A stretch of 50,274 nucleotides of DNA from Atribacterota bacterium (GCA_038203565.1 JBBRDV010000005.1:1-50274); one strand, 5' to 3'; counted from the first letter of the stretch, positions 1 to 50,274 are shown. Notes: generated by a model from the sequence alone, not told the origin. A program made the numbers and translations.

Positions 1-123
1 TACAATGAGATATCGAAAACCCAAACTGAGGTTTTGAAATTCCTTAAGAAACTGAATGGATGCTCATTAAGACAATTGTCCAGATTGACAGGATTTAGTG
101 TCAATCATATTTTTAAAGCTTAA
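1..123 (+). mobile_element. 3' end of a probable Y1 (IS200-like/RAYT) tyrosine transposase, C-terminal HTH-like tail; partial
   Basis: Frame 1 reads YNEISKTQTEVLKFLKKLNGCSLRQLSRLTGFSVNHIFKA-stop (TAA 121-123). The 'SLRQLSRLTG' tail resembles C-termini of RAYT-like transposases and is directly followed by AGAACCGTCCCC. The catalytic HUH/Y region is outside the window. Confidence 0.5.
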
Positions 124-146
124 AACAAAGAACCGTCCCCTGTTTT
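122..146. repeat. REP-like end motif AAAACA-AAGAACCGTCCCC-TGTTTT
   Basis: AGAACCGTCCCC (129-140) enclosed by AAAACA/TGTTTT arms, between two convergent stop codons. Confidence 0.45.
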
Positions 147-149
147 TTA

Positions 150-935
150 TTACATGATCACCTGGGGAACTTTAAGGCGAGGATGGTTTATCAATATTGG
201 TCTAACCCCATATGCCTTTTGTATAATTTCTTTGGTAAGTACTTCTTGAGGAATTCCTATCTTTTCTATTTTACCTTCATTTAAAAGGAGAAGGCGATGA
301 GAAGCGATACTGGCTAAATTTAAGTCATGAAAAACAGAAATAATCGTTAATCCCTCTTCTTGAAGAGCTTTTTTTAAAAGATTTAACATTTCAGATTTAT
401 ATTTTAAATCTAAGTGGGAAGTAAATTCATCTAAAAGTAGGAGCTTTGGAGTTTGGGCTAAGGCTTTAGCCATAAAAACTCTTTGTCTTTCGCCTCCGCT
501 TATTTCCTGGATATTGTTTTCAGCAAGGGATAAAGAATGGGTTTTTTCCATTGCTTCTCGAGATATTTGATAATCTTCAAGGGTTTCTCCCTTTAATCGA
601 GAAATGTAAGGAAGTCTTCCCATAAATACTACTTCTTTTGCTTTAAAGTTAAAAGTAACCCAGGTATCTTGAGGTACTACTGAGATGAATTTGGCAATTT
701 GTTCGATGGGAAGTTTATTAAGATTTTGGTTGAGGAGAGATATTTCCCCTTTTTTTGGTTTTAATATTCCTGAAATAACCTTTAAAAGAGTAGTCTTTCC
801 GGAGCCGTTAGGCCCGATAATTCCTAACAGTTCCCCTTTTGATAGATGAAAGTTTATATCTGATAATATTTCCCGATTGTCATTATAGGAGAAGTGAACT
901 CCTTTTAAAGTTAAAACATTGTTGTTATCAGCCAT
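150..935 (-). CDS. btuD: Cobalamin/Fe-siderophore-type ABC transporter ATP-binding protein
   Basis: Walker A GPNGSGKT, signature ISGGERQR, Walker B LLLLDE, H-loop VFHDLN; last gene of the B12-riboswitch operon. Confidence 0.9.
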   Translation of the reverse strand: MADNNNVLTLKGVHFSYNDNREILSDINFHLSKGELLGIIGPNGSGKTTLLKVISGILKPKKGEISLLNQNLNKLPIEQIAKFISVVPQDTWVTFNFKAKEVVFMGRLPYISRLKGETLEDYQISREAMEKTHSLSLAENNIQEISGGERQRVFMAKALAQTPKLLLLDEFTSHLDLKYKSEMLNLLKKALQEEGLTIISVFHDLNLASIASHRLLLLNEGKIEKIGIPQEVLTKEIIQKAYGVRPILINHPRLKVPQVIM

Positions 936-936
936 A

Positions 937-1983
937 TTATTTATTTTTCCTCCTTAAAAGATAAATAAATAAAGGAGCCCCTACTATGGCAGTGATTGCT
1001 CCGATAGGTATTTCAGTCGGCGCGATTACAGTTCGAGCTAATACATCACATAGAATAAGAAAAATTCCTCCCAGGAAGGCAGAAGCAGGAAGCATGATTC
1101 GATGGTCTGGTCCCACTAAAAGCCGGGCAATGTGTGGAATGACAAGTCCTACAAATCCTATAAGACCAGTAAAGGAGACCACGGAAGCAATAATTATAGA
1201 GCCAATTATAAAGATACGGATTCTTAATTTACCCGTATTTATTCCCAAATGAAGGGCTTCTTCTTCTCCTAAAGATAAAGCATTTAAATCTAAAGAAGAA
1301 AAGAACAACAGCAGGCAGCCAATGATTACAGGTAGAGTAATGATGCTTATTTTTTTCCAGTTGGCAGTTGACAAATCTCCCATAAGCCAGAACACCATAG
1401 ATTGTAATTCTTTTCTGGAGATAGCCAAAAGAATAGTTATTAGTGCAGAAAAGAGAAAAGTTATAGCTACTCCGGCAAGAAGCAGCCCGGTAGAATTGGC
1501 AGAATAACTGATTTTAGAAGATTGATATACCAGATAAAGAGAGAGCATTGCTCCGATAAAGGCAAATAAGGGAAGATAAGAAGCAAAAAGATAACCGGTA
1601 ACCTGCTGTAAGGCAATACCGATACATGCTCCTAAAGCAGCGCCCGCAGATACTCCTAAAATATAGGGATCAGCCAGGGGGTTTCTTAAAATTCCCTGGA
1701 AAGCTCCTCCTACGGTAGATAAAGCAGCACCGGTAATGACACCTAAAGCGATTCGAGGTGCCCTTAGTTGCCAGAGAATCAGATTTTTGGTTTTATCCTG
1801 TGTGCCATTCAAGAGGAGAGAAATAATATCTTTAGGATTAATAGATACTACTCCAAAGTTAAGACAGATCAGGCTGACTCCCAGGATGCTTAGACTTCCT
1901 ACCAGAAGCATCAATATTAATTTTTTTCGCCAATTGGTATAACCGGCAATTTCTGTTAATGGTTTATTCATTGAAAATTCCAT
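937..1983 (-). CDS. btuC: FecCD/BtuC-family ABC permease (likely start ATG 1971)
   Basis: RNPLADPYILGVSAGA, GFVGLVIPH and EIPIGAITAIVGAPLF motifs; hydrophobic throughout. Confidence 0.9.
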   Translation of the reverse strand: MEFSMNKPLTEIAGYTNWRKKLILMLLVGSLSILGVSLICLNFGVVSINPKDIISLLLNGTQDKTKNLILWQLRAPRIALGVITGAALSTVGGAFQGILRNPLADPYILGVSAGAALGACIGIALQQVTGYLFASYLPLFAFIGAMLSLYLVYQSSKISYSANSTGLLLAGVAITFLFSALITILLAISRKELQSMVFWLMGDLSTANWKKISIITLPVIIGCLLLFFSSLDLNALSLGEEEALHLGINTGKLRIRIFIIGSIIIASVVSFTGLIGFVGLVIPHIARLLVGPDHRIMLPASAFLGGIFLILCDVLARTVIAPTEIPIGAITAIVGAPLFIYLLRRKNK

Positions 1984-2884
1984 ATAATAATTCGAGTCCG
2001 TCTACCAGCCTGGGGACAGCGCGATAAAAAAGGTCTTCATTTACTATAAAGATTTTTTGATTTTTTATCGCCGGTATATTAGACCAGCCGGAACGTTGGG
2101 ATATGTCGTTTTTAATCTTTGATTCTTCTTGCTGGTTCATTACTCCTACAGGGACAATAATGATATCCGGTTCTGCCTGGGCCACAAATTCCGGACTTAT
2201 TTGTTTCCAGAAAGTAAGGCCGGCAGCTATGTTTTGCCCCCCGGCTAAAGTGATCAGTTCATTAAATAGTGTACCAGCTCCCGGGGTAAAGATAGTCTCA
2301 GAAGTGCCTCCCACAAATATTTTAGGGCGGGCAGGAATAGGAATTTTTGAAACTTTGGTTTCCATGATATTCACCCTTTGTGTCAGATTGTCTACCAACA
2401 AAGAACCTTTATCGGGTATTCCACAAACATTTGCAATCATTTCTACACTCTTAAAAGTATCTTTAAGAGTTAAAGGTTCAAGAACTATGGCATTTAATCC
2501 CAGTTCCCGCAAGCGTGGGATTTCTTTTAATTGGAATCCGGCATAAGCAAAAATAAGGTCTGGATTTAAAGAAATAATTTTTTCAAAATTCAAAGGAGAT
2601 ATTTCTCCGATTTTTTCAATATTTTTGGTTTCTTCCGGAAAATTGCAATAATTGGTTATTCCTACAATTTTTCCCTGAAGTCCCAAGGCAAATAATATTT
2701 CGGTATTACTGGGGGCAGTGGAAATAATACGCTGAGGTTCCTGGGGGATGGTAACTGCTGTTCCGGTGTCATCAATTATAGTTAAAGGATAATTAACTGT
2801 AATTGATGAACCCATTAATAAAAAAAGATTTAATGTAAAAAATAAAAAAGTAAATATTAAAATATACTTTTTAAAAATATTCAT
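1964..2884 (-). CDS. btuF: Cobalamin-binding periplasmic protein
   Basis: PQRIISTAPSNTEILFALG class III SBP motif, N-terminal hydrophobic segment, SD GGAGG; first gene after the riboswitch. Confidence 0.88.
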   Translation of the reverse strand: MNIFKKYILIFTFLFFTLNLFLLMGSSITVNYPLTIIDDTGTAVTIPQEPQRIISTAPSNTEILFALGLQGKIVGITNYCNFPEETKNIEKIGEISPLNFEKIISLNPDLIFAYAGFQLKEIPRLRELGLNAIVLEPLTLKDTFKSVEMIANVCGIPDKGSLLVDNLTQRVNIMETKVSKIPIPARPKIFVGGTSETIFTPGAGTLFNELITLAGGQNIAAGLTFWKQISPEFVAQAEPDIIIVPVGVMNQQEESKIKNDISQRSGWSNIPAIKNQKIFIVNEDLFYRAVPRLVDGLELLYGIFNE

Positions 2885-2898
2885 AAATAGCCTCCATA

Positions 2899-2936
2899 AT
2901 AAAAAATATCACCCTCTTTTTCCACGAAGAAGTGAT
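2899..2936 (-). terminator. Riboswitch expression-platform terminator
   Basis: Minus strand ATCACTTCTT-CGTGGAAA-AAGAGGGTGAT followed by ATTTTTTATT, between aptamer and btuF. Confidence 0.65.
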
Positions 2937-2944
2937 TAATTCGT

Positions 2945-3110
2945 CTAAGCAGGCAGGTCTCCTGGCTTAAGGGGTCAGCCTAATTGCTGTGCCTTCCCAT
3001 CTATCACTCTATAAAAAGTGTTAAACAGTGGCTTAGTACAGCTTTCGTAACCCATTACAGTAGCGGGTCTGCGGTGGATTTTCACCACTCTTCCCTTAAC
3101 CTGCTTATTT
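2945..3110 (-). ncRNA. Cobalamin (AdoCbl) riboswitch
   Basis: Minus strand TAAGCAGGTTAAGGGAA..GGTGAAAATCC..CCCGCTACTGTA..GCCACTG..GGGAAGG..AGCCAGGAGACCTGCCTGCTTA. B12 box and P1 (TAAGCAGG/CCTGCTTA) present; upstream of btuFCD. Confidence 0.95.
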
Positions 3111-3137
3111 TTAAATATTTAATTTTCAATCAAAAAA

Positions 3138-3166
3138 ATTATAATACATTAACCGAAAAATTACAA
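3138..3166 (-). promoter_or_regulatory. Sigma70-type promoter for the riboswitch-btuFCD transcript
   Basis: TTGTAA-17 nt-TATAAT on the minus strand just upstream of the aptamer. Confidence 0.65.
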
Positions 3167-3193
3167 TATATTTTGCAGTTATTGTTTCTATTG

Positions 3194-3236
3194 TTTCTAT
3201 CTTTTCTTTCTCTTCCTTCACTCGATACTCGATACT
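3194..3236 (-). repeat. Dispersed intergenic repeat (AGTATCG heptamers + purine tract)
   Basis: Minus strand AGTATCGAGTATCGAGTGAAGGAAGAGAAAGAAAAGATAGAAA, near-identical to 49022-49064 (+). Confidence 0.75.
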
Positions 3237-3269
3237 TTATTAATATAGTGTGTTTTTTATTAATTATTT

Positions 3270-3278
3270 TGGTATAAT
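3270..3278 (+). promoter_or_regulatory. Extended -10 promoter for the cobO-lar operon
   Basis: TGGTATAAT about 50 nt upstream of cobO. Confidence 0.5.
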
Positions 3279-3325
3279 AATTTTGAATGCTTCGGACTGA
3301 TAAAGATGGGAGGTCAGTTAGTTAG

Positions 3326-3844
3326 ATGATAAAAGGTTTAATCCAAGTATATACCGGTGATGGAAAGGGTAAAACTACCGCCGCCTTAGGTTTAGCACTC
3401 AGGGCAGCAGGCAGAAACATGAAAGTATTAATAGTTCAGTTTATGAAAAAATGGGATTATGGAGAACTTCATTCAGTTAAATTAATTCCCAATATTACTT
3501 TAGAAACCTTTGGCACCAAAGAATTTATCTATAAAGGCAAAGCAAAAAAGATAGATTATGAGGAGACGGAAAAAGCTTTTTCTTTTGGTGCAGACGGGAT
3601 GCAAAGCGGGAATTATGATATAGTAATATTTGATGAACTCAATATGGCTCTCTATTATGAATTGTTAGATTTAAAAGAAGTTATTCAAAAGATAAAAGCG
3701 AAACCCGATAATATAGAAGTAGTTATTACCGGAAGAAGAGCGCCTGAAGAGATAATAGAGATTGCTGATTTAGTTACCGAGATGAAAGAAATTAAGCATC
3801 CTTATCAAAAAGGGATAGAAGCGAGAAGAGGAATTGAATATTAA
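3326..3844 (+). CDS. cobO: Cob(I)alamin adenosyltransferase (CobO/BtuR/CobA type)
   Basis: YTGDGKGKTTAALG, VQFMK, VITGR, and C-terminal KHP...RGIEY. Confidence 0.95.
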   Translation: MIKGLIQVYTGDGKGKTTAALGLALRAAGRNMKVLIVQFMKKWDYGELHSVKLIPNITLETFGTKEFIYKGKAKKIDYEETEKAFSFGADGMQSGNYDIVIFDELNMALYYELLDLKEVIQKIKAKPDNIEVVITGRRAPEEIIEIADLVTEMKEIKHPYQKGIEARRGIEY

Positions 3845-4658
3845 AAAAGAAAAATTAAATAATTTACGAAAAATATTATCTGAAATGGGAAGTATTTTGA
3901 TTGCTTATTCGGGAGGTGTGGACAGCACTTTTTTATTAAAAGTAGCCCGAGAAGAGTTAAGGGACAGAGTTATTGCGGTAACTGTAAAGTCAGAAATTCA
4001 TCATCTTAGTGAAATAGCAATTGCTAAGAAAATGGCGCAAAAATTTAAAGTGAAGCATCTATTTATTGATATTGATATCTTGTCGAATAAAGAATTTGTT
4101 AATAATCACAAAGGGCGATGTTATATATGCAAAAAAGAAATATTTAGCCGAATAAGTGAAATGGCGAAAGAACTTAATTTGAATTTTGTAGCAGATGGCT
4201 CGAACTATGATGACCTTAGCGATTATCGCCCGGGGATGAAGGCGGTTAGAGAATTAAAGATAAGGAGCCCCCTGCAAGAGGCTATGCTTACCAAAGACGA
4301 CATTCGTCTTCTTTCTAAAGAAATGGATTTACCCACCTGGAACAAGCCTTCTAATTCTTGTCTGGCTACCAGGGTTCCTTATGGAGATGAGATAACTTTA
4401 GAAAAGTTGAAGAGGATAGAACAGGCAGAGAGTTTTATTCATAATTTGGGGATTGAACAGGTAAGAGTAAGGTATTATAATAAGCTGGCAAAGATCGAAG
4501 TAGAGGGAAAAGATCTTTTTTTATTCATGGAAGAAGATTTAAGGGAAAAGATAATTAATAAATTAAAAAAATTGGGATTTATCAATGTTACTCTTGATTT
4601 GCAAGGATACCGAAACGGGAGTATGAATGAAGAATTAAAGCAGAAAGTTGGGGATTGA
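3834..4658 (+). CDS. larE: ATP-dependent sulfur transferase LarE (NPN cofactor synthesis)
   Basis: PP-loop SGGVDS, RCYICK, DYRPG, SCLATR, VRVR; adjacent to larB and larC. Confidence 0.92.
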   Translation: MNIKKEKLNNLRKILSEMGSILIAYSGGVDSTFLLKVAREELRDRVIAVTVKSEIHHLSEIAIAKKMAQKFKVKHLFIDIDILSNKEFVNNHKGRCYICKKEIFSRISEMAKELNLNFVADGSNYDDLSDYRPGMKAVRELKIRSPLQEAMLTKDDIRLLSKEMDLPTWNKPSNSCLATRVPYGDEITLEKLKRIEQAESFIHNLGIEQVRVRYYNKLAKIEVEGKDLFLFMEEDLREKIINKLKKLGFINVTLDLQGYRNGSMNEELKQKVGD

Positions 4659-4661
4659 ATC

Positions 4662-5420
4662 ATGGAAAAAGAAGAGATTAAGAGAATATTACAACAATTT
4701 AAATCCGGCCAAATGGAACTAAAAGAAGTGTTAGAGAAGTTAAAGCATTTTCCTTATGATGACCTGGGTTTTGCCAAAATAGATAACCAGAGACAATTAA
4801 GAAAGGGTTTCCCAGAAGTTATTTTTTGTCAGGGTAAAACCTTGGAGCAGATAACTAAAATTGCAAAACGAATAAAAGAAACCGAAGGTAAAATTGTTGC
4901 TACCCGGGCTACTCCCGAAGTATATCAGGAGATTAAAAAGATTATTCCGGAAGTAACTTACTTTAAAGAGGCCAGAATTGTAGCAGTAGAAGAAAAGAAG
5001 AAAGTGTGCTCTAAATTTATTTTAGTGGTTAGCGGCGGTACTGCCGATATTCCTGTAGCCGAAGAAGCCGCAGTTATTGCTGAGTTGATGGGTAATAGAG
5101 TGGAACGCCTTTACGATGTTGGAGTAGCAGGCCTCCATCGACTTTTAACCAATTCAAAAAAATTATTAGCCGCCAATGTTCTAATTGTGGTAGCGGGAAT
5201 GGAGGGGGCTCTCCCCAGCGTAGTAGGAGGATTGGTAGACAAACCTGTAATTGCCGTCCCCACCAGCGTAGGTTACGGGGCGAATTTTAATGGGCTGTCT
5301 GCCCTATTAACCATGCTTAACAGTTGTGCCCCCGGTTTAGCGGTAGTAAATATAGATAACGGTTTTGGAGCCGGCTATATGGCTAGTTTAATTAATCAGT
5401 TAAATGAGGTGAAGGAATGA
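4662..5420 (+). CDS. larB: NaAD carboxylase/hydrolase LarB
   Basis: GTADIPVAEEA, DVGVAGLHRL, AGMEGAL, PTSVGYG, MLNSC, VNIDNGFGA. Confidence 0.95.
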   Translation: MEKEEIKRILQQFKSGQMELKEVLEKLKHFPYDDLGFAKIDNQRQLRKGFPEVIFCQGKTLEQITKIAKRIKETEGKIVATRATPEVYQEIKKIIPEVTYFKEARIVAVEEKKKVCSKFILVVSGGTADIPVAEEAAVIAELMGNRVERLYDVGVAGLHRLLTNSKKLLAANVLIVVAGMEGALPSVVGGLVDKPVIAVPTSVGYGANFNGLSALLTMLNSCAPGLAVVNIDNGFGAGYMASLINQLNEVKE

Positions 5421-6610
5421 AGATTGCCTATTTTGATTGTTTTTCCGGCATCAGCGGGGATATGACAGTCGGTGCCCTGCTTGATGCGGGATTAAAAATA
5501 GAAACATTAGAAAAGGAATTAAAAAAATTAGGTCTCACCGGTTATCAATTAGAGGTAAACAAAGTAGTAAAAAAGGGAATTTCTGCCACTAAGTTTAAGG
5601 TAAAGATAAAAGAAGAAGGAGTGGAGAGAAGGTTTAAAGATATTTTAATTATTCTGGAGAAGAGCAAATTAGATGAAGAGATTAAAAATGAAACCAAAAA
5701 GATATTTTTTAATATAGCTCAAGCTGAATCCAAAATTCACCATAAAGATATAGATAAAATTCATTTTCATGAAATTGGAGGATTGGATAGTATTATTGAT
5801 ATTACTTCTGCAGTGATAGGAATAAAAACTTTAGGAATAGAAGAAATACATTCTTCCGCCCTGCCTCTGGGTAAAGGTTTTGTTAAATGTGCTCATGGGG
5901 TTATACCGGTTCCTGTCCCTGCCACTTTGGAGTTATTAAAAAATATCCCTACTTATAGTGGGGGGATCGAGAGTGAAATGATCACCCCGACGGGGGCTGG
6001 AATTATCAGCACCTTGGCCAAAAGTTTCGGAGAGAGGCCTTTGATGAAAATAGAAAAGATAGGATATGGGGCGGGAGAGAAAGAATTTACTATTCCTAAT
6101 CTTTTAAGAGTGAGTATAGGTGAAAAAATATTAAATGATGAGAACATAAAAGATGATTATATTAGCGATGAAGCTATGTTGATAGAGACTAATATTGATG
6201 ATATGAACCCGGAATTTTATGATTATATTATGGATAAATTATTTGCCCAGGGAGCTTTAGATGTATTTTTGACTCCCATTCAAATGAAAAAGAACCGCCC
6301 TTCTCACATGCTTAGCATTATCGTTTATGAACAAATTCTTAAGGAAATACTGGAAGTATTATTTTCCGAATCCACCACTTTAGGGGTAAGGTTAAGAGAA
6401 ATAAAAAGATTGAGATTGGCTCAGCAGAATTTTATAGCTGAAACAAAGTATGGTAAAATTAAGGTTAAGGTCGGTATGTTTAAAGGGCAGATTAAAAATA
6501 TCGCCCCCGAATATGAAGATTGCAAGAAGATGGCCAAGCAGCACCAGGTTCCCCTTAAAGAGATATATGAAGAGACTAAAAAGGTTACTTACAACAAATT
6601 GAACAATTAG
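5417..6610 (+). CDS. larC: Nickel insertase LarC
   Basis: DCFSGISGDM, HFHEIG..DSIIDI, CAHG.IPVP.PAT, TPTGA, ETNIDDM, MKKNRP, PEYEDC. Confidence 0.95.
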   Translation: MKIAYFDCFSGISGDMTVGALLDAGLKIETLEKELKKLGLTGYQLEVNKVVKKGISATKFKVKIKEEGVERRFKDILIILEKSKLDEEIKNETKKIFFNIAQAESKIHHKDIDKIHFHEIGGLDSIIDITSAVIGIKTLGIEEIHSSALPLGKGFVKCAHGVIPVPVPATLELLKNIPTYSGGIESEMITPTGAGIISTLAKSFGERPLMKIEKIGYGAGEKEFTIPNLLRVSIGEKILNDENIKDDYISDEAMLIETNIDDMNPEFYDYIMDKLFAQGALDVFLTPIQMKKNRPSHMLSIIVYEQILKEILEVLFSESTTLGVRLREIKRLRLAQQNFIAETKYGKIKVKVGMFKGQIKNIAPEYEDCKKMAKQHQVPLKEIYEETKKVTYNKLNN

Positions 6611-6646
6611 TTCATTTCTAAATTTTTAACAATTGGAGGAGATATT

Positions 6647-6895
6647 TTGCCTAAAAATACAGAGAAAAAAGACCAAGACATAAAGATTGTTGAACTCTGT
6701 AGGGTTCCACGTGAAGATGAAGCACTTACTATTGAGAGTTTATTAGCGAGTTACAATATTAAATGTATCCTACAATCAGATATCACCCGTTCAGTTTATC
6801 CTTTTACCATAGATGGATTAGCTGAAGTAAGTATTTTAGTCTCTGATAGGGATCTTGAGAAAAGTAAAAAAATTATTAGTACAAATAAATATTAA
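6647..6895 (+). CDS. DUF2007-like small protein (putative PII/GlnB-like fold)
   Basis: EA..I.SLL....I.C pattern and G...V.ILV...D.E.; TTG start with SD GGAGGA. Confidence 0.7.
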   Translation: MPKNTEKKDQDIKIVELCRVPREDEALTIESLLASYNIKCILQSDITRSVYPFTIDGLAEVSILVSDRDLEKSKKIISTNKY

Positions 6896-6909
6896 TTTTG
6901 TATTTATAT

Positions 6910-6988
6910 CTCCCCCTCACCTTTACCCTGTGCAGTAATTTCCTCTATTACACAGGGCAGGCCCTCTACCCTGGAGGTAGGAGGGGAG
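6910..6988. repeat. CCCCTCACC-type REP-like palindrome with a nested hairpin
   Basis: CTCCCCCTCACCTTTA[CCCTGTGCAGTAAT-TTCCTCT-ATTACACAGGG]CAGGCCCTCTACCCTGGAGGTAGGAGGGGAG. Confidence 0.6.
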
Positions 6989-7012
6989 TACTCTAACTAA
7001 AAAAGGAATTTT

Positions 7013-7405
7013 ATGTTAAAAGAAATAACCATAAAAACTAATACTCAAACACAAATTTTAGATATAACTACTCAAGTTCAAAAGGTGGTAAGAGAGAGCG
7101 GAATAATTGAAGGATTATGTTGTGTTTTTGTCCCTCATACTACTGCCGGAGTTACTATAAATGAGAATGCTGACCCCAGCGTTAAACAGGATATAGTTAT
7201 GGAGTTAAATAAGGTAATCCCTTTTGACGATAATTACAGTCACTCAGAAGGAAACTCCGCTGCTCATATCAAAGCGAGCATTATCGGGTCTTCGGTAAAT
7301 GTACCGGTGAAAAATAATAATCTCCTTCTGGGAACCTGGCAGGGAATATGCTTTTGTGAATTTGATGGCCCCCGTACCAGGAAATATTTTGTGAAAATAA
7401 TATAA
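7013..7405 (+). CDS. yjbQ: UPF0047/YjbQ family protein
   Basis: HTTAGVTINENADP, HSEGNSAAHIK, LGTWQGI.FCEFDGPR. Confidence 0.95.
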   Translation: MLKEITIKTNTQTQILDITTQVQKVVRESGIIEGLCCVFVPHTTAGVTINENADPSVKQDIVMELNKVIPFDDNYSHSEGNSAAHIKASIIGSSVNVPVKNNNLLLGTWQGICFCEFDGPRTRKYFVKII

Positions 7406-7419
7406 TTAAAGAGGAACTA

Positions 7420-9558
7420 ATGGAAAGTATAACCGGAACTATAGAGAAAGTCGTATATAGAAATGAAGATAATGGTTATGTAATAGCGAAGATAAGCTTG
7501 GAAAAGAATGAAGAAAAATTATCTACTATCGTGGGGAATATGGCTTCGGTAAATGTTGGTGAAACTTGCGAATTAAAAGGGGAATGGGTTAATAATCCTA
7601 AGTATGGTTGGCAATTTAGTTTTAGTGATTATCAATTAATTTTACCTACTTCTTTACTTGGTTTAGAAAGATATTTAAGTTCCGGATTAATTAAAGGAGT
7701 TGGTCCGGTAACCGCAGATAGAATAGTAAAATATTTTGGTGACAAAACTTTAGAAGTTCTGGAGAACGACCTCCAAAGACTAACTGAGGTGGAGGGTATT
7801 GCTGAAAAAAGAGTGGAGATGATCAGTAAATCCTGGGAAGAACATAAAGAAATTAAAAGAGTGATGATATTTTTACAATCCTATCAGATTACTACCGGAT
7901 ATGCAGTTAAGATTTATAAAACATATGGGGATAAAGCTATTGAAAAATTAAAGGAAAATCCCTACAGATTGGTAGATGATGTTTTTGGCATCGGGTTTAA
8001 AATTGCCGATAGGATTGCGCAAAAATTAGGTATAGAGTCTACTTCTCCGGCAAGAATAAAATCAGGAATTAAGTATATGTTAAACGAATTAGCCAGTCAG
8101 GGGCATTGTTATGCTCTTAACGATGAGATAATTAAGAGGGGAAGTGAACTGTTAGAGGTTGAAGAACCATTAGTTGAAAAAGCTTTAAGTATTTTAAAAA
8201 ATAACCGCGAAATTATAGTAGAAGAAGATACCGTATGGTTACCTCTTTATTATTTTGCTGAATTAGGGGTGAGTAAAAAATTAATTGAATTATTAAAGTT
8301 TCCTCAACAACTGATCAATATAGATGTGCAAAAGAAGATAAAGTATTTGGAAAAAAAGCACCATATATCTTTTGCTGAAGAACAAAAAGATGCCATTAAT
8401 AAAGTCCTTATGAATCGGGTATTTGTATTAACCGGTGGTCCCGGAACGGGTAAAACCACTACTACTTTGGGCTTAATTGAACTTTTCGAGGAACTAAAGT
8501 TAAAAATAGTCTTAGCAGCACCTACCGGCAGAGCGGCGAAAAAGATAAGTGAGACTACCGGTAAAAAGGCTAAAACTATTCATAGATTATTAGAGTATAG
8601 TCCCAAGAGCGGAAATTTTATCAAAAATTCTGAAAACCCCATTAAAACTGATGTAATAATTTTGGACGAGGTTTCCATGATAGATATTCTATTAATGAAC
8701 AGTCTTTTAAAAGCGGTTTCTCCCGGAACCACTTTAATTTTAATTGGTGATGTGGATCAGCTGCCTTCGGTGGGTCCAGGAAATATCTTAAAAGATATTA
8801 TCGATTCTGAAACTATTCCGGTGGTGAGATTAACCAGGATATTTAGACAGGACCAAAGGAGCTTAATCATTGTAAATGCCCATCGAGTTAATGAGGGGAA
8901 ATACCCTGTCATTAAAGGGGAAAAAGAAAGGGATTTTTATTTTATGGAAGAAGAAGACCCCCAGGTTGCTGCTGAAAAAATAATTAACTTATGTACAGTC
9001 CGCCTTCCCTCAAAATATAAAATAGACCCGGTAGATGATATCCAGGTCCTTTCTCCTATGTATAAAGGAGAAGTGGGTGCAGATAATTTAAATTATAGGT
9101 TGAGAGAGGCATTAAATTCTAAAGGGAAACAGATTAAATATGGAAATCACTCTTTCAGGGTAAATGATAAGGTTATGCAAATTAAAAATAATTATGATAA
9201 AGAGGTCTTTAATGGAGATATGGGGAGGATTAAAAATATAGATGCCGAGGAGCATGTTTTAGAGGTAAATTTTTACGGTAAAAAAGTTTGCTATGATTTT
9301 TCTGAATTAAATGAGTTGGTATTAGCCTATGCCATTACTGTTCATAAAAGTCAGGGCAGTGAATACCGAATAGTTATTATCCCGGTAATGACTCAACATT
9401 ATTTGCTCCTTCAAAGAAATTTATTATATACTGGAATTACTCGGGCAAAAGAAATGGTGATATTAGTCGGGACCAAAAAGGCCTTATGGATTGCCATTAA
9501 AAATAATAAAACATTTCATAGGAACACTTCATTGAAAGAAAGATTAAAAAATAAGTAA
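7420..9558 (+). CDS. recD2: RecD2 ATP-dependent DNA helicase
   Basis: N-terminal OB/HhH region (YL.SGLIKGVGP), GGPGTGKT, APTGRAA, DEVSM, GDVDQLPSVG, HKSQGSE. Confidence 0.95.
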   Translation: MESITGTIEKVVYRNEDNGYVIAKISLEKNEEKLSTIVGNMASVNVGETCELKGEWVNNPKYGWQFSFSDYQLILPTSLLGLERYLSSGLIKGVGPVTADRIVKYFGDKTLEVLENDLQRLTEVEGIAEKRVEMISKSWEEHKEIKRVMIFLQSYQITTGYAVKIYKTYGDKAIEKLKENPYRLVDDVFGIGFKIADRIAQKLGIESTSPARIKSGIKYMLNELASQGHCYALNDEIIKRGSELLEVEEPLVEKALSILKNNREIIVEEDTVWLPLYYFAELGVSKKLIELLKFPQQLINIDVQKKIKYLEKKHHISFAEEQKDAINKVLMNRVFVLTGGPGTGKTTTTLGLIELFEELKLKIVLAAPTGRAAKKISETTGKKAKTIHRLLEYSPKSGNFIKNSENPIKTDVIILDEVSMIDILLMNSLLKAVSPGTTLILIGDVDQLPSVGPGNILKDIIDSETIPVVRLTRIFRQDQRSLIIVNAHRVNEGKYPVIKGEKERDFYFMEEEDPQVAAEKIINLCTVRLPSKYKIDPVDDIQVLSPMYKGEVGADNLNYRLREALNSKGKQIKYGNHSFRVNDKVMQIKNNYDKEVFNGDMGRIKNIDAEEHVLEVNFYGKKVCYDFSELNELVLAYAITVHKSQGSEYRIVIIPVMTQHYLLLQRNLLYTGITRAKEMVILVGTKKALWIAIKNNKTFHRNTSLKERLKNK

Positions 9559-9592
9559 AAACAATAAAAAGTTAGACAAGGAGAGAAAAACT

Positions 9593-10801
9593 ATGGTAAA
9601 TGAAGAAATTATGAAATCATTGGCTATTAAGACAGAATCAAAGATCGTTCTTTTGGTTGCTGATGGGATTGGTGACCTGCCTTCAGAGAATAATAAAACA
9701 GTATTGGAAAAAGCTTTTATTCCTAATCTGGATAAATTAGCCTCTAAATCTGCCTGTGGTTTAACCGATCCAATATCTTGCGGCATTACCCCGGGGAGCG
9801 GTCCCGCCCATCTTTCTCTGTTTGGTTATGACCCGATTAAGTATCAGATTGGAAGAGGGGTTTTAGAAGCCTTGGGCATAGGGATGGAACTTACTTCTCG
9901 TGATTTAGCCTGTCGGGGAAATTTCGCTACTTTAGATAAAGAAGGAATAATAATTGATCGTCGAGCAGGAAGGATAGCTACAGAATTAAATGAAAAACTG
10001 TGCAAGTTTATGCAAGATAAAATTAATCAGATAGGAGAGGTTAAGGTAATAATTAGACCGGGCAAAGAACACCGTTTTGTGGTAGTATTTAGAGGAGATG
10101 GATTAGACGGTGCTCTTTCTGATGCTGATCCTCAAAAAGTGGGAGAAAAAATAAAATTTGCCGAACCTTTAGATTCTAAAGCAAAAAAATCCGCCGAAAT
10201 AGTAAATGAATTTATTAAACAAGCAACTGAAGCACTAAAAGAACATCATCCTGCCAATACAGTATTGTTAAGGGGATTTGCCAAATACCCCGGGCTGCCA
10301 ACGATGGAGGAGTTATTTAAATTGACCCCGGCAGCTATAGCAACCTACCCTATGTATAAAGGACTAGCTAAATTGGTGGGTATGGACATATTGGAAACAG
10401 GAGAATCGTTGAGCGATGAATTTAAAACCTTGCAAGATAATTTTAGTAAATATGATTTCTTTTATCTTCATATAAAAAAGACTGATAGTTATGGAGAAGA
10501 TGGAAATTTTGAGCAAAAGGTTAAAGTAATTGAAGAGGTAGATAAATATATTCCTGAGGTGCTGGCTTTAAAACCGGATGTTTTGGTGGTTACCGGTGAC
10601 CATTCTACACCTGCCTTAATGAAGGGACATAGTTGGCACCCCAATCCCTTTATGTTGTTTTCTAAATATATCAGGGTAGATGAAGTGAAACAATTTAATG
10701 AAAAAGAATGCGTTAAGGGAGGGCTGGGAAGATTTTCGGCAGTAGATGTCCTTCCTTTAATGTTGGCGAATGCCTTAAAATTACAGAAATTCGGAGCTTA
10801 A
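9593..10801 (+). CDS. apgM: BPG-independent phosphoglycerate mutase, archaeal (ApgM) type
   Basis: DGIGD, TPGS..AHLSLFGYDP, DRRAGRI, TGDHSTP, HSWHP. Confidence 0.92.
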   Translation: MVNEEIMKSLAIKTESKIVLLVADGIGDLPSENNKTVLEKAFIPNLDKLASKSACGLTDPISCGITPGSGPAHLSLFGYDPIKYQIGRGVLEALGIGMELTSRDLACRGNFATLDKEGIIIDRRAGRIATELNEKLCKFMQDKINQIGEVKVIIRPGKEHRFVVVFRGDGLDGALSDADPQKVGEKIKFAEPLDSKAKKSAEIVNEFIKQATEALKEHHPANTVLLRGFAKYPGLPTMEELFKLTPAAIATYPMYKGLAKLVGMDILETGESLSDEFKTLQDNFSKYDFFYLHIKKTDSYGEDGNFEQKVKVIEEVDKYIPEVLALKPDVLVVTGDHSTPALMKGHSWHPNPFMLFSKYIRVDEVKQFNEKECVKGGLGRFSAVDVLPLMLANALKLQKFGA

Positions 10802-10824
10802 TTAGAAAGTAGATTAGAGAACAG

Positions 10825-11622
10825 ATGAATAGTTTAGAAACTTTATTTATTCCGGACGAGATAAAAAATATAGAATTAGCAGGCAAATTAGTAGTAGTCA
10901 TTGATGTTTTAAGGGCTTCCAGCACCATAGTAACTGCTTTGGCTAACGGATGTAATGGTTTTATTCCCATTTTATCTCCGAAACAGGCTAAAGAAGAAGC
11001 GCAGCAATTTGAAAAAGAAAGGGTATTATTGGGAGGAGAAAGAGAAGGAAAAAAGATAGAGGGTTTTGATTTAGGTAATTCACCAAGGGAATATAAGAGA
11101 GAAGTAGTGAAAGATAAAACAGTTATCTTCTCAACCACCAATGGAGTAAGAACATTGGAAATGGTTAAAGATGCTCGCAGGATAATTATTGGAAGTTTCT
11201 TGAATTTACAAGCAGTCTGTAATTATTGCACTAATTACCAGGGAGATATTTTAATAATTTGTGCGGGAAAGGAGGGCCAATTTTCTTTAGAAGATACTGC
11301 TTGTGCCGGAATGTTGATCGATTTTTTAAAAAATGCTTTTTCTGGTACCTATCAGGAATCAGATGCTAATTTAACAGCTCAACTACTCTATGAAAAGTTT
11401 GGTAACAATATTTTGGAGATATTACGAAAATCTCAACATGGTCAATACTTGGAAAGTATCGGCTTGGGTAAAGATTTAAAATTCTGTTCCCAATTGGATT
11501 TTTTTCATATTGTTCCCATTTTTAGAGATGGGATAATATCCATTAAAAAATGCTTAATAAAGAAAGGAAAGATTAGTTATGAAAAAGAAATTAATGATGA
11601 TTCCCGGACCTACACCCGTTGA
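10825..11622 (+). CDS. comB: 2-phosphosulfolactate phosphatase family protein
   Basis: VIDVLRASSTI, GGER.G..IEGFDLGNSP, STTNG, FSLED..CAG. Confidence 0.9.
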   Translation: MNSLETLFIPDEIKNIELAGKLVVVIDVLRASSTIVTALANGCNGFIPILSPKQAKEEAQQFEKERVLLGGEREGKKIEGFDLGNSPREYKREVVKDKTVIFSTTNGVRTLEMVKDARRIIIGSFLNLQAVCNYCTNYQGDILIICAGKEGQFSLEDTACAGMLIDFLKNAFSGTYQESDANLTAQLLYEKFGNNILEILRKSQHGQYLESIGLGKDLKFCSQLDFFHIVPIFRDGIISIKKCLIKKGKISYEKEINDDSRTYTR

Positions 11623-12730
11623 TCAATCTATCTTGGATGCATTGAGTAAAGAAACAGTTTCCCATTTAGACCCTGAATTGGTGAAAACCTTAAAAGAAAC
11701 TTTAAAGAATTTAAAGACTGTGGTTATGGCTGAAAAAGGTCAGCCTTTTATAATACCCGGAACTGGAACTTTGGGAATGGAGGTTGCTATAGTTAACTCT
11801 CTGAAAAAAGGTGACCGTTTATTGGTGGTTTCTCACGGTTACTTTGGAGATAGATTTGCAGAAATAGCCCGGTGTTACGGTATAGAAGTAGAGGTTTTGG
11901 CTTCCGAGTGGGGCAAGATTGTAGAAGTTGAAAAAATAGCCCAGAAACTAAAAGAGAAAAATTTTTCTGCTATAACCTTAACTCACGTAGATACTTCTAC
12001 CGGAGTGTGTGCTCCTTTAGAAGAGGCAGCAGGGGTGATAAAAAGGTTCCCTGAAACCTTGTTTATTTTAGACGCGGTTTGTGCTGCCGGAGGAATTAAA
12101 GAATGTATGGATGACTGGGGTATTGATATTATTTTTGCTGGTAACCAGAAGGCATTCGGTGTTCCTCCCGGATTGGCTAATTTAGTCTTTAGTGAAATGG
12201 CTTTAGAGAGAAGAAATGCCTTAGGAAATATTTCTTCTTATTATATGGACATTAATCGATGGCTGCCTATTATGCGCGAACCGGGTAGTGGATATTTTGC
12301 CACTCATGCCGTCAACATGGTCAATGCCCTTCATCAAGGTCTTAAAATTATATTGGAAGAGGGTTTGGAAGAAAGATTTAGACGACATAGAAGATTTGCT
12401 CTGGCTTTCCATGCAGGATTGGAAAAAATAGGATTTAAACTACTTCCTTCAAAAGAGATAAGGGCCAATACTGTATCAACCGTGCTATATCCTTCGGGAA
12501 TTGAAGATGTAGCATTTAGAGCAAAATTATATGAGAATGGCCTTCTGGTTTCTTCCGGTAAAGGAGTGTTGGCGGGTAAGTTATTCCGCTTAGGGCATAT
12601 GGGCAACATAACCGAAAATGAAGTGGTTGCATCCATGAGCATCATCGAACAAACCTTATCTGAATTTAATGACGATTTTAAACTGGGTTCAGGGATAGGA
12701 GCTGCTGAAGAAATATTGTTTAAAGAATAG
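11579..12730 (+). CDS. Class V PLP aminotransferase (serine-pyruvate/alanine-glyoxylate type)
   Basis: LMMIPGPTP, GYFGDRF, HVDTSTG, NQKAFGVPPG (PLP lysine), FRLGHMG. Confidence 0.9.
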   Translation: MKKKLMMIPGPTPVDQSILDALSKETVSHLDPELVKTLKETLKNLKTVVMAEKGQPFIIPGTGTLGMEVAIVNSLKKGDRLLVVSHGYFGDRFAEIARCYGIEVEVLASEWGKIVEVEKIAQKLKEKNFSAITLTHVDTSTGVCAPLEEAAGVIKRFPETLFILDAVCAAGGIKECMDDWGIDIIFAGNQKAFGVPPGLANLVFSEMALERRNALGNISSYYMDINRWLPIMREPGSGYFATHAVNMVNALHQGLKIILEEGLEERFRRHRRFALAFHAGLEKIGFKLLPSKEIRANTVSTVLYPSGIEDVAFRAKLYENGLLVSSGKGVLAGKLFRLGHMGNITENEVVASMSIIEQTLSEFNDDFKLGSGIGAAEEILFKE

Positions 12731-12742
12731 ATATTTTTAAAG

Positions 12743-13126
12743 TTGGGTGATGGTTTGGGAAGAAAAATATTTTTTTGGATACTGCTGATGGTTTATTCTG
12801 TGCTAATTTTTATTTTTTCTTCCCGGCCGGACGTTGGGGTAGGGCAATATTTTTATGGACAGGATAAAGTGATGCATTTTATGGTTTACGGTATTCATGG
12901 TTTTCTTTGCCTGTTAACCTTAAGCGATAAGATACTGTCATTAAAATTCATACAATATTTCTTGGCCTTAATTTTATCTGTTTCTTACGGAATATTTAAC
13001 GAAATTTACCAGTATTTTATCCCGGAAAGACAGTTTTCTTTGGGAGATATTCTGGCAAATAGTTTGGGTATAACTATTTTTCTTCTTCTGGTTTATATTT
13101 TCCAAAACAAAAAACTGGAAGGGTAA
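12743..13126 (+). CDS. VanZ-family membrane protein
   Basis: DKVMHF..YG, E.YQYFIPER.FS.GD.LAN. Confidence 0.85.
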   Translation: MGDGLGRKIFFWILLMVYSVLIFIFSSRPDVGVGQYFYGQDKVMHFMVYGIHGFLCLLTLSDKILSLKFIQYFLALILSVSYGIFNEIYQYFIPERQFSLGDILANSLGITIFLLLVYIFQNKKLEG

Positions 13127-13258
13127 CATTTTGCACCAGGCACAAAAGTTTACCTTAGAGGTAAAAGACTAACAGCAGACCGTATATTGTGTACTATTAT
13201 ACAAAATAATCCAAAAACTAAAGCAACTAATTTATTCAAATTTAATAAATAAAGGAAG

Positions 13259-14311
13259 GTGAAAAAATTGAATTTATTTAAAAAACTATGTGAAACACCG
13301 GGAATTTCTGGCTTTGAAGAGAGGATACAAAAAATTATTAAGGAAGAATTGGAAAAAATAACTGATGAGGTAAAAATAGATAAACTAGGGAACGTTATTG
13401 GTATAAAAAAAGCTAAAAAAATATCAAGTGGGTCTACTCCTAAAAAAGTGATGCTCGCGGCACATATGGATGAGATTGGCTTTATGGTTAGTTTTATTGA
13501 TAAAGATGGATTTTTAAGATTTGCACCGGTTGGTGGTTTTGACCCTAAAACCCTAATAGCTCAAAGAGTAGTGGTTCATGGGATAAAAGATATCGGGGGA
13601 GTAATAGGTTCTAAGCCTATCCACATTTTGAGTGAGGAAGATAGAAAAAAATTACACAAAATCAAAGATCTTTTTATAGATGTAGGCATGAAAAAAGATG
13701 AAGTTTCTAAGATAGTGAAACTGGGAGATTTTGTTACTTTGGATAGGAATTTTATGGAATTAAATAAAAAAATAATAACCGCTAAGGCACTTGATGACAG
13801 AGCCGGAGTATATGTTATGATTGAGGCATTAAAAAGAATTAAAGATTGCTATGTTGATATATATGCTGTGGCAACTGTTCAGGAAGAAGTAGGAGTTAGA
13901 GGGGCAACTGTTTCTTCGTTTTCTGTTGAGCCTGATGTAGGTATTGCCCTTGATGTTACTATTGCCTCAGATATTCCGGGAACTAAAGAAGAGGAAAGGG
14001 CTACTACTTTAGGAGGAGGAACAGCCATTTCTTTAATGGATTCTCATACTATTTCTAATAGAAAATTGGTTGATTTTTTAAGAAAAATAGCAGAGGAAAA
14101 CAAAATCAAATATCAGACTGATATATTACTGGGAGGGGGTACTGATGCCGGGGCAATACAAAGAAGTAGATCCGGAGTACCTGCTTGCACTCTATCTATT
14201 CCCACTAGGTATATTCATTCAGCAGTAGAGATGTGCCACAAAGATGATATTGAAAATTCCATCAAATTAATTTGCAAATTTTTAGAAAATGCCCATAAGG
14301 GAGAATTTTAA
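13259..14311 (+). CDS. M42 family (TET-like) aminopeptidase
   Basis: AHMDEIG, KALDDR, QEEVG.RGA, GGTDA, RYIHS. Confidence 0.95.
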   Translation: MKKLNLFKKLCETPGISGFEERIQKIIKEELEKITDEVKIDKLGNVIGIKKAKKISSGSTPKKVMLAAHMDEIGFMVSFIDKDGFLRFAPVGGFDPKTLIAQRVVVHGIKDIGGVIGSKPIHILSEEDRKKLHKIKDLFIDVGMKKDEVSKIVKLGDFVTLDRNFMELNKKIITAKALDDRAGVYVMIEALKRIKDCYVDIYAVATVQEEVGVRGATVSSFSVEPDVGIALDVTIASDIPGTKEEERATTLGGGTAISLMDSHTISNRKLVDFLRKIAEENKIKYQTDILLGGGTDAGAIQRSRSGVPACTLSIPTRYIHSAVEMCHKDDIENSIKLICKFLENAHKGEF

Positions 14312-14315
14312 AAAA

Positions 14316-14502
14316 AGTATATAGTATTTAGTATATAGTATATAGTGAAGAATAGCGTAGACGGTTAGTATATAGAAAGTGTTAGCTGGTTTGCTGGTTA
14401 TCTAGTTAGTTAGTCGAGAGATGAATATATGATGAATTAATATTAAACTAATTAACCAGCTAACCAAGTAACTAACTAACCAATGCTAACTGATAAACTA
14501 GT
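14316..14502. repeat. Composite intergenic short-tandem-repeat module
   Basis: AGTATAT-type heptamers at 14316-14346, then degenerate octamers in inverted arrangement (GTTAGCTGGTT 14381-14391 vs AACCAGCTAAC 14454-14464). Confidence 0.7.
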
Positions 14503-14547
14503 AATAAATATAGAACATAATCAATTTAAAGATAAAGGAGGGAAATT

Positions 14548-15780
14548 ATGTTAGAAATTGTTAAAACCGAGGGGAAATCACTTAACGATTATATCGATAT
14601 TATAGGAAAGGAAGAAATTAAAAGCATTAAGAAACTGGCTTTACCTCTAAAAGGGAAAAAGGTAGTGCATATAAATGCTATCTCATTTGGAGGCGGAGTA
14701 GCAGAGATTCTATCTGCCTTAGTTCCTTTAATGAAAGATGTAGGGATAGAGGCTGAATGGCAGGTAATAAAAGGTTCAGAAGATTTTTTCAGTGTAACCA
14801 AGAGTATACATAATGGCTTACAAGGAATGGATGTCCCATTTACTAAAGAGATGAAAGAAATTTTTTTAAAAAATAATCAACTAAATGAGAAATTATTCGA
14901 AGGTGAATATGATTTTGTGGTCATTCACGATCCTCAGCCAGTGGCAATATTGAATTATCGGCAAGAGAAGAAAGGAAAATGGATTTGGCGATTTCATATT
15001 GACCCTACAAGTGCTCAGGAAAAAATATGGCAATTTATCAGGCCGTTTATAGAAAAACATGATGCTGCTATATTTACTTTAAAAGAGTATGTAAAAGAGG
15101 ACCTTAAATTAAAAAATATTACCATAATCCCTCCAGCTATCGATCCTTTAAGCCCCAAGAATATGGATTTAGATCAGGAAAAAATTGAAAATATTGTAAC
15201 AAAATATAAAGTAGATCCAGATAGACCAGTTATAACTCAAGTTTCCAGATTCGACCCCTGGAAAGACCCTTTAGGGGTTATTGATATGTACAGGATAGTA
15301 AAGAAAGAAATAAAAAATGCGCAATTGGTGCTTATTGCTTCTATGGACAATGAAGATCCGGAGGGATGGGAATATTACGAAAAAACTGCCCGACATGCAG
15401 GCGAAGATTATGATATACATCTTCTATCTAATTTAAACGGAGTAGGGAATTTAGAGGTTAATGCCTTTCAAAGAGCTTCAGATGTAATTATTCAGAAATC
15501 TTTAAGAGAAGGGTTCGGATTAGTGATTACCGAGGCATTATGGAAGGGCAAGCCTGTGGTGGCGGCCAATGTAGGTGGAATTCCTTTACAAGTGGATAAT
15601 CGTCGCACAGGATATTTGGTTGGTGACATTTCTGAATGCGCTGAAAGAGTTATTCATCTTTTAAAAAATTCAGAAATTGCAAATAAGATGGGTACTTCAG
15701 GAAAGGAATATGTTAGAAAGAATTTTTTAATTACTCGACTATTGAAGGATTATTTGAATTTATTTAATACTTTAAAATGA
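14548..15780 (+). CDS. treT: Trehalose glycosyltransferring synthase (GT4)
   Basis: GGGVAEIL, TK.IHN.LQG, HDPQP, PAIDPLS.KN, QVSRFDPWKDP.GVI, REGFGL. Confidence 0.9.
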   Translation: MLEIVKTEGKSLNDYIDIIGKEEIKSIKKLALPLKGKKVVHINAISFGGGVAEILSALVPLMKDVGIEAEWQVIKGSEDFFSVTKSIHNGLQGMDVPFTKEMKEIFLKNNQLNEKLFEGEYDFVVIHDPQPVAILNYRQEKKGKWIWRFHIDPTSAQEKIWQFIRPFIEKHDAAIFTLKEYVKEDLKLKNITIIPPAIDPLSPKNMDLDQEKIENIVTKYKVDPDRPVITQVSRFDPWKDPLGVIDMYRIVKKEIKNAQLVLIASMDNEDPEGWEYYEKTARHAGEDYDIHLLSNLNGVGNLEVNAFQRASDVIIQKSLREGFGLVITEALWKGKPVVAANVGGIPLQVDNRRTGYLVGDISECAERVIHLLKNSEIANKMGTSGKEYVRKNFLITRLLKDYLNLFNTLK

Positions 15781-15788
15781 AAAACCGA

Positions 15789-17306
15789 TTATGTTCTATC
15801 ATAAATATCGCTTAGTTCTTTTAGTTTTGGCATTTCATCTTTTTCCAGTTTTAATCTTTGTTGAGGCGTTATTCTCCATTGCCAGTTATTTTGGGAATAG
15901 GCTGGATTATTCATCCTTGCCTCTTCCCCTAATCCTAAGATATCTTGGACCGGGATAATGGCTAAAAAAGCAACCGAGGCTTGAGCCATACGAATAAAAT
16001 CCCAGTGAATTTCTTCAAAGTTGACCTCTTTCCCCAAATATCTGGCGATGTTTTTTTTCTGATTTTGCTTTAATTCTTCGCTCAGCCATCCTCGAATCGT
16101 ATTATTATCATGAGTTCCGGTATAGACCACATAATTAGGCCCATAATGGTGAGGAAGATGGATACTATGAGGAAAATCATCACCAAAGGCAAAAATCAAG
16201 ACCCGCATTCCGGGGAAGTGCCATTTTTTTATTATTGCTTTGACATCTTCAGTAATATCGCCCAGATCTTCGGCAATAAAGGGAACGGTGGGGAATTGTT
16301 TGGTTAGATGGGGTAAAAAATCTTCTGTGGGAACCTTTACCCAGTGACCGGGAATGGCTGTTTTTTCCTTAAAAGGTACTTCCCAGTAAGTAACTAATCC
16401 CCGAAAGTGATCAATCCTTAGAAGATCGACCAGTTGAAGATGCTGTTTAATTCGCTGGATCCACCAGGTATATTGTTCTTTGCGATGTTCTTCCCACTGA
16501 TAGACTGGGTTTCCCCAGAGTTGACCGGCTTTACTGAAATAATCAGGCGGGACACCTGCTTTAAAAATTTGTTCCTTATCCTGATCTAATTTGAAGAGTT
16601 GAGGATGACACCAGACATCCATGCTGTTATAGTTAACATAAATAGGGATATCACCGATTATTTTGATGTTTTTTCCCCGGCAGTATTTTTTTAATTGCCC
16701 CCATTGATAAAAAAAGAGGAATTGCCAGATTTTTTCCTGCCCCATTTTATGAGCAAGCTCTTTTTTTAATTTTTGAATTGTTTCCGGGTTTCTATTTTTA
16801 ATCTCCGAGGGCCACTGGTTCCAGGGTTTCCCCTGAAAATAGGACTTAAGTGACTGGAAAAGGGCATAATCTTCCAACCAAAAAGAATTTTGCTGGCAAA
16901 ACTGCTGATGGGGTTCATGGTATAAGGTTAAATTATTGAATCGTTGAGAGATTGTCTCTAAAAGCTTGTTTTTTATAGAATAAACCTGAATGAAGTCAAT
17001 ATTGTTTTTAAAGGGCAAGCAAGAATTAATTATTTCTTTTTCATTAAGAAAACCTTCTTGGTAGAGTAATTCAGGGCTGATTAAAAGAGGATTACCCGCA
17101 AAGGTAGCAAAAGAATAGTAGGGTGAATTGCCGTGTTCCGGCTCAGTGGGATTTAATGGTAGAATTTGCCAAAAACATTGACGGTTTTTAGCCAATAAAT
17201 CGACAAATTGATAGGCTTGGGGTCCTAAATCCCCAATGCCATATTTTGAGGGTAAGGAAGAGATATGCATTAGCACTCCACTGCTTCTTTCTAAGGAGGT
17301 TTTCAT
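15789..17306 (-). CDS. malQ: 4-alpha-glucanotransferase (GH77)
   Basis: RSSGVLMHISSLP, GVPPDYFS..GQLWGNP, catalytic RIDHFRG, IAEDLG, GTHDN. Confidence 0.95.
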   Translation of the reverse strand: MKTSLERSSGVLMHISSLPSKYGIGDLGPQAYQFVDLLAKNRQCFWQILPLNPTEPEHGNSPYYSFATFAGNPLLISPELLYQEGFLNEKEIINSCLPFKNNIDFIQVYSIKNKLLETISQRFNNLTLYHEPHQQFCQQNSFWLEDYALFQSLKSYFQGKPWNQWPSEIKNRNPETIQKLKKELAHKMGQEKIWQFLFFYQWGQLKKYCRGKNIKIIGDIPIYVNYNSMDVWCHPQLFKLDQDKEQIFKAGVPPDYFSKAGQLWGNPVYQWEEHRKEQYTWWIQRIKQHLQLVDLLRIDHFRGLVTYWEVPFKEKTAIPGHWVKVPTEDFLPHLTKQFPTVPFIAEDLGDITEDVKAIIKKWHFPGMRVLIFAFGDDFPHSIHLPHHYGPNYVVYTGTHDNNTIRGWLSEELKQNQKKNIARYLGKEVNFEEIHWDFIRMAQASVAFLAIIPVQDILGLGEEARMNNPAYSQNNWQWRITPQQRLKLEKDEMPKLKELSDIYDRT

Positions 17307-17308
17307 GG

Positions 17309-19744
17309 CTAAGATACCTCAACATTAAGGATATAAACTAATTTTTTTAGTTGTTTTAGCCATTGAATGGCGTTTTTATCTCCTTGGGCTGCTTTATTCT
17401 GAAATTCTTTTATTTTATTTTGATGGATTTCAAAATAGATATTTTGGGCTTTCCACAAATGCAAGGGGATGGATAGAGGGCTTAAGAGATTAAGGACCTT
17501 AATTATTTGATTGATCCTATTCAAATCCATTAGGTTCTCACGGAATTTATCGAAAGATTGATTAACCCAAGCACTTATTTTAAATCCTAAAGTAGCATGA
17601 TCAAGGTTAATAGACCAATCCTGTACTTGCTGGACTAATTTCTCTAATTTTATGAGATTAATAGCTTTCTGGGAAAATAAAACTATAAATTCTTGGTTGA
17701 TTTCATGGGCACTAATCAAAACAAGGGGTTGAGGAATAGGAATATTTAACTGGTTTAAAAATTTCATTATGCTATAATTATCAGTATAAATTTGATTAAA
17801 ATTAGCATTGATTTGTTCGAGTTTGAGATTTAGGATATCTCGAATGACCCTTCTTTGCTCGTCCTTAAACAGATGCCAGAGAGAATAATTATTGGTGCCA
17901 AAATGTTGGTCTATTAAGCGTATGGTGCCTGCTATATCACCTCGATTAAAGACTTCACTGATTTCATTCTGCATGGCCTTATAAGACGATTCATCCATCC
18001 AGCTCCTTACTCCGCCGTTTACATTATGGTCTCCTAAATGGAGGACCGTAAAGCTGATTTTATCTTCTTCCCAGGTAATTTCTGACCGGATATTTACCTG
18101 TCCAATAATCATTCTTAATTTGCCGTTTTTTAAACGATTTATTTTTTCTTGGCGGATTTGGTAACAATAAATGCTCTTTTGGTTACCATTAAAGAGAGAA
18201 GATATTGCATAATGGGCTCCCACTCTTAACAAGTCGATTATTGCTGGTTTAATCATTAAATGATAAAGTTTTGCTCCGTCTTGATAACGTGGGATATTAC
18301 TGGGGGCTTGTTCCAGTATTTTTAAATATTCTTCTTCCGTAGAATGATGGTTAAATTTCTGAATAAGCTGAATACAACGGGCAGCATATCGCAGGATCTG
18401 GATGGTTTCGATACCGGATATCTCTTCAAAAAACCAACCACAACTGTTATACATAAGCATGGCATTTTTCTGCAGTTCTAATAATGTTAATGCTTTTGTT
18501 TTTTCTTCGAAATTAAGCGGATGAAAACTGTATTCTTGCAAAAATGATTCAATGTGGTCCGGGTTTCGATTTAAAACAATTGCAATATATTCGTTTCTTG
18601 TCCGCCATACATCTTTAAAATAGGCAGAGGCTTCTTGCTCAAAGATTTGAATTGATTGATCTCTTAACCAATCCATCGACTCTCTTAAGGGTTTCCTCCA
18701 TTTCTGATGCCAGTCAGGGTGCCTGCCGCTATGACAACCACAGTCGCTTCGCCATCGTTCAATTCCATGGGTACAGCTCCAGGAGGTATTCTCCAGGATT
18801 TCTACTTCATAGACGGGGGGGTGAGATTCTAAGTATTCTCCGTAATTGGTGATAGCAGCCAGTCTGTTTTCTTCGATGTAATCTAAACAATAAGCCAGGG
18901 CCATATCTCCAAAGCGATGATGATGACCGTAAGTTTCTCCGTCTGTGGCAATATGGATTAGTTCCGGTCGGCCATTATCCTGGGAAAATGCGCTAAGCAG
19001 CCGGTTGGCCAGTTCTTTGCCATTATTTAGAATATTTCCAAAACTGACCTCGTGGGAAATAGGCCCATCATAGAAAAAAAGATGAATTGATTTCCCCGAA
19101 GGGAGTTGACATATATAAGGTTGTTTGGTGTTAAGGCATATTTTGTTTACTTCTTGCCAGGGGGTATTTTCTTTTATTTTATGAATTTTTTTAGCTTGAT
19201 GAGGGGCAAGGATGGTAAACTGAATCCCTAACTCAGCCATGATTTCCAGGGTTCGATAATCGACCGCTGTTTCCGGCAGCCACATCCCCTCAGGATATCG
19301 GCGGAAACGGGCCTGGAAATCTTTGATACCCCAGTAGATCTGGGTATATTTATCATGGTCATTGGCCAGGGGCATAATCATATGGTTGTAGGCTTGGGCA
19401 ATGGCAGAACCATGACCGTGATAACGTTCCTGACTTATTTTGTCTGCCTCCAAAACAGCTTGATAGATTTCTGGTTGATGTTTCTCCATCCAGGAGAGAA
19501 GGGTGGGGCCAAAATTAAAACTGATTCGGGAATAATTATTGATAATTTTAATAATATCCTTATCCTGGTCTAAAATGCGGGATGCGCTATTAACCTTATA
19601 ACATTCTTCGTAAATTTTTTCATTCCAATCATGAAAGGGATAAGCAGAATCCTGTAATTCAATATCTTCTAACCAGGGGTTTTCCCGGGGAGGTTGATAG
19701 AAATGGCCATGAATACAAATATATTTTTCTTGATTTTGATTCAT
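17309..19744 (-). CDS. GH57 glycoside hydrolase with DUF3536 domain
   Basis: HGHFYQPPRENPW, WLPE (nucleophile), ATDGETYGHH, SWSC.HG..RW, SCGWFF. Confidence 0.92.
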   Translation of the reverse strand: MNQNQEKYICIHGHFYQPPRENPWLEDIELQDSAYPFHDWNEKIYEECYKVNSASRILDQDKDIIKIINNYSRISFNFGPTLLSWMEKHQPEIYQAVLEADKISQERYHGHGSAIAQAYNHMIMPLANDHDKYTQIYWGIKDFQARFRRYPEGMWLPETAVDYRTLEIMAELGIQFTILAPHQAKKIHKIKENTPWQEVNKICLNTKQPYICQLPSGKSIHLFFYDGPISHEVSFGNILNNGKELANRLLSAFSQDNGRPELIHIATDGETYGHHHRFGDMALAYCLDYIEENRLAAITNYGEYLESHPPVYEVEILENTSWSCTHGIERWRSDCGCHSGRHPDWHQKWRKPLRESMDWLRDQSIQIFEQEASAYFKDVWRTRNEYIAIVLNRNPDHIESFLQEYSFHPLNFEEKTKALTLLELQKNAMLMYNSCGWFFEEISGIETIQILRYAARCIQLIQKFNHHSTEEEYLKILEQAPSNIPRYQDGAKLYHLMIKPAIIDLLRVGAHYAISSLFNGNQKSIYCYQIRQEKINRLKNGKLRMIIGQVNIRSEITWEEDKISFTVLHLGDHNVNGGVRSWMDESSYKAMQNEISEVFNRGDIAGTIRLIDQHFGTNNYSLWHLFKDEQRRVIRDILNLKLEQINANFNQIYTDNYSIMKFLNQLNIPIPQPLVLISAHEINQEFIVLFSQKAINLIKLEKLVQQVQDWSINLDHATLGFKISAWVNQSFDKFRENLMDLNRINQIIKVLNLLSPLSIPLHLWKAQNIYFEIHQNKIKEFQNKAAQGDKNAIQWLKQLKKLVYILNVEVS

Positions 19745-19852
19745 TTAATTTTTTTATTCCTTTCCTTTCCTTTAATATAATAAAGCAAAATGATAGGGAT
19801 TTAGGATTATTATTTTTTGACCTTTTAATAAATAAATCTACGGGGAGATTGG

Positions 19853-21784
19853 TCAAGTGCCTTTCTTTTTTAGAAAAAGGATACCTAAAGGAGGAAGGGT
19901 AAGGGAAAGAGAATAATCTTTTCCGTGAATGGGGGTTGGTGTTGTTTTCACCGAGCCGAGATTTCCCTGTCCACTTCCGCCGTAGATAATGGCATCACTG
20001 TTTAATTTTTCTTCCCATATTCCTTTACTCGGCACACCCACGCGGTAATGATGCCAGGGGACCGGCACAAAGTTACAGACAATCAGGACCTGGTCATCTT
20101 TTCTTTCTCCTTTTCTTAGAAAAATTAGCACAGAGTGTTCCGAATCCTTGGCGTCGATCCATTCAAATCCTTTGGCTTCAAAATCGAATTGGAAGAGTGC
20201 TTTCTCATTTTTATAAAAATAATTTAAATCTTTAATCCAGTTAAAGATTCCTTGGTGAGGAGGGGAATCAAGTAAATGCCAATCAAGGCTGGTGTCATGA
20301 TTCCACTCTTTTCTTTGCCCAAATTCTCCCCCCATAAAAAGTAATTGTTTTCCAGGGTGGGCAAACATATAACCAAACAGTAAGCGTAAATTGGCAAATT
20401 TTTTCCAATCATCACCGGGCATTTTTTCCAGTAAAGATTTTTTCCCGTGGGTAACCTCATCATGAGAGAGAGAGCTGACGAAATTTTCATTGAAAGCGTA
20501 CAGAAGACTGAAGGTCAGTTGTTGTTGATGATATTTACGGAAGACAGGGTCTTTGGAAAAATAGGACAGGGTATCATGCATCCAGCCCATATTCCATTTC
20601 ATTCCAAATCCCAGACCGCCTAAATAGAGGGGGCGGGAGACCATCGGCCAAGCGGTAGATTCTTCGGCAATGGTCAGAACATCTGGAAAATTTTGGTAGA
20701 TGACTTCATTTAATTTTTTAATGAAATCAATCGCTTCCAGATTTTCTCTACCTCCAAATTGATTGGGAATCCATTCACCCTCTTTTCGGGAATAGTCCAG
20801 ATAAAGCATAGAGGCAACAGCATCTACCCGCAGGCCGTCAATATGATATTTTTCTAACCAGAAAAGAGCGCTGCTGATTAAAAATTCTTTAACCTCATTT
20901 CTTCCATAATTAAAGATATAACTGTGCCAGTCAGGATGGAAACCTTTCTGTAGGTCGGCGTGTTCGTAAAGATGGGTACCGTCAAAATAAACCAGTCCGT
21001 ACTCATCGCCGGGGAAATGGGAAGGGACCCAATCGAGAATGACACCGATTCCCTGTTGATGAAGATATTCAACAAAATACATGAAATCCTGGGGGGAGCC
21101 GTAACGGCTGGTCGGGGCAAAATACCCCAGGGTTTGATAACCCCAGGAGCCATAAAAGGGGTGTTCCATAATCGGAAGCAGTTCAACATGGGTAAAACCC
21201 GCCTGCTTCACATAATTTGCCAGGATAGGAACTAACTTTCGGTAATCCAGAGAACCATTGGTCGAATCAAGTTGTTGCCGCCAGGAACCTAAATGTACTT
21301 CATAGACCGAAAAAGGCCGGTTTAAGTCATTATATTCTTTTCGATGACTCATCCAGGATTGGTCTTGCCAGTGATAATCTAAGTCCCATATGATCGATGC
21401 CGTTTGAGGTGGTTTTTCCCAGTAAAAGGCAAAAGGATCACCTTTATCCGCCTGGTAATTCTTATACCGGGATTTTATATGAAATTTATAACGCATTCCC
21501 TTTTCAATTTCGGAAATAAAGCCTTCCCATATGCCGCTGCCAGAATGTATTTGTTTTAACAGATGAGTATTGGATTGCCATTGATTAAAATCTCCGATAA
21601 CCGCAACTGATTCGGCATTGGGAGCCCATATGGCAAAGTAAACGCCCTCTTTCTCCTGGAATTTTATCTGATGTGCTCCTAATTTTTCATATAATCGATA
21701 ATGGGTTCCTTCTTGATGTAGATAAATATCATCTTTACTAAATAAGCTAAAATATTCCAGGTGATGGAATTTATTTTTCTTCAT
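19853..21784 (-). CDS. glgB: 1,4-alpha-glucan branching enzyme
   Basis: [40 protein letters not shown]. Confidence 0.96.
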
Positions 21785-24700
21785 TCATCTCTCCTAATTC
21801 ATATAAAATGCCTTTAAATGGAATGGGCAGCCAGTTGGGCCGGTGATTAATCTCATAACCTATTTCATAAACCGCTTTTTCCAGAAGATAGATTTTTAGC
21901 AATTGAGGTAATTGTTCCTTTTTTTCGGGTAAAAATGAAGCTTCTTTTGTATGTTCTAAATAAGATTTTAGAAAGATTTTACTAATATAGTATATCCAGA
22001 ACTTTGCCCAGGTTTCCAGAATTTGATAATTTCCAGAAATCTTTTGTTGGATGAGGGGAGCAAAAGCAGCATAATGAAAAGAACGGAGCATCCCGGCAAC
22101 ATCTTTCAAAGGACAACGTTTCAATCTTCTTTCTCCCAGTGGTCGGGCAGGTTCGCCCTCAAAATCGATAATATAGAAATCATTTCCGGTATAAAGGACC
22201 TGTCCGAGGTGATAATCACCGTGGATTCTGGTTTTCATCCCTCTTATTTTGCTGGAAAGAAGGATCTTGCAATATTGTAATATTCTGGATTCGCTGGTTA
22301 ATATTTGAGTCAGGTCATCTTGGAGATCTTCCGGAAGCTGCCTGGCATTTTTTCTTAAATCCTGAAAGGTTCTTTTAACTGAAGTCTGGATAGATTGGTA
22401 AAGAGCACGCTGATAAAGGATAGAAAAGGATTCTGGTCTAAAATCCGGATTTTCAGTGGATTGAGCTAATGATAGGTGAAGTTCTGCCGTTCTTTTACCC
22501 AGAAGGCTGATCATCTCAATATAAGGAGTGCCGATTAGCTCCTGAAAGATTTCCGGAATATCTTGCCCTAATTTATCAAAAAGGGAATTCGGAAGAGATG
22601 GCATCTTATCCAGTTCACCTATTTTAGAAAGAACCCTTTCGTAGTAACGTCCCAAGGCATCTTGTGAATAGTCCCAAGCATTTCCTACACTTTGGATAAA
22701 TGGATATAAAAAGCCCAGAGTAATTATTGAGTGGTCATTTTGTTGAAACTCGATTGCCCCGCAGAAGGCAGGAATGTTAGCAAAATTAATCTCTTCGGTT
22801 AGATATTTCCCGATTTCTAAATCAGGATTGACTCCTTCATCCAGTTTGCGGAATAATTTAAGAACGATATCCTTGTCATAAATAATTGAGGAATTACTCT
22901 GTTCAACCCCCAGTAACCTGGAATTTTGAAAGGTCGATGCCTTTTTTCGTAGTTTTTGAAAATATTTTCCGGGATAGGCTCGAATGACTCCTTGCTCACC
23001 TTTAATCATTCGCCTTCTGGCAATAAGCTGGATCAAGGTTTGGTGAAATGCAGTATCATGGACTGCATCACAGACGATACCGTCCTGGTTATCAGAATTA
23101 ACTTTAAATAAAACGGATTGCGGCATTTCACGTTGGAGGCTTTCCGCTTTTTCCTTTTCCAGATAAGAAAGGGGAAGAAGGTAATATTCTTCCAATCCTT
23201 CATCATAGCCAACTTTTAGAAAAACCAACAAAGAGGTACTATTCGCATTTTTTAGCGGTATTTTTTCTGTGATATTAACTTTTCTTATTCTTTGTGATTT
23301 TTTGCCAAACCAGCGCTGTTCTTTTAAGAAAGAGGGGATAATCGTGCTTTCCAACAGTTGGGCTGTTTTACCTTTAAAAAGGTTTAACCAGTTGGTTTGG
23401 GTAGTTATAATCGGGATTTGTTCCCTTTTTTTCGTCATTTCCACATTATCTTTTTTTTGAAGGGAAAACCAGAAATAATCATGAAATCCCATGGTTAATA
23501 TATAAGGCGTTTCCTTGATGAGCGGAAATTGATTTTTGCTGAAAACTTCTACCGGATGATATCCGGCATATTGGACTAAATCCAATTCAGCCACCTGGGA
23601 AAATCGGGATAGATTGACCACTACCAGGATAATTTCATCTTGATATCGACGAATAAAAGCCAGAATCTTGTAATTTTCCGGATGGAGAAATTCAATGCTC
23701 CCTCTCCCGAAGGCTTTATATTTTTTTCGCATATCAATTACTCTTTTCATCCACCAAAGAAATGATGTATGATTTCTCTCCTGGTTTTCCACATTCACGG
23801 TTTCATAATGATATTCCGGATCAATGATGACCGGGAGATAGAGCTTTTGGGCATTAACTCGAGAAAAACCGGCATTACGGTCTGCGCTCCATTGCATGGG
23901 CGTCCTTACCCCATTCCGGTCTCCCAGGAAATGGTCATCTCCCATGGCAATTTCGTCACCATAATAAATAGTTGGAGTCCCTGGTAGAGAAAAAAGGAGT
24001 ATATTCATAATTTCCATTTTTCTGCGGTGATTATCCAATAGGGGAGCCAGCCGTCGGCGAATACCCAAATTAATTCGGGCGGTAGTATCACGGGCGTAAA
24101 CTCGATACATGTAGTCTCTTTCCTCGTCAGTGACCATTTCCAGGGTCAATTCATCGTGGTTTCTTAAAAAAAGAGCCCATTGACAGTTTTCCGGAATTGA
24201 CGGGGTTTGTTCTAAAATATCAATAATGGGAAATCGATCCTCCATTTTTAAGGCCATAAACATGCGGGGCATTAACGGAAAGTGAAAAGCCATATGGCAG
24301 GCGTCTCCTTGACCGAAATATTGGATGGCATCTTCCGGCCATTGATTTGCTTCTGCCAGTATCATACTGTTTTGGTAATGCTTATCCATATGGGAACGTA
24401 TTTTTTTTAAGAATTCCAATGACTCCGGCAGATTTTCACAATTAGTTCCTTCTCTTTCAAATAAATAGGGAACTGCATCCAGTCGCATTCCGTCAACTCC
24501 CATTTTCATCCAGAAATCAATCACTTCCAACGTGGCCTCCTGGACCTCCGGATTATCATAATTTAAATCGGGCTGATGAGAGTAGAAACGATGCCAGTAA
24601 TAATAGCCAGATATCGGGTCTCTGGTCCAGTTGGATGATTCAAAATCTTTAAAAATAATTCGCGCCTCTTGATATTTATCCGGGGTTTCACTCCAGACAT

Positions 24701-25103
24701 AAAACTTTCCCCATTTGGAATTAGGGCCTTCCTTTCTTGCCCTTTGAAACCAGATATGCTGATCAGAGGTATGGTTTAAGACCAATTCTATAATCACTTT
24801 CATTTCCCGTCGATGTGCTTCCTTTAAAAAACGCTTGAAATGGCCCAGGTTACCATAATTGGGGTGAATATTGAAATGATCAGCAATATCATATCCATCA
24901 TCCTTTAAAGGTGATGGGAAAAAAGGAAGCAACCAGATGGTGTTAATTCCCAGACTGTCCAGGTAATCTAATTTTTCAGTTAATCCCTGAAAATCGCCGA
25001 TTCCGTCTTCGTTTTTGTCATAAAATGTTTTGACGTGAAGTTCATAGATAATGGCATCTTTGTACCATAAGGGGGTTTCCAGATAAGTTTCTTGGGTAGT
25101 CAT
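21771..25103 (-). CDS. treS: Trehalose synthase TreS fused to maltokinase (Mak/Pep2)
   Basis: N-terminal GH13 ([25 protein letters not shown]); C-terminal kinase ([25 protein letters not shown]). Confidence 0.96.
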
Positions 25104-25115
25104 GAGGCTCCCTCC

Positions 25116-27113
25116 TTAGATGAAATAATCAAAGTCAGTTTCTTTCTTAAGTTTTTTTTTAATTTTAAGGATATGAGCAGGGAGGATATTCGGATTTAAT
25201 TCCACGTAATTGTATTCACCCTGCCAGATATATTGATCGCCTCCCAACAGGTCCTGGGCCAGGAAGGGTTGATTCGGATCAATGCCGATTTCAGCCAGCG
25301 GGATCTGAGCCCATCCGGACTGGGTATAATTGGGATCTAGATTAATAACGATTAAAATAATATTGGAAAGGTCTGCCGTGAACTTACCGAAATAAAGCAG
25401 GTTATCATTATCAATATGATAAAACTTAAGATTATTGGTCATCTGTAAGGCAGGATTTTCCCGTCTGATTTGATTGATTCGGGTAATAAAATCCCGGGTA
25501 CTCTCCTGGATATCTTCATTTTTCCATTGTTTTATTTCATATTTCTCCGAATTTAGATATTCTTCTTTTTCGGAAACCGCCTGGCTAATGAATCGTTCAT
25601 AGGGCGGTGCGTAAATTCCATAGTTGGAGGATAAAGTTGCGGCTAAGATTAAGCGAATAAAGAAAGATGGCCGGCCTCCTAATTGCAGATATTCCGGCAG
25701 AATATCCGGGGTATTGGGCCAAAAATTGGGCTGAAAATATTCTTTTACCCTGGTATTGATCAGTTCATTCAGGTATTCCATTAATTCATGTTTGGTATTT
25801 CTCCAGGTGAAATAGGTATAGGATTGGGTAAAACCGATTTTAGCCAGATGATACATCACTTTAGGCCGGGTAAAAGCTTCTGCCAGAAAGATGATCTCCG
25901 GATATTGTGCTTTTACCTGACCAATCAGCCATTCCCAGAATAAAAAGGGTTTGGTATGAGGATTATCGACGCGAAAGATTTTAATCCCTTGTTCTATCCA
26001 GTAAAGGGTAATTTTCTTGAGCTCTTGCCATAATTCTTGCCAGTGATCTGTTTCAAAATCAAAAGGAACGATATCCTCATATTTTTTCGGCGGATTTTCG
26101 GCATACTGGATGGTTCCGTCAGCCCGCCATCTAAACCATTCTGAATGGGTTTTAATATAAGGATGATCCTGGGAACATTGAAAAGCCAGATCCAGGGCTA
26201 TTTCAATGCCATATTCTTTTGCTTTTTTGATCAATCGATGTAAATCATTTAGGTTTCCCAGTTGGGGATGAATAGCCATATGGCCGCCTGTTTCATCCCC
26301 GATTGCCCAGGGACTCCCCGGGTCTCCCTTTTGGGTAGTTATGGCATTATTATTCCCCTTGCGGCGGGTCTTTCCAATGGGATGAATAGGGGGGAAATAC
26401 AGAATGTCAAAACCCATATTAGCAATTTCAGGCAGGATCTTTTCACAATCCAAAAAAGTGCCATGCTGGTTTATTTCTGGTGAACAGGAACGGGGAAACA
26501 GCTCATACCAGGCGCTGAATAAAGCTTTTTTTCGATCGACTATCACCTTTAATTCCTGGGGATAGCGGGTTTTCTGATTTTTTAAAGGATTTTCTTCGAT
26601 AATAACTGTCAGTAGTTTATCTTGGAGAACGGCCATTAATTTTTCGGGGCGATCTTCTTCCTTTAATCTGACAATTAGTTGGGCAAGATATTTTCCTTCC
26701 TTTAGGGTTATTTGCTGGATTAATCTTTCCAGGAGAGGAATAACGCTTAAAATATCAACTTTGATTTTTTCCTGTGCTTGAAATTTTTTTTGGATATCTT
26801 TCAGCCAGGTCATTAAATGATCGATCCACGCTTCGATAGTGTACTCGTATATTCCGATTTCTTCGACTGTGAATTCTCCAGACCACCGGTCATTTCCCAG
26901 GAAATTCATCGGAGAAAATTGCCATTTTTCTTTCCCTTGTTTTCGAAACAGAAGGACGGCTCTGATCTGGTCATGACCGTCGGCAAAGATATCCGCTGTG
27001 ACCTTTACTTTTTCTCCGATAATTCTATTGATGGGGAAATAACCACCATCGATTTCAGGCTGGACATGCTCAATGACCACCCGGGTTTTTCCATTTTTAT
27101 CAAGGTAATGAAT
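25116..27113 (-). CDS. glgE: Alpha-1,4-glucan:maltose-1-phosphate maltosyltransferase (start proposed at ATT 27113; ORF-track GTG is 27080)
   Basis: WYELFPRS, PPIHPIG, AENPPKKYEDI, FRVDNPHTKP, AEAFTRP, NTPDIL, NSEKYE. Confidence 0.95.
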   Translation of the reverse strand: MHYLDKNGKTRVVIEHVQPEIDGGYFPINRIIGEKVKVTADIFADGHDQIRAVLLFRKQGKEKWQFSPMNFLGNDRWSGEFTVEEIGIYEYTIEAWIDHLMTWLKDIQKKFQAQEKIKVDILSVIPLLERLIQQITLKEGKYLAQLIVRLKEEDRPEKLMAVLQDKLLTVIIEENPLKNQKTRYPQELKVIVDRKKALFSAWYELFPRSCSPEINQHGTFLDCEKILPEIANMGFDILYFPPIHPIGKTRRKGNNNAITTQKGDPGSPWAIGDETGGHMAIHPQLGNLNDLHRLIKKAKEYGIEIALDLAFQCSQDHPYIKTHSEWFRWRADGTIQYAENPPKKYEDIVPFDFETDHWQELWQELKKITLYWIEQGIKIFRVDNPHTKPFLFWEWLIGQVKAQYPEIIFLAEAFTRPKVMYHLAKIGFTQSYTYFTWRNTKHELMEYLNELINTRVKEYFQPNFWPNTPDILPEYLQLGGRPSFFIRLILAATLSSNYGIYAPPYERFISQAVSEKEEYLNSEKYEIKQWKNEDIQESTRDFITRINQIRRENPALQMTNNLKFYHIDNDNLLYFGKFTADLSNIILIVINLDPNYTQSGWAQIPLAEIGIDPNQPFLAQDLLGGDQYIWQGEYNYVELNPNILPAHILKIKKKLKKETDFDYFI

Positions 27114-27132
27114 AAGAAGAGTCCTTTCTATT

Positions 27133-27417
27133 TTAATTTTGGATATATTTTTCCATTGATTTTAACATACTATTCGGATAACGGGCCTGGCCTATTCTGC
27201 GAGCCAGCTCTTTTTCTCCGAATACATCGCGAATCCAGCTGGCAAAATCATTATGCTGCTCATTTACATGAAAGGAAAATAAATCCTGGTCCATATCTTT
27301 TAAACTTTCCATTAATTCAGCGATATTTTTTAGTTTTTTACCATTGTTTAAATAAAAATAATGCTGTGTTGATGAAGCCTCTTGGCCGATATCGATATTC
27401 TTGTATTTTTTTACCAT
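27133..27417 (-). CDS. DUF5752-like small protein
   Basis: F...G....N..EL...L.......F..H......NDFA.WIRDVFG..ELA..I pattern; SD GGAGG; first gene of the glg/tre operon. Confidence 0.75.
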   Translation of the reverse strand: MVKKYKNIDIGQEASSTQHYFYLNNGKKLKNIAELMESLKDMDQDLFSFHVNEQHNDFASWIRDVFGEKELARRIGQARYPNSMLKSMEKYIQN

Positions 27418-27487
27418 TTCTTTTCTAACCTCCTATTTTTTTTAATCCATCTAATTTTCATGATGAATTTGCAAATCTTCTCTTTGT

Positions 27488-27516
27488 ATGATACCATTTT
27501 ACACGCCACATATCAA
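27488..27516 (-). promoter_or_regulatory. Sigma70-type promoter for the DUF5752-glgE-treS-glgB operon
   Basis: TTGATA-17 nt-TATCAT with a TG extension. Confidence 0.65.
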
Positions 27517-27592
27517 GGGAACTAATTGTTTTTTTATTTTTCAGCGCTAAAGAACGGCAAAATTATTAATTTTTTATTTGAAAGGAGTACTT

Positions 27593-29311
27593 ATGGAAGC
27601 TAAGAAAGGATACGTTTTTTCACCGTTTGAAGTTATGAAAAAGGATAAAAAAATTGCCTATTTTTCCATGGAGATATGTGTTGACGCCAAAATTCCCACT
27701 TACAGTGGCGGATTGGGAATTTTAGCCGGTGATATGATTCGCTCTGCTGCAGACTTAAGGGTACCTATGGTGGGGATAACTCTTCTTTATAAAAAGGGTT
27801 ATCTGTATCAAAGAGTCGGAAAGGATGGGATTCAGCAGGAATTACCTGAAGAATGGAACCCTCAAGATTATATGCAATTATTACCTCCTAAGATTGAAAT
27901 CGAAATTGAGGGGAGAAAGGTAGAGGTTCAAGCCTGGCTTATTTATATAGAGGGCCTGGATAATTATAATATTCCCGTCTTTTTTTTAGATACAGATTTA
28001 GCCGAAAATAGCCCTTATGATCGTAGTCTTTCCTATTCTTTATATGGGGGGGATGAAAGATATCGGCTTGCCCAGGAAATTATCTTAGGGATTGGAGGAG
28101 TCAAGATGCTTAGAGAGCTGGGATTTAACCATATAAATAAATATCATATGAATGAAGGACATTCCAGTTTACTGACTTTGGAACTGCTCAACCATTATAA
28201 CCATCAGGAGGAAGGGTGGAGTAACCGGGCTATCGAAAAGGTCAAAAAATTATGCATCTTTACTACTCATACCCCGGTATCGGCCGGTATGGACCAATTT
28301 TCTTATGAATTGGTGGGAAAAGTTTTAGGAAGATTTGTCCCTGATTCCTTATTAAAAGAACTCGGTGGAAAAGAACGCTTGAATATGACAGCGCTTGCCC
28401 TTAACCTGAGTCATTATGTAAATGGTGTAGCTAAAAAACACGGGGAAGTTTCCCAGGAGATGTTTCCCGGATACCATATTGAGGCAATTACCAATGGGGT
28501 TCATTCGGCAACCTGGGTAGGTCCTCATTTTCAGAAACTCTATGATCGCTATATTCCAGGATGGAGAAGCGATTCTTTTAGTTTGCGTTATGCCTTGAGT
28601 ATACCGGATGAGGAGGTATGGAAAACTCATCAGGAAGCGAAAAAAATACTGGTTGATAGTATTTTTCAAGAAACAGGGGTCCAATTAGATCCAGAAGTTT
28701 TGACTATTGGTTTTGCCAGGAGAGCGACAGCTTATAAACGGGCAGATTTAATCTTTTATGATATCAATAGGCTGGTAGATATTTCCAGAAAGTATGGAAA
28801 AATCCAGCTGGTCTTCTCTGGTAAAGCCCATCCTAAAGATTGGTCGGGGAAGGAATTAATTCGAAAGATTGTTCAGATCTCCCAGCAACTTCGAGGGCAA
28901 ATTGAGGTGGTTTATCTGGAAAATTACAATATAAATTTAGCCAAGCGAATGGTTTCAGGGGTGGATCTATGGCTTAATACCCCCAAGAAACCCCAAGAGG
29001 CATCGGGTACTTCAGGAATGAAAGCAGCTCATAATGGCATACCCAGTTTGAGCATTTTAGATGGATGGTGGATTGAAGGTTGTATTGAAGGATTTACCGG
29101 GTGGTCCATTGGGTCAGCACCCGATATCGAAAGTAGTGATCAGGAAGATGCAGATTCTTTATATGACAAATTGCAAAATACAGTCATTCCAATATATTAC
29201 CAGAATAGAGGAAAATGGATTAATATCATGCGTCATTGTATTGCTATAAATGCTTCCTTTTTTAATACTCAGCGCATGGTTCTGCAATACGTATTAGATG
29301 CTTATTTGTAG
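27593..29311 (+). CDS. glgP: Alpha-glucan phosphorylase (short GT35 type)
   Basis: AYFSME, YSGGLGILAGD, NEGH, FTTHTPV, ITNGVH, GFARR...YKR, EASGTSGMK; ATG 27593 has SD AAGGAG. Confidence 0.95.
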   Translation: MEAKKGYVFSPFEVMKKDKKIAYFSMEICVDAKIPTYSGGLGILAGDMIRSAADLRVPMVGITLLYKKGYLYQRVGKDGIQQELPEEWNPQDYMQLLPPKIEIEIEGRKVEVQAWLIYIEGLDNYNIPVFFLDTDLAENSPYDRSLSYSLYGGDERYRLAQEIILGIGGVKMLRELGFNHINKYHMNEGHSSLLTLELLNHYNHQEEGWSNRAIEKVKKLCIFTTHTPVSAGMDQFSYELVGKVLGRFVPDSLLKELGGKERLNMTALALNLSHYVNGVAKKHGEVSQEMFPGYHIEAITNGVHSATWVGPHFQKLYDRYIPGWRSDSFSLRYALSIPDEEVWKTHQEAKKILVDSIFQETGVQLDPEVLTIGFARRATAYKRADLIFYDINRLVDISRKYGKIQLVFSGKAHPKDWSGKELIRKIVQISQQLRGQIEVVYLENYNINLAKRMVSGVDLWLNTPKKPQEASGTSGMKAAHNGIPSLSILDGWWIEGCIEGFTGWSIGSAPDIESSDQEDADSLYDKLQNTVIPIYYQNRGKWINIMRHCIAINASFFNTQRMVLQYVLDAYL

Positions 29312-29326
29312 TAAATTGCAGATGCA

Positions 29327-29337
29327 TGTGGTATAAT
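29327..29337 (+). promoter_or_regulatory. Extended -10 promoter for the otsA fusion gene
   Basis: TGTGGTATAAT in the glgP-otsA spacer. Confidence 0.55.
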
Positions 29338-29420
29338 TAAAAAAGACCTAATAGTGTATAGAAAAATGTTTCCATCGATGAAAAACAGCAAGGGGATCTT
29401 TTTGCGATAAAGGGGTGAAC

Positions 29421-31610
29421 ATGAAGATGGCTAGAATACTAATTGTTTCTAACCGGCTTCCGGTAACTGCCAGTAAAAACAAAGATAAGATTAATTTCCT
29501 TCCCAGCGCTGGAGGATTAGCAACTGGTATGTCTTCTTTTCATCAAAATTATGATTGTCAGTGGATTGGCTGGCCGGGTCTAGTTAAAGATAAGATTGGC
29601 GAAAAAGGCATACAAGAAATTATCACTAAGCTTGAAAAATTAAATAACCACCCGGTCTTTCTATCTCAATCACAGATACAAGATTACTATAATGGTTTTT
29701 GTAATAAAACTATCTGGCCCTTATTTCATTCTTTTACTCAATATACAGTCTACCAAAATTCTCTGTGGGATGAATACAATCGAGTCAACAGAATTTTCTG
29801 TCAGACCATTCTGAATATCGCCCGACCAGATGATTTAATCTGGGTACATGATTATCAGTTAATGCTACTTCCTAAAATGTTAAGACAAAGGCGGCCCGAT
29901 TTAACCATTGGTTTTTTTCTGCATATTCCTTTTCCACCTCAGGAAATATATCGACTGCTCCCCTGGCGTGAGAAGATACTTGAAGGTATTTTAGGTGCTG
30001 ATCTTATTGGTTTTCATACTTATGATTATGTACGAAATTTTTTAGACTCAGTGTTGCGCCTTTTTGGCCATGAAAATAACCTGGGTTATATCAACTATCA
30101 GAACCGTATATTGAAAGTGGATACATTTCCCATGGGAATTGATTATGAGCGATTTTCTTCCTCCATCCTAAACCCTGATACAAAAAAAGAGATCAAAAAA
30201 ATACGAGATCAGATTGGGGAAAAGAAAATTATTCTTTCTATTGATCGAATGGATTATACCAAAGGAATTATCAAACGTTTGGAAGCCTTTGAATTTTTCT
30301 TGCAGAAGAATCCAGAATATCTGGAAAAAGTAATTTTAATTATGATAGTTGTACCCTCACGTACTCATGTAAAACAGTATCAGCAGTTAAAACAACAAGT
30401 AGATGAGCTAGTTGGGGAAATAAATGGTAAATACGCTACAATTGGCTGGTCACCCATCCGGTATCTTTTCCAATCCATCCCTTTTTATGAGCTGACTGCT
30501 CTTTATTATGTTGCTGATGTTGCTTTAATAACTCCCTTAAAAGATGGAATGAATTTAGTCGCTAAAGAATTTATTGCTACTAAAAACAATAGTAAAGGGG
30601 TATTAATCCTTAGTGAAATGGCCGGTGCTGTTAATGAGTTAGGCGAGGCCTTAATTGTTAACCCGAATAATAGAGAACAGATATCCTGGTCTATAAAATA
30701 TGCTCTGAATATGTCTGATAAAATACAGAAAAAAAGAAACCAGATTATGCAAAAGCGACTGAAAAATTATGATGTGAAAAAGTGGGCAGATGACTTTAAA
30801 GAAAGCCTTTTAAAGGTAAAAAGCATGCAGGCAGAATTTTCTGCAAAAGATTTATCACCAAAAAAACGTTTAGAGATTATAGAAGATTATCAAAAAAGCA
30901 AAAACCGCTTATTTCTTTTAAATTATGATGGAACATTGATTCCCGCTACTTATGAATTTAAGAAGATTAAACCCAGTAAAAAAATCTTAAATGTGATTCA
31001 ACAATTAATCCAGGATAAGAAAAATCAAGTGGTAATAGTCAGCCGCCGAAAAAAAGATACTTTAGAAAAATGGTTTGCAGATATAAATATTGGATTGGTT
31101 GCCGAAAATGGCGCCTGGTTGAGGAAGAGGATTGGGCAATGGGAAACAGTAAAACCTCTAAGAAAGGAATGGAAAGATCAAATTAGACCCCTGTTAGAAC
31201 TTTATGTTAGCAGAACCCCCGGTTCATTTATCCAAGAAAAAGAGTATTCCTTGGTCTGGTATTATACTAAAACTGACCTTGCTTTTGGTCGGCTAAGAGC
31301 TCTCGAGTTAAAATCCTCTCTTTTGCACCTTACGTCTAACTTGAATCTGGAGGTACTTCATAGAGAAAAAGTAATCGAAATTAAACCCAGGGGAATTAAT
31401 AAAGGCTTAAGTGCTTATTACTGGATTTCCCAAAAAGAATGGGATTTTATCCTGGCGATAGGTGATGACTTGTCAGATGAAGATACCTTTGTCATTTTAC
31501 CTGATTCTGCTTATTCTATTAAGGTGGGCATAGGGTCATCCCAGTCTAAATATAATATTGACTCTTCCATTGAAGTAAGGGCACTTTTACAAGAACTAAC
31601 TAGTAATTAA
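29421..31610 (+). CDS. otsA: Trehalose-6-phosphate synthase fused to a TPP-like HAD domain that is probably inactive
   Basis: Intact GT20 motifs ([36 protein letters not shown]). C-terminal HAD has LNYDGTL and VSRR instead of LDYDGTL and VSGR. Confidence 0.92.
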
Positions 31611-31637
31611 GTTAAAAGACTGATTTAATAATAAAAA

Positions 31638-32882
31638 TCAGTTTAGAAAATATTTCAACCAACATTTAACCTCTTCAGGTGAAGATAATCGAAAATCAGC
31701 AGCAGATTTTTCGGCTTTTTCCGCAATAAGGATACTGGTTCCCCGGGTTCGAAGAATGCGAAAGGCATCTTCATCAGTGGTGTCATCTCCTAGATAAAAA
31801 ATCTTGTGCTCAGACCAATCAAGTCCCAGAGTATTCAATATCCATAACACCGCTTTACCTTTGTTCCATTCGATATTAGGTAAAAATTCAACAACTTTTT
31901 TCCCTGTCAATAAACGGATATTTTCTCTATTTTCTTTTAGAATCTTCTTTAATGGTAACTTTAGCCCGGGCAAATCTTCTTTTGATACCTGCCTATAATG
32001 AATGGCTACGCTCATCTTTTTCTTTTCTACAATTACTCCGGGAATATGAGATAATGATTTATCTAAACTTTTGGAGATATTTTGAATAAGCGGTAAGAAT
32101 TTTTTTACTTTAGGATGTATCATAGAAATATCTGGTCCAATAATATCCAAACCATGATCCCCGGCATAAAAAATTCCCGGGATGTCCACTAAGGTTTGTA
32201 AATTTCTTCTTCCCCTTCCGCTTACAATGGCTAATTTATATTTTAGAGATAGCTGCCGGATAATTTCTTTCATTTCTGGAGATATTTTGGCCAGATCAGG
32301 CTGCTCGACAATAGGGGTTAGGGTACCATCATAATCGAAAAAGAAGACGGCTTTTTCTTTTCCTTCCATTATTTTAGAAGCGGAATAAAGATACCGGGGG
32401 TGTAAAAAGATCTTTTCATTTTCACCAGAAAAGATTTTTACTGATTCGAGAAGATGAGGAGGGCAGCGATTAAACCACTGATCAATCCATTTTGCACTTA
32501 AATCACTTAATCTCTGAATGACAATATCAGCACCTTTTTTAAAGAAATGTTCCCCTTCTTCTCCTTTTTTTGTTGTTTCCCACCCTACAATAAGGGCAAA
32601 ACCACTATCTCGAGCCGACTCTATATCTTTTGGGTCTCTAAACAAGACCATGGTTTCTACAGGGGAAACCCCAATTTTATGTACAGCTTGAATAAAGGGG
32701 TTTATTTCTGAAGTAGTGGATACAGGTATTTTTTCAGGTAATAGCAACTCAATTTTCAAATCCGGTCTACCTAATTTTTTAATAAATTCAATTATTTGCT
32801 TATCGCGCAATACATTTTCTTTTTCCCAATCCATCCGAAAAAGGATGGCTTTAAAATTATTTTGTTTCATAAGATATCCCAC
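31638..32882 (-). CDS. otsB: Trehalose-6-phosphate phosphatase with degenerate N-terminal beta-PGM-like HAD domain (likely start ATG 32870)
   Basis: C-terminal FDYDGTL, VSGR, HG, HYR, NKG, GDDTTDEDAF all intact. N-terminus resembles beta-PGM HAD (GF.LIVG, GADIVI..LSDL) but lacks catalytic Asp. Confidence 0.88.
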   Translation of the reverse strand: MGYLMKQNNFKAILFRMDWEKENVLRDKQIIEFIKKLGRPDLKIELLLPEKIPVSTTSEINPFIQAVHKIGVSPVETMVLFRDPKDIESARDSGFALIVGWETTKKGEEGEHFFKKGADIVIQRLSDLSAKWIDQWFNRCPPHLLESVKIFSGENEKIFLHPRYLYSASKIMEGKEKAVFFFDYDGTLTPIVEQPDLAKISPEMKEIIRQLSLKYKLAIVSGRGRRNLQTLVDIPGIFYAGDHGLDIIGPDISMIHPKVKKFLPLIQNISKSLDKSLSHIPGVIVEKKKMSVAIHYRQVSKEDLPGLKLPLKKILKENRENIRLLTGKKVVEFLPNIEWNKGKAVLWILNTLGLDWSEHKIFYLGDDTTDEDAFRILRTRGTSILIAEKAEKSAADFRLSSPEEVKCWLKYFLN

Positions 32883-32921
32883 ATATTTTTATATTTATCA
32901 ATTATTGTTGTAACTGTTAAA

Positions 32922-32950
32922 ATCATATTGATAACGCCAATATATGTCAA
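32922..32950 (-). promoter_or_regulatory. Near-consensus sigma70 promoter for otsB
   Basis: TTGACA-17 nt-TATGAT. Confidence 0.75.
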
Positions 32951-33235
32951 GAGAAAAAATTGAAAAAATTTTTAAAAAAAAGAGGGTTTTTTGTAAGAGA
33001 TGTAGTATAACAATATAAGATACTTGCCCCGCTTTGATAAATCAGAGCTCATAAAGACAAAGTATATAATAAATTACTGACTGATGGCTTAGAATCTAAA
33101 ATTATCAACTGTCAACCTGAATTTAATACTAACGACTATTCACTAACGACTAATTCAAAAGGAGGTGTTGTGCATTAGAAATAAAAGATTGAGAAGAATG
33201 TATTTTTAAAAAATAAAGGAGGTAATAAAAAGAAA

Positions 33236-34513
33236 ATGTTAAAGAAAATTAGTTTTACCTTATTGGCAATGTTATTAATTGGAATACTTACTTCAAGTGT
33301 ATTTGCAGCCTCTAATACCGTAACTATTCTCGGTGTTTGGACTGGTGCAGAAGCGGAAGCTTTTAACAAAATGATAGTTCCGTTTGAAGCTGAAACTGGC
33401 ATCAAAGTTGAATTCACTGGAACTCGAGACCTTTCCGCTATTCTAACTACCCAGGTAGAAGCTGGCAATCCACCCGATGTGTCAATTCTACCGAATCCGG
33501 GGCAGATGATAGAATTTGCCAAAGCTGGAAAATTAGTAGATTTAAGCACTTTTATGGATATGGATGTACTACGAAGTGATTATTCACCAACCTGGTTAGA
33601 TCTGGGAACTTATAAAGGAAAATTAAACGGAGTATTTATTTCTGCTGACCTAAAAAGTTTAGTCTGGTATAGTCCTAAAGCATTTGCTGCTGCAGGTTAT
33701 ACAGTACCGACTACCTGGGAAGAGATGATCGCTCTTTCCGATAAAATAGTTGCAGATGGTAAGACTCCCTGGGCTATTGGATTTGAAAGTGGTGCTGCCA
33801 GTGGATGGGCTGGAACAGACTGGGTTGAAGATATTATGCTTCGTACCGTAGAACCGGAGGTTTATGATTTGTGGGTTAGCCATGGAATATCCTGGGTTGA
33901 TGAAAGAGTACAAAGAGCTTTTGAGTTATTTGGTCAGATTGCCTTAAACGAGAAGTATGTCTATGGCGGACCCAATGCAGTGCTTACTATTAATTTTGGT
34001 GACTCGCCAGACGCTCTATTTACTACTCCGCCAAATGCTTATATGCACAGACAGGCAACCTTTATCAAAAGCTTTATACTTGACCATTTCCCCAATTTGG
34101 TTCCAGGAGAAGATTTTGATTTCTTCCCCTTCCCGCCCATTGACCCTCAATATGGGACTCCTGCTTTAGGATCGGCAGATTTGTTTGCCATGTTTAAGGA
34201 TACTCCTGAGGCAAGATCCTTTATGGAATATATTGTTTCCCCGAAAGCTCAGGAAATATGGGTTGCGGAATTAGGAAAGCTTTCCGCTAACAAACGGGTA
34301 AATCCTGCTGCTTATCCTGATGATTTGACCCGTAAAGCTGCCAAAATCTTAAGTGAAGCCTCAACCTTTCGTTTTGATGGCTCTGATTTAATGCCGTCAG
34401 CAGTTGGAGCAGGTTCTTTCTGGACGGGAATATTAGATTATGTAAGCGGTATCCCATTAATGAAAGTATTAAACACTATTGAGACCAGTGCTTTGGATGC
34501 TTATCGGAAATAG
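33236..34513 (+). CDS. Alpha-glucoside ABC transporter substrate-binding protein (AglE-like)
   Basis: Sec signal peptide, GNPPD..LPNPG, KSLVWY, ESGAASGWAGTDWVED, FRFDGSDLMP..VG.G.FW. Confidence 0.88.
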   Translation: MLKKISFTLLAMLLIGILTSSVFAASNTVTILGVWTGAEAEAFNKMIVPFEAETGIKVEFTGTRDLSAILTTQVEAGNPPDVSILPNPGQMIEFAKAGKLVDLSTFMDMDVLRSDYSPTWLDLGTYKGKLNGVFISADLKSLVWYSPKAFAAAGYTVPTTWEEMIALSDKIVADGKTPWAIGFESGAASGWAGTDWVEDIMLRTVEPEVYDLWVSHGISWVDERVQRAFELFGQIALNEKYVYGGPNAVLTINFGDSPDALFTTPPNAYMHRQATFIKSFILDHFPNLVPGEDFDFFPFPPIDPQYGTPALGSADLFAMFKDTPEARSFMEYIVSPKAQEIWVAELGKLSANKRVNPAAYPDDLTRKAAKILSEASTFRFDGSDLMPSAVGAGSFWTGILDYVSGIPLMKVLNTIETSALDAYRK

Positions 34514-34527
34514 CAGAGGATTAGATC

Positions 34528-34617
34528 TGTCATTGAAAGGGGAGCACGCATGTAATATTGAGTGCTCCCCGTGGTAATCTTGGGTTGAGATTGCTTCCCT
34601 TGCTCCTTAAAATGATA
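34528..34617. repeat. Degenerate GTCATTG...GCAATCT/GAGATTGC-type palindromic element (intercistronic stem-loop)
   Basis: TGTCATTG...GGGGAGCAC..GTGCTCCCC..GGTAATCT-TGGGTT-GAGATTGCTTC...AATGATA. Confidence 0.55.
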
Positions 34618-34666
34618 AAATCTGATAGTTATTTAAAATATCCTTTATATTCATATTAAGAAAGGA

Positions 34667-35548
34667 TTGAAGTTTGTGATACATACAAAAAAAATTACCC
34701 CATGGTTATATATATCCCCGGCAGCATTTCTCCTATTCTTTTTTTTAGTATATCCTTCAATTAACACAATATATATTTCTTTTTTTGATTATAATTCCGA
34801 GATATTTATAGGTATTAAAAACTATCTCTATTGTTTTACCAATGAGATTATGCTTAATTCTTTTCGAAATAATGCTCTATGGGTCATACTATTTGTGCCT
34901 CTAACACTATCTTTAGGGCTACTTATAGCAGTATTGGCAGATCGGGTTAAATATGAATCGATGGTTAAATCAATGATATTTATGCCCATGGCTATTTCCT
35001 TCGTGGGTGCGGGAGTCATTTGGAAATTTGTTTACGCTTATCGGCCGGTTTCAGCTGCTCAAACTGGTATTCTTAATGCGATTCGTACATTTTTTAATTC
35101 GGAACCCATACCCTGGTTGATTATTAGGCCTTGGCTGAATAATTTTTGTCTAATTATGGTAGGGGTATGGATATGGACTGGATTCTGTATGGTAATATTA
35201 TCCGCAAGTTATAAAGGTATCCCCCGCGAACTATTAGAGGCAGCTCGGGTAGATGGCGCCACTGAATTTAAAATATTCTGGAAAATTATTTTACCTTTGA
35301 TGCAACCTACCCTTGCAGTAGTCGCTACTACGATGACTATTAATGTTCTTAAAGTATTTGATATTGTCTATGTAATGACCAATGGAAATTTTAATACCGA
35401 GGTTGTCGCCAACCGAATGTATAAAGAGATGTTTATTTTTAGAAATTATGGCCGGGCGAGTGCCATTGCAGTTATATTATTAATGCTGATTATCCCTATG
35501 ATAATTATCAATATTCAGAGGTTCAGGGAACAGGAGGCCATAAGATGA
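34667..35548 (+). CDS. Sugar ABC permease (AglF-like)
   Basis: FMPMAISFVGAGVIWKFVY; EAA loop EAARVDGA. Confidence 0.9.
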   Translation: MKFVIHTKKITPWLYISPAAFLLFFFLVYPSINTIYISFFDYNSEIFIGIKNYLYCFTNEIMLNSFRNNALWVILFVPLTLSLGLLIAVLADRVKYESMVKSMIFMPMAISFVGAGVIWKFVYAYRPVSAAQTGILNAIRTFFNSEPIPWLIIRPWLNNFCLIMVGVWIWTGFCMVILSASYKGIPRELLEAARVDGATEFKIFWKIILPLMQPTLAVVATTMTINVLKVFDIVYVMTNGNFNTEVVANRMYKEMFIFRNYGRASAIAVILLMLIIPMIIINIQRFREQEAIR

Positions 35549-36405
35549 TAAAAAAGTTAGTTTCGATGTTTTCGCATGGGCCGCTTCATTTAGTAATAAT
35601 TACTATTGCTTTAATATGGATACTTCCCAGTGTCGGCTTATTGATAACTTCTTTTCGATCTTCTGCCGATGTAGCGGCATCAGGCTGGTGGACTGTTTTT
35701 GAGCACCCCTTTAATTTTACCCGCTACACTCTGGAAAATTACCAGGAAGTCATTCTGAAGATTGGTATAGGAAGGGCTTTCTTAAATACTTTATTCATTA
35801 CTATCCCTGCTACTATTCTGCCGATATTAATTGCTGCCTTTGCTGCTTACGCCTTTGCCTGGATGGAATTTCCCGGGAGGAGACTTTTATTTATAATTTT
35901 AGTTGGTTTGTTAGTAGTTCCTCTTCAAATGACTTTGATACCGGTCCTGCGAATTTTTAATAGATTAGGAATAGCCGGTACTTTTCCGGGAATATGGTTT
36001 GCTCATACTGGTTATGGACTCCCTCTTATCATATATTTGTTGTATAATTTTATCTCCGGATTGCCGAGCGAATTGTTTGATTCTTCTTCCATAGATGGTG
36101 CTACTCCTTTTCAGATATTCACCAAGATGGTAATACCGCTATCTTTACCAGCTCTTGCATCCGTTACTATCTTTCAGTTCTTGTGGGTATGGAATGATCT
36201 TTTAATAGCCTTGGTCTATTTAGGAGGGACACCAGATGTGGCTCCGCTTACTGTAAGAATAAGTGCATTGGTTGGTTCTTATGGTCAGGATTGGGAACTG
36301 CTTACAGCTGCTGCCTTTGTCTCTATGGCCCTTCCTTTAGTTCTCTTTTTAGGATTACAACGCTATTTCGTAAAAGGTATTTTGGCCGGGTCAGTGAAGG
36401 GATAG
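35545..36405 (+). CDS. Sugar ABC permease (AglG-like)
   Basis: SGWW, AAFAAYAFAWMEF, IDGA, QFLWVWNDLL, LQRYFVKG.LAGSVKG. Confidence 0.9.
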   Translation: MIKKLVSMFSHGPLHLVIITIALIWILPSVGLLITSFRSSADVAASGWWTVFEHPFNFTRYTLENYQEVILKIGIGRAFLNTLFITIPATILPILIAAFAAYAFAWMEFPGRRLLFIILVGLLVVPLQMTLIPVLRIFNRLGIAGTFPGIWFAHTGYGLPLIIYLLYNFISGLPSELFDSSSIDGATPFQIFTKMVIPLSLPALASVTIFQFLWVWNDLLIALVYLGGTPDVAPLTVRISALVGSYGQDWELLTAAAFVSMALPLVLFLGLQRYFVKGILAGSVKG

Positions 36406-36440
36406 AATTAATTAGTCGTTAGTGAATTTGTCAAATAGTC

Positions 36441-36489
36441 GTAGGGGCAGACCTTGTTTCTGCCCGTAGGACAGGCGTCTCGCCTGTCT
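36441..36489. repeat. Two adjacent GTAG-family REP palindromes
   Basis: GTAG-GGGCAGACCTTGTTTCTGCCC followed by GTAG-GACAGGCGTCTCGCCTGTC. Confidence 0.75.
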
Positions 36490-36547
36490 ATAAGATTAAA
36501 CCTGAGTATTTCTTTCTATTATATTTTCTTATTCTAAAGGAAGTATT

Positions 36548-37711
36548 ATGAATGAAGAGAGCTTTAAAAAAGAAATCCTTGATATTGAAGATAAATGCCT
36601 TTCTCCCTATGCTGCGAAAAATTGTGAAGCCAGAAGAGAGCGCGAGACATCTCATCCCTTTAGGGGCCCGTATTCGAGAGACCGGGATCATATATTATAC
36701 AGTGGTTCATTTCGCAGATACATAGGGAAGACTCAGGTTATATATTTTGCCGTAGGTTTTGATGAACAGTTGTCTAATCGGAGTATTCATACTTTACAGG
36801 TTTCTCAGATAGCTCGAACCATAGGGAAGGCTTTAAAGTTAAATCTTGATCTTATTGAGGCCATTGCCCTTGGTCATGATTTAGGACATGCTCCCTTTGG
36901 ACATGATGGAGAGGAGATTCTTCAAGAGATTTGCCAGGAGAAGAATATTGGCATATTTTTTCATAATATCCATAGTCTTAGAATAGTCGATAAACTTGCC
37001 GATGCTTGCAAAGGGATGAACTTGACCTTTCAAGTAAGAGATGGAATTCTCTCTCATGATGGCGAGGTTAACGAGAAATATCTAAAACCGGACAGAGATA
37101 AAACCGAAGCTGATTTAATAGATTATTGCCAGAAAAAATCTCTGGGGGGAGAGATGCAGATAGTGCCAGCAACTTTAGAAGGGTGTGTAGTTCGGATGTC
37201 AGATGCTACCTCCTATGTAGGACAAGATTTCGAGGATGCGATACGAATAGGTATTTTAAAAAAGGGTGAATTGCCAGAAGGGATTAAGAGAAAATTAGGA
37301 GAAAGCAATACAGACATTATAAATTCCTTGGTAACTGATATTATAATTAATTCTTATAATCGCGATGAGATAATTTATTCATCTGATATTTCTGAGAAAG
37401 TTTTTGAATTGAAGCAATTTAATGCGGAAAAGATATATAAAAATCCCAAACTCAAAGCAAAAAAGACGAAATTGAGAGCTTCATTTAAATACTTGTTTGA
37501 CAAATTTCTTAATGATGTTAACAGAGGTGATGAGGATTCTCTAATTTTTAAAGAATGGATTTTTAATAGGGGTAAAAACAAGGGATCAAATTATGTAAAT
37601 AGCAATTTACCTGAGCAGGTGGTGGTAGACTATATTGCTTCTATGACAGATAGGTATTTTGATAATAGAATATATGATTGTTATGTAAGTGAATTAAAAA
37701 GTATTCAATAA
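36548..37711 (+). CDS. HD-domain dNTP triphosphohydrolase (Dgt-like)
   Basis: RDRD.I..S.SFRR..GKTQV, R..HTL.V, EAIALGHDLGHAPFGH.GE, DYIA.MTDRY. Confidence 0.88.
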   Translation: MNEESFKKEILDIEDKCLSPYAAKNCEARRERETSHPFRGPYSRDRDHILYSGSFRRYIGKTQVIYFAVGFDEQLSNRSIHTLQVSQIARTIGKALKLNLDLIEAIALGHDLGHAPFGHDGEEILQEICQEKNIGIFFHNIHSLRIVDKLADACKGMNLTFQVRDGILSHDGEVNEKYLKPDRDKTEADLIDYCQKKSLGGEMQIVPATLEGCVVRMSDATSYVGQDFEDAIRIGILKKGELPEGIKRKLGESNTDIINSLVTDIIINSYNRDEIIYSSDISEKVFELKQFNAEKIYKNPKLKAKKTKLRASFKYLFDKFLNDVNRGDEDSLIFKEWIFNRGKNKGSNYVNSNLPEQVVVDYIASMTDRYFDNRIYDCYVSELKSIQ

Positions 37712-37751
37712 GTATATACTTATTTCATATATAATGTATAATAATAGACAT

Positions 37752-37775
37752 GGGCACAATAATTTATACCCCTAC
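37752..37775 (-). repeat. Degenerate GTAG-family REP
   Basis: Minus strand GTAGGGGTATAAATTATTGTGCCC. Confidence 0.55.
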
Positions 37776-37835
37776 ATCTGAATCCTAATTTCTTTAACGC
37801 GATACGATATACTAACGGCTAATTTAATTCTATCA

Positions 37836-39266
37836 TTGCTTAAGTATGATAAATTTTATTGTAAGAGGATATTGGAAATCTTGCCAAATAAAAAATATTA
37901 CTATCATTCTTATTACCATACTTATTCCCACAAAAAAAGAAGAGCAAAAAAAATAAAAATAATTATTAGTGGACTATTTGTCCTGTTGCTATTTACGGGA
38001 ACAATTTATTTTAAGATTCTTCCTTTATTTTCTTCAAAACAAAACAGTGATTCTCTTACTACTTCAGAAGAAATTTTGAAATCAGCAGAAGAGGAGGTGG
38101 AAAAGGTTCCTGAGATAGTTGAAGAAGAAATAATTACCATTAACGGTAATTTGCAGGCTGGAGATACCATTTATGAATCTTTAATTAAAGAAGGTGTTTC
38201 TGCAGCTGAGATACTCAGTTTACAAGAAAAAGTTAAACCAGTAGTAGATTTTAACTATCTTCCGGTTGGCAGTGAATATTCTTTGAAATATAGTCCGGAA
38301 GGAAAGATAACAGAATTCATTTATAAACCCAACCCTATTGATGTTTACTGTATAGACATTCCTAACTCTGATTTAGAAGATTTAAAGGTAACCAAAGAAG
38401 AAGTATCCACAGAAGTTGTTCAGTTTGAAGGGAAGATTAAATATTCTCTTTATGAATCTATGTTAGAATGTGCAAATTCACCTCAATTAGCCCTGCAATT
38501 AGCAGAGATATTTGCCTGGCAGATCGACTTTCTTACCGAATGCCGGGAGGGAGATACTTTTAATATTTTGGCAGAAAAAGAGTATAGAGGAGATTTTTAT
38601 CGTTGGGTAAAGATACTTGCTGCCGAATATGAAGGGGAACTTCTGAGTAGACATACTGCCATTCTTTTTGAAGACCCCTCTGGGCATATAGATTATTATA
38701 CCGAAGAAGGAAAATCGTTAAGGAAGGCTTTCTTGCGGGCTCCCTTAAATTATAAATATATCAGTTCTTATTTTTCTAATGACCGTTTACACCCAATCTT
38801 AAGAATTTGGCGTCCTCATCTGGCTATCGATTATGCTGCTCCAAGCGGGACCCCGATTTCCACTATCGGAGATGGGACGGTAATTTATGCTGGTTGGGAA
38901 AGTGGTTATGGAAACTACATCAAAATTCGCCATCCCAATAATTATGTAACTGCTTATGGTCACCTTTCTCGTTTTGCCAAAGGGTTAAAAAATGGCCAGA
39001 AGGTAAAACAGGGTGATATAATAGGCTACGTAGGATCTACTGGTTTGTCTACAGGTCCACATTTAGATTTTTCAATTAGTGAAAATGGAAAAAAGGTGGA
39101 TTTCTTGAAACTTAAGCTTCCCGCTGCTTTTTCAGTTGATCCCCAGTATAGTGCTAAATTTAACGAAGCAAAGAATAAGCTGCTTAATGATTTAGAAAAT
39201 AGAAAAGAATTAGATTTAAACATAGGATTAGATAGTCAACAATCCATAAATTATGCAGGAAAATAA
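37836..39266 (+). CDS. M23 peptidoglycan DD-endopeptidase, membrane anchored (exact start uncertain)
   Basis: TM helix, Csd3/MepM-like middle region (IFAWQIDF), H.AID, YGHL, STGPHL. Confidence 0.92.
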   Translation: MLKYDKFYCKRILEILPNKKYYYHSYYHTYSHKKRRAKKIKIIISGLFVLLLFTGTIYFKILPLFSSKQNSDSLTTSEEILKSAEEEVEKVPEIVEEEIITINGNLQAGDTIYESLIKEGVSAAEILSLQEKVKPVVDFNYLPVGSEYSLKYSPEGKITEFIYKPNPIDVYCIDIPNSDLEDLKVTKEEVSTEVVQFEGKIKYSLYESMLECANSPQLALQLAEIFAWQIDFLTECREGDTFNILAEKEYRGDFYRWVKILAAEYEGELLSRHTAILFEDPSGHIDYYTEEGKSLRKAFLRAPLNYKYISSYFSNDRLHPILRIWRPHLAIDYAAPSGTPISTIGDGTVIYAGWESGYGNYIKIRHPNNYVTAYGHLSRFAKGLKNGQKVKQGDIIGYVGSTGLSTGPHLDFSISENGKKVDFLKLKLPAAFSVDPQYSAKFNEAKNKLLNDLENRKELDLNIGLDSQQSINYAGK

Positions 39267-39551
39267 TCAGGAAAATAAAATATTATCGATTTCCCCCCTT
39301 CATAAACCTTCCCTGACCTTTTTACCAGAGTCTGATTTGCATTAAAAGCTCCCTCTTTCAGGTTTCATCCGTTGTTCTTCGCAAGAATAAACCAATACTT
39401 CCTTTACTCTTTGCAATAAATCATATATTATAATTATATACTTTACTATATACCAATTTAATTCTTGAGTCTAAAAGTTGTTTCTTTACCAAACGCAATT
39501 CGATATACTCGATACGAATATAGAAGAATATTTATATAAAATGTAGAATTA

Positions 39552-39560
39552 TGCTATAAT
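39552..39560 (+). promoter_or_regulatory. Extended -10 promoter for the TPR gene
   Basis: TGCTATAAT about 55 nt upstream of the start codon. Confidence 0.5.
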
Positions 39561-39614
39561 TAAGTACAATTAGAATTTAGAATTTAGAATAAAGATTAAA
39601 AGGAGGGATTAAAG

Positions 39615-40529
39615 ATGAAAAAGAGATATTTAAAAATGTTTTTGATGTTAAGTTTAGTGTTTTGTGGATTGTTATCAGTATTTAGCTTTGGTTTTGCAGC
39701 TGGTCAGGGGGGAACAGCCTGGGAAACTCTTTCTCAAGAAGCATCTGATTACTTGGAGATGGCTATAAACAAGATGGAAGAGGCAATTAACACATACCAG
39801 GGGGCTAATTACCCCAGTAGAGAACTGTGGGTTGAAGCGATTGATTATGGTGAAAAAGCTGTTGAGGCAGATCCTGATTTTATAGAAGCTCATTATCAGC
39901 TTGCCCAGATTTATCAATATACTAATTGGTATTATCGAGAGGCGAGAGAGTGGGAGAGATATATTGAACTTATTCAAAAAAAAGAAGTAATTTCTCCGGA
40001 AGCTAAACAGAAATTATCTTTTGCCTATTATCGGTTGGGATATGCGGCTTATCAAAAAGAAGATTATGATGGCTGTATTCTGTATTTACAAAAAGCAGTT
40101 GAGGTTAACCCAGAAATGACTGAAGCCTACCATTGGTTAGCGAGAGTATCTTACGAAAAAGGCAGATTGAATGACTCTCTTTCTTCCTGGCAAAAGGTGT
40201 TAGAGGTTGACCCCCTTTCCCCCCGGGCACAATATTTTTATACTAAAGCAGAAAATTCCATAAAATACGGAAAAGAAGCCTATTCTCATTATGAAGCAGG
40301 ATATAATCTTTACGAACAAAGGTTGTTTGAAGAAGCAATATACCAATACCGTCAAGCAGTCAAGGCCAACCCTAGTTTTTCTTTGGCATATTATTGGCTG
40401 GGTAGAATTTATTACGAGCGGGGTAATTACCAGCAAGCTGTGAGCAATTGGAAAGAAGTTTTGCGTTTAGAACCGGGAAATGCAAAAGCAGAGTATTGGT
40501 TAAAGCAGGCGGAAAAACAATTAAAATAA
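39615..40529 (+). CDS. Secreted tetratricopeptide-repeat protein
   Basis: Signal peptide, then repeated AYY.LG..Y...G.Y..A...W..VL...P units; SD AAGGAGG. Confidence 0.9.
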   Translation: MKKRYLKMFLMLSLVFCGLLSVFSFGFAAGQGGTAWETLSQEASDYLEMAINKMEEAINTYQGANYPSRELWVEAIDYGEKAVEADPDFIEAHYQLAQIYQYTNWYYREAREWERYIELIQKKEVISPEAKQKLSFAYYRLGYAAYQKEDYDGCILYLQKAVEVNPEMTEAYHWLARVSYEKGRLNDSLSSWQKVLEVDPLSPRAQYFYTKAENSIKYGKEAYSHYEAGYNLYEQRLFEEAIYQYRQAVKANPSFSLAYYWLGRIYYERGNYQQAVSNWKEVLRLEPGNAKAEYWLKQAEKQLK

Positions 40530-40532
40530 AAC

Positions 40533-40690
40533 AGTATATCGTATATCGTGAAGAAAAAAGAGAAAGAAGAAGAAGAAAGATAAGGCCATAAGGTACAAGT
40601 AGGGGCAGACCTTGTGTCTGCCCGAAATAAGCTATTTACTAACTACTAATTTAATTGGTAAATTGGTAAATTGGAGAATCGGTCAATTAC
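40533..40690. repeat. Composite module: heptamers + purine tract + GTAG REP (40599-40623) + octamers
   Basis: AGTATATCGTATATCGT, GA-rich tract, GTAGGGGCAGACCTTGTGTCTGCCC (1 mismatch to 36441-36465), then (AATTGGTA)n. Confidence 0.75.
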
Positions 40691-40726
40691 TTTATAATAT
40701 TTTATTTAGATTACGGAGAAAACAAA

Positions 40727-41959
40727 ATGAGAATCGCTTTTTTTACCAATTGCTACAAGCCGCTGGTAAATGGAGTTGTAACCAGTATTTCTTCATTGAA
40801 AGAAGCTTACGAAAGAAAGGGGCATGAGGTTTATATCTTTGCTCCCAGGGTAGAAGATTATGTTGATCAAGAAAAAAATGTATTCAGATACAGGTCAATA
40901 AACATAACCAGTGAAGTGAAATATCCTCTCTCCCTACCTTTGTCCTTTAAAGTGAAAAAGGTTATAACCGAATTTAATCCTGATATCGTTCATATTCATC
41001 ATCCCTTTTTGCTTAGCTCTGCAGCTATAATGTATGGCAAAAAATTAGGTATTCCCAAAATATTAACTCTTCACACCCAATATGAGCAATATGCTTATTA
41101 TGCTTCCCCTATACCAGAAAGAGTAACCCAGAAAGCAATTAAGATGATCATTTCTAATTTAGCCCATAAAACTGATTGTATAACTACTCCGTCTGCATCA
41201 ATGAAAGAATTAATAGAAGGCTATGGAATTAAAAATAGAATTGAGGTTATTCCTAATGCAATACATTTGATTTCTTTCAGGGAAGATAATGAATTAAAGA
41301 GAACAGAAATTAAAAAAAAATACAATCTGAAAGAAGATGATAAAATAATTCTCTTTGTGGGTAGGGTAGCTTCAGAAAAGAGCATAGATAAGATTATAAA
41401 AGCATTAGCAATAATTAAAAAGAGGAGCATTGATAAAGAAAAATTATTAATAGTAGGCAACGGCCCGGCTATGGATGAACTAAAACAGCTTGCTCGAACT
41501 TTGAAAGTAGAAGAAGATGTAATATTTACAGGTGCAGTAAGTTATGAAGAAATTAAGCATTATTACAAGGTGGCTTATGTATTTACCATTGCTTCTACAA
41601 CAGAAACTTTTGGAATAGTAACTATAGAAGCCTTAGCTTCCGGAGTTCCCGTCTTGGCGGTTAAAGCTCCGGGAGCAGTAGATATATTGACAGATGGACT
41701 GGACGGGCTGTTGGTCGATAACGATACCGAAAAATTTGCTGACGCCTTAGAAAAAATTATCAGAGAGCCTGAATTGAGGGAAAGGCTCTCTCAGGGAGCA
41801 TTAAAGACTTCTGAAAAATATAGCATTGATACAATTTCTGAAAGAATGTTAAATCTTTATCGGGAAGTAATCGAGATAAAAAAATCTAAAACTAAAGAGA
41901 AGAAAAATTTTATAAAAGATATTCTGGCCATGAATTATGAGGGGAAAATTAAAAGTTAA
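40727..41959 (+). CDS. GT4 glycosyltransferase (1,2-diacylglycerol 3-glucosyltransferase-like)
   Basis: MRIAFFT..Y.P.VNGV..S, HIH.PF, T.HT.YE.Y, VGR...EK, ETFG....EALA.G.PV. Confidence 0.88.
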   Translation: MRIAFFTNCYKPLVNGVVTSISSLKEAYERKGHEVYIFAPRVEDYVDQEKNVFRYRSINITSEVKYPLSLPLSFKVKKVITEFNPDIVHIHHPFLLSSAAIMYGKKLGIPKILTLHTQYEQYAYYASPIPERVTQKAIKMIISNLAHKTDCITTPSASMKELIEGYGIKNRIEVIPNAIHLISFREDNELKRTEIKKKYNLKEDDKIILFVGRVASEKSIDKIIKALAIIKKRSIDKEKLLIVGNGPAMDELKQLARTLKVEEDVIFTGAVSYEEIKHYYKVAYVFTIASTTETFGIVTIEALASGVPVLAVKAPGAVDILTDGLDGLLVDNDTEKFADALEKIIREPELRERLSQGALKTSEKYSIDTISERMLNLYREVIEIKKSKTKEKKNFIKDILAMNYEGKIKS

Positions 41960-42382
41960 AATAAAGCCGCGAGATATATTATTTTATGGGAAGAGGATAT
42001 CTAATTGAACTATATTAGCAAATAAGATTACCATAAATCCAGCAGTACTGAAGTTATTACCACTGATAAAGAAAATTAGTAGATAATGTTTTAATTAAAC
42101 TTGGAAATTCATCACAAAAAAGATACAAAAAAATGTTAGTTTTTATTTGAAATTTAAAATATATTTTGTTAGTATAATATCCGATTTTTATATCTATAAT
42201 TAGTTAAATCAAAAAATCAAAAAATAATATATTAAAATTATCTAAAATTATTTAAAAAGTTTACAAATTAATGTCTAAAATTGCTTGGTTTAGGGAATAT
42301 AATAAATAAGAGATTTTAATATCCTAATTTATGAAAGAAATGATATTATTTCCTGGAGGTGAATAATATAGAAAATATCCCG

Positions 42383-42487
42383 AAAAGTTGAGAAAGGTAA
42401 ACTGACCGAAAGGTCAGGACGCAAAGTCCTGGGTCTAAGGTACTAAAATAATTAATTAGTACTAAGATTACTCGACTGCCAGCTTTT
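42383..42487 (+). ncRNA. c-di-GMP-I (GEMM-I) riboswitch, aptamer 1 of the plus-strand tandem
   Basis: GGTAAA-CTGACC GAAA GGTCAG-GACGCAAAG-TCCTGGGTCTAAG...GACTGCC; P1 AAGTTG/CAGCTT followed by a U-tract. Confidence 0.88.
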
Positions 42488-42534
42488 TTCGTTTAAATTG
42501 AGAAAATACATAATTTAGAGTATTTTTTAAGTAA

Positions 42535-42621
42535 ATGAAAAAGGCAAACTACCCAAAAGGGTAGGACGCAAAGTCATGGGTTTAAAGCACTTATAAAAGT
42601 GCCATGATCGCCAGACTGCCA
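42535..42621 (+). ncRNA. c-di-GMP-I riboswitch, aptamer 2 of the plus-strand tandem
   Basis: GGCAAA-CTACCC AAAA GGGTAG-GACGCAAAG-TCATGGG...GCAC..GTGC..ATGATCGCCAGACTGCC; ends ~37 nt before the ATG. Confidence 0.85.
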
Positions 42622-42657
42622 AAAAAAGTTAAAATTTTTTCGCAGGAGGCGATTTAA

Positions 42658-44232
42658 ATGAAATTAAGTTTTAAAATTTTTTTACCTATGATATTAATTT
42701 CCGCATTGTTAATCTTACTTACTGGATGCTTTGGAACCGTTCCAGATGATAGTCCAGGCTATACTTCAGGAACGATTACTGGTATTATTGCTGCACCCTG
42801 CTGCTCTACTTCTGCTGAGCCGGTACCTGATCCTTGTTGTATTGCTCCCGAGTATTGGTGTTATTATTGTGAAAATACTTGGAGTCTTCAAGATAATATT
42901 AAAGTAATCCTTACTTATGGAGAAGATGAAAAAGCTACCGTTTTTACCAATGAAGATGGTGAATACACCTTTACTAATGTTGCTCCAGGTAAGAATTATG
43001 TCATTACTGCTTTATGTCCAGATTATACGGATGACCGACCTCTAGTCAAGGATGTAGCTCTTGAAGTAGTCGAAGGGGAAACTTATGATGCCAAGATTAC
43101 CGATTGTGTATCTACTGCTCTTGGATTAGTGGTAGATTATCTGGTCACTTACACTGAACTAGGTCCAGAGGATATTGTGTTGGATGGGGTTATAGCTGGT
43201 AATCCTAATTTCTATGGTTTTCCAGAGTTTAAAAAACTTGTATTGAGAATTTGTGAAATTTCCCCAGAATGTGTAAATCTGTTCGAAGATGATAAGGTTC
43301 CGGATTATTTATGTCGGGCAGCACAAGAGATAGGACGAAAAGTCCTTCCTGAACTTGATCTGGGATGTGTGGCAGGGTTTACTCCTACAGGACCAGGTCC
43401 AGGTCCTACACCTATAACGATTACCTATACCTTAACTATGGCAGTAAGTCCGGCTGGAGCAGGTACAACCGTTCCATCAATAGGAGCTTATTCTGGTTAT
43501 GCCAAAGATTTTGAAGAAAATATCAGTGCTAGTGCAAATGCAGGCTATCATTTTGTAAACTGGACTGTAAGCACTGGAGCCGCTGCTCTTGCTCCTAATT
43601 CAGCTTCTACCACAGTGACCATGGATGCTAATAAGACGGTTACCGCTAACTTTGAAGCAGATGTGCCGATTACCTATACCTTAACTATGGCAGTAAATCC
43701 GACTGAGGGAGGTACAACCGTTCCATTAATAGGACTTCATTCCGGTTATGCCCAAGATTTTGTAGAGAATATCAGTGCTAGTGCAAATGCAGGCTATCAT
43801 TTTGTAAACTGGACTGTAAGCACTGGAGCCGCTGCTCTTGCTCCTAATTCAGCTTCTACCACAGTGGTCGTGGATACTGATAAGACGGTTACCGCTAACT
43901 TTGAAGCAGATGTATGTAATAATCATGCACCTGTAATAGGTAATCTTCCTCCAGCTACAACACAAAAGGTAAATAAGGGGCATACATATACTTACGATGT
44001 AAATGCTACCGATCCTGATGCGGGGGATACCTTAACTTATAGTTTGACTACTAAACCTAATGGTATGACAATTAACTCCTCTACTGGAGTAATTACTTGG
44101 ACTAACGCACAATGTGGAGATCGTTGTTACAAGCTTTGTGATATAAATGTAACCGTAAGAGTAACTGATAATTCAAGCTGTGGACCTTTGTATGATGAAG
44201 AAAGCTTTATAGTAGAAGTTTGGCAGCCATAA
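42658..44232 (+). CDS. Cys-rich surface lipoprotein: carboxypeptidase-regulatory-like beta domain, Pro/Thr/Gly linker, two InlB-B/Flg_new-like repeats, C-terminal Ig/cadherin-like (He_PIG) domain
   Basis: Lipobox LTGC; TNEDGEYTFTNV.PG; TPTGPGPGPTP; two YTLTMAV.P..G...GYHFVNW...KTVTANF units; N.AP...YTYDVNATDPD.GDTLTYSL...P.GMTI...TGVITW. Confidence 0.85.
   Translation: MKLSFKIFLPMILISALLILLTGCFGTVPDDSPGYTSGTITGIIAAPCCSTSAEPVPDPCCIAPEYWCYYCENTWSLQDNIKVILTYGEDEKATVFTNEDGEYTFTNVAPGKNYVITALCPDYTDDRPLVKDVALEVVEGETYDAKITDCVSTALGLVVDYLVTYTELGPEDIVLDGVIAGNPNFYGFPEFKKLVLRICEISPECVNLFEDDKVPDYLCRAAQEIGRKVLPELDLGCVAGFTPTGPGPGPTPITITYTLTMAVSPAGAGTTVPSIGAYSGYAKDFEENISASANAGYHFVNWTVSTGAAALAPNSASTTVTMDANKTVTANFEADVPITYTLTMAVNPTEGGTTVPLIGLHSGYAQDFVENISASANAGYHFVNWTVSTGAAALAPNSASTTVVVDTDKTVTANFEADVCNNHAPVIGNLPPATTQKVNKGHTYTYDVNATDPDAGDTLTYSLTTKPNGMTINSSTGVITWTNAQCGDRCYKLCDINVTVRVTDNSSCGPLYDEESFIVEVWQP
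43418..43913 (+). repeat. Intragenic tandem duplication, period 249 bp (83 aa)
   Basis: Copies at 43418-43664 and 43667-43913; the 99-bp core 43519-43617 is identical in both. Confidence 0.95.
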
Positions 44233-44291
44233 ATTACCGTAAATGCTGTTAATTTTTGCAAAGTATTGATTTAGTATTGTATTTAACTCGC

Positions 44292-44339
44292 AATAAAGGG
44301 TGTTTCCTATTTTTAAAATGGTAGGAAACACCCTTTATT
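44292..44339. terminator. Bidirectional intrinsic terminator between convergent units
   Basis: Perfect 18-bp inverted repeat AATAAAGGGTGTTTCCTA / TAGGAAACACCCTTTATT. Confidence 0.85.
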
Positions 44340-44460
44340 CTTATATTGTAGTAATTGATGGGTGTTGGTATTTCAGTTTTTAGATTACAAGTAAAGATAT
44401 TTTTTACCGCCAAAGTATCGTTTAACTGTCCAACTAGCAAACCGGCTAACGCAAACTATC

Positions 44461-44664
44461 CTATTTTTTTAACTTTTCTATATACTCAACTGGTACGATT
44501 TTTTTGGCAAAGCGGACCGCTTTTTTTTCAGTGGAAAAAGTTCTGTCTGCTACCTTTATCGGTGAAGATAGAGCGTATCCCTTGTAAGTATTGTGTCCAT
44601 ACTCTACAACATATTTATCTTGATGAGAAGCTATTTTACAATAATCGTATTTTATTTTCATCAT
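44461..44664 (-). CDS. Small basic hypothetical protein (66-67 aa)
   Basis: Strong SD AAGGGAGG before ATGATG; co-oriented directly downstream of the C39 gene. Confidence 0.7.
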   Translation of the reverse strand: MMKIKYDYCKIASHQDKYVVEYGHNTYKGYALSSPIKVADRTFSTEKKAVRFAKKIVPVEYIEKLKK

Positions 44665-44733
44665 TTATCCTCCCTTTCAATAAGAATTTAGAATATATTT
44701 CATTTTTCAAATAATAATTACTATTGGTTTATT

Positions 44734-45381
44734 CTAAGAATTATCTGTATTGTCAATAAGCTCGGCATTTAAGGTGTCAACTTCTACCGGCGAAAGGACG
44801 ATAATTTTACACTTATCAGGACTGCTATTGAAATTAAGAGCTAAAAAATCAGCATAAGATATTTTGTAATCTTTTCCGGCGGTCGGATCGTTAGTAATTA
44901 TTTCCTGGGTTTCATCATCAAATCCGATAATCACCCGGGCATGTGAATAGGGCAAGGTAAGACTATAATTTTGTATGGCAATGATCGGGATATCTTCTTT
45001 CAATAAAACCTTTATTTCCTCAATGGTTTTGGATTGATATTTGGTCTCAAATCCCAAACTCTTGGCGTAACTAATAAATTTAAATACCGAACTATCGCCA
45101 TTGGTGATCACTTTACTGGCTATCTCGGATTGGCTAATATTTTTTCCGAAATATTTAAAAGCCATCGCACCTGATGCGGGTAAACACCAATTGTATCCGG
45201 CATATTTTTCATAAGGTACATCGAGATAAACAGAATCTGTTTCCTCGACCTTACTTAAAGCTTCATCTAAATCAAGCTGAAGTTCAGGTGTAACCACACC
45301 ACTACAAGATGTCAGAAAAAGAGAAACAATCAACATTAAGAAAAGTGCTATGGTTATTTTGCCTATTGCTTTTGCTTTCAT
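44734..45381 (-). CDS. C39-like (papain-fold) cysteine peptidase lipoprotein
   Basis: Lipobox LTSC, LDVPY, NWC.PAS..M...YFG..ISQ.EIA, H.RVI.G.D, NDP (Cys-His-Asp triad); ATG 45381 has SD GGAAGG. Confidence 0.88.
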   Translation of the reverse strand: MKAKAIGKITIALFLMLIVSLFLTSCSGVVTPELQLDLDEALSKVEETDSVYLDVPYEKYAGYNWCLPASGAMAFKYFGKNISQSEIASKVITNGDSSVFKFISYAKSLGFETKYQSKTIEEIKVLLKEDIPIIAIQNYSLTLPYSHARVIIGFDDETQEIITNDPTAGKDYKISYADFLALNFNSSPDKCKIIVLSPVEVDTLNAELIDNTDNS

Positions 45382-45486
45382 ATTATTTCCTTCCATTCCC
45401 TCTGTTTTTTTACAGAGTCTTAAATTTTTTAAATTTAAGTTGTGAAGGCATTTTTATCAAAGCCTGGGATTTTTTCAAACGAAAAA

Positions 45487-45577
45487 AAGTCGGTAGCCTG
45501 GCTGCCTTAGCACTTTTGGTGCCTTAGACCCATTGCTTTGCGCCCTACCCTTTCGGGTAGTTTGCCTTTATCAACTT
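45487..45577 (-). ncRNA. c-di-GMP-I riboswitch, proximal aptamer of the minus-strand tandem
   Basis: AAGTTG..GGCAAA-CTACCC GAAA GGGTAG-GGCGCAAAG-CAATGGGTCTAAG GCAC CAAAA GTGC TAAGGCAGCCAGGCTACCGACTT + U-tract. Confidence 0.92.
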
Positions 45578-45610
45578 GGTGAATTTCTTATTCTTTTTTC
45601 AAACGAAAAA

Positions 45611-45701
45611 AAGTCGGTAGCTTGGCTGCCTTAGCACTTTTGGTGCCTTAGACCCATTGCTTTGCGCCTCAACCTTTCGATTGATTTGCCTTTATCAACT
45701 T
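45611..45701 (-). ncRNA. c-di-GMP-I riboswitch, distal aptamer of the minus-strand tandem
   Basis: Direct repeat (period 124 bp) of the proximal aptamer, with covarying P2 TCAATC GAAA GGTTGA. Confidence 0.92.
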
Positions 45702-45822
45702 GGTTAGCTGCTAAAATATTTATTCTCTTTTCAAATTTCTCTTTTCTACTTATTATATTCCCTAAAAAAAGAAATTTCAGACATCAATTTGTAAATATTT
45801 TATATTTTTTATATTTTTCTAG

Positions 45823-45876
45823 TGTCATTCCCTCGAAAGAGGGGTTTATGGATTCCGCATCAAGTGCGGAATGACA
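45823..45876. repeat. GTCATTCC...GGAATGAC palindromic element (dRS3/RPE-like); may also terminate kbl
   Basis: TGTCATTCCCTCGAAAGAGGGG...TGGATTCCGCATCAAGTGCGGAATGACA. Confidence 0.7.
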
Positions 45877-45886
45877 AAGAGGTAGA

Positions 45887-47119
45887 TTAATTTTTTTGTT
45901 TGTAGTCCTTTAGAACAGCCAAAGCGTACTCGATATCATAAGGAGTATGGTCGGCATTGATTTGAAATCTTATTTCTTCGTCACCTTTAGGGACAACCGG
46001 ATAATTAAGACCGGTGGCGAGAATTCCTTTATCAATAAGATAGCTTACCAGCTCAGATGTTTTTTTTGTATCTCTCACCATTATAGGGACAATAGGATGG
46101 TCACTTTCAATAATTTCATATCCCAAATCAAGGAGACCTTTTTCAAATTTTTTAGTCATCTGGTGAAGATGGGCTAAAATGTCTTTTCCTTTTTCGCTAT
46201 CAAGTATTTCCAGAGATTTTAGAGCCGCACTCGCCTCGGCAGGGGAGATGGGATTAGAATAGATATACATCGGTGCTGTTTCTCTCAAATAGGTGATAAT
46301 CGTCTGATTAGAAGTTACATATCCGCCATTTAGTCCAAATGCTTTACCCAGGGTTCCCACCAAGACATCTACTCCCTTTGCATGAGTGTATTCTTCTGTT
46401 CCCCGACCGGTTTTTCCATAAGCCCCAATACCATGAGAATCATCTACCACTAAAAGTATATTTTCCGGGAATTCCTGGTCGTATTTTTTGGATAGGTAGG
46501 AAATAATATCCAGGGGGGCATAATCACCTCTCATGCTGAAGATACCGTCTGTGACAATGATTAATCTTTTTGCTTGGCCAATAGATTCTTTTATTCTATC
46601 TTCGAGCTCATTCATATCCAGATGTTTATAGATTTTTTTATCTTTTGGTCGGGAAAGTCGAAGGGCGTTAATGATGCAGTTATGATTTAACTCATCACTT
46701 ATTACTATAGTGTCAGAAGTTATGAGAGGGGCTAAGATTCCTACTACTGTTGAATAAGCTGAACTGAACAGCATAGCATCATTTCTTTGGTGAAATTTTG
46801 CTAACCTTTTTTCCAGTTCACGATGAGATTGGAATGTTCCGCTGATAAAACGAACCGCTCCAGGTCCGACTCCGTATTCTTTGGTTGCTCTTTCCTCTGC
46901 TTCAATAATTTCCTCTCTTAAGGACATTCCTAAATAAGAGTTAGAATTCATTCTGATAAATTCCTGCTCACTTTTCCCTTTAAGAAAATATCTGGGACCT
47001 TTTTCTCCATCAGCTTTTTTAACTTTAGTTATAATGGATTCTTTTCCTTTTAATCTTCCTTTATTTTTTAGCGCTTTTAGAGTTCTGGAAAGTACTTTCT
47101 CTAAATTATCTAATCCCAT
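45887..47119 (-). CDS. kbl: Glycine C-acetyltransferase (2-amino-3-ketobutyrate CoA ligase)
   Basis: SNSYLG, G.GAVRFISGT, SDELNH..II, TDGIFSM.GD, DDSHG, TLGKA; ATG 47119 has SD GGAGGG; follows tdh. Confidence 0.9.
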   Translation of the reverse strand: MGLDNLEKVLSRTLKALKNKGRLKGKESIITKVKKADGEKGPRYFLKGKSEQEFIRMNSNSYLGMSLREEIIEAEERATKEYGVGPGAVRFISGTFQSHRELEKRLAKFHQRNDAMLFSSAYSTVVGILAPLITSDTIVISDELNHNCIINALRLSRPKDKKIYKHLDMNELEDRIKESIGQAKRLIIVTDGIFSMRGDYAPLDIISYLSKKYDQEFPENILLVVDDSHGIGAYGKTGRGTEEYTHAKGVDVLVGTLGKAFGLNGGYVTSNQTIITYLRETAPMYIYSNPISPAEASAALKSLEILDSEKGKDILAHLHQMTKKFEKGLLDLGYEIIESDHPIVPIMVRDTKKTSELVSYLIDKGILATGLNYPVVPKGDEEIRFQINADHTPYDIEYALAVLKDYKQKN

Positions 47120-47231
47120 TTTTTTACCCTCCAAATTAATTAATTTGCCAATCTGCCGATCTACCAATTATATTAGTATAAGTGAATAGATGAATAGTCG
47201 TTAGTTTTTGGTTTTTAGTTTATAGTTTTTT

Positions 47232-47285
47232 GTAGGGGTCGAATTTATTCGACCCGAAACGGGTTCGATGAATCGAACTCATTAC
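47232..47285. repeat. Inverted GTAG-REP doublet (REPIN-like)
   Basis: GTAGGGGTCGAATTTATTCGACCC-GAAAC-GGGTTCGATGAATCGAACTCATTAC. Confidence 0.7.
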
Positions 47286-47307
47286 TTGTCACTGTATTCT
47301 ATAAGCT

Positions 47308-48264
47308 CTACGCTATTCTTAGCTTAACTTTAAGTTTTTCAATCATATCTTTAGTCATTGCCTTAAGATCATAATCCGGAAACCATCCCCAATCTTCTCT
47401 GGCAGCAGTATCATCTAACCGGTTAGGCCAGGAATCGGCAATTGTCTGCCGTATTGGGTCAACATCATATTTCATCTCAAAATCCGTAATGTATTTTTTG
47501 ATTTCCCGAGCGAGTTGCTCCGGGTTAAAGCTCTCTGCGGTCACATTATAGGCATTCCTGTGTTTTAATCGGGAAGGGTCAGCTTCCATCAAGTTTATCG
47601 CAGCTTTTAGACCATCAGGCATATACATCATATCCAGATAAGTATCTTTATCTAAGAAGCAGGTATATTTTTTATTTTTTATTGCCTGGTAAAAGATTTC
47701 TACAGCATAGTCGGTAGTTCCTCCGCCGGGAAGGGTAGCATAAGAAATGATTCCCGGAAAACGCACTCCTCTGGTATCGACTCCATATTTTGAATAATAA
47801 TAATCGCAAAGCAGCTCTCCGGTTACCTTGGTTAACCCGTAGATAGTTGTAGGTCTTTGTATTGTCTCTTGAGGGGTGTTATCTTTGGGAGTGGAAGGGC
47901 CAAAGGCGGCAATTGAACTGGGAGTAAAGACGGCGCATCTATATTCCCTGGCTATTTCCAGCACATTATAAAGGCCATTAATGTTTACTTTCCAGGCTAA
48001 TCGAGGATTCTTTTCTCCGGTAGCAGAGAGAACAGCAGCAAGATGAAATATGGTATCTATTCTATATTTTTTAATTACAGAATAAATCTCCTGGGCATCT
48101 AAACAATCGATATGTTCAAATATCCCGCCTTGGTTAATTGTCTCTTCAGACATAGGTTTAATATCTGAGGCAATAACCTTTTCTTGGCCATATCTTTTTC
48201 TTAAAAAAGTAATAAGTTCAGAACCAATTTGACCCAGCGCTCCGGTTATCAAAATTCTTTTCAT
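47308..48264 (-). CDS. tdh: L-threonine 3-dehydrogenase (extended SDR type)
   Basis: TGA.GQIG.EL, HLAA.LSA.GE, PSSIA.FG, YG..K, PGGGTTDYAV, RQ.IADSWP. Confidence 0.92.
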   Translation of the reverse strand: MKRILITGALGQIGSELITFLRKRYGQEKVIASDIKPMSEETINQGGIFEHIDCLDAQEIYSVIKKYRIDTIFHLAAVLSATGEKNPRLAWKVNINGLYNVLEIAREYRCAVFTPSSIAAFGPSTPKDNTPQETIQRPTTIYGLTKVTGELLCDYYYSKYGVDTRGVRFPGIISYATLPGGGTTDYAVEIFYQAIKNKKYTCFLDKDTYLDMMYMPDGLKAAINLMEADPSRLKHRNAYNVTAESFNPEQLAREIKKYITDFEMKYDVDPIRQTIADSWPNRLDDTAAREDWGWFPDYDLKAMTKDMIEKLKVKLRIA

Positions 48265-48304
48265 ATTTTTCCCTTATTGTGAATTTAATTCAAAGAATAT
48301 TTTT

Positions 48305-48928
48305 TTATTCAGCATACAAACTCATTTTTATCTGATTTATAAAGTGAATAGCGTGATCTTTCATGATCTGTTCGCTCTTGTTTTGCTCTTTGTTTTCCAG
48401 TGCTTTTATAAGTTCTTTAAAATCTTCGGGTATTTTTTGTGAATAAGCATCATTTTCTTTGGCAAAGAACCAGAGGCGGCCAATTTGATTTCGTAATCTT
48501 TTTAAGGTTTCAGCCAAGGTTTGATTCTTAGTAGAGCAGTTAACCAGATCATGGAATTCTGCATCTAATTGAATTAATTTACTTCGTTCCTTTTCTTGCT
48601 TTATCTTCTCAAGCAATTCTTTTAATTTGTTTAATTCTTCCGGAGTTATCCTTTCAGCGGCAAGCCTCCCTGATAGTCCAATTAAAAATAGTCTAACTTC
48701 AAAGACATCTTTCAGTTCCTGAAAGCTTACATCAGTAACATAGATGCCGTTGTTAGGAATGATATGTACTAATTTTTCATTTTCCAGGAGAATGAGAACT
48801 TCTCGAATAGGTATAGGGCTAACTCCAAATTCTTTCGCTAATTCTTTAATGCTCAATACTTGTTTTGGTTTGTAATCCAGATAAACTATTCGCTTTTTAA
48901 GTTCATTGTAAATTTCCATATTTACCAT
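48305..48928 (-). CDS. GntR (FadR/FCD subfamily) transcriptional regulator
   Basis: wHTH LA.EFGVS..PIRE.L..L..E.LV, FCD D..FH, terminal H; ATG 48928 has SD AGGTGA. Confidence 0.92.
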   Translation of the reverse strand: MVNMEIYNELKKRIVYLDYKPKQVLSIKELAKEFGVSPIPIREVLILLENEKLVHIIPNNGIYVTDVSFQELKDVFEVRLFLIGLSGRLAAERITPEELNKLKELLEKIKQEKERSKLIQLDAEFHDLVNCSTKNQTLAETLKRLRNQIGRLWFFAKENDAYSQKIPEDFKELIKALENKEQNKSEQIMKDHAIHFINQIKMSLYAE

Positions 48929-48960
48929 GAATATCACCTATATATTAATAATATATTCAT

Positions 48961-48989
48961 AATATATCAGTAAAATATTGCCATGTCAA
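48961..48989 (-). promoter_or_regulatory. Sigma70 promoter of gntR-tdh-kbl
   Basis: TTGACA-17 nt-TATATT with a TG extension; overlapped by AT-rich palindromes. Confidence 0.7.
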
Positions 48990-49007
48990 TTTCTTATTCG
49001 AAAAAAC

Positions 49008-49064
49008 AGTATCGAGTATATAGTATCAAGTATCGAGTTAAGAAAGAGAAAGAAAAGATAGAAA
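49008..49064 (+). repeat. Dispersed intergenic repeat (heptamers + purine tract)
   Basis: AGTATCG AGTATAT AGTATCA AGTATCG AGT TAAGAAAGAGAAAGAAAAGATAGAAA; homologous to 3194-3236. Confidence 0.75.
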
Positions 49065-49178
49065 AATGAAATTAAATAATTGAAAAACATTTCTAATTTT
49101 GTTATATTAAGCTAAATAGGGTTTGATTTTTAAAACCCGTATGGGAACTTCAATATAAAAATTAAGGAGGAGGTAATC

Positions 49179-50274
49179 TTGTATAATAAGTCTAAAGATA
49201 TTGTTTGGGTAGATTTCGATAGTTTAGAAAATTTTATGGTTGATGTTTTTAAAGGGATAGGAGTTCCGGAAGAGGATGCCCGAATATGTGCTAATGTGTT
49301 GATTACTTCTGATAAAAGAGGGATAGATTCACATGGCATTGGGCGCTTAAAACCTATATATTATGATAGGATTAAAGCCGGGGTCCAGTCACCAAAAACA
49401 GATATGGAAATTGTTAAAGATGGTCCTACTACCGCAGTTATTGACGGCCACAATGGAATGGGACAGGTCATTGCCAAAAAGTCTATGGCTCTGGCTATTG
49501 AAAAGGCTAAAAAGATGGGATTGGGAATGGTAGCAGTAAGAAATTCAACTCATTATGGGATTGCCGGTTATTATGTTTTAATGGCTATCGAAGCTGGGAT
49601 GATTGGAATTAGCGGTACCAATGCCCGTCCCTCTATTGCCCCTACTTTTGGAGTGGAAAATATGTTAGGGACTAATCCTTTAACTTTTGGAATGCCCTCT
49701 GATGAAGAATTTCCTTTTGTTCTTGATTGTGCCACCTCCATTACTCAGCGAGGGAAAATTGAATTTTATGACCGGGCAGAAAAAGAAATTCCACCCGGAT
49801 GGGTAATCGGGGAAGATGGGAAGACCAGAACAGATACTCATCAAATTTTGCAAGACTTAAAAACAGGAAAAGCTGCGCTTACTCCTTTAGGAGGCATCGG
49901 AGAAGAAATGGCCGGTTATAAGGGTTATGGTTATGCTGCTGTAGTGGAAATTCTTTCCGCTGCCCTGCAAAATGGGAAGTATCTTAAGATGTTATCGGGA
50001 GTAGAGGAGGGTAAACCCGCACCCATTAATCTGGGACATTTTTTTATAGCCATTAACATATCTTCCTTTACAGATCTCGAATCATTTAAGAAAATTACCG
50101 GAGAAATCCTTCGTTCTCTTCGCGCTTCTAAAAAAACTCCTGAAGCAGAAAGAATTTACACCGCCGGTGAAAAAGAATATATAGCCTGGCTGGAAAGAAA
50201 GGATAAGGGAGCACCTATTAATAAGAATCTTCAGCAACAGATTCTTACCTTAAAAAAGGAACTTGGTTTAACCA
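49179..50274 (+). CDS. Ldh_2-family (Mdh/ComC-type) 2-hydroxyacid dehydrogenase; partial, runs off the window and is missing from the ORF track
   Basis: SD AAGGAGGAGG then TTG: MYNKSKDIVWVDFDSLENFM...DKRGIDSHGIGRL, DGHNGMG, RNSTHYGIAGYY, LGTNP, GYKGYG. Confidence 0.92.
   Translation, partial: MYNKSKDIVWVDFDSLENFMVDVFKGIGVPEEDARICANVLITSDKRGIDSHGIGRLKPIYYDRIKAGVQSPKTDMEIVKDGPTTAVIDGHNGMGQVIAKKSMALAIEKAKKMGLGMVAVRNSTHYGIAGYYVLMAIEAGMIGISGTNARPSIAPTFGVENMLGTNPLTFGMPSDEEFPFVLDCATSITQRGKIEFYDRAEKEIPPGWVIGEDGKTRTDTHQILQDLKTGKAALTPLGGIGEEMAGYKGYGYAAVVEILSAALQNGKYLKMLSGVEEGKPAPINLGHFFIAINISSFTDLESFKKITGEILRSLRASKKTPEAERIYTAGEKEYIAWLERKDKGAPINKNLQQQILTLKKELGLT

Follow-up and report, generated by a model that had tools for sequence, protein, structure and literature searches.

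Tandem c-di-GMP-I aptamers of predicted opposite sign ahead of an adhesin-like lipoprotein and a C39-like peptidase in an Atribacterota genome

Introduction

In Pseudomonas, c-di-GMP governs a cysteine protease together with a large repeat adhesin through the LapA/LapG/LapD system, in which the transglutaminase-like protease LapG is held by a protein receptor, LapD. The tandem c-di-GMP-I riboswitch Bc3-5 of B. thuringiensis is reportedly pseudo-cooperative, with a separate platform for each aptamer. In C. difficile, according to the sections of the source used here, riboswitches turn the protease ZmpI (PPEP-1, CD2830) off and its substrates CD2831 and CD3246 on (PMC6200980). Class I doublets are common; in the excerpts available to us, two surveys count 347, report an enrichment in Bacillota ahead of transglutaminase-like putative cysteine proteases (COG1305), describe doublets as complete riboswitches with a platform each, and tabulate dual aptamers on one platform for glycine and guanidine-II only (PMC9481103, PMC12452182).

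The locus described here resembles the ZmpI system in having neighbouring genes for a protease and a surface protein, with c-di-GMP riboswitches that we predict to be of opposite sign. It lies in a stretch of 50,274 nucleotides from an Atribacterota genome, all of which was analysed (the window). We take the class to be JS1 Atribacterota, which is presumably abundant in anoxic sediments. Our literature searches found nothing joining Atribacteria or Atribacterota with riboswitches (the supplement of PMC9481103 may list these doublets), and nothing combining a c-di-GMP riboswitch, a C39 peptidase and an adhesin.

Results

The locus comprises two convergent units with a predicted shared terminator hairpin between them. 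One unit carries the gene for a 524-aa lipoprotein (42658..44232, + strand; ORF call, Pfam and structure models); the other, on the − strand, carries the gene for a 215-aa C39-like cysteine peptidase lipoprotein (44734..45381; PF13529) and, as its second gene, a 67-aa ORF (44461..44664; ORF call). An 18-bp perfect inverted repeat at 44292..44339 has TTTATT on both sides, giving T runs on both strands, and fits a two-way intrinsic terminator; the convergent units and bidirectional terminator of the initial annotation were thus upheld. The peptidase start is most likely at 45381 (MKAKAIG), because the orthologues and the ribosome site point there, and it replaces the previous choice of 45396. 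The region had also been called an islet; in the sense of horizontally acquired DNA this had to be given up, because the G+C content of the locus (0.366) matches that of the window (0.365) and the flanking genes are conserved within the family. Public RNA runs, with shares below 0.1 and covering relatives' contigs only, were uninformative on strand, ends or level.

The lipoprotein has the lipobox LTGC with Cys24 as anchor, 18 Cys residues in all, and consists, in order, of a transthyretin/CnaB-like and helical N-region (about residues 24–245), a Pro/Gly/Thr spacer, two InlB-B repeats and an He_PIG domain, in agreement with its earlier description as a Cys-rich repeat/Ig-domain lipoprotein. The best match of the N-region model was to transthyretin/CnaB-like domains (Z 6.9, rmsd 2.2 over 80 aligned positions, model residues 11–131), a comparison that barely covers the helical part. 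The N-region is conserved and the C-terminal half is variable, having been replaced again and again; from its domains and this variability, the protein is likely to be an adhesin.

The second unit also proved to encode what had been annotated, a C39-like protease lipoprotein and a 67-aa protein. The peptidase matches PF13529 with 65 bits against a cut-off of 24 (E 1.5e-17), has a lipobox at Cys26, and has a predicted Cys66-His147-Asp165 triad that is invariant in 17 aligned relatives. Its Pfam matches were to C39_2, C70 and C39 only, with none to the transglutaminase-like LapG, and its score against NF033920 (PA2778 family cysteine peptidase) was 30.6 bits, below the cut-off of 150. The nearest solved relatives are 3ERV and PeiR (8Z4H), a cell-wall endoisopeptidase. 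At E ≤ 1e-15 the subfamily is confined to this class (26/52 genomes, 0/34 others). The 67-aa ORF accompanies the peptidase: of 41 genomes the same 21 have both, and the ORF is present at 58 of 59 metagenome loci. Its product is basic, without a signal peptide, belongs to no Pfam family and falls in unnamed Atlas clusters; the confident model is a strand-rich fold with one helix (best fold Z 5.0), for which Foldseek gave no match at E ≤ 0.001.

Ahead of the two units the covariance model RF01051 (gathering score 35) found four class I aptamers, all full length (model 1–87), in accord with the riboswitches first annotated from the sequence alone: distal (42386..42483, 61.1 bits) and proximal (42533..42623, 81.1 bits) in the lipoprotein leader on the + strand, and proximal (45489..45576, 83.9 bits) and distal (45613..45700, 82.5 bits) in the peptidase leader on the − strand. 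The two peptidase aptamers are 93% identical to each other, with a period of 124 nt. The ligand-contact bases G20, A47 and C92 and the 3' CC are present in all four; these positions are named, we assume, after the Vc2 aptamer, in whose numbering G20 stands against the A20 of cGAMP variants. G20 occurs in 52/52 aptamers of genome loci (G024b left out), on which ground specificity for cGAMP was rejected there; A20 was found in two distal copies among the metagenome aptamers. The genome holds 11 RF01051 matches at 8 loci, and the four aptamers are therefore part of a wider regulon. For the five other loci, where start codons are uncertain, folding gave no clear polarity. The c-di-GMP turnover genes of the genome are 4 GGDEF and 8 HD_5; the domain search found no EAL domain.

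Both units are preceded by a SigB-type promoter motif, GTCTAA-N14-GGGAAT (42272..42299, +) for the lipoprotein and GTCTGA-N14-GGGAAT (45756..45783, −; also found by pattern scan) for the peptidase, each located as the inverted repeat of the other. A relaxed pattern has 10 matches in the genome, 7 of them ahead of aptamers, against 0–3 in 10 shuffles; the motif occurs at 7 of the 8 riboswitch loci, also precedes pilins, and is found in 42 of the 43 peptidase loci in metagenomes for which 520 nt of upstream sequence are available. In the class, 45/52 genomes have the motif and 37/52 the sigma subfamily, compared with 1/34 and 2/34 of the others. Two SigB/F/G-like sigma genes lie within the type IV pilus cluster; TIGR02980 is the best family for both, at 174 and 187 bits, under its cut-off of 234. 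We infer with moderate confidence that a SigB/F-like sigma factor encoded in this cluster drives transcription of the pilins as well as of both units. As given in the part of PMC9847131 consulted, the Bacillus SigB promoter is GTTTAA-N15(±2)-GGGTAT and that of Bacillales KTTTW-N12-17-GGGWAW; GTCTAA-N13/14-GGGAAT differs from the B. subtilis consensus by one change per box and matches it in shape and spacing. A sigma-28 (FliA) promoter was ruled out: the spacing fits SigB, flagellin was not found in this 99% complete genome, and none of the seven sigma-70 matches, the two SigB-like ones alone being scored, was read as FliA. Neither the shared SigB-type promoter nor the design of two aptamers on one platform, described below, had figured in the initial annotation.

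In the peptidase leader, folding and covariation identified a switch strand at 45437..45469 (−), composed of S1 (45458–45469) and S2 (45437–45450), which is conserved in peptidase leaders and is complementary both to the two aptamers, in their 5' halves, and to the ribosome site with the first codons of the gene. A ligand-bound aptamer would free this strand to lock the ribosome site and first codons, a model that we consider very probable; locking would be strongest with both aptamers bound, because either free aptamer can take the strand. The ribosome site was costlier to open with an aptamer occupied in all 17 leaders computed (18 tried; G034 left out), and folding gave the OFF direction in 12 of 13 tandem leaders and in 27/27 metagenome tandem leaders (28 tried), a set without L098 and L167, both mis-parsed, and without L130, which was skipped. 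In those 27 the mean cost was 5.3 with both aptamers free, 5.7 with the proximal only bound, 7.8 with the distal only and 13.0 with both; the doubly bound state was the most locked in every leader, and 5 of the 27 reached the strict criterion that both be needed in the equilibrium model. L092 and G044 are the same genome, and G019 was excluded from the duplex means. In 6 of 8 leaders the effect disappeared on shuffling of the spacer (0/30 shuffles as extreme); in the leader of this genome the effect was small (3.5 kcal/mol) and was reached by 8 of 30 shuffles.

Covariation also links the switch strand to the first codons: in 10 leaders of the sister family (family 2), four pairs were altered on both sides (0/500 shuffles as high), and 85% of positions paired, compared with 17–58% for slid versions. 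Across family 2 and the family of this genome (family 1), the strand covaries with two partners, the aptamer (pairing 91.5%) and the first codons (pairing 83.5%), which probably reflects one or two events. Neither a terminator hairpin nor a ribosome site was found between the two peptidase aptamers; one switch strand lies 3' of both, and the pair thus lacks the separate platform per aptamer of the Bc3-5 type, though the U run may play a part. We predict that the distal aptamer is a second sink for the switch strand, the pair acting by competition for one strand with no predicted aptamer-aptamer contact.

In the lipoprotein leader, the 3' strand of the proximal aptamer (GATCGCC, 42606–42612, and CTGC, 42616–42619) is predicted to be an anti-ribosome-site strand, pairing in the minimum-energy fold with the region at 42642..42654 (+; GCAG, AGGAGG, GGCGATT). 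This pairing is conserved in 8 genome and 12 metagenome leaders, among which no compensatory change was seen. It is likely, in this model, that the proximal aptamer, when empty, sequesters the ribosome site of its own gene by pairing, and that ligand sets this site free. Folding gave the ON direction in 7/7 leaders and then in 7/8 of family 1 and 7/8 of family 2; the effect, of 1–7 kcal/mol, was reached by 1–8 of 30 shuffles, and its size is model-dependent, a cruder bound state giving zero or the opposite sign in 6 of 8 family-2 leaders. With only the distal aptamer bound, the site cost 13.4 instead of 14.0 kcal/mol to open, a small predicted effect. The opposite polarity proposed in the initial annotation, adhesin ON and protease OFF, is thus predicted at translation by folding at equilibrium, in which the bound state was modelled crudely, together with covariation, strongly for the peptidase and more weakly for the lipoprotein.

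Upstream of the first lipoprotein aptamer lies a Shine-Dalgarno-like GGAGGTGA (42355..42362, +), which leader comparison found, exactly or as a near match, in 8/8 family-1 and 8/8 family-2 leaders, without a conserved start codon; no conserved peptide was seen there among the leaders compared. A CsrA site and an RNase J road-block were ruled out, as neither CsrA nor RNase J was found in the genome.

Discussion

We propose that the facing units, which share one promoter motif, respond through their paired aptamers with opposite sign at translation. At high c-di-GMP the adhesin would likely be made and the cysteine peptidase silenced, likely giving attachment; at low c-di-GMP the peptidase would be made and the adhesin off, with likely release, the peptidase perhaps loosening attachment by cutting envelope proteins. 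Taken as a whole, we judge this opposite-sign circuit to be somewhat better than an even prospect. That the peptidase cuts this particular lipoprotein is rather doubtful.

A first challenge concerns the relation between the two proteins. The leaders may indeed be opposite in sign while the two genes merely belong to one c-di-GMP/SigB-like regulon and are otherwise unrelated, the peptidase being an independent cell-wall or envelope hydrolase and the adjacency in one family simply inherited. The linkage of the genes expected from the first annotation held within the family, where 11 of 14 metagenome loci have the four-aptamer layout, and failed in the sister family, where this layout is found at 0/12 loci and the genes are adjacent at 0/12. 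Two family-1 genomes (G024, G044) and 3 of the 14 metagenome loci lack the lipoprotein at this site. Distant C39 lipoproteins in G059 and G061 come with one aptamer each and a hairpin at the ribosome site, and the lipoprotein N-domain was found in 0/5 genomes searched, including these two. The breadth of the regulon (seven of eight riboswitch loci under one motif) and the resemblance to PeiR and 3ERV point the same way, as does the linker: its boundary could be parsed in 97 of 120 homologues, where it consists of poly-Pro, PG, GE or poly-Asp and shows no common motif. Against this, among 23 high-quality genomes none has the lipoprotein alone (both genes 12, peptidase only 3, neither 8), although kin are not independent and genomes without both genes often lack the sigma factor, so that co-occurrence may mirror loss of the whole regulon. 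The four-aptamer layout has, moreover, been kept despite replacement of the lipoprotein's C-terminal half. Complex prediction for the lipoprotein N-region and peptidase gave a weak pass, with a median of 0.47 (0.47, 0.70, 0.00; best control 0.00) by a mark that 116/157 solved and 2/215 mismatched pairs reached, 18 of those solved pairs and both mismatches at ≤0.60; the runs agreed in at least 0% of contacts, with partner pLDDT at least 76. The linker, first suggested as the cleavage region, is not supported as the cleavage site, given its free variation and the weak complex prediction. On balance we regard this reading, of opposite sign but unrelated genes, as unlikely.

A second challenge is that the polarity has been misread. 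Both peptidase aptamers and the distal lipoprotein aptamer have a run of 6–7 U behind P1; if these were ligand-dependent terminators, or pauses for entry of Rho, which the genome encodes, the leaders could have the same sign or the lipoprotein could be OFF. Family-2 lipoprotein leaders carry a strong terminator hairpin, somewhat easier avoided with the aptamer free and for which no convincing antiterminator was found, and the margin for lipoprotein ON is small. In family 1, however, no conserved terminator hairpin lies ahead of the U runs, and no U run follows the proximal lipoprotein aptamer, which has the conserved complement of the ribosome-site region. Furthermore, in the peptidase leader the U run precedes the switch strand, and covariation of this strand with the start codons is sensible only with transcription read-through. 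We consider a misread polarity improbable, more so than a mere regulon of unrelated genes. The peptidase might instead mature the lipoprotein, or be held by its conserved N-region without shedding, the riboswitches setting the timing, and both are lipoproteins that may share a compartment, with an N-region that is conserved while the remainder varies and that is involved in the weak complex pass; but the predicted opposite polarity puts the two proteins at different times and the linker showed no conserved motif for processing, and we hold this to be very improbable.

We return to the opposite-sign circuit. In its fullest, lineage-wide form, which is a tentative and improbable extension, the SigB-like sigma of the pilus cluster would open both units, the upstream aptamer would be a decoy keeping the C39 peptidase on until both are filled, the facing leader would turn on a polymorphic adhesin, and at low c-di-GMP the peptidase would shed that adhesin, all with class I aptamers only. 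This form would add a third, independent protease-adhesin switch to LapG and PPEP-1. If the circuit is right, it gives a mostly uncultured class a concrete lifestyle switch, with a promoter, candidate sigma, RNA switches and effector genes, parts that are all open to testing outside the organism. Independently of the substrate question, the peptidase leader is a c-di-GMP doublet seemingly on one translational platform, in which the gene's first codons covary with the switch strand; if true, this tandem architecture is absent from the excerpted surveys (PMC9481103, PMC12452182).

The comparison with known systems shows both likeness and difference. The portion of the ZmpI account used here describes class I OFF and class II ON switches, and a zinc metalloprotease whose sortase-anchored substrates it was shown to cleave; here there are class I aptamers only, paired and on predicted translational platforms, and a predicted papain-fold C39-like lipoprotein facing, in convergent orientation, a modular protein with a lipid anchor; Omp85 genes are present in the genome. 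Unlike LapA/LapG/LapD, control would be exerted by RNA on synthesis, and the peptidase belongs to PF13529; with 3ERV, PeiR and that family it has the Cys-His-Asp triad in common, here in a stand-alone lipoprotein subfamily. The candidate regulon consists of pilins and riboswitch-led surface genes rather than the general stress genes of Bacillus SigB. Finally, in contrast to the doublets described in the survey excerpts, no terminator hairpin separates the two peptidase aptamers, which are predicted to share one translational platform.

Organization of the locus

The initial annotation had proposed four c-di-GMP-I aptamers at positions 42383 to 45704, arranged as a pair before each of two convergent units that share a bidirectional terminator. 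An Rfam search placed all four at the predicted sites, full-length and with scores of 61–84 bits (threshold 35), and G20 and the 3′ CC were present in all four of these matches. ORFs and domain matches agreed with two convergent units, each with its own aptamer pair: the plus-strand pair precedes a 524-aa lipoprotein (42658 to 44232) that contains InlB-B repeats as well as a He_PIG domain, and the minus-strand pair precedes a C39-like lipoprotein (44734 to 45381; hereafter the peptidase), followed by a 67-aa ORF (44461 to 44664). Between the units lies an 18-bp hairpin flanked by T runs on either side, which fits a bidirectional terminator.

The source organism is an Atribacterota bacterium of the class JS1. 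Its whole genome contains 11 c-di-GMP-I aptamers spread over 8 loci, and at least one such aptamer was found in 40 of the 41 genomes searched. Domain searches of the genome yielded four GGDEF and eight HD_5 domains and no EAL domain. The window also contains a cobalamin riboswitch (2935 to 3119, minus strand; 93.9 bits), and on contig G000:C23 (3088 to 3174, 3673 to 5214) a riboswitch precedes a 78-aa ORF, for a membrane or secreted product, that diverges from the gene of a GGDEF diguanylate cyclase.

The peptidase leader

Near-identical aptamers of the c-di-GMP-I class can be ON or OFF according to the available text of PMC9262584, and therefore polarity must be read from the platform. Behind the proximal peptidase aptamer, the one nearer to the gene, lies a conserved 33-nt switch strand (45437 to 45469, minus strand) within an A+T-rich spacer; it is complementary to the aptamer 5′ half and likewise to the ribosome site together with the first codons. 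In folding calculations, aptamer occupancy raised the opening cost of the peptidase ribosome site (the kcal/mol needed to expose it) in 17 of 17 leaders. Shuffling the spacer abolished the effect in 6 of 8 leaders; this genome was an exception, with 8 of 30 shuffles attaining its observed 3.5 kcal/mol. Among 10 leaders of family 2, the sister of the window's own family 1, four pairs between switch strand and first codons had changed on both sides, exceeding 500 of 500 shuffles and all slid controls. Across 16 leaders from both families the switch strand covaried both with the aptamer and with the gene's first codons, the changes representing few events. We predict from these folding and covariation results that the peptidase leader would act as a translational OFF switch. 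Rho is encoded in the genome, and through it the 67-aa gene could be affected as well.

The peptidase aptamers share 93% identity with a period of 124 nt, and no terminator hairpin was found between them. For this genome the calculated opening cost was 7.1 kcal/mol with neither aptamer bound, 6.8 with the proximal, 7.9 with the distal, and 10.7 with both; the cost peaks only with both bound because a free aptamer takes the switch strand. In this model the pair would act on a single expression platform. The both-bound cost exceeded the free cost in 12 of 13 genome leaders and in all 27 metagenome leaders (means of 5.3 free, 5.7 proximal, 7.8 distal, and 13.0 both), a strict need for both aptamers being seen in only 5 of the 27; in some family 2 genomes the proximal aptamer alone did most of the work in folding. 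The available portions of two surveys (PMC9481103, PMC12452182) class c-di-GMP doublets as pairs of complete riboswitches that have a platform apiece, and a literature search for dual-aptamer translational c-di-GMP switches showed none by title or abstract opening.

Tandem peptidase aptamers (loci L080, L088, L092, and others) often have one P2 stem common to both copies and differing between genomes, and P2 types exchange order between genomes; we regard these shared and order-swapped stems as signs of conversion between tandem copies. Two distal peptidase aptamers (L123 1747 and L161 1413) have A at position 20, as is usual in variants that bind cGAMP.

The lipoprotein leader

In the folding model the 3′ strand of the empty proximal lipoprotein aptamer pairs with the ribosome-site region, a pairing kept in 8 leaders from genomes and 12 from metagenomes, among which no compensatory change was found. 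The ON sign was obtained in 7 of 7 lipoprotein leaders and then in 7 of 8 tandem leaders, with a size of 1–7 kcal/mol that was attained by 1–8 of 30 shuffles; the distal aptamer contributed little. Family 2 lipoprotein leaders have a single aptamer and an internal terminator, with a long helix that extends as far as the ribosome site; 7 of 8 were ON if P1 was allowed to extend, and 6 of 8 read zero or OFF with a cruder bound state. We predict, less firmly than for the peptidase leader, that this leader would be a translational ON switch. Folding and covariation support the opposite polarity originally suggested as a possibility (adhesin ON, protease OFF), more firmly on its peptidase side than on its lipoprotein side, where the effect is small and model-dependent.

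An orphan Shine-Dalgarno-like element (42355 to 42362) lies 5′ of the first lipoprotein aptamer and is present in 16 of 16 leaders; neither CsrA nor RNase J was found in the genome. In genome G020 the single lipoprotein aptamer (L065, 5014) resembles a distal 5′ half fused to a proximal 3′ half, and upstream of the peptidase none was found.

Promoter motif and sigma factors

Both units are preceded by GTCTAA/GTCTGA-N14-GGGAAT, which differs by one change per box from the SigB consensus in the available text of PMC9847131. A relaxed pattern matched 10 sites in the whole genome, of which seven immediately precede aptamers and one precedes a pilin; ten shuffles gave 0–3. Of the 52 genomes of the class, 45 had the strict pattern, compared with 1 of 34 others (reversed control, 3 matches). 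The type IV pilus cluster holds two SigB/F/G-like sigma genes with scores under the family cut-off, and this subfamily was found in 37 of the 52 genomes relative to 2 of the 34. We infer a SigB-type promoter and sigma factor.

On contig G000:C45 (locus L201) the two sigma genes sit between pilC-like and prepilin peptidase genes, and two type IV pilin genes (2534 to 4051 and 8160 to 9604) each have the motif before them, the second also having two c-di-GMP aptamers with P3 broken by repeat-like inserts. An extra SigB-like paralogue lies directly downstream of the motif in three family 2 genomes (G030:C167, G048:C308, G036:C13) and of an RF01051 match in genome G029 (G029:C11); feedback is possible.

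The encoded proteins and their linkage

The peptidase retained a Cys-His-Asp triad in 17 aligned relatives, its closest solved sequences being 3ERV (E 4e-4) and the isopeptidase PeiR (E 3e-3). Of 41 genomes, the same 21 had both the peptidase and the 67-aa gene, and 58 of 59 metagenome loci had the two together. In the lipoprotein family the lipobox and N-region, modeled as a transthyretin/CnaB-like sandwich plus helices, are conserved, whereas the PKD, InlB-B, Ig, and cadherin domains that come after them vary from one homologue to the next (144 homologues, 120 listed), a pattern suggestive of a polymorphic adhesin. The Pro/Gly/Thr linker had been put forward as a possible cleavage region; it contained no conserved motif across homologues, and we abandon that assignment. 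Prediction of a lipoprotein-peptidase complex gave a weak pass (median 0.47; runs 0.47, 0.70, and 0.00; best control 0.00), in a score range into which 18 of the 157 solved pairs and the two passing mismatches also fell; contacts agreed between runs in at least 0%, and partner pLDDT was at least 76.

Synteny across relatives held in family 1 but not in family 2. The convergent layout was complete in three family 1 genomes (the window's included), suggested in four, where a contig end truncates the tail of a surface-protein gene, absent in two, and untestable in one. Of 14 metagenome loci that include 3 kb of downstream sequence, 11 also had it; these loci are close kin drawn from the best 80 of 212 matches. 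In family 2 the two genes were adjacent in none of 12 loci, two of which stop at a contig edge or close to one; an aptamer lay upstream of the peptidase in 12 of 12 and upstream of the lipoprotein in 8 of 9 loci examined. Counting kin that are not independent, 52 genomes comprised 18 with both genes, 8 with the peptidase only, 7 with the lipoprotein only, and 19 with neither; for the 23 of high quality the counts were 12, 3, 0, and 8. Loss of the whole regulon could produce the same table. Two distant C39-like lipoproteins of another class (L202 in G061, L204 in G059) each have a single aptamer, with a hairpin covering the ribosome site; the lipoprotein N-domain was not found in either genome, which makes it more likely that the role of the peptidase predates its lipoprotein partner.

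Comparison with known systems

On balance we lean modestly toward an attach/release module with leaders of opposite sign; that the peptidase directly sheds this particular lipoprotein is less likely than not. We found no paper on Atribacterota riboswitches and none on this lipoprotein/peptidase gene pair. Judged by the available text of PMC6200980, the locus would work like the ZmpI/adhesin pair of C. difficile but is not a member of that system, from which it differs in its protease, in its anchor, and in having class I aptamers only.
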